Both the position numbers and the translations under genes were made by a program. Source: a virus. From it: 12,595 nt of DNA. The stretch is taken from the UHGV virus genome UHGV-1677753; one strand, given 5' to 3'. The notes below the pieces were generated by a model. That model saw only the letters and a list, made by a program, of their open reading frames with translations, searched no databases and had not been told where the DNA came from. This document shows positions 1-12,595 of this stretch, piece after piece; positions within the stretch are counted from its first letter, which is position 1, and every line of letters begins with the position of its first letter.

Positions 1-70
1 TTTTCAAGCAGAAGACGGCATACGAGATTGTTGACTGTGACTGGAGTTCAGACGTGTGCTCTTCCGATCT
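1..70. other. Synthetic Illumina TruSeq indexed adapter (P7 flow-cell sequence, 8-nt index, Read 2 primer site); not biological sequence
   Basis: Bases 5-28 read CAAGCAGAAGACGGCATACGAGAT and bases 37-70 read GTGACTGGAGTTCAGACGTGTGCTCTTCCGATCT. The 8 nt between them (29-36, TGTTGACT) sit where the index belongs; their reverse complement AGTCAACA matches TruSeq index 13 (AGTCAA) as I recall it. Genome-like sequence starts at 71. Confidence 0.93.
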
Positions 71-119
71 ATACTGTTGGAAAATCAGCTTTTTTGGTTA
101 GCAACTTTTCCAACAGTAT
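71..119. repeat. Perfect 14-bp inverted repeat (ATACTGTTGGAAAA / TTTTCCAACAGTAT) with a 21-nt spacer, immediately abutting the adapter
   Basis: Positions 71-84 are the exact reverse complement of 106-119. It lies inside the minus-strand ORF and begins at the first genomic base after the adapter. Confidence 0.85.
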
Positions 120-263
120 TGACCATTCTTTTTCATTCCCTGCTTGCACAAAACCGATTTTACATGCTCTTGCGTGACTATTGATTAGCTCAGCATCAAC
201 GCCTTTGCCAAAAACGTATCCAACGCCACAATTGGAAGCAGTACAGTTAATCATTTTTATCAT
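71..263 (-). CDS. Hypothetical small Cys-containing protein in an AT-rich segment; 3' end not trustworthy (stop codon spans the adapter junction), so probably C-terminally truncated
   Basis: ORF track 69..263 (-), 64 aa, starting MIKMINCTASNCGVGYVFGKG. The ATG at 263 is preceded on the minus strand by AAGGA with about 7-nt spacing. The TAG stop is the reverse complement of 69-71, i.e. two adapter bases plus one genome base. Composition is markedly AT-rich compared with the phage genes. I recognise no family. Confidence 0.45.
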
Positions 264-368
264 CTTCTTATCCTTAACGTTCTTCGTGGGGGTGAGATTA
301 ATCTTAATGCACCTTGAGCGAATAGTCTTCTATAAAAATATATCACTGTAAAAAAACAATTTTTTCTT

Positions 369-398
369 ACAATACAATACATTACATTACATTACATT
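369..398. repeat. Pentanucleotide tandem repeat, (ACAAT)x2 then (ACATT)x4
   Basis: Read directly: ACAAT ACAAT ACATT ACATT ACATT ACATT at 369-398, in the AT-rich segment just upstream of the HNH ribosome-binding site. Confidence 0.9.
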
Positions 399-430
399 AA
401 TGGAATCAGTAATTACACAGGAGGAATAAC

Positions 431-781
431 ATTCCGCAACGAACCCCAAAAGCCTGCCGTGTTCGCGGCTGCCGCCATACCACCACTGACCCGTCAGGCT
501 ATTGCGAAAGCCACAAAAGCGAAGGCTGGAAGCAATACAAACCTGGACAATCCCGTCATCAGCGCGGCTACGGTTCGAAGTGGGACAGTATCCGCGCGCG
601 TGTCCTGAAGCGTGACAAAGGCCTGTGTCAGTTATGTCTGCGTTCTGGTGTGGTGCGTGAGGCGAAAACTGTTGACCACATCATCCCTAAAGCGCATGGC
701 GGCACTGATGCTGACAGTAATCTGCAGAGTCTGTGCTGGCCGTGTCATAAGGCGAAGACGGCCCGTGAACGGTTAAAGTGA
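431..781 (+). CDS. HNH endonuclease, terminase-associated; start codon uncertain (no in-frame ATG/GTG/TTG, proposed ATT start at 431)
   Basis: Open frame from the TAA at 410-412 to the TGA at 779-781 translates to ...PKACRVRGCRHTTTDPSGYCESH...VDHIIPKAHGGTDADSNLQSLCWPCHKAKTARERLK, with paired Cys zinc-finger-like motifs and the HNH core (DH...N...CxxCH). It sits directly upstream of the terminase small subunit. Not in the ORF track because there is no canonical start. AGGAGG at 419-424 lies 6 nt upstream of ATT 431. Confidence 0.75.
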   Translation: MPQRTPKACRVRGCRHTTTDPSGYCESHKSEGWKQYKPGQSRHQRGYGSKWDSIRARVLKRDKGLCQLCLRSGVVREAKTVDHIIPKAHGGTDADSNLQSLCWPCHKAKTARERLK

Positions 782-807
782 TAATAATTCTCAACTGTCT
801 GAGGGGA

Positions 808-867
808 GGGGCGGGTCAAATCCCTGTGACCTGACGTCTTCCGGACTGCCCGCCCCATCGTTTTTTT
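808..867 (+). terminator. GC-rich dyad (GGGGCGGG ... CCCGCCCC) followed by a T7 run; intrinsic-terminator-like, or part of the cos site
   Basis: GGGGCGGG at 808-815 pairs with CCCGCCCC at 849-856 across a 33-nt loop, followed by TTTTTTT at 861-867. It lies in the HNH to terS intergenic region. The loop is long for a canonical terminator. Confidence 0.4.
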
Positions 868-906
868 ATACCCGCGAAAAATGAAAATTAACCAGGAGTG
901 CCGCAT

Positions 907-1392
907 ATGGCTGGAACGGCGGGGCGTTCCGGGCGTCGCCCCAAGCCAACGGCGCGCAAGGCGCTGGCCGGAAACCCCGGCAAGCGAGCCCTGAACAAAG
1001 ATGAACCTGTTTTTACGCCCATCAAAGGTGTTGAGCCACCGGAGTGGTTCGCTGAAGAAGATCTCCCTCTCGCCACGATCATGTGGCAACTGACAACCAA
1101 AGAACTCTGCGGTCAGGGCCTGCTGTGCGTGACTGACTTGGCGGTACTTGAGCGGTGGTGCGTGGCCTACGAGTTCTGGCGACGTGCCGTGAAAAATATT
1201 GCCAGACAGGGCAACACCATCACCGGTGCAATGGGTGGCATGGTCAAAAATCCGGAGCTGACCGCCAAAAAAGAACAGGAGTCCGAGATGAGCAGCACGG
1301 GGGCAATGCTCGGACTCGACCCCAGCAGCCGCCAGCGTCTGATTGGCCTGGCGGGGAAGAAGAAAGCCACTAACCCGTTTCTGACAATCTGA
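907..1392 (+). CDS. terS: Terminase small subunit (P27-like family)
   Basis: ORF track 898..1392. I place the start at ATG 907 ([30 protein letters not shown]...), with AGGAG at 894-898 about 8 nt upstream. The basic N-terminus and GNPGKR motif are typical of P27-type small terminases. Position is immediately upstream of terL. Confidence 0.85.
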
Positions 1393-1405
1393 AAATCATC
1401 GAATC

Positions 1406-3139
1406 ATGAGCCGGAAATCTTACCCCAACGTAAATGCTGCCAATCAGTATGCCCGGGATGTCGTGCGCGGAAAGATTGTGGCCTGCCAGTTTGTGATTCA
1501 GGCCTGCCAGCGCCATCTTGATGACCTGATGGCGGAAAAAAGTAAGTCGTTTCGTTACCGCTTCGACAAGGATCTGGCTGAACGGGCCGCCAAATTTATT
1601 CAGCTGTTGCCGCACACCAAGGGTGAGTGGGCATTTAAACGGATGCCCATCACGCTGGAGCCGTGGCAGCTCTTTGTGATCTGCTGCGCGTTTGGCTGGG
1701 TCAATAAAGGCTCCCGGCTGCGCCGCTTCCGTGAGGTGTATACCGAAATCCCCCGTAAGAACGGCAAATCGGCAATCTCTGCCGGTGTCGCCCTGTATTG
1801 TTTTGCCTGTGATAACGAGTTCGGCGCGGAAGTGTATTCCGGTGCCACGACGGAGAAACAGGCATGGGAAGTCTTTCGTCCGGCAAGACTGATGTGTAAA
1901 CGCACACCCATGCTGACGGAAGCGTTCGGGATTGAGGTTAACGCCTCAAACATGAACCGTCCGGAGGATGGTGCGCGTTTTGAACCGCTGATCGGTAACC
2001 CCGGTGATGGTTCATCACCCCACTGTGCGGTGGTGGATGAATATCACGAGCACGCCACAGATGCGCTTTACACCACGATGCTTACCGGGATGGGGGCGCG
2101 ACGTCAGCCACTGATGTGGGCTATCACTACCGCCGGGTACAACATTGAGGGGCCGTGCTACGACAAACGGCGGGAAGTCATCGAGATGCTCAACGGTTCG
2201 GTACCCAACGATGAACTGTTCGGGATCATCTATACCGTTGACGAAGGTGACGACTGGACCGACCCGCAGGTGCTGGAAAAAGCCAATCCAAATATTGGCG
2301 TGTCGGTTTATCGCGAATTTTTGTTAAGTCAGCAGCAGCGTGCGAAAAATAACGCCCGTCTGGCAAACGTCTTTAAAACAAAACACCTCAATATCTGGGT
2401 GTCGGCGCGTTCGGCGTATTTCAACCTGGTGAGCTGGCAGAGCTGCGAGGATAAATCACTGACTCTTGAGCAGTTCGAGGGGCAGCCGTGCATTCTGGCC
2501 TTTGACCTGGCGCGTAAGCTGGATATGAACAGCATGGCGCGACTTTATACCCGCGAGATTGACGGTAAAACGCATTACTACAGTGTGGCCCCGCGTTTCT
2601 GGGTACCGTATGACACGGTGTATAGCGTCGAGAAAAATGAAGATCGCCGGACAGCCGAACGCTTTCAGAAATGGGTGGAAATGGGCGTTCTGACCGTTAC
2701 CGATGGTGCAGAGGTGGATTATCGCTACATCCTCGAAGAGGCCAAAGCGGCGAACAAAATCAGCCCGGTCAGTGAGTCACCCATCGACCCTTTCGGAGCG
2801 ACCGGGCTGTCACATGACCTTGCTGATGAAGACCTGAATCCCGTTACTATCGTCCAGAACTTCGCCAATATGTCCGACCCGATGAAAGAGCTGGAGGCAG
2901 CGATTGAATCGGGACGCTTTCATCATGACGGCAATCCCATCATGACCTGGTGTATCGGCAATGTGGTCGGCAAAAACATGCCAGGTAACGATGATTTAGT
3001 GAAGCCCGTCAAAGAGCAGGCGGAAAACAAAATCGATGGTGCAGTTGCGCTGATTATGGCGGTTGGCAGAGCCATGCTGTACGAGAAAGAAGACATGCTG
3101 TCTGACCACATTGAGTCCTATGGGATCCGCTCGCTTTAA
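1406..3139 (+). CDS. terL: Terminase large subunit (ATPase plus nuclease)
   Basis: 577-aa ORF. It has a Walker A-like P-loop ([10 protein letters not shown]) and a Walker B-like motif ([10 protein letters not shown]). Size and position between terS and portal fit. Confidence 0.95.
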
Positions 3140-3150
3140 CTGAGGTAATT

Positions 3151-3333
3151 ATGATCATGCTGATTCTCGCGCCTCTGGTGGGCGTGCTGGGGGCGCTTTT
3201 GCTGGCGTATGGTGCCTGGCTGATTTATCCCCCGGCGGGGTTTGTTGTTGCCGGGGCGTTGTGTCTGTTCTGGTCGTGGCTGGTGGCGCGATATCTCGAC
3301 CGTACACAGTCGTCTGTCGGCGGAGGTAAATAG
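3151..3333 (+). CDS. Small hydrophobic protein with two predicted transmembrane helices (hypothetical)
   Basis: 60-aa [68 protein letters not shown] lies 4 nt upstream of ATG 3151. Its TAG stop (3331-3333) overlaps the portal GTG start. Confidence 0.5.
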
Positions 3334-4574
3334 TGTTCTTTTCGGGATTATTTCAACGAAAAAGTGACGCACCGGTGACCACGCCAGCAGAGCTGGCGGA
3401 TGCTATCGGGTTGTCCTACGACACCTATACCGGAAAGCAGATCAGCAGCCAGCGGGCCATGCGACTGACGGCGGTTTTTTCCTGTGTCAGGGTGCTGGCG
3501 GAGTCGGTCGGGATGTTGCCCTGCAACCTGTATCACCTGAACGGCAGTCTGAAGCAGAGAGCCGCTGGCGAACGTCTGCATAAGCTGATCTCCACGCATC
3601 CCAATGGCTATATGACGCCGCAGGAGTTCTGGGAGCTGGTGGTCACCTGTCTGTGCCTGCGGGGAAACTTTTACGCCTACAAAGTGAAAGCATTTGGCGA
3701 AGTGGCTGAACTGCTGCCCGTCGATCCCGGCTGTGTGGTACCGAAGCTTAACAGTAGCTGGGAGCCGGTCTATCAGGTCACATTCCCGGACGGCTCTACG
3801 GATGTACTGAGCCAGGAAGATATCTGGCATGTGCGCACGCTGACGCTGGACGGTCTGGTGGGGCTGAATCCCATCGCCTATGCCCGCGAGGCAATATCGC
3901 TGGCAGCTGCGACCGAAGAGCACGGGGCCAGACTGTTCAGCAATGGTGCGGTGACGTCCGGTGTGTTGCGTACAGAGCAGACGCTGTCGGATCAGGCTTA
4001 TGAGCGCCTGAAGAAAGATTTTGAGGAGCGTCACACCGGGCTTGGCAATGCTCACCGCCCGATGATCCTTGAGATGGGGCTGGACTGGAAGTCGATGGCG
4101 CTGAACGCCGAGGACAGCCAGTTCCTGGAAACCCGCAAGTTTCAGCTTGAAGAAATCTGTCGTCTGTTCCGGGTGCCGTTGCACATGGTGCAGAACACCG
4201 ATCGCGCCACCTTCAACAATATCGAAGAGCTGGGGCTGGGATTTATCAACTATTCACTGGTGCCGTATCTGACCCGCATCGAACAGCGGATCAACACCGG
4301 ACTGGTACGAAAAAGTAAGCAGGGCGTTTATTACGCCAAATTTAACGCCGGGGCGTTACTGCGCGGGGATATGAAGTCCCGTTTTGAAGCCTACGCCACC
4401 GGGATCAACTGGGGAATTTACTCTCCCAATGACTGCCGCGACCTGGAAGATATGAATCCGCGTCCCGGTGGTGATGTCTATCTCACACCGATGAACATGA
4501 CCACGAAACCCTCCGATGGCAGTAAAGCCGGTAAGCAGAAGGATAACGCCAATGCAGACGAAACAACGTCTTGA
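3333..4574 (+). CDS. Portal protein (HK97-like family)
   Basis: 413-aa ORF directly after terL and before the prohead protease. GTG start at 3333 with GGAGG at 3322-3326 (6-nt spacing). Size and synteny are typical of HK97-type portals. Confidence 0.92.
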   Translation: MFFSGLFQRKSDAPVTTPAELADAIGLSYDTYTGKQISSQRAMRLTAVFSCVRVLAESVGMLPCNLYHLNGSLKQRAAGERLHKLISTHPNGYMTPQEFWELVVTCLCLRGNFYAYKVKAFGEVAELLPVDPGCVVPKLNSSWEPVYQVTFPDGSTDVLSQEDIWHVRTLTLDGLVGLNPIAYAREAISLAAATEEHGARLFSNGAVTSGVLRTEQTLSDQAYERLKKDFEERHTGLGNAHRPMILEMGLDWKSMALNAEDSQFLETRKFQLEEICRLFRVPLHMVQNTDRATFNNIEELGLGFINYSLVPYLTRIEQRINTGLVRKSKQGVYYAKFNAGALLRGDMKSRFEAYATGINWGIYSPNDCRDLEDMNPRPGGDVYLTPMNMTTKPSDGSKAGKQKDNANADETTS

Positions 4575-5202
4575 TGTACCGCTGAGTCTGAAATCTGTCA
4601 GTGACTCCGGGGAGTTTGAAGGGTATGGCTCCGTCTTTGGTGTAAAGGACAGCCACGATGATGTGGTGATGTCCGGGGCATTTGCTGCTTCCCTGCGGGC
4701 GTGGAGTGACAGAAAAGCGTTACCTGCGCTGCTCTGGCAGCACCGCATGGATGAGCCCATCGGTGTTTACACCGAAATGAAGGAAGACGATGTCGGGCTT
4801 TACGTCAGGGGGCGGTTGCTCATTGATGATGATCCCCTGGCAAAACGCGCACATGCACACATGAAGGCCGGTTCGTTAACCGGCCTTTCTATTGGGTACG
4901 TCCTGAAAGACTGGGAATACGACCGGAGCAAAGAAGCCTTTCTGCTGAAAGAAATCGACCTCTGGGAAGTCAGCCTGGTGACGTTCCCGTCTAACGACGA
5001 GGCGCGGATCAGCGACGTCAAGAACGCACTGGCCCGCGGGGAAATCCCCGAACAGAAAAAAATCGAAAGAGTCCTGCGTGATGTCGGACTCTCCCGTACC
5101 CAGGCCAAAGCATTCATGGCCGGGGGCTATGGCGCACTGTCCCTGCGCGACGCTGAGGATGTGGGCTCTGCACTGAATGCACTGAAAAATCTGAACTTCT
5201 AA
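4552..5202 (+). CDS. Prohead (capsid maturation) protease, HK97-like
   Basis: ORF track 4516..5202. I prefer ATG 4552 (MQTKQRLDVPLSLKSVSDSGEFEGYGSVFG...) because AAGGA at 4539-4543 precedes it. Sits between portal and major capsid protein. About 216 aa. Confidence 0.88.
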   Translation: MQTKQRLDVPLSLKSVSDSGEFEGYGSVFGVKDSHDDVVMSGAFAASLRAWSDRKALPALLWQHRMDEPIGVYTEMKEDDVGLYVRGRLLIDDDPLAKRAHAHMKAGSLTGLSIGYVLKDWEYDRSKEAFLLKEIDLWEVSLVTFPSNDEARISDVKNALARGEIPEQKKIERVLRDVGLSRTQAKAFMAGGYGALSLRDAEDVGSALNALKNLNF

Positions 5203-5216
5203 TCAGGAGAAATACG

Positions 5217-6422
5217 ATGGCGGTTGATATTAAAGATGTCGAACAGGTCGCGCAGGAGCTGCAGCAGAAGTTTGACGACTTCAAAGCAAAGAACGACAAG
5301 CGCGTGGATGCGATTGAGCAGGAAAAAGGCAAACTTGCCGGGCAGGTGGAAACCCTGAACGGGAAACTCAGCGAGCTGGAAAACCTCAAAAGCGATCTTG
5401 AAAAAGAGCTGCTTGAGCTGAAACGTCCGGCAGGTGGTGCGCAAAATAAACTGGCCACCGAGCATAAAGAAGCGTTTGTGGGCTTCCTGCGTAAAGGCCG
5501 TGAAGATGGTCTGCGCGATCTGGAGCGCAAGGCATTACAGGTGGGCACCGATGAAGACGGCGGCTATGCCGTGCCGGAAGCACTGGATCGCAACATTCTC
5601 ACCCTGCTGAAAGATGAAGTGGTGATGCGCCAGGAAGCCACGGTGATCACCGTTGGTGGTTCCGACTACAAAAAACTGGTGAATCTGGGCGGCACGGCTT
5701 CCGGATGGGTTGGCGAGACTGACGCGCGCTCCCAGACTGCCACCTCAAAACTGGGCCTGATTGAACCTTTCATGGGGGAAATCTACGGTAACCCGCAGGC
5801 CACCCAGAAAATGCTGGATGATGCCTTTTTCAACGTGGAAGCATGGATCAACAGCGAGCTGGCAACCGAATTTGCCGAACAGGAAGAAATTGCCTTTACC
5901 ACCGGCGATGGTACCAAGAAGCCGAAAGGGTTCCTGGCGTATGAATCCACGGATGAAACCGACAAGGTCCGGGCGTTCGGCAAACTTCAGCATATTGTAT
6001 CCGGCGAAGCGACCGCGGTGACCGCAGACGCCATTATCAAACTGATTTACACGCTGCGTAAGGCACACCGCACTGGCGCGAAGTTCATGATGAACAACAA
6101 CAGCCTGTTTGCCATCCGTCTGCTGAAAGACACCGAGGGTAACTATCTGTGGCGTCCGGGGCTGGAGCTGGGGCAGCCGTCCTCTCTGGCGGGTTACGGT
6201 ATCGCTGAAAACGAACAGATGCCGGATATCGCCGCTGATGCGAAAGCCATTGCATTTGGTAACTTCAAACGGGGTTACACCATCGTTGACCGTATCGGCA
6301 CCCGCATTCTGCGTGACCCGTACACCAATAAACCGTTTGTCGGTTTTTATACCACCAAGCGCACCGGCGGGATGCTGGTCGATTCGCAGGCCATCAAACT
6401 GCTGAAGATTGCAGCGGCGTAA
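5217..6422 (+). CDS. Major capsid protein, HK97 fold, with N-terminal coiled-coil delta (scaffold-like) domain
   Basis: 401-aa ORF with AGGAG before ATG 5217. The N-terminal ~100 aa are coiled-coil-like (KFDDFKAKNDKRVDAIEQEKGKLAGQVETLNGKLSELENLKSDLEKELLELK), as in HK97-type capsid proteins that carry their own scaffold domain. No separate scaffold gene is present, consistent with that. Confidence 0.93.
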   Translation: MAVDIKDVEQVAQELQQKFDDFKAKNDKRVDAIEQEKGKLAGQVETLNGKLSELENLKSDLEKELLELKRPAGGAQNKLATEHKEAFVGFLRKGREDGLRDLERKALQVGTDEDGGYAVPEALDRNILTLLKDEVVMRQEATVITVGGSDYKKLVNLGGTASGWVGETDARSQTATSKLGLIEPFMGEIYGNPQATQKMLDDAFFNVEAWINSELATEFAEQEEIAFTTGDGTKKPKGFLAYESTDETDKVRAFGKLQHIVSGEATAVTADAIIKLIYTLRKAHRTGAKFMMNNNSLFAIRLLKDTEGNYLWRPGLELGQPSSLAGYGIAENEQMPDIAADAKAIAFGNFKRGYTIVDRIGTRILRDPYTNKPFVGFYTTKRTGGMLVDSQAIKLLKIAAA

Positions 6423-6429
6423 TCACTCA

Positions 6430-6457
6430 GGGGCGCGGAACCGCGCCCCCTGTTCTG
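6430..6457 (+). terminator. Stem-loop (GGGGCGCGG-AA-CCGCGCCCC) followed by TGTTCT; putative intrinsic terminator/attenuator after the capsid gene
   Basis: Perfect 9-bp GC-rich inverted repeat at 6430-6438 / 6441-6449, starting 8 nt after the capsid stop codon. The downstream T-tract is weak (CTGTTCTG). Confidence 0.5.
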
Positions 6458-6471
6458 ACGGGTGAAGAATC

Positions 6472-6672
6472 ATGATCCTGAAACAAGATCTGAAATGGTC
6501 ACCGGACGGTATGCGTGTTGAGGTCATTCGGGCCGGTGAGTATGACGACGGGGCGCTTCCTGCCCGGGTGCAGGAGATTGCACTTCAGGCCGGGTTAGCA
6601 GAGCGCGGAACCAGTGCAAAAAGCAGTAAAGCGACAAAAGAGAAAAAAGCCACGACCAGTAAAGAGGGCTGA
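6472..6672 (+). CDS. Hypothetical small protein with Lys/Ser/Thr-rich C-terminal tail
   Basis: 66-aa ORF MILKQDLKWSPDGMRVEVIRAGEYDDGALPARVQEIALQAGLAERGTSAKSSKATKEKKATTSKEG. ATG 6472 follows GGTGA. Its stop overlaps the ribosome-binding site and start of the next gene. Confidence 0.5.
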   Translation: MILKQDLKWSPDGMRVEVIRAGEYDDGALPARVQEIALQAGLAERGTSAKSSKATKEKKATTSKEG

Positions 6673-6674
6673 GT

Positions 6675-6998
6675 ATGCTTCTGACAATGGAAGAGATTAA
6701 AGCCCAACTCCGGCTGGATGAGGATTTCGATGCTGATGACCGCCATCTGCAACTGCTGGCCTGTGCGGCACAAAAGCGGACGGAAACGTATCTGAACCGG
6801 AAGCTCTATGCACCGGATGAAACCATTCCGGACAGCGATCCGGACGGGCTGCACCTGCCGGATGATATTCGTCTGGGGATGCTGATGCTTATCAGCCATT
6901 TTTACGAAAACCGCTCGTCGGTTACGGAAGTGGAGAAACTCGACATGCCGCAGAGTTTTGGCTGGCTTGTCGGCCCGTACAGGTACTTTCCGCAATGA
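6675..6998 (+). CDS. Head-tail connector protein (gp6-like)
   Basis: 107-aa ORF MLLTMEEIKAQLRLDEDFDADDRHLQLLACAAQKRTETYL..., matching the gp6-like connector N-terminal pattern as I recall it. AGAGGG precedes ATG 6675. Position after the capsid gene. Confidence 0.78.
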   Translation: MLLTMEEIKAQLRLDEDFDADDRHLQLLACAAQKRTETYLNRKLYAPDETIPDSDPDGLHLPDDIRLGMLMLISHFYENRSSVTEVEKLDMPQSFGWLVGPYRYFPQ

Positions 6999-7405
6999 AA
7001 ATTCGTCAGGCGCAGACCAGCGCAACCTACATTCTGCCGGACCCCGGTGAACTGAATAAACGCGTCCTGATCCGCCAGCGGGTGGATATGCCCGCGGATA
7101 ACTTTGGCGTGGAGTCTCAATACCCGGTTACGTTCCGGACATGGGCGAAGGTTATCCAGACCAGTGCCACCACCTGGCAGGAAACCGCGCAGACCGGGGA
7201 CGCCATCACCCATTACATCACCATTCGTTACCGCCGGGGGATCACTGCTGATTATGAGGTGGTCTGTGATGACAGTGTGTACCGGGTGAAACGTCAGCGT
7301 GATCTGAACGGGGCGCGGCGCTTTCTGCTGCTGGAGTGTACGGAGCTGGGCGAATGTAGGCAGAGTCACGGAGGCAGCAATGGCGACTCCCTTTTTTCAC
7401 GTTGA
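6995..7405 (+). CDS. Head closure / head-tail adaptor protein
   Basis: 136-aa ORF whose start overlaps the previous stop (ATGA at 6995-6998). Size and position are typical of the head closure protein in HK97/SPP1-like modules. Confidence 0.7.
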   Translation: MKIRQAQTSATYILPDPGELNKRVLIRQRVDMPADNFGVESQYPVTFRTWAKVIQTSATTWQETAQTGDAITHYITIRYRRGITADYEVVCDDSVYRVKRQRDLNGARRFLLLECTELGECRQSHGGSNGDSLFSR

Positions 7406-7886
7406 TGTTCAGCAGCCCGCCGAGATGCGCTTTAACCGCGCCCGTGTCCGGCGGGCGTTTGTCACGATTGGGCAGCGTCATATGCGTGATGCCCGTCGGC
7501 TGGTGATGCGCCGTGCGCGGTCGGCACCGGGTGAAAACCCCGGTTATCAGACCGGACGCCTGGCTCGTTCGATTGGTTATATGGTGCCGAGAGCCAGTAA
7601 AAAGCGAGCCGGTTTTATGACACGCATTGCCCCTAACCAGCGCAACGGGAAGGGGAACCGGATGATCTCTGGTGACTTCTATCCGGCGTTTCTGTTTTTT
7701 GGTGTCCGGGGAGGAGCAAAACGTCGTCGTAGTCATCATCGTGGTGCATCCGGTGGCAGCGGCTGGCGACTGGCTCCACGTAATAACTTCATGGTGGAAA
7801 CGCTTGAAAAGAACCGCAGCTGGACACGCTATTTTCTGGCGCGGGAATTGCGTAAATCACTGAAGCCGGAGCGACGACACAGATGA
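7380..7886 (+). CDS. HK97 gp10-like head-tail joining/neck protein, strongly basic (Arg-rich)
   Basis: 168-aa ORF with GGAGG 5 nt before ATG 7380. It contains PGENPGYQTGRLARSIGY, resembling the conserved TG-L--SI motif of the gp10 family as I recall it. It carries a Gly/Arg/His-rich segment (GGAKRRRSHHRGASGGSGW). Confidence 0.65.
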   Translation: MATPFFHVDVQQPAEMRFNRARVRRAFVTIGQRHMRDARRLVMRRARSAPGENPGYQTGRLARSIGYMVPRASKKRAGFMTRIAPNQRNGKGNRMISGDFYPAFLFFGVRGGAKRRRSHHRGASGGSGWRLAPRNNFMVETLEKNRSWTRYFLARELRKSLKPERRHR

Positions 7887-8443
7887 AACTGACGCCTGTT
7901 ATTGCTGCGCTGCGTGCCCGCTGCCCGTATTTTGAAAACCGGGTGGCAGGCGCGGCACAGTTCAAAAATCTGCCGGAGGTCGGAAAGCTGAGACTCCCGG
8001 CGGCGTATGTGGTACCGGGTGATGACTCTCCGGGAGAAAACAAAAGCCAGACCGACTACTGGCAGGAGCTGAAAGAGGGCTTCTCCGTGGTTGTCATACT
8101 AAGTAACGGGCGTGATGAGCGCGGTCAGTTTGCCTCGTATGATGTGGTGGACGATGTCCGGCAGATGCTCTTTAAGGCCCTGCTGGGCTGGAACCCGGAA
8201 GCGTGCGGTAACCCGATTACCTATGACGGCGGCACGCTGCTGGATCTGAATCGTCATGAGCTGATTTATCAGTTCGATTTTTCGGTCATCAGCGAGCTGA
8301 CTGAAGACGATACCCGCCAGCAGGATGATCTGAACAGTCTGGATGAACTGCAAACGCTGGCGATTGATGTTGATTATCTCGAGCCCGGTAACGGGCCTGA
8401 CGGCGATATCGAACATCACACCGAAATAACTCTTCCTTCCTGA
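7883..8443 (+). CDS. Putative neck/tail terminator-like protein of the contractile-tail module (hypothetical)
   Basis: 186-aa ORF whose start overlaps the previous stop (ATGA). Located between the head-completion genes and the tail sheath. Acidic C-terminus. The functional call is from position only. Confidence 0.55.
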   Translation: MKLTPVIAALRARCPYFENRVAGAAQFKNLPEVGKLRLPAAYVVPGDDSPGENKSQTDYWQELKEGFSVVVILSNGRDERGQFASYDVVDDVRQMLFKALLGWNPEACGNPITYDGGTLLDLNRHELIYQFDFSVISELTEDDTRQQDDLNSLDELQTLAIDVDYLEPGNGPDGDIEHHTEITLPS

Positions 8444-8451
8444 GGATCCTC

Positions 8452-8622
8452 ATGTTTGTCAAACCTGTTAAAGGGCGGTCAGTTCCTGACCCTGCCCGCG
8501 GCGACCTTTTGCCCGCCGAAGGGCGAAATGTTGACGAGAACAACTACTGGCTGCGCCGTGAAGTAGCGGGTGATATCCGGCGCGTGAATAAAAAGGTGAA
8601 CACCGATGACGATAAGCTTTAA
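8452..8622 (+). CDS. Small 56-aa protein immediately upstream of, and overlapping, the tail sheath gene (hypothetical)
   Basis: ATG 8452 is preceded by GAGGA (8442-8446, 5-nt spacing). Translates MFVKPVKGRSVPDPARGDLLPAEGRNVDENNYWLRREVAGDIRRVNKKVNTDDDKL and ends at TAA 8620-8622, overlapping the sheath start by 17 nt. Absent from the ORF track because it is under 60 aa. From memory, small conserved proteins occupy this position in Mu-like tail modules. Confidence 0.5.
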   Translation: MFVKPVKGRSVPDPARGDLLPAEGRNVDENNYWLRREVAGDIRRVNKKVNTDDDKL

Positions 8623-10102
8623 CACCATTCCGTCGAATACGCTGGTTCCGCTGTTTTATGCGGAAATGGATAATCAGGCGGCGAATACTGCACAGGACAG
8701 CGGAGCATCGCTGCTGATTGGTCATGCCAATAACGGTGCAGAGATTGTTGCCAACAGTCTGGTACTGATGCCGTCGGCAGACTATGCACGCCAGATTTGT
8801 GGTGCGGGAAGTCAGCTGGCGCGTATGGTTGAGGCTTATCGCCAGACCGACCCGTTTGGCGAGCTGTATGTGATTGCCGTTCCTGAATCCACAGGCGCGG
8901 CGGCAACGGTTACGCTGACGGTGACCGGGGCGGCAACCGAAACCGGCACGGTGAATGTCTATGTGGGACGTACCCGCGTGCAGGCTCCGGTGACCAACGG
9001 CGATAACGTCACGACGATTGCCAGCAGTATCAAAGATGCCATCAATGCCGTTCCGGCCCTGCCGTTTACGGCTTCATCTTCGGCAGGCGTGGTCACACTG
9101 ACCGCGCGTCATAAGGGGCTTTGCGGGAATGAAATTCCTGTCAGCCTCAATTACTACGGCTTTGGTGGGGGCGAAGTGCTGCCAGCGGGCGTACAGATTG
9201 CCGTGGCGACGGGTACCGCCGGAACGGGTGCTCCGGTTCTCACCGGCGCGGTGGCTGCAATGGCGGATGAGCCGTTTGATTATATCGGTCTGCCGTTCAA
9301 CGACACGGCCTCCGTTAACACGCTGGTGACCGAGATGAACGATACCAGCGGTCGCTGGAGCTATGCGCGTCAGCTGTATGGTCATGTGTATACGGCAAAG
9401 ATCGGCACGCTGTCAGAACTGGTGACCGCAGGTGACCAGTTTAACCAGCAGCACATTACCCTGGCGGGGTACGAAAAAGAGACCCAGACGCCTGCCGACG
9501 AACTGGCGGCAAGCCGTACCGCCCGCGCAGCGGTGTTTATTCGCAACGATCCGGCACGTCCCACGCAGACCGGTGAGCTGGTGGGTATGCTGCCTGCGCC
9601 GAAGGGGAAACGGTTCACGATGACCGAACAACAGACCCTGCTGTCTCATGGCGTGGCAACGGCGTATGTCGAAAGCGGGGTACTGCGCATTCAGCGTGAT
9701 GTCACCACGTACAGGAAAAACGCTTACGGGATTGCGGATAACAGCTACCTAGACAGTGAGACTCTGCATACCAGCTCGTATGTACTGCGCAAACTGAAAT
9801 CCGTCATTACCAGTAAGTACGGGCGTCACAAGCTTGCCAGTGACGGTACCCGCTTTGGTCCCGGTCAGGCGATTGTCACCCCGGCGGTGATCAAAGGGGA
9901 ACTGCTGGCAACCTACCGTCAGCTTGAGCGTGCGGGGATCGTGGAAAACTACGAACTGTTTAAGCAGTACCTGGTTGTGGAGCGTGATGCCAGCGATCCG
10001 AACCGCCTGAACACGCTGTTCCCGCCTGACTATGTTAACCAGTTGCGTGTCTTTGCCGTGGTTAACCAGTTCCGTCTTCAGTATTCAGAGGAGTCTGCAT
10101 AA
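8606..10102 (+). CDS. Contractile tail sheath protein
   Basis: 498-aa ORF directly followed by a 118-aa tube gene, a frameshifted chaperone and a tape measure gene. AAGGTG precedes ATG 8606. Size and synteny fit a sheath protein. Confidence 0.85.
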   Translation: MTISFNTIPSNTLVPLFYAEMDNQAANTAQDSGASLLIGHANNGAEIVANSLVLMPSADYARQICGAGSQLARMVEAYRQTDPFGELYVIAVPESTGAAATVTLTVTGAATETGTVNVYVGRTRVQAPVTNGDNVTTIASSIKDAINAVPALPFTASSSAGVVTLTARHKGLCGNEIPVSLNYYGFGGGEVLPAGVQIAVATGTAGTGAPVLTGAVAAMADEPFDYIGLPFNDTASVNTLVTEMNDTSGRWSYARQLYGHVYTAKIGTLSELVTAGDQFNQQHITLAGYEKETQTPADELAASRTARAAVFIRNDPARPTQTGELVGMLPAPKGKRFTMTEQQTLLSHGVATAYVESGVLRIQRDVTTYRKNAYGIADNSYLDSETLHTSSYVLRKLKSVITSKYGRHKLASDGTRFGPGQAIVTPAVIKGELLATYRQLERAGIVENYELFKQYLVVERDASDPNRLNTLFPPDYVNQLRVFAVVNQFRLQYSEESA

Positions 10103-10458
10103 TGGCCCGTATCGGGGGAACCTGTTATTTCAAAATTGACGGTCAGCAGCTATCGCTGACCGGCGGCATTGAGGTGCCCATGAACAGGACGGTCAATGAT
10201 GACATCATCGGCCTGGACGGTTCAGTGGACCGCAAGGAAACTCACCGTGCGCCTTATGTCAAAGGGACCTTCAAGGTGCCGAAGAATTTTCCGGTGAGCA
10301 AAATCACCTCGTCTGATGAGATGACTATCACTGCCGAGCTGGCGAACGGTCAGGTCTATGTATTGTCGTCCGCCTGGCTGCACGGAGAAGCGAACCATAA
10401 TGCCGAAGAAGGCACGGTTGATCTTGAGTTCCACGGTGAAGAAGGGGATTACCAGTAA
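10102..10458 (+). CDS. Tail tube protein
   Basis: 118-aa ORF. Its start overlaps the sheath stop (TAATG) with GAGGAG 7 nt upstream. Position between sheath and chaperone. Confidence 0.8.
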   Translation: MARIGGTCYFKIDGQQLSLTGGIEVPMNRTVNDDIIGLDGSVDRKETHRAPYVKGTFKVPKNFPVSKITSSDEMTITAELANGQVYVLSSAWLHGEANHNAEEGTVDLEFHGEEGDYQ

Positions 10459-10727
10459 TGAAAGAGCTTGAGTTAAAGAAACCGATTATCGCTCATGGTG
10501 AGACACTCTCCGTACTGGAGTTTGATGAACCCACCGGGAAGGATGTCCGCGAGCTGGGGTATCCCTACCAGATGAATCAGGATGAGTCCGTCAGACTTCT
10601 GGCGCATGTGGTGTCGAAATACATTGTGCGGCTGGCGAAAGTGCCGCAAAGCTCTGTCGACCAGATGTCTCCGGCAGACCTGAATGCAGCGGCGTGGCTT
10701 GTGGCTGGTTTTTTCCTCCAGGCCTGA
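10458..10727 (+). CDS. Tail assembly chaperone, short (G-like) form
   Basis: 89-aa ORF starting at the TAATG overlap with the tube gene. It lies immediately upstream of the tape measure gene and ends 12 nt after a TTTTTTC slippery heptamer. Confidence 0.8.
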   Translation: MKELELKKPIIAHGETLSVLEFDEPTGKDVRELGYPYQMNQDESVRLLAHVVSKYIVRLAKVPQSSVDQMSPADLNAAAWLVAGFFLQA

Positions 10728-10876
10728 CGGCTGAATACCTCACTGATCGCTTCTTTGACTGCGCCAGCTACTGGCGCATTAATCCCTTCGAATTGCTGAA
10801 TATGCCGATCAGTGAAATTCCCTTGCTGGTCAGTCAGGCAAACAGGATAGAGCAGGAGAAACGCACACATGGCTGA
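10458..10876 (+). CDS. Tail assembly chaperone, long (GT-like) form produced by -1 programmed ribosomal frameshift at 10709-10715
   Basis: The -1 frame is open from the slip site to TGA 10874-10876 (ORF track 10694..10876: ...FFPPGLTAEYLTDRFFDCASYWRINPFELLNMPISEIPLLVSQANRIEQEKRTHG). The slippery sequence T_TTT_TTC is in the correct zero-frame phase (codons TTT 10710-10712, TTC 10713-10715). The extended product ends overlapping the tape measure start. Confidence 0.65.
10709..10715 (+). other. Slippery heptamer T_TTT_TTC (X_XXY_YYZ) for -1 programmed frameshifting
   Basis: Read directly at 10709-10715, in phase with the chaperone zero frame and 4 codons before its stop. Confidence 0.65.
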
Positions 10877-12536
10877 ATTTGAGCTTAAGGCGTTGATCAC
10901 CGGTGTCGACAGGCTTTCTCCCGCGCTGTCGAAAATGCAAAAGAAAATCCGGGGATTTAAACGCCAGGCGGAAGAAGCGTCACAGGGTGGGCTGGCGCTT
11001 GGTGGCGGACTGGCAGCGGGTCTGACGCTTTCCCTGAAATCTTATGCCGATCAGGAAAACGCCGCCACCGGGCTGAAAGTTGCCATGATGGATGCGAACG
11101 GTGAGGTCGGAAAGAGCTTTCAGGACATCAATAAACTGGCTATTGGTCTGGGTAACCAGCTACCCGGTACAACGGCTGATTTTCAGAACATGATGCAGAT
11201 GCTGGTGCGTCAGGGGATCCCGGCAGAAAACATTCTTGGCGGTGTGGGTAAAGCGACAGCTTATCTTGCGGTACAACTGAAAAAAACACCGGAAGCGGCT
11301 GCCGAGTTTGCCGCAAAGATGCAGGATGCTACCGGAACGGCGTCAGAAGACATGATGGGGCTGTTCGACACTATCCAGAAGGCGTTTTATCTGGGCGTTG
11401 ACGATACCAACATGTTGTCCTTCTTCACTAAAACCAGTTCTGTTCTGAAGATGGTGAACAAGGACGGTCTTCAGGCTGCACAGAGCCTTGCCCCCATCAG
11501 CGTCATGATGGATCAGATGGGGATGAACGGGGAGTCGGCAGGTAATGCCCTGCGAAAAGTTATCCAGTCCGGATTAAGCGTTAAGAAAATCAGGGACGTT
11601 AATAAAGTTATGGCCCGCCAGAAACTCGGGGTACAGCTCGATTTTACTGACGGCAAAGGGAGTTTTGGCGGTCTTGATAACATGTTTAAGCAACTGGCAA
11701 AGCTGCGAAAATTGACCGACGTTAAGCGAACCGGTGTACTTAAGGCAATATTTGGTGATGATGCCGAAACCCTTCAGGTGGTCAATGCTCTGATCGATAA
11801 AGGAAAGGATGGTTACGATCAGATCCAGCAGAAGATGAATAAACAGGCCAGCCTGAATAAACGTGTTCAGGCACAGCTTGGTACGCTGTCCAACCTGTGG
11901 GAGGCAATGACGGGGACCGCAACTAACGGTCTTGCAGCTATTGGCGGCGCATTTTCTGGTGACGCTAAAAATATCACGCAATGGCTGGGGGAGTTGGGGG
12001 AAAAATTCACGAAGTTTGCGGATGAAAATCCCCGGGTTATTCGCGGCGTCGTCGGGCTTGCTGCCGGTCTTGCGATTCTGAAACTGGGATTGATGGGCGT
12101 GGGCGGTGCCATCAGCATTGTCAGCAGGATCATGTCGATGACGCCGATTGGCATGATTGCGACGGCGATAGCCCTGGCTGCGGGATTAATTATCACTAAC
12201 TGGGATGTTGTCGGACCTTATTTCAAGAAGCTCTGGGAAACCATTGGTCCTTATTTTGAGGCTGGCTGGGAACTCCTTAAGAAAGTTTTTGCCTGGTCGC
12301 CGCTGGGGATGGTGATCAATAACTGGGGGCCGGTTGTTAAGTGGTTTCAGGATATGTGGGACAAGCTGAAGCCAATTATTGAGTGGTTTACCGACAGTTC
12401 CGGTGACACGGTCGATGCCATTAACTCTGCGCAGTGGGGCGCGGGTGCTTATGATGCTTATGGGACGGGAATACCGGCACGGGGATACACTCCTTATCCG
12501 GCGGTGGATCCGGCTCAGTACCGCATAATACGATAA
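10869..12536 (+). CDS. Tail tape measure protein
   Basis: 555-aa ORF immediately after the G/GT chaperone pair. Ala/Gly-rich and largely helical in character, with hydrophobic segments near the C-terminus and periodic Trp/Phe repeats (WDVVGPYFKKL / WETIGPYFEAG). Its start overlaps the GT stop. Confidence 0.85.
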   Translation: MAEFELKALITGVDRLSPALSKMQKKIRGFKRQAEEASQGGLALGGGLAAGLTLSLKSYADQENAATGLKVAMMDANGEVGKSFQDINKLAIGLGNQLPGTTADFQNMMQMLVRQGIPAENILGGVGKATAYLAVQLKKTPEAAAEFAAKMQDATGTASEDMMGLFDTIQKAFYLGVDDTNMLSFFTKTSSVLKMVNKDGLQAAQSLAPISVMMDQMGMNGESAGNALRKVIQSGLSVKKIRDVNKVMARQKLGVQLDFTDGKGSFGGLDNMFKQLAKLRKLTDVKRTGVLKAIFGDDAETLQVVNALIDKGKDGYDQIQQKMNKQASLNKRVQAQLGTLSNLWEAMTGTATNGLAAIGGAFSGDAKNITQWLGELGEKFTKFADENPRVIRGVVGLAAGLAILKLGLMGVGGAISIVSRIMSMTPIGMIATAIALAAGLIITNWDVVGPYFKKLWETIGPYFEAGWELLKKVFAWSPLGMVINNWGPVVKWFQDMWDKLKPIIEWFTDSSGDTVDAINSAQWGAGAYDAYGTGIPARGYTPYPAVDPAQYRIIR

Positions 12537-12595
12537 TTATTACGTGCGAAATAGTCTTCACGTTCACGATAGTAAGAAGTATTGTATTTGCGAAT

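Follow-up and report, generated by a model that had tools for sequence, protein, structure and literature searches.

Prophage module and accessory segment

The analysis of the window, by which we mean the whole 12,595-nt stretch of DNA, reveals the packaging, head and tail module of an SfV-like prophage between two short terminal stretches of other origin (Table 1). An exact-protein look-up with the two end ORFs identified the window as the entire contig NODE_1411_length_12595_cov_6.715610 of ENA ERZ773425. When the whole window was compared by megablast with 5,426 complete E. coli genomes, positions 81-12519 were recovered from many of the chromosomes as one collinear piece with an identity of about 98%. 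In the annotation, holin/lysis functions lie upstream and are followed by a hypothetical gene, an HNH endonuclease, a P27-family TerS, TerL, YmfR and the portal gene, after which come an HK97-type protease, capsid, sheath, tube and tape measure.

In phage records, this module has its relatives in the temperate Shigella/E. coli phages SfII, SfIV, SfV, SfI and the like. The SfV/SfII/SfIV-like phages share with it the common order of HNH, TerS (P27 family), TerL, portal, protease, capsid and contractile tail, at 96-98% nucleotide identity over TerS, TerL and onward. They differ at the left, where the window's AT-rich segment from 81 to about 430, with its 112-aa hypothetical gene, is shared by only a minority of related prophages; many homology matches begin only at window position 420-440 or thereabouts, in relatives without this accessory segment. 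The contig is an internal fragment of an ordinary and well-known SfV-like E. coli prophage module, and the metagenome also holds Phocaeicola.

Table 1. Features of the window and the evidence on which each assignment is based (a dot in the strand column marks features without orientation).
Feature	Position	Strand	Evidence or remark
TTTT	1..4	-	AAAA on the strand the sequencer read; likely calls made once the read had gone past P7
P7 flow-cell attachment sequence CAAGCAGAAGACGGCATACGAGAT	5..28	-	Exact, 24/24; part of TruSeq Adapter Index 13
Index block TGTTGACT	29..36	-	Reverse complement AGTCAACA = index 13 (AGTCAA) + fixed CA
Read-2 / index-read primer site GTGACTGGAGTTCAGACGTGTGCTCTTCCGATCT	37..70	-	Exact, 34/34; base 70 presumably the T-overhang / A-tail base
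False 64-aa ORF	69..263	-	61 codons of the WP_000594256.1 N-terminus + 3 artefact codons (PTV) + TAG
Most likely fold-back (inverted duplication) of 110-119, 10 nt	71..80	.	Reverse complement; absent from relatives; new hairpin
AAAA microhomology, complementary to TTTT at 106-109; probable fold-back seed	81..84	.	First bases common with the real genome
Packaging, head and tail module of SfV-like E. coli prophage	81..12519	+	Megablast collinearity; Pfam labels of called genes
Foreign 77-nt tail from a Phocaeicola vulgatus SusD/RagB-family gene	12519..12595	-	Overlap of 0-1 nt with the tape-measure gene at the junction

Within the accessory segment, an AT-rich intergenic stretch (264-430, 31-40% GC) separates the divergent hypothetical gene from the HNH gene. 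It contains a pentanucleotide tandem run at 367-399, of the form (ACAAT)2(ACATT)4 or close to it, and an imperfect 19-nt inverted repeat pairs 242-260 with 332-350. This stretch is probably the promoter or regulatory region of the moron-like segment from 81 to about 430. The HNH endonuclease gene at 431-781 on the plus strand encodes an intact protein of 116 aa (PF01844, E = 1e-16) without an ATG, GTG or TTG start; in RefSeq the same DNA is annotated with an ATT start codon, and an AGGAGG at 420-425 lies 5 nt upstream. The gene is uncalled on the ENA contig and absent from the program-made ORF list. The idea, suggested by that absence, that it might be disrupted was ruled out, the DNA being identical to the annotated intact gene with the ATT start.

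Sequencing adapter at the left contig end

Exact string matching against the published table confirmed that the first 70 bases of the contig are an untrimmed Illumina TruSeq index-13 adapter (TruSeq Adapter, Index 13; PMC10000876). The tested sequence was GATCGGAAGAGCACACGTCTGAACTCCAGTCAC-AGTCAA-CA-ATCTCGTATGCCGTCTTCTGCTTG, whose reverse complement is present at full length at 5-69 (65 of 65 bases), and the identity rises to 66 of 66 once the T at base 70 is counted; an exact match of 66 bases has a chance probability of 4^-66, i.e., coincidence is excluded. An earlier note on this DNA had read positions 5-70 as P7, index and Read 2 primer site and the first 70 bases as library-construction sequence rather than genome, and the exact match bears out both its coordinates and its description. 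One detail has to be adjusted: the block that it called an 8-nt index is real, but it consists of a 6-nt index, AGTCAA, followed by a fixed CA. TruSeq indices 13 and above carry these two fixed bases after the 6-nt index.

The window thus begins with TTTT, CAAGCAGAAGACGGCATACGAGAT, TGTTGACT and GTGACTGGAGTTCAGACGTGTGCTCTTCCGATCT in this order and then passes to ATACTG. Between adapter and insert stands a single T (base 70), with non-adapter sequence directly after it, and we take this base to be the T that pairs with the insert's A-tail, following established TruSeq ligation chemistry. No 11-mer of either TruSeq adapter, on either strand, occurs elsewhere in the window. The adapter occupies the contig terminus with P7 distal and pointing outward, and the homopolymer TTTT alone lies beyond it. 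These four bases, for which the earlier note had given no explanation, appear to belong to the same artefact as the adapter and look like poly-A read after adapter run-off; on the sequenced strand, the AAAA would presumably represent no-template A calls, which fits 4-colour Illumina chemistry. This reading is drawn by analogy, because the terminal T's number only four, fewer than in most IMG/VR examples.

Adapters in other contigs and genomes

The analogy comes from a scan of IMG/VR for the P7 24-mer, which returned at least 120 contigs, with 122 occurrences among the matches listed. Within that set, P7 points outward within 200 nt of the locus end in 116 of 122 occurrences (median distance 10 nt), TTTT forms the four bases outside P7 in 101 of 122, and the index block TGTTGACT recurs in 3 adapter-tipped contigs. 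The window therefore shares with many IMG/VR contigs the same sequence, the terminal and outward placement and the poly-T cap that mark TruSeq read-through contamination, here with index 13. It carries 4 terminal T's as against 10-12 in many other adapter-tipped examples, and otherwise nothing essential differs. Adapter contamination at contig ends has been reported as widespread in the MGnify genome catalogues despite reported trimming (PMC11536531), and the contamination in the window is of the same class.

Several related cases came to light in the same searches. Adapters stand at both ends of two IMG/VR contigs (L051 and L066). A few others carry an internal P7 (L019 at 3251, L029 at 1443 and L048 at 7495), which suggests adapter-mediated misjoins. 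The RefSeq "complete genome" of E. coli SK0832 (NZ_AP046542.1) contains an internal poly-T, P7, the index TTCGCGGA and a Read-2 site at chromosome positions 2224655-2224746 (L130, 1480-1571), between cheB and cheY. Similar partial adapter matches occur in the complete E. coli chromosomes NZ_AP040990.1, NZ_AP040927.1, NZ_CP157243.1 (within the tail sheath gene) and NZ_LR882052.1 (within kdpA).

The junction between adapter and prophage

Phage-collinear sequence starts at base 81, with the exact join ambiguous within 81-84. The relatives compared at this junction comprised 13 complete E. coli genomes holding 81-130 together with 6 sequences read base by base, namely E. coli CDF6 (itself one of the 13 chromosomes), one JGI metagenome contig and four IMG/VR contigs. 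In 13 of 13 complete genomes, the match over 81-130 is 100% and starts exactly at 81, and in all 6 of the sequences inspected base by base the place of 71-80 is taken by one and the same natural stretch, gtaaagactc. Specifically, the natural sequence in these six runs ...cagtaaagactc directly before AAAATCAGC, and the window has ATACTGTTGG at that place; where the window has 71-80, the relatives carry GTAAAGACTC. Counted in this way, 19 of 19 relatives are 100% identical over 81-130 and part from the window exactly at base 81, and the bases 71-80 were absent from all 19 relatives checked. The homologous genomes are continuous past the point where the adapter begins, since 6 relatives continue leftward past base 81 with one common sequence. 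Position 71, which the earlier note had regarded as a true contig or read end, is the end of the library insert, but the 13 genomes and 6 sequences place the start of collinear genome at 81; the caution that the note advised for features within the first 120 nt or so was justified.

This observation is further strengthened by the internal structure of the stretch. Bases 71-84 are the exact reverse complement of 106-119, and 71-80 are hence an inverted copy of 110-119; in the natural sequence, only the AAAA/TTTT part (4 bp) of this inverted relation exists. After the adapter's GATCT, the start of the insert reads ATACTGTTGGAAAATCAGC. A search of IMG/VR for the junction between adapter and insert gave no match. 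The window version of 71-119 is predicted to fold into a 14-bp hairpin (-12.6 kcal/mol, z = -6.0); the natural 49-mer is predicted to be unstructured (-1.6 kcal/mol, z = +0.7). The stem is not conserved among the relatives, as it would be for an intrinsic terminator or structural hairpin, its left arm being missing from them. The most likely explanation of bases 71-80 is a library chimera formed by fold-back, with AAAA/TTTT as the seed. Inverted-repeat chimeric reads that arise during library preparation have been described and modelled as "PDSM", with the aberrant part at the read end (PMC10908179). The present case resembles them in that a short inverted repeat links the original strand to the reverse complement of nearby sequence at the end of the read or insert; it differs in the seeding inverted repeat, which measures 4 bp here as against a total of at least 8 bp in the filter of that study.

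The junction has a direct effect on the ORF at 69..263. By BLASTP, residues 1-61 of its product are identical to the 112-aa hypothetical prophage protein WP_000594256.1 and residues 62-64 differ, these last (PTV) being encoded by the fold-back copy. The reverse complement of c69-t70-a71 gives the TAG stop, and the earlier statement that this stop is built from adapter bases thus applies to two of its three bases (69 and 70), the third (a71) belonging to the fold-back, and the last three sense codons are artefactual in addition. The true gene runs 51 codons beyond the 61 genuine codons of the ORF. An exact look-up over 153 billion indexed gene positions found the 64-aa product on record in this contig only. 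Neither the 112-aa hypothetical protein nor its truncated form matched a Pfam family.

Foreign DNA at the right contig end

The earlier account leaves out the opposite end of the contig, where 12519-12595 is also foreign DNA. Homology to E. coli tape-measure genes ends at 12518/12519, and the remaining 76-77 bases have 34% GC. Queries of 76-91 nt covering the tail gave no significant match in the 5,426 complete E. coli genomes and in phage records, and comparison with the rest of the window returned chance 10-mers only, among them the likeness of GCGAAATAGTCTTC in the tail to GCGAATAGTCTTC at 318-330, which we set aside as such. A degenerate pattern derived from the open minus-strand frame of the tail was then searched in a collection of species-representative genomes and led to six Bacteroidales-type contigs. 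The tail is identical at 77 of 77 bases to positions 6372-6448 of a Phocaeicola vulgatus contig (L007) and 79-90% identical to other Bacteroides and Tannerellaceae; in P. vulgatus the surrounding ORF encodes a 529-aa SusD/RagB-family lipoprotein (SusD_RagB, PF07980, E = 1e-43). The PhiX spike-in and an IS element, both considered as sources of the tail, were dropped, given the lack of a phage or E. coli match and the 100% match to P. vulgatus. The same SusD-family stretch is also present at 100% identity in a MAG labelled "uncultured Veillonella sp." (CAAEOZ010000044.1, L005, 7462-7538), where it is probably a binning contaminant.

The tail supplies a stop codon at 12534-12536, by which the ORF at 10869..12536 on the plus strand is falsely cut, and the resulting 555-aa chimeric product is likewise on record in this contig only (153 billion gene positions indexed). 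The end belongs with the inter-genome chimeric contig tips, in this instance an E. coli phage gene joined to Phocaeicola vulgatus DNA with a false stop as the outcome. The overlap of 0-1 nt at the junction between tape measure and SusD gene points to a ligation-type chimeric molecule, as opposed to the usual misassembly at a shared repeat or a graph join through a shared k-mer.

Origin of the two ends

Taken together, both ends are almost certainly library or assembly artefacts, i.e., adapter read-through and fold-back on the left and an inter-genome chimera on the right. We are equally confident that the window is one whole contig of low coverage, assembled in metaSPAdes style from incompletely adapter-trimmed reads of a gut-type metagenome. 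We infer the wet-lab step behind each chimera, as well as the platform chemistry, along the following lines. On the left, the assembler would have taken in a read that came from a TruSeq library molecule with a short insert; this read, on the minus strand, would have left the insert at the A-tail base, crossed the Read-2 site, index and P7 of the complete index-13 adapter and ended in four no-template A's. The contig stops at the adapter because nothing can overlap beyond an adapter. The insert itself would be chimeric, its last 10 bases repeating in inverted form those located 30-39 nt inward. In a fold-back of the "PDSM" type, a single-stranded 3' end in ...TTTT may have paired with AAAA on the like strand and been filled in by 10 nt during end repair, with A-tailing and adapter ligation to follow. 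On the right, a chimeric molecule or read would join the tape-measure gene to P. vulgatus DNA essentially without homology.

Several other readings of the left end were weighed against this one. That 71-80 is real, with a mosaic boundary or natural terminator hairpin setting the source phage apart here and the fragment ending there by chance, we consider very improbable. Phage genomes are mosaic, the AT-rich, moron-like accessory segment at 71-400 is missing in many relatives, and the hairpin at 71-119 is thermodynamically strong; however, all 19 relatives, for all their 100% identity over 81-130, diverge at exactly 81, the ten bases form a perfect inverted copy of adjacent sequence flush with the adapter, and as real sequence they would break a conserved 112-aa ORF at codon 62 and yield a product found in no other contig. 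An origin of 71-80 from an unrelated fragment would make the match to 110-119 coincidental, and although ten bases are too few for a sequence search alone to decide, the probability of such a coincidence is only about 1e-6 for that register. It is also scarcely credible that a phage-derived molecule in the sample, such as a replication intermediate that had been processed or had broken, really ended in a hairpin or snap-back at 71-119 and received the adapter at this physical end; the 10-nt inverted copy would then have a biological origin instead of stemming from end repair. As for the adapter, the notion that it is genuine environmental or engineered DNA, such as a synthetic construct or carry-over, integrated in the phage genome is virtually impossible: it has the presence of the sequence itself in its favour and nothing more, and it is contradicted by the position at the extreme contig end, outward and with a poly-T cap as in more than 100 unrelated IMG/VR contigs, by the commercial index carried, and by the unbroken phage sequence of the relatives across this point.

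A different question is whether the fold-back and the right-hand chimera were made purely by the assembler, through traversal of reverse-complement k-mers and a shared-k-mer join, with no physical chimeric molecule involved. Bidirected de Bruijn graphs do yield hairpin-like contig tips, coverage was low (6.7x), and the part of the fold-back common with the genome, 39 nt, would suffice at k=21 or k=33. We nevertheless regard this origin as unlikely, since the phage and P. vulgatus sequences overlap by 0-1 nt and hence share no k-mer, the self-complementarity of AAAA/TTTT (4 bases) is far below any k in use, and the adapter directly abuts the fold-back copy, so that adapter and inverted copy must have stood together in one read or more. 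The choice between assembler and library is a sub-question of mechanism, and the verdict of artefact is unchanged by it.

Implications for annotation

The finding is a known kind of artefact and holds no biological novelty; contigs tipped with adapter abound in public data and have been documented before, and its importance is one of data hygiene only. Left untrimmed, the two ends have given rise to two false proteins that already stand in public protein collections as unique sequences and should be disregarded, namely the 64-aa ORF ending in PTV with its adapter-built stop and the 555-aa "tape measure" with an antisense Bacteroidales end. Cutting at the adapter boundary alone is insufficient, because the insert adjoining an adapter can itself be chimeric; positions 1-80 and 12520-12595 need to be trimmed before annotation. 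When terminal repeats, hairpins or terminators are sought, untrimmed ends could likewise be misleading, and the 77 nt of Phocaeicola DNA on an E. coli phage contig could mislead the assignment of its host.

Follow-up and report, generated by a model that had tools for sequence, protein, structure and literature searches.

The window analyzed here, a stretch of 12,595 nt, is an entire metagenome contig (ENA assembly ERZ773425, NODE_1411, k-mer coverage 6.7), both ends of which are contig tips. At its left tip, an Illumina adapter is directly followed by a perfect inverted repeat, which raises the question of whether this palindrome is a genuine hairpin of the sequenced DNA or was formed when the library was made and the reads were assembled. 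To judge by its name and coverage, the contig comes from a SPAdes-style assembly and represents a low-abundance genome. Between positions 81 and 12519, the window is collinear with complete Escherichia coli prophages (a single BLAST piece, ~98%). The locus belongs to an SfV/HK97-like E. coli prophage, of which it spans the packaging-to-tail region, with genes for HNH endonuclease, P27-family small terminase, large terminase, portal, protease, capsid, sheath, tube, and tape measure. The features that bear on the question are the following (window coordinates).

1 to 4, plus strand: TTTT, nonbiological read-through beyond the adapter end, without homology to any E. coli locus
5 to 28, plus strand: Illumina P7 flow-cell sequence CAAGCAGAAGACGGCATACGAGAT (exact string match)
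29 to 36, plus strand: 8-nt sample index TGTTGACT, read as AGTCAACA, located between the P7 and read-2 primer strings
37 to 70, plus strand: TruSeq read-2/index primer site GTGACTGGAGTTCAGACGTGTGCTCTTCCGATCT, ending in GATCT (exact string match)
71 to 80, plus strand: nonnative ATACTGTTGG, a reverse-complement copy of 110 to 119, absent from the matching genomes and contigs and reproduced by simulation
81 to 84, plus strand: junction microhomology AAAA, where the native alignment begins; the breakpoint can lie anywhere within these 4 nt
85 to 105, plus strand: hairpin loop, native 21 nt with 100% identity to the native genomes
106 to 119, plus strand: right arm, native in all genomes; TTTT (106 to 109) pairs with 81 to 84, and CCAACAGTAT (110 to 119) is the putative template of the copy, a role suggested by the simulation
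69 to 263, minus strand: shortened open reading frame (ORF) of 64 codons, the translation of which includes residues 1 to 61 of the 112-aa prophage ORFan WP_000594256.1
12519 to 12595, plus strand: second chimeric tip, 77 nt from inside a SusD/RagB-family gene, joined to the prophage tape-measure gene

Adapter and inverted repeat at the left tip

The first 70 nt of the window consist of TTTT and a complete, untrimmed Illumina TruSeq-type P7 indexed adapter. The sequence-only reading had placed an adapter before the palindrome, and the exact matches of P7 (5 to 28), the index (29 to 36), and the read-2 primer site (37 to 70) confirm this. The adapter is of the ligated TruSeq type, not Nextera, and the final T of the primer site (position 70) is the adapter T-overhang, which pairs with the A-tail of the insert. 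We take the index TGTTGACT to be TruSeq index 13. The TTTT at 1 to 4 is presumably the complement of the poly-T linker of the flow-cell P7 oligonucleotide, appearing as poly-A on the sequenced strand; poly-A past the adapter is typical of four-color Illumina chemistry. The presence of TTTT before P7 would fit a HiSeq or MiSeq run with an insert far shorter than the read. Positions 1 to 80 of the window show no homology to any of the matching E. coli genomes.

Immediately past the adapter, which ends at 70, ATACTGTTGGAAAA (71 to 84) is the exact reverse complement of TTTTCCAACAGTAT (106 to 119), with a 21-nt loop between the arms, in full agreement with the earlier description of a perfect 14-bp inverted repeat at the adapter junction. 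The repeat is real and well above chance, given that first-order Markov simulations yield an expectation of 0.003 perfect 14-nt inverted repeats with a loop of at most 60 nt per window, that the 10-mer ATACTGTTGG occurs at just two sites in the window (71 to 80 and, as the reverse complement, 110 to 119) with 0.03 expected, and that positions 71 to 119, folded as single-stranded DNA, reach -12.6 kcal/mol (z = -6.0 versus shuffles). A search with an 11-nt seed and arms at most 200 nt apart detected no second inverted repeat in the 12,595-nt window; no other repeat of this kind reaches 12 nt.

The native locus and the truncated reading frame

Among 5,426 complete E. coli genomes, 12 match positions 81 to 135 of the window at 100%, and none of these covers 71 to 80: the alignment starts at base 81, never at 71, in all 12. 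An exact search for the native 32-mer identified four IMG/VR contigs that carry it and are 100% identical to the window from 81 on. The native junction was read directly in six sequences (two genomes and the four IMG/VR contigs) and has the form ...CAGTAAAGACTC|AAAATCAGC, with CTTCTGAATTAACAGTTTCACATACAGTCAGTAAAGACTC directly to the left of AAAATCAGC in all six. The native counterpart of the left arm, in all 16 independent copies (the 12 genomes and the four contigs), is GTAAAGACTC, where the window has ATACTGTTGG; it is complementary to the right arm at only 3 of the 10 positions. The native junction sequence, AAAGACTCAAAATCAGC, has its switch point at CTC|AAAA, and the foldback junction in the window, GATCTATACTGTTGGAAAATCAGC, switches at GG|AAAA. 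In native DNA, ATACTGTTGG occurs solely as the reverse complement, at the site equivalent to 110 to 119. The native 49-mer folds at -1.6 kcal/mol (z = +0.7), no better than shuffles, whereas the 49-mer of the window has the fold of -12.6 kcal/mol (z = -6.0) reported above.

The artifact junction was found in none of the 12 matching E. coli genomes and none of the four IMG/VR contigs, and its 32-mer had no exact match in three collections: GTDB (one genome each for 185,579 bacterial and archaeal species), IMG/VR, and metagenome contigs. The native 32-mer had no match in the one-genome-per-species collection either, but this zero is uninformative because the locus is present in just 12 of the 5,426 E. 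coli genomes. Bases 71 to 80 are absent from all native copies and therefore are not part of the prophage; among the sequences compared, the hairpin exists in this contig alone, the native DNA having none at this site. The comparison with homologous prophages, which had been suggested as a check of the left arm, showed that 71 to 80 is absent in that orientation from the 12 genomes and the four contigs. The sequence-only reading favored a foldback chimeric read or an assembly artifact, and this is borne out by native copies that are identical from 81 on and have a nonpalindromic left flank. It suspected the entire arm from 71 to 84; the suspicion was correct for 71 to 80, which is nonnative, and went too far with respect to AAAA at 81 to 84, which is genomic.

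The artifact also changes a gene. The native gene WP_000594256.1, on the minus strand, encodes 112 aa (...LLTKKADF-ESLLTVCETVNSEDKK...LLAK); the product predicted from the window is native through residue 61 (...KKADF) and then continues as P-T-V followed by a stop. The D and F codons (81 to 86) are native and correspond to residues 60 and 61, the P, T, and V codons (72 to 80) are foldback sequence, and the stop TAG (69 to 71) takes two bases from the adapter. P-T-V and the stop are fictitious, and the real gene runs 51 codons further into DNA that is missing from the contig. The doubt raised earlier about the last ~5 codons (DFPTV) was justified for P, T, and V, which are false along with the stop, and not for D and F; the real loss amounts to 51 C-terminal residues. 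The 64-aa product is on record from one contig only (ERZ773425 NODE_1411_length_12595_cov_6.715610). Searches of Pfam, PHROGs, PADLOC, and NCBIfam yielded no match for the native 112-aa ORF.

The 112-aa ORFan is encoded on the other strand and is flanked by the Rz/Rz1 lysis cassette (as in NZ_CP158429.1) and the HNH/terminase genes, as is typical of a “moron”; the full gene occupies L001:2845-3183 (minus strand), and its part in the window extends from 81 to 263 (minus strand). It is rare, being present in 12 of the 5,426 complete E. coli genomes, compared with more than 1,200 that have the adjacent packaging module. Most genomes are homologous to the window only from ~430 to 440 onward, which represents a mosaic boundary. 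Just left of this boundary, between the ORFan and the HNH gene, the intergenic DNA is A+T-rich and contains a pentanucleotide run (367 to 399; TTACA ATACA ATACA TTACA TTACA TTACA TTA); the native genomes conserve this run except for one SNP in strain CDF6.

The HNH endonuclease gene (431 to 781, plus strand), located upstream of the small terminase gene, contains no ATG, GTG, or TTG before codon 74; RefSeq assigns the identical gene an ATT start codon, 6 nt past a strong AGGAGG Shine-Dalgarno sequence. In the window, the gene is intact and identical to WP_024188390.1; the most similar entry in NCBIfam is the HNH domain of IscB, with a match (E = 4e-12) that falls far short of the cut-off. The genome records of SfII and SfV/SfIV start at the equivalents of window positions 782 and 840, respectively, between the HNH and small terminase genes, and for this reason the cos end of this phage type is probably located within 782 to 900. 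A G+C-rich inverted repeat, GGGGCGGG (808 to 815) and CCCGCCCC (849 to 856), followed by a T-run (861 to 867), resembles an intrinsic terminator.

Origin of the foldback copy

The 3' tip of the contig is chimeric, too. The homology to E. coli tape-measure genes ends at 12519, where the junction GGCTCAGT|ACCGCATAAT, with a 1-nt overlap (a single T), leads into a 77-nt tail with a GC content of 34%; the tape-measure frame reaches a stop 9 codons past the join. The tail has no real match in E. coli, phage, or plasmid collections and is 100% identical to ~97 human-gut metagenome contigs, in which the respective gene encodes a 529-aa lipoprotein (SusD_RagB, PF07980, E = 1e-43) within a genome of 37 to 40% GC. 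These matches point to a low-GC gut bacterium, apparently of the Bacteroidota type, as the source of the tail. Because the two parts share only a single T, the join stems from a chimeric molecule, and k-mer overlap cannot account for it; this inter-species chimera thus demonstrates that the assembly has chimeric reads at its tips. The length of the tail, 77 nt, suggests a SPAdes edge ending in a shared k = 77 vertex, of which such a tail would be expected. The contig is a real prophage segment with one chimeric read stuck to each end.

At the left tip, the two adjoining parts come from opposite strands of one locus, 71 to 80 being the minus strand of 110 to 119 and the sequence from 81 onward being the plus strand. 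The switch point is at a 4-nt microhomology (AAAA at 81 to 84 and TTTT at 106 to 109), and the adapter, including its T-overhang base, directly abuts the copied end at 71. We simulated the fold-back of a native minus strand that ends at the complement of 81 to 84 and pairs with AAAA opposite 106 to 109, enumerating all sites; pairing of 1 to 4 nt followed by extension of 10 to 13 nt produced window positions 71 to 200 exactly. The feature is a strand-split (foldback) library chimera, an artifact of a known kind that leaves nothing biological to explain: it shows the hallmarks of an adapter-flanked chimera of this type (parts from opposite strands, a microhomology at the switch point, and a junction absent from independent assemblies) and lacks the native origin of both arms that characterizes a genuine hairpin. 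We are accordingly highly confident that the palindrome arose during library preparation, was captured at the tip of a low-coverage metagenome contig, and is not part of the prophage.

The proposed chain of events starts with a minus-sense strand whose 3' end, ...GCTGATTTT-3' (the complement of 81 to 84), would act as the primer, with the 3' TTTT annealing to AAAA of a minus-sense template, 5'-ATACTGTTGGAAAAGTTGC.... A polymerase would then copy 10 nt to the 5' end of the template at 119|120, which could be the 5' end of a strand or the end of an adapter-bearing fragment, and the resulting blunt end would be A-tailed and ligated to the adapter. A read would pass through the insert into the adapter, the adapter would be left untrimmed, and the assembler would append the read to the real prophage path. 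The template could be the same strand folded back, in which case the insert would be a blunt hairpin of 49 nt that could be joined to the prophage path via low-k contigs alone. It could instead be a second, partly single-stranded copy of the locus, which would give an insert of normal length; an exonuclease would trim the unpaired 3' flap, and fill-in would generate exactly the plus strand of the window. If k was 77, the artifact read would have to reach at least base 157 unless lower-k contigs had bridged it; this requirement speaks against the simplest case, a self-hairpin insert of 49 nt, and leaves the two-molecule version unaffected. Two observations weigh against the proposed pairing in general, namely, that four A/T pairs make a very weak primer-template contact and that a nearer AAAAAA tract (the complement of 90 to 95) is equally usable as a pairing site.

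The copying step could have taken place at end repair or, as a jump to an adapter-bearing molecule with its end at 119, in PCR; the sequence fits both. Within the artifact reading, the probable step is end repair, in which T4 or Klenow polymerase would have acted at low temperature. PCR chimeras are a known class, and a template jump after adapter ligation, during PCR or cluster amplification, would involve an incomplete minus-sense product (...GCTGATTTT-3') priming on AAAA of an adapter-bearing molecule of the locus that ends at 119 and then copying CCAACAGTAT and the P7 adapter. Such a jump reproduces the sequence, including the adapter abutting the 10-nt copy, and the length of the copy would simply reflect an ordinary fragment end at 119. 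Nevertheless, we regard it as rather unlikely because priming by just four A/T pairs would be needed at the temperatures of PCR annealing or extension; besides, two library molecules of a genome covered ~7 to 14x would have to meet. Published experiments also favor end repair because strand-split reads nearly vanish when S1 nuclease is used or libraries are made by tagmentation (PMC6344851).

A foldback might instead have been present already in the sampled DNA, and in that case the library fragment would have chanced to end 10 nt beyond the junction. Microhomology-mediated fold-back inversions occur in biology; a double-strand break capped by a hairpin or repaired by fold-back, or a switch of template during replication, could have produced one in a single E. 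coli cell or phage genome. If true, the window would hold a snapshot of microhomology-primed repair or template switching at a prophage break in the human gut. An in vivo origin is very improbable, however. The junction is absent from the 5,426 E. coli genomes and from three large contig collections, the arm stops exactly at the adapter after 10 copied nt, and, at the coverage given for this contig, other fragments should cross a real junction, resulting in arms of up to k-mer length and not in an adapter. An in vivo foldback would also destroy the 112-aa ORF, and the other tip, an unquestionable cross-species chimera, shows the artifact rate of the library. As for the earlier alternative of a genuine native hairpin (a cruciform, a terminator of the minus-strand ORF, or a protein-binding palindrome) that broke the contig by stalling sequencing or assembly, the strong predicted fold of the window sequence and its location at a contig end would agree with it. 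It is refuted, its probability being next to nil, because the native sequences have no hairpin at the site: the left arm is not native (the native copies have GTAAAGACTC, not ATACTGTTGG), and the 49-mer of the native DNA folds like its shuffles. A terminator is further contradicted by the A+T-rich stem and by the location of the site within codons 49 to 61 of the 112-codon native ORF and not past its stop. A phage genome terminus (cos/pac) was considered as well but is not supported, given that the SfII and SfV/SfIV records start at the equivalents of 782 and 840, ~700 nt away from the palindrome.

A pure assembler error, in which a read consisting of the adapter and ATACTGTTGGAAAAGTTGC... was misjoined at AAAATCAGC, would dispense with a chimeric molecule altogether, and an ordinary read-through read of a fragment ending at 119 would indeed contain exactly the adapter followed by ATACTGTTGGAAAA. 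A de Bruijn misjoin is nonetheless rejected, as an extremely improbable event, because the two paths have just 4 nt (AAAA) in common; no de Bruijn assembler is known to work at k of 5 or less, and the minimum default in SPAdes is 21. The 3' chimera, with its 1-nt overlap, also requires a chimeric molecule and not a graph artifact.

Taken as a library chimera, the palindrome is significant for data hygiene alone: an untrimmed adapter and two chimeric reads have become fixed in a deposited metagenome contig. Through gene calling, the foldback has already entered a public protein collection as a 64-aa record with a false P-T-V C-terminus and a stop that is part adapter. Contig tips of this kind yield palindromes and ORF ends that are not real, as well as artificial joins between species. 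Readers could mistake these for regulatory hairpins, new variants of proteins, or horizontal transfer; in this case, the false join brings an E. coli phage tape-measure gene together with a Bacteroidota SusD gene. Whenever a perfect inverted repeat begins right after an adapter, independent assemblies should be checked before any biological reading is attempted.

Comparison with known artifact classes

NCBI VecScreen and FCS-adaptor screen assembled contigs for adapter contamination. The left tip resembles such contamination in that a complete P7 indexed adapter is present at a contig end as untrimmed short-insert read-through. It differs in that an ordinary contaminating adapter abuts native sequence, whereas in the window the two are separated by a 10-nt foldback copy. 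Inverted chimeras were reportedly described in MDA products by Lasken and Stockwell in 2007, the 3' end re-priming on a nearby displaced strand at a short microhomology. The inverted junction at a short microhomology is common to these chimeras and the window; unlike the copy analyzed here, however, MDA chimeras precede fragmentation, so that their arm is set by random shearing, and nothing indicates that MDA was used here.

Closer parallels are found among artifacts of end repair. Inverted-repeat chimeric soft-clipped reads have been found in both sonication and enzymatic libraries, and the PDSM model (BMC Genomics 2024) attributes them to partly single-stranded ends on which an exonuclease and a polymerase act during end repair (PMC10908179). 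As in the PDSM cases, the clipped end in the window is the inverted complement of a nearby sequence, and PDSM pairing between two copies of the locus would account for an insert of normal length (PMC10908179). The difference lies in the substrate: the PDSM cases involve natural near-perfect inverted repeats of at least 8 nt, whereas here only AAAA/TTTT is native (PMC10908179).

Strand-split artifact reads (SSARs) were described by Haile et al. (Nucleic Acids Res 2019) in FFPE human DNA, at the level of reads; single-stranded DNA anneals via short complementary sequences, T4 DNA polymerase fills in at end repair, and short complementary regions were present in 100% of the strand-split reads examined (PMC6344851). 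Unlike these SSARs, the case in the window comes from a gut metagenome, is fixed in a deposited contig and known from that contig alone, and involves pairing of only 4 nt. Like them, it combines parts on opposite strands, tens of nucleotides apart, at a complementary junction, next to a TruSeq ligation-type adapter (PMC6344851).

Follow-up and report, generated by a model that had tools for sequence, protein, structure and literature searches.

The window analysed here, which is the whole 12,595-nucleotide stretch of the viral genome UHGV-1677753, raises the question of how an HNH endonuclease gene that has no canonical start codon could be translated, and whether it is a working gene or a remnant. 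On re-reading, the coordinates in a preliminary description of the locus proved exact: the HNH frame opens after the TAA at 410-412, and no ATG, GTG or TTG lies in frame before the cysteine codon at 455-457, which leaves the ATT at 431 as the only codon that can start there. This ATT (431-433) follows an AGGAGG at 419-424 and the six-nucleotide spacer AATAAC at 425-430, while a mini-ORF running from ATG 400 to the TAA at 427-429 ends 1 nt before it. The features at this junction are as follows.

431-781, plus strand: HNH endonuclease gene, 116 codons and TGA (Pfam, PHROG, PGAP and PDB matches)
431-433, plus strand: putative initiation codon ATT, where about 99 % of alleles have the homologous ATG
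419-424, plus strand: perfect Shine-Dalgarno sequence AGGAGG, separated from the ATT by 6 nt (duplex with the anti-SD, -10.3 kcal/mol)
400-429, plus strand: nine-codon mini-ORF MESVITQEE, with its TAA 1 nt before the ATT (sequence; 23 copies compared)

The identity of the gene is supported by several matches. The product of 431-781 matches the Pfam HNH family PF01844 over residues 66-112 (E=1.1e-16, 61 bits against a cut-off of 21.4), PHROG 144 (E=4e-45) and the structure PDB 5H0M (E=4e-12, residues 2-114 aligned to 2-126), and the PGAP coding sequence WP_024188390.1 in an E. coli locus (L001) has the same coordinates. In the translation, a CxxxxC...CxxH zinc ribbon at the N-terminus precedes the HNH domain at the C-terminus, and zinc-binding pairs of the CxxC type, CQLC and CWPC, are visible. 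In the HNH frame after position 413, ATT 431 is the sole start-like codon before ATC 590 and CTG 605, and the first canonical start, GTG 650, falls within the HNH motif. The first zinc-ribbon cysteine codon is the TGC at 455-457, and because the zinc-ribbon cysteines occur from codon 9 onward, a start downstream of ATT 431 would entail the loss of that domain. The N-terminal CxxxxC zinc ribbon places the protein in Group 1 of the HNH proteins, whereas HK97 gp74, which is devoid of a zinc ribbon, belongs to Group 3 (PMC3592412). The closest solved relative is the HNH protein of a GVE2-like phage (5H0M/5H0O), which is collinear with the window protein as far as the C-terminus, starting at residue 2, and has the same CxxxxC...C and HNH motifs, although the 5H0M chain has 130 aa with insertions and the sequence similarity is low. 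The gene is of the packaging-associated HNH type, adjoining cos and the terminase genes; by analogy with HK97 gp74, a putative role in cos cleavage and packaging may be assigned to its product.

The genes that follow are those with which such an endonuclease would be expected to work.

907-1392, plus strand: terminase small subunit, P27 family, functional partner of the HNH protein (Pfam Terminase_4, E=2.4e-21; PGAP annotation in L001)
1406-3139, plus strand: terminase large subunit, 577 aa, intact (PGAP annotation)

Both terminase genes are intact in carriers of the ATT allele; an apparent truncation of terL in two loci (L138 and L139) was set aside, as it reflects a different start call only and the 5' end is intact. 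The long plus-strand ORFs after terL correspond, in collinear order, to those annotated as portal, protease and capsid in a related locus (L134), in which the HNH gene stands upstream of terS and terL and is followed by the portal, the HK97 prohead protease and the major capsid protein. The overall order (lysis genes, HNH, cos region, terS, terL, portal, HK97-type protease, capsid) is thus that known for HK97 gp74 and SfV orf53. The end of the SfV genome (cos) lies 58 nt past the stop codon of the orthologous HNH gene, which corresponds to about position 839 of the window. In the gap between the HNH gene and terS (782-906), a T-run comes after an inverted repeat rich in G+C, GGGGCGGG...CCCGCCCC; the SfV-equivalent cos position falls inside this repeat, and the region is probably the cos region.

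Three carrier prophages were read from end to end. They are SfV/e14-like myoviruses of about 37 kb with HK97-type head genes, appear complete from the integrase to the tail fibres, and are located at tRNA-Thr (thrW) next to proA in hosts that differ in their proA, phoE and crl alleles. The earlier designation of the element as an HK97-like prophage thus holds for its head and packaging genes, which are of the HK97/P27 type, while the element as a whole is an SfV/e14-like myovirus prophage at thrW. Differing integration sites, considered as a sign of mobility, were uninformative, all three carriers being located at thrW, the usual site for SfV-type phages.

The position of the start codon can be judged from a large family of homologues. 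Close relatives of the HNH gene are present in 1,216 of 5,426 complete E. coli genomes; the same 116-codon gene, starting with ATG (MPPRTPKAC...), is found in phages SfV, SfI, SfII, SfIV and ST64B, and further close relatives occur in SKA5 and other phages. The window gene shares 93 % DNA identity with SfV orf53. For most relatives, the DNA similarity to the window begins at about 429-441, i.e. at the start codon, and three relatives starting with ATG (E. coli prophages L002 and L003, and SfV orf53) are annotated as genes of 351 nt with their ATG at the very nucleotide occupied by the ATT (start alignment of the ATG relatives with the window: MPPRTPKACRVRGC versus (I/M)PQRTPKACRVRGC). In a sample of 120 IMG/VR contigs (loci L011-L130), picked solely by a 20-mer inside the HNH gene and thus unselected with respect to the start, 119 carried ATG and one carried ATT. 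Alignment with related HNH genes, which had been proposed as a check, therefore places their N-termini, beginning with ATG, at position 431, and the alignment of residue 2 with residue 2 of 5H0M and the PGAP annotation agree with this placement.

These comparisons also bear on the suggestion that an inserted AT-rich segment had removed the native 5' end and left a pseudogene. No codon is missing: since the same gene starts with ATG at exactly this position in its relatives, there has been no 5' coding loss, and the only alteration at the start is the change of ATG to ATT, so that the reading of insertion and removal fails. All 116 codons are collinear with those of the ATG homologues, with no coding loss, frameshift or premature stop. 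The step in composition that had been reported at this point is real (G+C rises from about 0.23-0.29 to 0.55 at about 400-430). It is normal for this gene, however, because in the 120 IMG/VR contigs at least 37 different upstream sequences join the HNH gene exactly at its start codon. The HNH start codon is an unusually sharp mosaic boundary, and several of the upstream modules end in a terminator-like hairpin directly before a short GGAG.

The upstream part of the window belongs to one of these modules and contains the following features.

264-430, plus strand: AT-rich leader between the two genes (G+C about 0.23-0.33), which makes up the 3' part of the lineage module (composition)
371-399, plus strand: pentanucleotide tract (AATAC)2(ATTAC)3ATTA (copy-number comparison)
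81-263, minus strand: 5' part of a divergent gene, cut by the contig end (WP_000594256.1, 112 aa)

The divergent gene is present in full at L001:1345-1683 on the minus strand, where it is AT-rich and lies between the lysis cassette and the HNH gene, oriented against the late operon. It belongs to the AT-rich module and was found only together with the ATT allele, in 12 of the 5,426 E. coli genomes; its product, WP_000594256.1, is without a match in Pfam, PHROG and PADLOC, and the gene is a moron. To the left of it, positions 1-70 of the window are an Illumina P7 indexed adapter (CAAGCAGAAGACGGCATACGAGAT-TGTTGACT-GTGACTGGAGTTCAGACGTGTGCTCTTCCGATCT), and positions 71-80 (ATACTGTTGG) repeat 110-119 in reverse complement, as a fold-back, and are absent from the native E. 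coli locus L001. The left end of the contig is an artefact of the library or the assembly, and real DNA begins at about 81, from which point the native window sequence is 99.9 % identical to an E. coli chromosome; the finding of the ATT is unaffected. Between the HNH gene and the divergent 112-aa gene, immediately 5' of the mini-ORF, the tract at 371-399 forms a simple repeat that is hypervariable: ATTAC is present once in 8, twice in 9 and three times in 6 of 23 copies of the lineage.

The lineage carrying ATT is defined by this single AT-rich upstream module; among the 5,426 E. coli genomes, exactly 12 have it. Every copy of the module that was read (about 21 independent copies) carries ATT, and none carries ATG. 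The ATT copies read comprise 7 of the 12 module-bearing E. coli chromosomes, four IMG/VR contigs, one metagenome contig, which may duplicate one of the four, and 10 further NCBI contexts. A search for the 3' end of the module (...CAGTAATTACACAGGAGGAATAACAT) upstream of an ATG or of a different gene gave no matches among the GTDB species representatives; elsewhere, a lone JGI metagenome contig has the same ATT-HNH junction, and within E. coli only the 12 known genomes were recovered. The exact protein of the ATT allele, written with Met1, is found on 198 contigs, and carriers have been sampled in Japan, Switzerland, China, the UK, the USA, St Kitts and elsewhere, from several animal hosts. Some carrier genomes hold two to three copies of the HNH family, while five carriers hold one copy only.

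The reading frame has been preserved in this lineage. It is intact in 11 of the 12 ATT copies analysed, the exception being one deleted prophage, and the ATT gene exists in at least six nucleotide alleles, with no stop or frameshift in the intact copies read. All ATT copies share one sequence over the first 137 nt of the gene; for the 3' part there are at least five further recombinant versions, whose differences amount to about 28 synonymous and 9 non-synonymous changes. This synonymous excess does not prove selection on the ATT allele, since recombination with ATG alleles may have brought the variation in. ATT is retained in every lineage copy read and no reversion to ATG was seen among them, but the lineage is shallow and the wider family is 99 % ATG. 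The ATT allele is absent from 50,697 isolated-phage records, among which only about 0.25 occurrences would be expected at the frequency of the allele. The deleted prophage is that of E. coli BE2-5 (NZ_CP032986.1; L009:2841-3500), in which a deletion that takes out the terminase, head and tail genes fuses roughly the first 77 ATT-HNH codons in frame to the gene for baseplate assembly protein V; PGAP calls the resulting 219-aa fusion from the ATT, as a 'phage baseplate assembly protein domain-containing protein'. In another carrier (L136), the baseplate gene is frameshifted.

The ribosome-binding site of the ATT allele stands out within the family. When 47 distinct contexts, each taken from -35 to +35 around the start codon, were compared, the SD:anti-SD duplex of the ATT allele (-10.3 kcal/mol) was the strongest, ranking first of about 37 modules. 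For the ATG alleles, duplex energies lie between -8.8 and -0.7 kcal/mol (median about -5.6), and complementarity is in most of them confined to 3-4 nt, which suggests that the HNH gene is normally expressed at a low level. That the best Shine-Dalgarno sequence accompanies the sole non-AUG allele fits either a compensation for the weak codon or a strong site that made the mutation tolerable, with a single lineage providing the observation. The leader itself is otherwise inconspicuous: an Rfam search of it returned no match, its predicted fold is nothing unusual in comparison with shuffled sequence (z = -0.41), and searches for a sigma-70 promoter or a terminator gave nothing above the expectation from shuffled sequence.

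Taken with the homologues, these observations show 431-781 to be a complete packaging HNH orthologue of SfV/HK97-type cos phages, and they make it probable that in a rare prophage lineage it is translated from AUU. The initiator tRNA would start at AUU 431 by near-cognate pairing, and the AGGAGG located 6 nt upstream, in an A/U-rich leader predicted to be no more structured than shuffled sequence, would position the ribosome. The outcome would be the normal 116-aa HNH protein in a small amount. Natural AUU starts have been proven for infC and pcnB, and in E. coli reporters AUU yields about 1-2 % of the output of AUG (bioRxiv 10.1101/063800). IF3 discriminates against codons such as AUU (PMC9723500), and HK97 gp74 is a stimulator of cos cleavage by TerL that is needed for packaging (PMC9410871, citing Kala et al. 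2014, PNAS). A low yield may nevertheless be sufficient for the phage, because the HNH protein only assists the terminase in cos cleavage and because the ATG alleles themselves have weak ribosome-binding sites; the strong Shine-Dalgarno sequence would offset the weakness of the AUU codon. We infer the start of the ribosome at the ATT, the low but sufficient yield and the compensation by the Shine-Dalgarno sequence from these comparisons of sequence. The rarity of the allele, about 1 % of the HNH family, speaks against initiation at AUU.

The same rarity is the point of departure for the alternative that we regard as the most serious, if still rather unlikely, namely that the allele is hypomorphic or dead. 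According to this explanation, a mutation of ATG to ATT, or a recombination joint, crippled the expression of the HNH gene; the resident prophage packages poorly or not at all, or uses the HNH protein of another prophage, and the ORF is still intact because the event is recent or because of recombination. An AUU output of only 1-2 % of that of AUG (bioRxiv 10.1101/063800) would be in keeping with this, as would the signs of decay in carriers (the deletion in L009 and the baseplate frameshift in L136), the location of all three checked carriers at the same thrW, which is compatible with spread by host recombination, and the two to three HNH copies of some carriers, which could complement in trans. 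No isolated phage carries the ATT, though at a frequency of 1 % none would be expected. On the other hand, the intact copies read are free of stops and frameshifts across at least six nucleotide alleles, the head module is intact, terS and terL included, the protein is present on 198 contigs from diverse hosts and countries, and five carriers own just one copy of the family. The lack of any observed reversion to ATG, and the presence of the best Shine-Dalgarno sequence of the family beside the ATT, which would be unexpected for a random knockout, likewise argue against a dead gene.

The remaining explanations concern the mini-ORF and the quality of the sequence. Ribosomes might terminate at the TAA at 427-429 and reinitiate 1 nt further on at the AUU, as the preliminary description had envisaged; HNH synthesis would then be driven by the mini-ORF rather than by the binding of 30S subunits de novo. 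Such coupling could add to initiation at AUU with the aid of the AGGAGG, and we consider it improbable. The short distance between stop and start, the location of the Shine-Dalgarno sequence inside the mini-ORF and the fact that the mini-ORF is open in all 23 copies (MESVITQEE in 16 and MKSVITQEE in 7, the one change being E2K) are in its favour, but the variation of the leader among lineage copies is too small for a conservation test of the mini-ORF. Moreover, the sequence contains no Shine-Dalgarno motif upstream of ATG 400, and of 29 unrelated upstream modules, 9 have a mini-ORF whose end is no more than a few nucleotides from the HNH start (in 3 of the 29 this mini-ORF begins with ATG). 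As similar mini-ORFs thus occur at chance level in other modules, the one in the window is unremarkable; the comparison of the 29 modules lends no support to coupling as a general property of the HNH gene, and the mini-ORF is probably fortuitous, being most simply explained by the AT-rich sequence and a TAA that falls in the spacer between the Shine-Dalgarno sequence and the start. A programmed +1 frameshift, in which translation would begin at ATG 400 and shift at GAA-TAA (424-429) to give MESVITQEE-NIPQR..., is very improbable. The HNH frame is indeed +1 relative to the mini-ORF, and the in-frame stop with an AGGAGG nearby superficially resembles prfB, but there is no slippery codon, the tRNA-Glu on GAA cannot re-pair on AAU, the Shine-Dalgarno sequence, which in prfB is placed 3 nt upstream of the P-site codon, here overlaps that codon, and all homologues, including the one with a solved structure, begin at the position of the ATT. 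Finally, an error of sequencing or assembly that conceals a true ATG might be suspected because the contig end is artefactual (adapter and fold-back, 1-80). The identical ATT with its flanks recurs in about 21 independent assemblies, complete chromosomes among them, and therefore the ATT is not a sequencing error; the chance of such an error is practically negligible.

The initiation at AUU that we favour has well-known counterparts. As in infC, which encodes IF3, and pcnB, the AUU occupies the start-codon position of a full-length and otherwise normal gene. In the HNH gene the ribosome-binding site is correctly spaced, and there is no alternative canonical start upstream of the essential domains. 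A low output and a sensitivity to proofreading by IF3 are to be expected for the HNH AUU start as for infC and pcnB (bioRxiv 10.1101/063800; PMC9723500). The AUU of infC is conserved across species. In infC it is part of an autoregulatory loop, whereas the HNH AUU is a minority allele of about 1 % that is known here from DNA comparisons. In contrast to HK97 gp74 and SfV orf53, whose gene order it shares, the window gene starts with ATT. The arrangement of a short upstream ORF that stops beside a downstream start and contains an internal Shine-Dalgarno-like sequence recalls prfB and termination-reinitiation systems. The +1 frameshift of prfB depends on a slippery P-site codon and a Shine-Dalgarno sequence about 3 nt upstream. 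The mini-ORF has neither the slippery codon nor the Shine-Dalgarno spacing of prfB, it is without a Shine-Dalgarno sequence of its own, and it is no more frequent than expected by chance.

The choice of start codon also affects how the gene is recorded. PGAP already annotates the HNH gene from the ATT (WP_024188390.1 and WP_024256831.1 in NCBI RefSeq), and the exact 116-aa protein is recorded from NCBI (PGAP) sources only, while ATG alleles of the same cluster are also recorded from JGI/IMG, Logan and ENA calls. Older NCBI records (e.g. EKV78663.1) contain a 43-aa product that starts at GTG 650. Gene callers limited to ATG, GTG and TTG evidently drop the HNH gene or shorten it to 43 aa, and because they lose the ATT gene, a prophage may be mis-scored as lacking the HNH protein that HK97-type terminases need. 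A literature search retrieved no paper that discusses the ATT start of the HNH gene.

The ATT start of the HNH gene is a further, modest example of a known phenomenon, and the protein itself is an ordinary member of the packaging-HNH family; the understanding of phage packaging and of translation initiation is unchanged by it. A more far-reaching interpretation, to which we give little credence, is that the combination of AUU with a maximal Shine-Dalgarno sequence is adaptive, keeping HNH synthesis low and dependent on IF3 proofreading, such that cos cleavage would be dosed or timed by the initiation fidelity of the host. If this were true, E. coli would have a third AUU start with a functional meaning, and the gene would be a phage counterpart of the infC type of AUU control. 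Should the ATT be used, a natural AUU-initiated gene would be added to the short confirmed E. coli list of infC and pcnB, and the HNH family would provide a natural experiment in which AUG behind dozens of weak ribosome-binding sites may be compared with AUU behind a perfect one.

Follow-up and report, generated by a model that had tools for sequence, protein, structure and literature searches.

A very probable cos packaging site of the HK97 class between the HNH endonuclease gene and terS in an SfV/SfI-like prophage of Escherichia coli

With regard to phages whose DNA ends have been mapped beside an HNH endonuclease gene, the Shigella phage SfI and the coliphage HK97 constitute the closest described systems. 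Run-off sequencing of SfI virion DNA termini and comparison with the prophage left a 10-nt gap, 5'-TGCCCGCCCC-3', and the authors concluded that packaging follows a cos mechanism; in the same paper the cos mechanism of SfV is called "postulated" (Sun et al., 2013; PMC3636060). In HK97 the ends are 10-nt 3' overhangs (PMC9410871; PMC11331095), the HNH protein gp74 stimulates cos cleavage by TerL and is essential in vivo (PMC9410871; PMC13595911), and TerS binds at positions +15 to +29, recognizing a G:C pair beside a bendable A-tract (PMC11331095). The assignment of nucleases to strands is still open in the HK97 system, and Chechik et al. have put forward, as a possibility, that TerL and gp74 each cut one of the two strands (PMC11331095). 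For several phage HNH enzymes encoded beside cos and terminase genes, Xu and Gupta described CG|GT (AC^CG) and close variants as the nicking specificity (PMC3592412).

The window analyzed here, a stretch of 12,595 nucleotides from virus genome UHGV-1677753, comes from a temperate phage, of which it represents the module for packaging, head and tail, and carries, in this order, genes for an HNH endonuclease, terS, terL, portal, S78 prohead protease, an HK97-fold capsid protein and further downstream genes. The HNH gene (431-781, plus strand) encodes 116 amino acids (Pfam HNH, 1.1e-16; PHROG 144, 4e-45), and its product is 36% identical to HK97 gp74 (E=5e-11). An N-terminal Cys/His cluster is visible in the translation, whereas such a cluster is not present in the HK97 HNH protein (Xu and Gupta; PMC3592412). 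Matches to the protein in tblastn include the HNH region of Lactobacillus phage Lrm1 and a Bacillus anthracis phage endonuclease located at that phage's genome end. The terS gene extends from the ATG at 907 to the stop at 1392 and is preceded by a ribosome-binding site, AGGAG, at 894-898 (feature 894-1392, plus strand); it belongs to the P27 family (Pfam Terminase_4, 2.4e-21; PHROG 83, 5e-59), and orf1 of SfV begins at the equivalent ATG. The large terminase gene terL (1406-3139, plus strand) is of HK97 type, with Pfam TerL_ATPase and TerL_nuclease matches (PF03354, PF20441) and 26% identity to HK97 gp2 across 522 amino acids (E=1e-30), and judging by these matches TerL is the nuclease that cuts cos.

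The reading frame of the HNH gene does not contain an ATG, GTG or TTG start and begins with ATT, 6 nt past AGGAGG (window 420-433). The same ATT start is given in RefSeq for E. coli SOI121, while the start is ATG in 79 of 80 relatives from IMG/VR. Because of the ATT start, HNH expression and the packaging ability of this prophage are uncertain; a drop in either HNH expression or packaging competence could result, the latter because the HNH protein of HK97 is essential for packaging. Where the same element resides in E. coli chromosomes, the order is holin, endolysin, Rz1-like gene, a small minus-strand gene, HNH, cos, terS and terL, with the late lysis genes giving way to the packaging genes. 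A 64-amino acid open reading frame on the minus strand (69-263), for which neither Pfam nor PHROG gave a match, is an artefactually shortened N-terminal part of the 112-amino acid hypothetical protein WP_000594256.1 of E. coli SOI121, the gene for which lies antisense between the lysis genes and HNH. Bases 1-70 of the window are an Illumina indexed adapter (TTTT, CAAGCAGAAGACGGCATACGAGAT, the index TGTTGACT and then GTGACTGGAGTTCAGACGTGTGCTCTTCCGATCT), and the ten bases that follow, 71-80 (ATACTGTTGG), repeat 110-119 as the reverse complement and are absent from real genomes, with E. coli SOI121 having AAGACTCAAA in this place; the contig therefore ends in a fold-back chimera plus adapter, which is neither phage sequence nor a physical genome end. 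At the other side of the packaging genes, a perfect GC hairpin, GGGGCGCGGAACCGCGCCCC, is located at 6430-6449, 8 nt past the stop of the major capsid gene (6422) and with no T-run after it, and may stabilize RNA or act as an attenuator following the most highly expressed gene.

The intergenic region between HNH and terS (782-906) had drawn attention in an earlier note on this DNA through a GC-rich dyad with a gap of 33 nt and a run of T residues, and the coordinates as well as the complementarity were verified. The arms, GGGGCGGG at 808-815 and CCCGCCCC at 849-856, are 100% complementary and 33 nt apart, and the right arm is followed by ATCG (857-860) and by seven T residues (861-867). The bare dyad is not clearly above chance: when 782-906 was shuffled 2000 times with dinucleotides preserved, 6.9% of the shuffled sequences contained a perfect inverted repeat of 8 nt or more, and the RNA fold of all 125 nt does not surpass that of shuffled sequences (z=-0.75). 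Unlike the dyad, the sequence conservation of the region is far above chance: 1113 of 5426 complete E. coli genomes (about a fifth) contain a core of 95 nt with an identity of 95% or more, and blocks of it are conserved as far as Klebsiella, 'Pseudomonas', Burkholderia phage phiE125 and HK97.

Other types of elements were sought in the same region. An Rfam scan of 1-1500 at E<=10 gave no match within 782-906 and only weak miRNA-like chance matches near the adapter end, the consensus scan found no promoter-like site in the HNH-terS intergenic region, and the small open reading frames overlapping 782-906 are mechanical ones, nested in or antisense to HNH or terS. Neither a tRNA nor a tmRNA was detected there by ARAGORN, although GGGTCAAATCCC superficially resembles a tRNA T-arm. 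A putative site for IHF, TCAAATCCCTG, is two mismatches away from WATCAANNNNTTR by eye, and its TTR part is not conserved in HK97. Two distinct alleles, TAATAATTCTCAACTGTCTGA and AGAACCAGTTCCCACTGCCAGA, occur in close relatives between the HNH stop and the G-run (782-802), and the pattern suggests a recombination boundary at the edge of the conserved block described below. Position 887 falls into A/T-rich sequence that separates the proposed TerS site from the ribosome-binding site of terS; it is A in the window (GAAAATTAA) and T in every relative examined (GAAATTTAA).

Between 300 and 1450 the window shows 95-97% identity to several phages of E. coli and Salmonella, and the value for the Shigella serotype-converting phages SfV, SfI, SfII and SfIV is about 97%. 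Position 1 of the linear GenBank records of the latter corresponds to window 782 (SfII), 840 (SfV and SfIV) and 857 (SfI), such that these records mostly begin inside or just after the dyad. The 10-nt cohesive end of SfI, TGCCCGCCCC, is identical in all ten positions to window 847-856, i.e., to the right dyad arm and the preceding TG. In the record of the Stx2e phage phiP27 (GenBank AJ298298) a misc_feature "cos-site" is annotated at 21806-21815, CGCCCGCCCC, which aligns to the same ten positions with nine identities. The linear record of HK97 ends with GGGGGGGGGATCAAATC, 24 nt ending in GAC, and CGCCGCCAAA, and restarts with GTTTGAATTTAACGCTAACCCGATTTTTTTAG ahead of the terS ATG; that of phiE125 ends with GGGAC and CGCCCGCTTC and restarts with GTCGAATTTTCACGCCCGCGAAATTAAAAAT. 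Both thus carry GAC plus 10 nt at the aligned position within the same overall layout, with about 50 nt to the terS ATG, and the records of SfI, HK97 and phiE125 stop exactly after the homologous 10 nt (aligned to 856/857). For SfV, P27 and phiE125 the evidence consists of GenBank records and of statements on these phages in other papers, and the cohesive-end sequences used as literal full-text queries of the literature returned unrelated papers only.

Four independent reference points, namely the mapped ends of SfI, the annotation in P27 and the record ends of HK97 and phiE125, therefore place the ends at a homologous spot, and 847-856 is very probably the cohesive end (cosN) of this phage type. 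Its bottom-strand nick would lie between 846 and 847, behind the flank GGAC (843-846), and its top-strand nick between 856 and 857. The positions of the ends are established for the relatives, and by homology we infer the same ends for this prophage. Points against the cos reading are the ATT start of the HNH gene, the word "postulated" for the SfV mechanism and the fact that the records of SfV and SfIV begin 7 nt upstream of the mapped overhang, at window 840. The proposal in the earlier note that the HNH-terS intergenic region is a cos site and that the dyad may include cos elements is nevertheless borne out by the SfI decamer, the P27 feature and the HK97 and phiE125 record ends, with the right arm corresponding to the cohesive end according to the SfI and P27 matches. 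The circular permutation of the prophage map relative to the virion map, also pointed out there, follows trivially for any cos phage and is no discovery. The window, which contains no att site, continues uninterrupted across the proposed ends, in keeping with a prophage.

With respect to polarity, a 3' overhang is probable for the 10-nt end because the SfI run-off reads left a gap and not an overlap, as recessed 5' ends give, and because HK97, the analogous case, has 3' overhangs. Two further observations concern ends in other records. NZ_CP081704.1, a 43.7-kb extrachromosomal record in the complete assembly of E. coli AH02, has its position 1 at about window 838, inside the cos spacer, and could be a phage genome for which linear or replicating DNA was assembled. 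Furthermore, many linear records of phages with distant hosts, including Vibrio K278, Yersinia YeP3, phiE125, Serratia Bigdog and Bonzee and cos phages of S. thermophilus, have a homologue of this HNH protein encoded close to their right end, at a distance of about 50-800 nt, which fits a widespread HNH-cos-terS arrangement. In YeP3, the point at which the record is split and the predicted AC^CG nick are 1 nt apart.

Upstream of the cohesive end, a block consisting of a G-run and GGTCAAATC (803-826, GGGGAGGGGCGGGTCAAATCCCTG) contains the left dyad arm (808-815). It is near-invariant in 44 distinct close relatives and was recognized in all lineages compared, being conserved in P27, Klebsiella phages, phi467, LV-2017 and F1055, with GGGGGGGGGATCAAATC as the HK97 version, and more loosely conserved in phiE125 and 'Pseudomonas' phage SC_8. 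The adjoining spacer (827-842) varies in sequence but not in length, the distance from TCAAATC to the AC^ nick being 24 nt in the window as well as in HK97, phi467 and the Klebsiella phages. When IMG/VR was scanned with the pattern GGTCAAATC-N{14,30}-ACCGCCGCC, all matches with a G-rich prefix had a gap of 22 or 23, and these comprised 47 distinct variants with very different spacers; the invariant AC^YGCC nick thus always follows the block at a distance of 24-25 bp. Matches with other gap lengths all occurred without a G-run and in unrelated sequence and were discarded as chance matches. A conserved hairpin within the spacer is unsupported, with a mean z of -0.55 against shuffles for the 47 variants and uncompensated swaps of GAC and GTC among close relatives. 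That the block serves as a docking or measuring site for the TerL/HNH nuclease, comparable to cosQ, is a reasonable possibility judged from its conservation and spacing, though not one we would favor over others.

The two nicks differ in their sequence contexts. That of the bottom strand, (G/T)AC^(C/T)GCC at 843-850, is invariant across lineages, and at this nick (846/847) the SfI run-off gap ends and the P27 cos feature starts, while the top-strand context varies (CCCC^ATCG, CAAA^GTTT, CTGA^CCCT and others). The complement of the bottom-strand context is CR|GT, namely CG|GT or, in the type represented by SfI and the window, CA|GT, and from its resemblance to the reported HNH specificity we infer that the bottom strand would be nicked by the HNH protein. 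One invariant nick, one variable nick and an upstream block at a fixed distance fit the idea that TerL and HNH divide the strands between them.

The third conserved element (861-881, TTTTTTTATACCCGCGAAAAA) comprises the T-run, ACCCGCG and an A-tract and lies at +5 to +25 from the top-strand nick. The T-run plus ACCCGCGAAA goes together with TerS of the P27 family: within the block, T-run plus ATACCCGCGAAAAA, TTTTTAYACCCGCGAAA is invariant in the window, P27 and SC_8, whose P27-family TerS proteins are only 49-58% identical, and the counterpart in phiE125 is TTTTCACGCCCGCGAAA. Within an IMG/VR set sharing the same left half, the type of right block matches the TerS cluster in 71 of 73, 7 of 7 and 3 of 3 cases, a co-segregation to which physical linkage contributes and which it could partly explain. 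At +15 to +29, where TerS binds in HK97, the HK97 record has CTAACCCGATTTTTT, and the window counterpart at +15 to +25 is CCCGCGAAAAA; because the latter sits where HK97 TerS binds, the T-run is read as part of a TerS site and not as the tail of a terminator. On balance we consider it likely that 861-881 is the binding, and possibly bending, site of the P27-family TerS (cosB-like). The likeness to HK97 is an analogy of position only: for the window TerS against HK97 gp1, BLASTP gave E=6.4 and hhalign a probability of 0.1%, a PDB sequence search was negative, and gp1 has no Terminase_4 match and falls into PHROG 5601, as opposed to PHROG 83 for the window TerS. A single-sequence AlphaFold (AF2) model of TerS reached a pLDDT of 40.6 and was too poor for fold comparison.

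Taken as a whole, 803-881 can with high confidence be regarded as the cos packaging site of a temperate myovirus, an SfV/SfI-like prophage of E. coli, and as a site of the HK97 class with an HNH-assisted terminase. TerS (907-1392), TerL (1406-3139) and HNH (431-781) would cut the concatemer by two nicks 10 nt apart, the bottom strand at 846/847 (GGAC^TGCC) and the top strand at 856/857 (CCCC^ATCG), and would leave the 10-nt single strand TGCCCGCCCC, presumably as a 3' overhang as in HK97. The G-run/GGTCAAATC block, 24-25 bp upstream of the bottom-strand nick, may be the docking or measuring site for the TerL/HNH nuclease, and the T-run/ACCCGCG/A-tract block at +5 to +25 would likely be the bendable recognition site of the P27-family TerS; the roles of both flanking blocks, like the polarity of the overhang, are assigned conditionally.

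A more general, and tentative, reading of these comparisons would make HK97-class cos sites bipartite and modular, which we consider rather doubtful in its full extent. The left half, consisting of G-run plus GGTCAAATC, a spacer fixed in length at 24-25 bp and AC^YGCC, would be read by the conserved TerL/HNH pair; it is common to phages of E. coli, Shigella and Klebsiella and to HK97 and looser in Burkholderia phage phiE125. HNH would set the sequence-specific nick in the bottom strand, the complement CR|GT matching the reported CG|GT preference, TerL would place the second nick by distance, 10 nt away and free of sequence requirements, and the right half, T-run, CG core and A-tract, would be exchangeable and matched to the type of TerS. 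In Salmonella phage F1055, phi467 and Klebsiella phage 1 LV-2017, the left half is kept (G-run/GGTCAAATC, or GGGGTAAATC in F1055, fixed spacer and AC^YGCC) but combined with a right half and a TerS of another type, which places a mosaic junction at or just after the cohesive end. The literature searched, a scope that did not include Allison 2002 on SfV, Recktenwald and Schmidt 2002 on P27 and Kala 2014, yielded no description of the upstream block or of its fixed spacing, and this modular anatomy is possibly the only new element here.

The dyad itself calls for separate consideration. Intrinsic terminators have loops of about 3-8 nt and a U-tract immediately after the stem. The dyad and T-run could be taken for a Rho-independent terminator that ends the lysis/HNH transcript, instead of or alongside a cos function, and the 8-bp stem made up entirely of G/C pairs, the T7 run downstream of it and the fold of 800-870, which as RNA is a branched hairpin of -28.8 kcal/mol (z=-1.98), speak for it. 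Furthermore, several Rho-independent terminators have been predicted in the SfIV genome, with no statement as to whether one lies here (Jakhetia et al., 2013; PMC3851460). On the other hand, the loop has 33 nt, a length that the earlier note had rightly called atypical for a simple intrinsic terminator, the T-run starts 4 nt after the stem, the U-run pairs with a downstream A-run instead when all 125 nt are folded, and the consensus scan lists 16 candidates in the window, the dyad not among them. In addition, terS, terL and the head genes follow directly; because there is no promoter-like site ahead of them, late transcription must read through.

Comparison of relatives likewise argues against a conserved pairing. 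The 80 IMG/VR relatives comprise 44 distinct sequences, none of which has a changed right arm, and the rare variants of the left arm, GGGGTGGG and GGGACGGG, are uncompensated. In an alignment of 13 diverse relatives, 82.7% of cells pair and one pair of the 8-bp helix is changed on both sides, with its neighbors broken in the same sequences; RNAalifold on this alignment did not recover the dyad helix and gave a covariation term of 0.01. When G-block and cut region were compared in 47 distinct CGCCGCC-type cos homologues, their longest complement was 3-5 nt in 44 and at most 7, and the perfect 8-bp match is confined to sites of the YGCCCGCCCC type, HK97 having no dyad. A function of this hairpin is unsupported, and so is, in view of loop length, T-run position, unkept pairing and the consensus scan, the terminator alternative raised in the earlier note. 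We therefore rate a terminator here, also in the form of a weak additional function at the dyad, as improbable.

A role of the dyad in packaging, with a cruciform or hairpin or a symmetric protein dimer presenting the cut site, has to be rated as very improbable. A G-rich upstream and a C-rich cut region give a loose inverted symmetry in all lineages, and the DNA fold of 800-870 (-13.1 kcal/mol) has a z of -1.93; the dyad is, however, centered at 832, about 20 bp from the nick midpoint at 851.5, which rules it out as the symmetry element of the cut. The 8-bp match is missing in HK97 and in the CGCCGCC-type sites with their short complements, compensatory changes are absent, and 7% of shuffles would contain a dyad of 8 nt. 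The hairpin itself appears to be without function, and on this comparative evidence the GC dyad arises as a by-product where two separate elements, the cohesive end (right arm) and the upstream block (left arm), happen to match. An ordinary intergenic spacer with the real packaging site elsewhere, e.g., a pac site inside terS with headful packaging, which is common among phages but has nothing specific in its favor here, is extremely improbable in view of the HK97-type TerL, the defined ends of relatives mapping to this site and the extreme non-coding conservation.

For the very common prophage family of E. coli and Shigella to which this element belongs, virion ends at 846/847 and 856/857 give the correct linear genome map, and identification as cos keeps the site from being annotated as a terminator. 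The fixed-spacing block, the invariant and the variable nick and the TerS-matched right half could guide mutagenesis in the HK97 in vitro packaging system.

Among known systems, cos of phage lambda (cosQ-cosN-cosB) resembles the site in the window in that a nick site is located between an upstream element and a downstream bendable TerS-binding region beside terS. In lambda, the upstream cos element is needed at termination, the overhangs are 5' and 12 nt long, the terminase is of gpA type and acts without an HNH protein, and cosN is partially two-fold symmetric. The window differs in its dissimilar nick contexts, one invariant and one variable, and in a 10-nt end that would be 3'; at E<=0.001 its TerL matched only PF03354 and PF20441 in Pfam, and a gpA-type large terminase was not found. 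HK97 is closer. It shares with the window the order HNH, cos, terS, the G-run plus ATCAAATC followed by 24 nt, GAC^ and a 10-nt C-rich end, about 50 nt from this end to the terS ATG, an ACCCG motif and an A/T-tract downstream, and homologous HNH and TerL proteins, whereas its TerS is without detectable sequence similarity, the 8-bp dyad is absent and the distance from HNH to cos is about 320 nt instead of about 65 nt. Location beside HNH and terS/terL, homology of HNH and TerL and homology to mapped ends thus place the site in the HK97 class, with a TerS of the P27 and not of the HK97 gp1 family. In phiP27, position and layout are the same as in the window, GGGGAGGGGCGGGTCAAATCCCTG is identical, TTTTTACACCCGCGAAA is shared and TerS belongs to the same family (49% identity), while the spacer has another sequence, the overhang begins with another base and the nick is AC^CG instead of AC^TG. 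The closest agreement exists with SfI, SfV, SfII and SfIV, which have about 97% nucleotide identity to the window over HNH, cos and terS, the identical TGCCCGCCCC end, the G-run/TCAAATC block and the T-run/ACCCGCGAAAAA block, and from which the window is set apart by a few point differences, e.g., A instead of T at 887, and by ATT instead of ATG as HNH start. The Sf phages have Shigella as host, with the ends mapped in SfI, whereas the host here is E. coli and the ends are assigned by homology; the identity of the site as such, cos of the SfV/SfI/P27 group within the HK97 class, is already known.

What the first reader, a model, noticed from the sequence alone, without database searches (positions are those of the whole stretch)
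3151..3333. Small two-helix membrane protein inserted between terminase large subunit and portal
HK97-type head modules normally run terL directly into portal. Here a 60-aa strongly hydrophobic ORF (two predicted transmembrane helices, short charged C-terminal tail) with its own ribosome-binding site sits between them, with its stop overlapping the portal start. Small membrane proteins embedded in morphogenesis operons are unusual; it could be a moron. It could equally be a chance ORF in the terL to portal spacer.
Basis: partly seen in the sequence, partly recalled or inferred. Interest (0 to 1): 0.45.

Follow-up and report, generated by a model that had tools for sequence, protein, structure and literature searches.

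The report
Portal-coupled small membrane protein YmfR
The 60-codon ORF is a real, already annotated gene (YmfR) for a small two-helix membrane protein; it belongs to a large, uncharacterised phage family that nearly always sits directly in front of the portal gene, so it looks like a head-assembly gene rather than a moron or a chance ORF.

Summary
Window 3151..3333 (+) encodes a 60-aa protein with two hydrophobic helices, its own GAGG ribosome-binding site, and a stop that shares one base with the portal start (TAGTG).

It is not new as an object. The protein is identical to E. coli K-12 e14 YmfR and matches SfII_03 and PHROG 502 "membrane protein". It matches no Pfam, NCBIfam, PADLOC or PDB entry, and I found no paper on its function.

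It is neither a chance ORF nor a moron:
- **Selection:** the hairpin core is under purifying selection (dN/dS 0.12-0.21 at dS about 1).
- **Family size:** a profile finds 1376 clusters (50% identity), reaching Alpha-, Beta- and Gammaproteobacteria and Firmicutes.
- **Synteny:** in 68 of 69 non-redundant loci an HK97-type portal gene follows directly, and in 63 of those 68 the stop and start overlap by 1 or 4 nt.
- **Inheritance:** it travels with the portal, not the terminase (distance correlation 0.96 versus 0.74).
- **Wider sample:** similar two-helix ORFs occur in 7 of 16 unrelated phages with HK97-type portals, some unannotated, as also in SfV. HK97 itself has none.

Function is inferred only. 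I favour an inner-membrane accessory of portal or prohead assembly, loosely like T4 gp40. The most conserved residues lie in the membrane and the outer turn, which a simple portal-binding model does not explain.

The parts
1406..3139 (+). Terminase large subunit gene (terL), directly upstream
   Evidence: Pfam TerL_ATPase and TerL_nuclease; SfII_02. Stop TAA at 3137-3139, 11 nt before the small ORF.
3142..3146 (+). Shine-Dalgarno-like GAGGT for the small ORF
   Evidence: Read from the sequence; 4-5 nt before ATG 3151. A second in-frame ATG lies at 3157.
3151..3333 (+). ymfR / SfII_03: 60-aa two-helix membrane protein (PHROG 502 family)
   Evidence: ORF. Protein identical to K-12 YmfR. PHROG 502, E = 2.5e-28. 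dN/dS 0.12-0.21 on the core. AF2 hairpin, pLDDT 82.
3154..3225 (+). Helix 1 (residues 2-25), with conserved G11, G14, G21 and W23
   Evidence: Hydropathy; AF2 H2-25; invariant or near-invariant columns.
3226..3240 (+). Tight turn Y26-P27-P28-A29-G30; family consensus [IV]-Y-x-P-A-G-[FY]; predicted to face the periplasm
   Evidence: Alignments. Loop variants and positive-inside count: K+R per protein 0.11 in the loop versus 2.29 (N-tail) and 2.10 (C-tail).
3235..3288 (+). Helix 2, membrane part (residues 29-46), with invariant G35 and conserved C38, W41-S42-W43 in Enterobacterales
   Evidence: Hydropathy; AF2 H29-56; alignments.
3289..3330 (+). Variable, mildly basic C-terminal tail (residues 47-60), predicted cytoplasmic; the last codons double as the portal ribosome-binding site
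   Evidence: Tail dN/dS about 0.6 or higher. Only the GG is conserved, and it corresponds to GGAGG.
3322..3326 (+). Portal Shine-Dalgarno GGAGG, embedded in ymfR codons 58-59
   Evidence: Read from the sequence; conserved as GGAGG or GGGGG in enterobacterial relatives (listing).
3331..3335 (+). Stop/start overlap TAGTG (ymfR TAG, portal GTG, one shared base)
   Evidence: The same 1-nt overlap (TGATG, TAATG or TAGTG) occurs in 58 of 68 non-redundant family loci, and a 4-nt ATGA overlap in 5 more.
3333..4574 (+). HK97-type portal gene, the constant downstream partner
   Evidence: Pfam Phage_portal, E = 1.1e-107; SfII_04. Portal follows the small ORF in 68 of 69 non-redundant loci.
3169..3200 (+). 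Terminator-like hairpin plus TTTT inside the ORF (annotated as a putative terminator in SfII); probably incidental
   Evidence: 12 pairs, 7 G-C. Predicted folds differ in Mangrovibacter, Erwinia and Citrobacter homologues.

Best explanation
Shown: this is ymfR, a real late-operon gene. It encodes a 60-aa helical hairpin whose charge pattern fits both ends in the cytoplasm and a 3-5 residue turn (Y-x-P-A-G) facing the periplasm. It belongs to a very large phage and prophage family (PHROG 502). That family is part of the head module, not cargo. It sits immediately upstream of an HK97-type portal gene, its stop codon overlaps the portal start, and it is inherited with the portal when terminases are exchanged.

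Inferred, expression: ribosomes finishing ymfR probably reinitiate on the portal, so the two proteins would be made together, late and at low level.

Inferred, function: the protein inserts into the inner membrane, probably as an oligomer packed through its conserved small residues (G11/G14/G21, G30/G35). There it acts as a non-virion accessory for the portal, tethering or nucleating the portal ring or prohead (or the packaging motor) at the membrane. That is the kind of job the membrane chaperone gp40 does for the T4 portal gp20.

Confidence is above 0.9 for the gene-level statements (real, conserved, portal-coupled, not a moron). The figure below applies to the functional part.
For: Real gene:
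- Core dN/dS is 0.12-0.21 at dS 0.9-1.6; the tail is nearly free.
- K-12 YmfR is identical in protein, with 4 synonymous differences.

Family:
- 167, 1230 and 1245 clusters at 90% identity in three searches.
- 1376 clusters at 50% identity with E <= 1e-3.
- All 76 diverse members tested hit PHROG 502.

Topology:
- AF2 hairpin.
- K+R per protein: 2.29 in the N-tail, 0.11 in the loop, 2.10 in the C-tail.

Portal linkage:
- Distant members in Reyranella, Shinella, Rhodoferax, Lysobacterales and Ruminococcaceae all abut a portal that is only 29-39% identical. In L022 and L029-L031 terL is not adjacent.
- 68 of 69 non-redundant loci are followed by a portal; the overlap is 1 nt in 58 and 4 nt in 5.

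Co-inheritance:
- Distance correlation is 0.96 for YmfR-portal and 0.74 for YmfR-terL.
- 366 pairs have portal <5% divergent and terL >30% divergent; their mean YmfR distance is 0.088.
- L334 versus the window: terL 39%, YmfR 91%, portal about 100% identity.
- Converse case, SfV: terL is about 98% identical in nucleotides, the portal 27.6% in protein, and the small ORF is divergent.

Late expression: e14 ymfR transcript rises with the other e14 genes under SOS (log2 4.5; PMC10012262).

Probably not a virion protein: Omega gp12, the counterpart in mycobacteriophage Omega, is absent from virion mass spectrometry while portal gp13 is present (PMC3706429). No PDB chain matches the family.

Precedent: the T4 portal initiator is membrane-bound and depends on the viral chaperone gp40 (PMC9958956).
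Against: - No experiment addresses function, and no direct evidence of the protein exists (no Ribo-seq or proteomics found).
- The best conserved residues are intramembrane or in the predicted periplasmic turn. Both cytoplasmic tails are variable. Direct contact with a cytoplasmic portal is therefore not obviously encoded, and the partner may be another membrane protein.
- The family is absent from HK97 itself and from 9 of 16 sampled HK97-type modules, so it is not a universal requirement for this portal type.
- Membrane-bound prohead initiation has not been described for HK97-like phages, as far as I know.
- Small hydrophobic proteins are easily missed by virion mass spectrometry, so the Omega result is weak.
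- Adjacency and coupling could also serve only to set timing and dose.
Confidence: 0.4

Rival explanations
1. Moron or host-takeover gene, as the PHROG category implies. The membrane protein would act on the host or on competing phages (superinfection exclusion, like HK97 gp15, or another fitness factor). Its place in front of the portal would only give it late, low expression.
For: PHROG 502 is filed under 'moron, auxiliary metabolic gene and host takeover'. Small two-helix inner-membrane proteins are a common format for exclusion proteins (my own knowledge). The conserved residues are in the membrane and periplasmic turn, not facing the cytoplasm. The family is patchy among HK97-type modules. 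GC is 0.60 versus 0.54-0.56 in the neighbours.
Against: - No promoter-like site lies upstream, and the internal terminator-like hairpin is not conserved.
- The same position and stop/start overlap hold across phyla.
- It co-evolves with the portal.
- There is no PADLOC match.
- The higher GC is explained by the Gly/Ala/Leu/Pro-rich composition.
- Morons are typically sporadic between close relatives; this gene is not.
Confidence: 0.13
2. Virion-internal or portal-associated hydrophobic protein. It would be packaged at the portal vertex, for example as a plug or an ejection or membrane-channel protein used at the next infection.
For: Tight genetic coupling to the portal. In lambda, the small gene between A and B (W) encodes a portal-binding head-completion protein (my own knowledge). 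Some ejection proteins of other phages are membrane-active.
Against: The Omega counterpart gp12 is not detected in virions, while portal and minor proteins are (PMC3706429). No chain in any solved structure matches the family. The positive-inside charge pattern and helix lengths of 18-24 residues fit a normal bilayer hairpin.
Confidence: 0.1
3. Late membrane-permeabilising or lysis-timing protein (holin-, antiholin- or viroporin-like). It would change membrane state during morphogenesis.
For: Two transmembrane helices with a short basic C-terminal tail resemble class II holin architecture. Conserved glycine spacing suggests homo-oligomer packing. One family member gives a sub-threshold hit to Phage_holin_10 (E = 0.003).
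Against: SfII has a complete separate lysis cassette: class I holin S, lysin R, Rz and Rz1 at 37481-38820. No holin family passes its threshold. The position next to the portal, not next to an endolysin, is the conserved feature.
Confidence: 0.08
4. Pure translational leader. Only the act of translating the ORF matters (to deliver ribosomes to the portal start); the peptide is irrelevant. At the extreme, it is a chance ORF.
For: The 1-nt stop/start overlap is nearly universal. In many alphaproteobacterial loci no strong Shine-Dalgarno precedes the portal ATG (sequences).
Against: There is strong amino-acid conservation with saturated synonymous change. Motifs are invariant across phyla. A leader would not need two conserved transmembrane helices. 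Coupling is compatible with the main explanation rather than a rival to it.
Confidence: 0.03

Closest known systems
E. coli K-12 e14 prophage protein YmfR (b1150) = Shigella phage SfII_03 / ST64B Sb3 / phiP27 'putative integral membrane protein'; PHROG 502
   Same: Protein sequence identical to K-12 YmfR. The window is 99.9% identical in DNA to SfII and SfIV in this region. It has the same neighbours and matches PHROG 502 at E = 2.5e-28.
   Different: Nothing in sequence. In e14 the flanking terL and portal are truncated pseudogenes, whereas here both are full length. No function is recorded for any member.
Bacteriophage T4 gp40, the membrane-associated chaperone needed to assemble the membrane-bound gp20 portal initiator
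   Same: A phage-encoded, non-virion factor that connects portal assembly with the inner membrane (PMC9958956). That is the role proposed here.
   Different: No sequence relationship was tested or is expected. T4 gene 40 is not adjacent to gene 20 (my own knowledge), whereas YmfR is coupled at its stop codon to the portal. The T4 portal belongs to a different family from the HK97 type. This is a functional analogy only.
Lambda gpW (head-tail joining protein W), encoded between A (terL) and B (portal)
   Same: A small gene in the same slot between terL and portal. Several database records even label the YmfR ORF 'head-tail joining protein W'.
   Different: No Pfam gpW match. YmfR is a hydrophobic helical hairpin, whereas gpW is a soluble protein that binds the filled head (my own knowledge). 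The label is a positional mis-annotation.
HK97 gp15, a moron-encoded inner-membrane superinfection-exclusion protein
   Same: A small prophage-encoded inner-membrane protein embedded in a morphogenesis region (my own knowledge). This is the model behind the 'moron' reading.
   Different: gp15 is a sporadic insert with its own expression signals in the tail region. YmfR has no promoter-like site, is coupled to the portal, and is conserved across phyla.
'Membrane protein' genes between terL and portal in other phages: Mycobacterium phages Omega gp12 and Klein gp11, Burkholderia phi644-2 gp3, Vibrio K231 gp2, Geobacillus NIIg9.7 gp03
   Same: Same slot, same size (52-67 aa), two hydrophobic helices with a short turn, overlapping or abutting the portal start. 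The family HMM scores are 32 bits (phi644-2), 27.7 (Ralstonia YO168_1), 17.4 (Klein) and 14.8 (Vibrio K231).
   Different: They lack the Y-x-P-A-G turn. The Pseudomonas, Geobacillus and Clostridium examples are similar in architecture only (HMM E >= 0.003 in a small search). Common descent for those is therefore unproven.

Membership tests
YmfR / PHROG 502 small membrane protein family | Significant profile match to the family | tested here: met
   PHROG 502, E = 2.5e-28, residues 1-55 against profile positions 3-57 of 58. Protein identical to K-12 YmfR.
YmfR / PHROG 502 small membrane protein family | Two hydrophobic helices joined by a tight [IV]-Y-x-P-A-G-[FY] turn, with conserved G14, G21, W23 and G35 | tested here: met
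   Alignments A1, A2, A4 and A5; AF2 hairpin.
YmfR / PHROG 502 small membrane protein family | Located directly upstream of, and overlapping, an HK97-type portal gene | tested here: met
   TAGTG overlap at 3331-3335. Family-wide, 68 of 69 loci are followed by a portal and 63 of 68 overlap it.
Moron | Own promoter and terminator, forming an independent transcription unit | tested here: not met
   No promoter-like site on the + strand between 2640 and 3900. The only + strand hairpins lie inside the ORF and are not conserved. These are consensus scans only.
Moron | Sporadic presence: absent from otherwise close relatives, not syntenic over long evolutionary distance | tested here: not met
   Present in all close relatives carrying this portal and in distant phyla at the same position. 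Tracks the portal.
Moron | Atypical base composition relative to its neighbours | tested here: inconclusive
   GC is 0.60 versus 0.54-0.56. This is accounted for by the Gly/Ala/Leu/Pro-rich protein; GC3 (0.67) is like the portal's (0.68).
Moron | Expressed from the repressed prophage | not testable with these tools
   The only data found show e14 ymfR mRNA rising together with the other e14 genes under SOS (PMC10012262).
Holin | Encoded in a lysis cassette next to an endolysin | tested here: not met
   The SfII lysis cassette (S, R, Rz, Rz1) lies at 37481-38820, far from this gene. The family's constant neighbour is the portal.
Holin | Match to a described holin family | tested here: not met
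   The window protein has no Pfam hit at E <= 0.01. Of 76 members, one gives a sub-threshold Phage_holin_10 hit.
Holin | Timed lethal membrane hole formation | not testable with these tools
   Needs expression experiments.
Lambda gpW head-tail joining protein (label used in some records) | gpW family profile match and a soluble fold | tested here: not met
   No Pfam match. Hydrophobic hairpin, GRAVY 1.22.
T4 gp40-type portal assembly chaperone (functional class) | Sequence or structural homology to gp40 | not tested
   The gp40 sequence was not compared. A generic hairpin fold gives no informative structural matches.
T4 gp40-type portal assembly chaperone (functional class) | Required for portal ring or prohead initiation at the membrane; absent from virions | not testable with these tools
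   Indirect only: the Omega gp12 counterpart was not found in the virion proteome (PMC3706429).
Known anti-phage defence or exclusion proteins (PADLOC) | Profile match | tested here: not met
   0 families at E <= 1.

The most novel reading that the evidence does not exclude
YmfR/PHROG-502 proteins, and the architecturally similar small two-helix ORFs in front of other HK97-type portals, are a widespread and so far unrecognised class of membrane-embedded morphogenetic factors. They would be made in fixed proportion to the portal by termination-reinitiation, and they would nucleate or anchor the single portal vertex (or the packaging motor) at the inner membrane. Membrane-initiated head assembly, known from T4, would then be common among HK97-like phages of Gram-negative, Gram-positive and actinobacterial hosts.
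Probability: 0.3. Interest if true: 0.7.

Novelty: already known. Interest (0 to 1): 0.45.

Why it matters
The gene itself is an annotated protein of unknown function, so the finding as stated is not new. What the follow-up adds is a well-defined open problem in a tractable system. A 60-aa membrane hairpin is coupled at its stop codon to the portal gene in more than a thousand sequence clusters across several bacterial phyla, and nothing is known about what it does.

How one, and only one, portal vertex is built into an HK97-type prohead, and where in the cell that happens, is not settled. A conserved membrane partner of the portal would bear directly on that question. It could be tested with E. 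coli or Shigella phages (SfII, SfIV, phiP27) using simple genetics.

Practical consequences:
- PHROG's 'moron' category for this family is probably misleading.
- The 'head-tail joining protein W' labels are wrong.
- Several phage records miss the gene or misplace the portal start (SfV, phiCT453B, D14C).

Tried and rejected
- **Family and structure libraries gave nothing beyond PHROG 502.** Pfam, NCBIfam, PADLOC, PDB sequence search and Foldseek were tried. A two-helix hairpin is too generic for fold search; the best hit was a V-ATPase subunit at E = 5.
- **Literature.** 'ymfR' appears only in gene lists, deletion tables and one transcript table. Six further phrase searches for a small membrane protein between terminase and portal found no functional study.
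- **EF-P-dependent stalling at Y-P-P as a regulatory device: rejected.** The first Pro is variable across the family (IYEPA, IYHPA, IYRPA and others).
- **Internal rho-independent terminator (annotated in SfII) acting as an attenuator before the portal: rejected as a family feature.** The hairpin is not kept in Mangrovibacter, Erwinia or Citrobacter homologues.
- **Portal N-terminal M-x-F-F-S-x-L-F motif as the YmfR contact: rejected.** Similar N-termini occur in portals that lack the small ORF.
- **Scan with the HK97 portal:** it returned only relatives at least 96% identical, so it was uninformative.
- **A 55-sequence diverse alignment was too divergent for the search for related loci.** It was replaced by a degenerate DNA motif scan. 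That scan selects for the motif, so motif conservation among those loci is partly by construction. The synteny result is not.
- **A complex prediction with the portal could not be run** with the single-chain tool.

Full report
**What is in the window.** The window is the head and tail module of an SfII/SfIV-type Shigella/E. coli prophage. It is 99.9% identical to SfII and SfIV around the finding and 97.6% identical to SfII over window 782-12519. The genes run terS 898..1392, terL 1406..3139, the small ORF 3151..3333, portal 3333..4574, S78 protease, then HK97-fold capsid protein.

The ORF encodes [60 protein letters not shown]. Two hydrophobic stretches stand out: Kyte-Doolittle 19-residue means of 2.67 for residues 1-19 and 1.81 for residues 28-46, with GRAVY 1.22. 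GAGGT lies 4-5 nt before the ATG. The stop TAG shares its G with the portal GTG. The portal's GGAGG lies within codons 58-59, which explains the 'GGGK' ending.

**It is an already named gene.** RefSeq annotates the homologous ORF in E. coli genomes as ymfR, 'protein YmfR'. 1592 of 5426 complete genomes match the 701-nt region around it. The K-12 e14 copy encodes exactly the same protein and differs at 4 synonymous sites. SfII annotates it as SfII_03, 'putative integral membrane protein'. It matches PHROG 502, 'membrane protein', at E = 2.5e-28. No Pfam, NCBIfam or PADLOC model matches, and no PDB chain matches the family profile. In the searchable literature ymfR appears only in gene lists, plus one table in which its mRNA rises with the rest of e14 during an SOS response.

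**It is a real protein-coding gene.** I compared the window with Mangrovibacter, Erwinia and Citrobacter prophages. Codons 1-49 give dN/dS of 0.12-0.21 at dS 0.9-1.6. Codons 50-60 are nearly unconstrained, at about 0.6 or more.

Enterobacterial homologues down to 58% identity are nearly all 59-61 aa long. They keep P8, G11, G14, L17, L18, G21, W23, I25-Y26-P27, G30, G35, C38-L39 and W41-S42, plus the terminal GG that is the portal ribosome-binding site.

AlphaFold2 with 76 family sequences predicts a helical hairpin: H2-25, turn 26-28, H29-56, pLDDT 82. Across 148 cluster representatives, K+R per protein is 2.29 before helix 1, 0.11 in the turn and 2.10 after helix 2. By the positive-inside rule this gives an N-in/C-in topology with the turn facing the periplasm.

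**The family is large and tied to the portal.**
- A pattern scan of one genome per species found relatives outside the Enterobacterales, in Reyranella, Shinella, Enhydrobacter, Rhodoferax, a Lysobacterales MAG and Ruminococcaceae MAGs.
- There the neighbouring portal is only 29-39% identical to the window's and terL about 21-25%, yet the small ORF still abuts the portal. In L022 and L029-L031 terL is 0.7-2 kb away while the small ORF stays on the portal.
- A profile of enterobacterial plus Reyranella-type members finds 1376 clusters (50% identity) at E <= 1e-3 among 1.84 billion representatives. Their median length is 63 aa.
- The consensus is a basic N-tail, then (R)D-x-x-G-x-x-G-x-x-L-[VI]-S-Y-G-A-W-L-I-Y-x-P-A-G-F-I-V-x-G-x-L-L, then a basic C-tail.
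- All 76 diverse members tested hit PHROG 502, and none reaches any Pfam threshold.

A degenerate DNA motif scan of IMG/VR gave 120 further loci. Pooling these with the genome loci and removing redundancy leaves 69 small ORFs with at least 300 nt of downstream sequence. 68 of them are followed by an ORF matching a portal HMM I built from the loci. The stop and the portal start overlap by exactly 1 nt (TGATG, TAATG or TAGTG) in 58, and by 4 nt (ATGA) in 5. The one exception, L028, looks like a rearranged element that has an S78-type protease but no portal. The motif scan selects for the motif itself, so conservation of the turn among those loci is partly by construction. The synteny is not.

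**It belongs to the portal's module, not the terminase's.** I compared 76 non-redundant terL/YmfR/portal triplets.
- Pairwise distances of YmfR correlate with those of the portal at r = 0.96 and with terL at r = 0.74.
- In 366 pairs the portals differ by <5% and the terminases by >30%. The mean YmfR distance in those pairs is only 0.088.
- A concrete case is E. coli GPEC606 (L334): terL 39%, YmfR 91% and portal about 100% identical to the window.
- The converse case is SfV. Its terL is about 98% identical in nucleotides up to window 3058, but it carries a different portal (27.6% identity). In front of that portal is an unannotated 53-aa two-helix ORF, MKSLIADVIGLAGFGLLTCGVYLQFGMAPALILSGALLLVGALAMARRGTRAA. 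This ORF scores 30.6 bits against the family HMM.

**How general is the arrangement?** HK97 itself runs terL straight into the portal. I then sampled 16 INPHARED phages whose portals are 24-39% identical to the window's, chosen without reference to the small ORF.
- Seven have a 52-67 aa ORF with two hydrophobic helices between terL and portal: Mycobacterium phage Klein gp11, Vibrio K231, Burkholderia phi644-2 gp3, Ralstonia YO168_1, Pseudomonas D14C, Geobacillus NIIg9.7 gp03 and Clostridium phiCT453B (unannotated).
- Four of the seven are detectably related to the family (14.8-32 bits); the other three are similar in architecture only.
- Nine have nothing there.

**What it is not.**
- *Not a chance ORF:* see the selection and conservation evidence above.
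- *Not a moron by the usual criteria.* There is no promoter-like site upstream. The hairpin that SfII annotates as a terminator lies inside the ORF and is not conserved. Synteny and portal coupling are near-universal, and GC3 is like the portal's.
- *Not the phage's holin.* SfII has S, R, Rz and Rz1 elsewhere, and no holin family matches.
- *Not lambda gpW,* despite that label in some records. There is no profile match, and the fold class is quite different.
- *Not merely a translational leader,* because the peptide itself is under selection.
- *Not a proline-stalling device* in any family-wide sense, because the first Pro of the turn is variable.

**Most likely mechanism.**

Shown: this is a late-operon gene whose stop overlaps the portal start, encoding a conserved bilayer-type hairpin that is co-inherited with the portal.

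Inferred:
- Termination-reinitiation makes portal synthesis depend on, and scale with, ymfR translation.
- The hairpin inserts into the inner membrane and packs, with itself or with another membrane protein, through its conserved small residues.
- It serves the portal or prohead step as a non-virion accessory. The only documented precedent is T4, where the portal initiator is membrane-bound and depends on the viral chaperone gp40 (PMC9958956).

Weak support for 'non-virion': Omega gp12, the counterpart in mycobacteriophage Omega, is missing from a virion proteome that contains the portal (PMC3706429).

The main difficulty is that the cytoplasmic tails, the only parts that could reach a cytoplasmic portal ring, are the variable parts. 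The invariant residues lie in the membrane and in the outer turn. That fits a membrane partner or a self-assembled ring better than a simple portal-binding peptide, and it keeps the exclusion and viroporin rivals alive. I put the functional model at about 0.4 and the gene-level conclusions above 0.9.

**Verdict.** The finding is real but already annotated: identical to YmfR, and a member of PHROG 502. The 'moron or chance ORF' interpretation is not supported. The interest lies in the family. It is very large, spans several phyla, is portal-coupled and has not been studied, and it can be tested directly in E. coli and Shigella phages.

Noticed in passing
L235 (SfV NC_003444) 2289-2450; annotated portal start at 2392: SfV has an unannotated 53-aa two-helix ORF between orf2 (terL) and orf3 (portal). 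It starts in an ATGA overlap with the terL stop and scores 30.6 bits against the family HMM. The annotated portal start overlaps it in another frame and is probably too far upstream; a start near 2436 would give an N-terminus (LLDALFRSKS) like the window's portal.
   Followed up: partly
L332 (Clostridium phage phiCT453B) 684-875; L329 (Pseudomonas phage vB_PaeS-D14C) 727-891: phiCT453B has an unannotated 63-aa two-helix ORF in the 190-nt 'gap' between terL and portal. In D14C the 54-aa two-helix ORF is labelled 'Phage portal protein' and the real portal is labelled 'preconnector protease C', so the annotation has shifted by one gene.
   Followed up: partly
window 3151-3333; records ON470603, ON470584, PQ793804, ON470580: Several phage records call this ORF 'head-tail joining protein W'. 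This is a positional analogy with lambda A-W-B. There is no gpW profile match, and the protein is a hydrophobic hairpin.
   Followed up: yes
window 419-781: The HNH endonuclease ORF upstream of terS (91% identical to SfII_58) has ATT at 431-433 where SfII has ATG. AGGAGG at 419-424 is correctly spaced. In this frame there is no ATG, GTG or TTG before 650. So the gene either uses a rare ATT start or has lost its start codon.
   Followed up: partly
window 10869-12595: The tape-measure ORF (10869..12536) leaves homology with SfII and with E. coli prophages after 12519 and ends about 57 codons early. The last 76 nt of the window match nothing next to this gene in complete E. coli genomes. This suggests an insertion or deletion junction, so the prophage may be defective.
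   Followed up: partly
window 3169-3200: A terminator-like hairpin (12 pairs, 7 G-C) followed by TTTT lies inside ymfR, and SfII annotates it as a putative rho-independent terminator. The predicted fold is not conserved in more distant homologues, so it is probably a by-product of GC-rich Gly/Ala/Leu codons.
   Followed up: yes
L337 (E. coli K-12 MG1655 e14) 604-2341: In the defective e14 prophage, ymfR is intact and encodes an identical protein, while the flanking terL and portal are truncated pseudogenes and the portal remnant is fused to a baseplate J remnant.
   Followed up: partly
L012 (Shigella flexneri SFBU0723, second copy) 4001-4179: One of the two copies in this Shigella genome has a 1-nt deletion that frameshifts ymfR, while the neighbouring terL and portal remain 98-99% identical and full length.
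   Followed up: no
L003 (MAG 'Bacillota bacterium' JAEWTL010000102); OR844959 'Enterococcus phage Efm 3-10' (1764 nt): These sequences are attributed to Firmicutes but are 95-100% identical to this enterobacterial prophage region. They are probably contamination or mis-binning rather than real host range.
   Followed up: no
L028 (alphaproteobacterial MAG JBGOXX010000014) 534-749: This is the only family member not followed by a portal. Downstream are ORFs of 125 and 227 aa of unknown function and then what looks, by eye, like an S78-type protease (no profile search was run). It may be a rearranged or decayed head module.
   Followed up: partly

Follow-up and report, generated by a model that had tools for sequence, protein, structure and literature searches.

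We found that, in an SfV-like temperate myovirus, the gene for the tail assembly chaperone very probably carries a site for programmed -1 ribosomal frameshifting like that of P2 E/E+E′, which is the myovirus counterpart of lambda G/GT, and that the SfV-like family as a whole in all likelihood uses this slip site. The window, by which we mean the whole 12,595-nucleotide stretch of viral DNA analyzed here, carries the late operon of such a phage, with head genes of the HK97 type. Judged by nucleotide identity, the host element is an SfV/SfII-like prophage: over 10102-11100, from the tube into the tape measure gene, it shares 98.3-99.6% identity with the Escherichia phages vB_EcoM-689R6 and SKA5 and the Shigella phages SfII, SfI and SfV, and at least 80% of the segment 10400-10950 is present in about 895 of 5,426 complete E. 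coli genomes. The genes follow the order sheath, tube, PF10109 chaperone and PF10145 tape measure, with the following features:

8606-10102: tail sheath gene (PF04984, PF17482, PF17481)
10102..10458, plus strand: tail tube gene, 118 aa (PF10618 Tail_tube, E=2.4e-33)
10458..10727, plus strand: zero-frame tail assembly chaperone ORF ('G', P2 gpE-like), 89 aa (PF10109)
10709..10715, plus strand: slippery heptamer T_TTT_TTC, in phase with the codons ggT TTT TTC
10715..10876, plus strand: predicted -1 frame extension ('T', P2 E′-like), 53 codons and TGA
10760..10778, plus strand: hairpin of 8 bp with a 3-nt loop, UGCGCCAG-CUA-CUGGCGCA, dG -12.9 kcal/mol
10854..10858, plus strand: AGGAG, likely Shine-Dalgarno sequence of the tape measure gene, read from the sequence
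10869..12536, plus strand: tape measure gene, 555-aa ORF (PF10145, E=9e-27)

The chaperone gene (10458-10727) sits between the PF10618 tube and the PF10145 tape measure genes. Its ATG at 10458 is overlapped by the stop of the tail tube gene, the counterpart of which is labelled tail tube protein in the SfV and E. coli records, and it ends with the TGA at 10725-10727. The 89-aa product scores 56.7 bits against PF10109 (Phage_TAC_7; Pfam name 'tail assembly chaperone proteins E, or 41 or 14'), for which the Pfam gathering cut-off is 25, and the chaperones of all 15 aligned relatives match the same family; by these profile matches, the zero-frame protein is a member of PF10109. The AGGAG likely to serve the tape measure gene lies 10 nt upstream of its ATG.

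The codons at the end of the chaperone gene are GCT GGT (10707-09) TTT (10710-12) TTC (10713-15) CTC CAG GCC TGA, which sets the heptamer at 10709-10715 in the X_XXY_YYZ phase, with TTC as the fourth codon before the stop and three sense codons in between. This codon reading agrees with the earlier note, which had placed T_TTT_TTC in phase with the 89-aa ORF and four codons before its stop. After a -1 slip, decoding would restart at CCT (10715-10717) and proceed through the sense codons PPGLTAEYLTDRFF...EKRTHG to the TGA at 10874-10876, where the earlier note had claimed a frame open for ~54 codons and overlapping the tape measure start; we count 53 sense codons and the stop, and the TGA overlaps the tape measure ATG (10869-10871) by 8 nt within ATGGCTGA. 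The predicted GT fusion, 10458-10715 joined to 10715-10876, has 139 aa, and its computed junction (...VAGFF-PPGLTAEY...) is the same as the junction peptide given in that note. The +1 frame is crowded with stops.

In the mechanism that we propose, most ribosomes would read 10458-10727 and release the 89-aa chaperone, and a minority would slip with tRNA-Phe on UUU in the P site and on UUC in the A site. Both tRNA-Phe would then re-pair one base back on U_UUU_UU, and translation would resume at CCU (10715) for 53 more codons to give the 139-aa fusion. If lambda and P2 are a guide, the N-terminal part shared by the two products would coat the tape measure protein, the C-terminal part made only by frameshifting would recruit the tube protein, and tail assembly would need a fixed low ratio of the two. 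For those phages, the literature gives a fixed ratio of the two forms and a need for both in tail assembly (PMC5009743; P2 record notes); there, the tape measure protein is bound by the short form and by the part common to both forms, and the tube protein is recruited by the extension (PMC5009743). That the shift is ribosomal, how efficient it is and what its two products do are here what we infer for the SfV-like family.

The combination of a heptamer and a long -1 ORF exceeds the chance expectation. Only three in-phase X_XXW_WWN heptamers occur in the 14 main ORFs of the window, the other two being followed by -1 extensions of just 7 and 13 codons, and a -1 ORF of at least 53 codons is available at only 2.1% of the in-frame positions in the other genes of the window (median 10). 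Hence, the arrangement at the chaperone end is not a chance one.

A one-genome-per-species scan yielded 20 loci with 38-100% chaperone identity, to which an SfIV-type variant (phage SfIV and E. coli AVS0787) was added for a total of 22. The scan took in Shigella, Edwardsiella, Buttiauxella, Citrobacter, Atlantibacter, Scandinavium, Kluyvera, Erwinia, Pantoea, Kosakonia and Enterobacter, as well as unclassified proteobacterial MAGs and the betaproteobacterium Derxia. In every one of the 22 loci, the homologous Gly/Arg-Phe-Phe is encoded with T_TTT_TTC or T_TTT_TTT in phase, (G/C)GT TTT TT(C/T) is invariant in place, and a -1 ORF of 50-59 codons follows that ends on or beside the tape measure ATG. 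Conservation of the heptamer and of the -1 frame in relatives, which the earlier note had named as a check, thus extends to all 22 loci and down to 38% identity. The zero-frame tail past the slip site is unconserved and varies from 3 to 21 codons among the relatives. The T run is retained in 19/19 distinct relatives, P2 included, and in the Derxia locus, with a G+C content of 68%, the slip site is the sole T6 run in 3.2 kb.

A first scan of IMG/VR had returned 80 loci with 100% identical chaperones, which are uninformative on covariation and were used as a population check. TTTTTTC is retained in 80/80 of these near-identical loci, and the extension ORF has 53 codons in 75/80. In the remaining five (among L006-L085), 10874 T>G abolishes the stop of the T frame and leaves the tape measure protein unchanged; read from the window sequence, the extension would then continue for about 8 codons. 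The loss of this stop in 5/80 loci indicates that the exact ATGGCTGA overlap is not strictly required.

Conservation at the slip site reaches down to nucleotides that the protein does not constrain. In an ungapped codon alignment of 14 sequences, G84 is GGT, F85 is TTT, F86 is TTC and P87 is CCT in 14/14 each, whereas elsewhere in the alignment the Gly, Phe and Pro columns vary over 2-4 codons; among the relatives, the codons flanking the site take all the synonymous options (GCT/GCG/GCA/GCC, GTG/GTT/GTA/GTC, and so on). The pairwise ratio of observed to expected synonymous differences is 0.04 over the six codons of GFFPPG versus about 1 elsewhere, which is the deepest dip of the whole G+T region. 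These comparisons across distant relatives show purifying selection on the nucleotides of the heptamer.

This pattern bears directly on the reading that the heptamer just encodes Gly-Phe-Phe, that the open -1 frame is fortuitous or a relic and that the 142-nt stretch ahead of the tape measure gene is an untranslated spacer. The RefSeq records of SfV, SfII and SfIV and the PGAP annotations of E. coli do present the locus in this form, with nothing but the 89-aa (or 107-aa) protein and, after it, an intergenic gap, and the tape measure gene of the window copy looks truncated. However, conservation of Gly-Phe-Phe leaves the invariant GGT, TTT and TTC unexplained at their degenerate sites, the -1 ORF is open in 22/22 relatives with a substitution pattern of the coding type, and it is collinear with P2 E+E′ (hhalign, probability 64%). 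We therefore regard coincidence or decay as having next to no probability, and for the SfV-like family these comparisons have effectively already refuted it.

The tape measure protein of the window copy is 99% identical to that of SfV over 550 aa, diverges at 12519 and stops 5 codons later, giving 555 aa versus 611 aa in SfV. The last 77 nt (12519-12595), which are AT-rich, have no match in the 5,426 complete E. coli genomes or in IMG/VR, and position 12519 could be a deletion or insertion junction. The window copy may thus belong to a defective or truncated prophage, with its signal intact but idle; if so, the nature of the slip site would be unchanged, though it would possibly be idle in this copy.

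The extension shows protein-level evolution in its -1 frame. Its relatives keep the motif F-D/N-C/V/I-A-x-Y/F-W-x-I/L-x-P ... A-x-R-I, and 45% of the differences fall on the third position of the -1-frame codons versus 31% and 25% on the other two, a distribution across the aligned sequences that shows purifying selection in this frame. The extension matches PHROG 32181 ('unknown function'), and NCBIfam searches with the extension and the fusion returned nothing; PDB sequence matches of either to LHCI proteins are spurious. With HMMER, the extension finds only 10 matches in 1.84 billion representative proteins, which are mostly stray ORF calls of 53-70 aa together with three longer proteins with repeated matches (216-998 aa), one of which was inspected and is a tandem repeat. 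Candidates for natural single-ORF fusions (P0001-P0006, from Logan and ENA) have several frame errors near homopolymer runs (e.g., ...AGFSSSLTAEY...), which mark them as assembly artefacts, and they were excluded from the evidence; among 5.8 billion proteins there is no clean chaperone-extension fusion, only such error-ridden assemblies.

A protein evolving in the -1 frame could also be the product of an independent small gene. In the window, a GTG at 10694 opens a -1 ORF (10694-10876), the same region is a separate 60-aa CDS in ON470584 (vB_EcoM-689R6), and PHROG 32181 and a handful of database proteins of 53-70 aa match such gene calls. The GTG is, however, not conserved, arises only from the base that precedes a conserved TGG and has no Shine-Dalgarno-like sequence ahead of it. 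In 11/18 SfV-family relatives, the -1 frame offers no ATG, GTG or TTG from the preceding stop up to the conserved residues, so that in these the extension is reachable only via the chaperone frame. The mere 10 clusters that match among the 1.84 billion representatives fit an ORF that gene finders normally miss. We accordingly consider an independent start at GTG 10694 highly improbable, and entry into the extension by a -1 shift from the chaperone gene remains the preferred reading.

The closest homolog of the system is that of P2. The P2 record features gpE of 91 aa and gpE+E′ of 142 aa, with an annotated -1 translational frameshift, as against 89 and 139 aa here, and its extension has 57 codons versus 53. 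The P2 shift has reportedly been demonstrated experimentally. In both systems, the slip occurs on a T6 run at a homologous ...V-x-G-F position (GGT TTT TTG at ...KVVGF-L in P2, GGT TTT TTC at ...LVAGF-F here), the overlap between the stop of the extension (E′ in P2) and the start of the tape measure gene (T in P2) is 8 nt, the zero-frame product belongs to PF10109, and the genes of a myovirus tail run in the order sheath, tube, chaperone and tape measure. The differences lie in the last letter of the heptamer, which is G in P2 (Leu UUG in the A site) and C or T here (Phe UUC), and in the extension: P2-type fusions combine PF10109 with PF06528 (Phage_P2_GpE), whereas PF06528 has no match at E<=10 in the window extension or at E<=1 in the extensions of 15 relatives. 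Further, unlike P2, the SfV-like family has a Mu-like sheath and tube and HK97-like head genes, and its shift, unlike that of P2, is unannotated and predicted from sequence.

Pairwise identity to the P2 fusion is about 20-30% and not significant by BLASTP. Profile-profile comparison of 15 SfV-family and 11 P2-type fusions with hhalign recovers 116 collinear columns with GF matched to GF (E=6.6e-5, probability 64%), which suggests that the extension is probably homologous to P2 E′ as a divergent counterpart. The earlier note had assigned the site to G/GT-type recoding; the class is upheld by the 22/22 conservation and the PF10109 membership, but the closest homolog is P2 E/E+E′ and not lambda G/GT. 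In lambda gpG/gpGT, with the heptamer G_GGA_AAG, the two forms likewise have a common N-terminal part and are encoded between the genes for the tube and the tape measure; a low-level -1 shift shortly before the short ORF ends produces the long one. The lambda virion contains neither form, and G-T frameshifting is described as widely conserved among long-tailed dsDNA phages (PMC5009743).

Mu offers a further comparison. Annotations label the SfV-type sheath, tube and gp38-like genes Mu-like, and in Mu too the chaperone precedes the tape measure gene. However, no X_XXY_YYZ heptamer lies in phase in Mu gp41 (144 aa), unlike in the window chaperone, and the ORF that bridges from gp41 to the tape measure gene gp42 (L106 2053-2640) is in the +1/-2 frame. 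This agrees with the -2 frameshift that Xu et al. 2004 proposed for gp41, as cited in PMC2628397. Judged by its heptamer and frame, the Mu-like tail module here uses a P2-style -1 site and not the -2 solution proposed for Mu.

In the SfIV-type loci (L003 2854-3270 of phage SfIV and L005 2556-2972 of E. coli AVS0787), the sheath and tube are about 97% identical to those of the window, while the chaperone (107 aa), the extension and the tape measure have been exchanged jointly and are less than 50% identical. The incoming module still has an in-phase T_TTT_TTT, a -1 ORF of 52 codons and the ATGGCTGA overlap. This joint replacement fits a co-adapted chaperone, extension and tape measure, for which it is circumstantial support.

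With regard to the mechanism of the shift, tandem slippage of E. coli ribosomes on X_XXY_YYZ would be shared with dnaX and IS3/IS911. In an E. coli reporter, H_HHU_UUY ranked among the best -1 motifs; U_UUU_UUC, which is also among the heptamers of IS elements, gave 0.12% frameshifting on its own, 0.89% next to the IS911 stimulator and 7.6% next to the IS3 pseudoknot, and the P2-type U_UUU_UUG gave 0.12%, 0.25% and 0.77% under the same three conditions (PMC4066793). Since the bare motif yields only about 0.1% in the reporter, a useful efficiency would depend on context. The dnaX and IS3/IS911 sites carry an upstream Shine-Dalgarno-like element and/or a hairpin or pseudoknot 5-9 nt downstream, whereas none is conserved here: we found no Shine-Dalgarno-like element 6-17 nt upstream of the heptamer and no conserved structure 5-9 nt (or within 10 nt) downstream of it. 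Near the site there is only a weak, unconserved 4-bp stem, the local stems in the folds of individual relatives differ with none in common, minimum free energy folding of the 85 nt downstream gives z=-1.9, and the alifold consensus has only a distant hairpin with no covariation. No Rfam family was matched, and no promoter or terminator was found. The site thus does not qualify as a canonical stimulated -1 signal of the dnaX or IS3 type. In this it resembles P2, which has no downstream stimulatory structure (PMC3091744); certain tailed phages apparently involve no stimulator, and the P2-type efficiency is 2- to 3-fold above that of lambda (PMC5009743).

The same protein could come about by transcriptional slippage, with RNA polymerase adding an extra U on the T6 run: the resulting U7 mRNA reads GGU UUU UUU CCU... 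and encodes the identical ...GFFPPG... fusion of 139 aa, so that a junction peptide would show the product and not whether its origin is ribosomal or transcriptional. The site is homopolymeric (T6 here, T7 in the SfIV-type loci and in L100/L101), and the failure to find a canonical ribosomal stimulator would fit such an origin. U7 and A7 runs are also under-represented in all three frames of E. coli genes, a scarcity that the authors of that survey attribute possibly to transcriptional slippage or to a high rate of indel mutation (PMC4066793). Against this, productive slippage of bacterial RNA polymerase is usually reported at runs of about 8-9 or more A or T. Most relatives hold C at position 7 of the heptamer, which limits the run to 6, the homologous P2 T_TTT_TTG is annotated as a translational frameshift and U_UUU_UUC is an experimentally competent ribosomal motif (PMC4066793). 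Slippage by RNA polymerase is therefore distinctly unlikely in our judgment, and we favor the ribosomal shift.

Tail chaperones made by frameshifting have been in the textbooks since lambda G/GT and the survey of Xu, Hendrix and Duda. The comparisons above support the slip site as an unannotated member of the P2 E/E+E′ (lambda G/GT-like) class, and the class itself being already known, the SfV-family site alters no concept. The shift is annotated in none of the RefSeq, GenBank and PGAP records of the SfV-like family that we examined. The SfI and SfIV genome papers contain no wording on a frameshift, slippage or a chaperone, and 'translational frameshift' is absent from the SfII announcement; SfV may be listed in the older literature. 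A 2014 E. coli-wide screen had two tail chaperone clusters among its prophage clusters, with the heptamers A_AAA_AAG and G_GGA_AAG, and no T_TTT_TTC prophage cluster. ON470584 lists the -1 extension as a 'hypothetical protein' of 60 aa (L002 2093-2275), and both this CDS and PHROG 32181 look like by-products of the unmodelled frameshift. The main value is hence one of annotation, in a prophage family that is common in E. coli and includes the Shigella serotype-converting phages SfV, SfI, SfII and SfIV: the predicted 139-aa fusion would fill the annotated gap and give PHROG 32181 a function.

Within the T extension, 44 nt 3′ of the heptamer, lies the GC-rich hairpin at 10760-10778. At this distance it is too far from the heptamer for a canonical stimulator, and we know of no bacterial -1 stimulator that acts at a spacing of 44 nt. 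If it is under selection as an RNA element and belongs to the recoding unit, it could stall a leading ribosome and so keep the follower longer on the heptamer, a stimulation at an unusual distance; it could shield the mostly untranslated 142-nt stretch from Rho or RNases; or it could tune translation of the tape measure gene. We consider such a role unlikely. The hairpin is intact in 13/15 relatives, with no compensatory changes, and is absent from the SfIV-type loci, L100, L105 and P2; the lack of compensatory changes and its absence from several clades weaken the case for selection. Its ratio of observed to expected synonymous differences (0.35) is the second-deepest dip, and its sole polymorphism in the 80 near-identical loci falls on the first base of the loop (10768). 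Stems that are invariant at synonymous sites and a loop that varies fit selection on structure.
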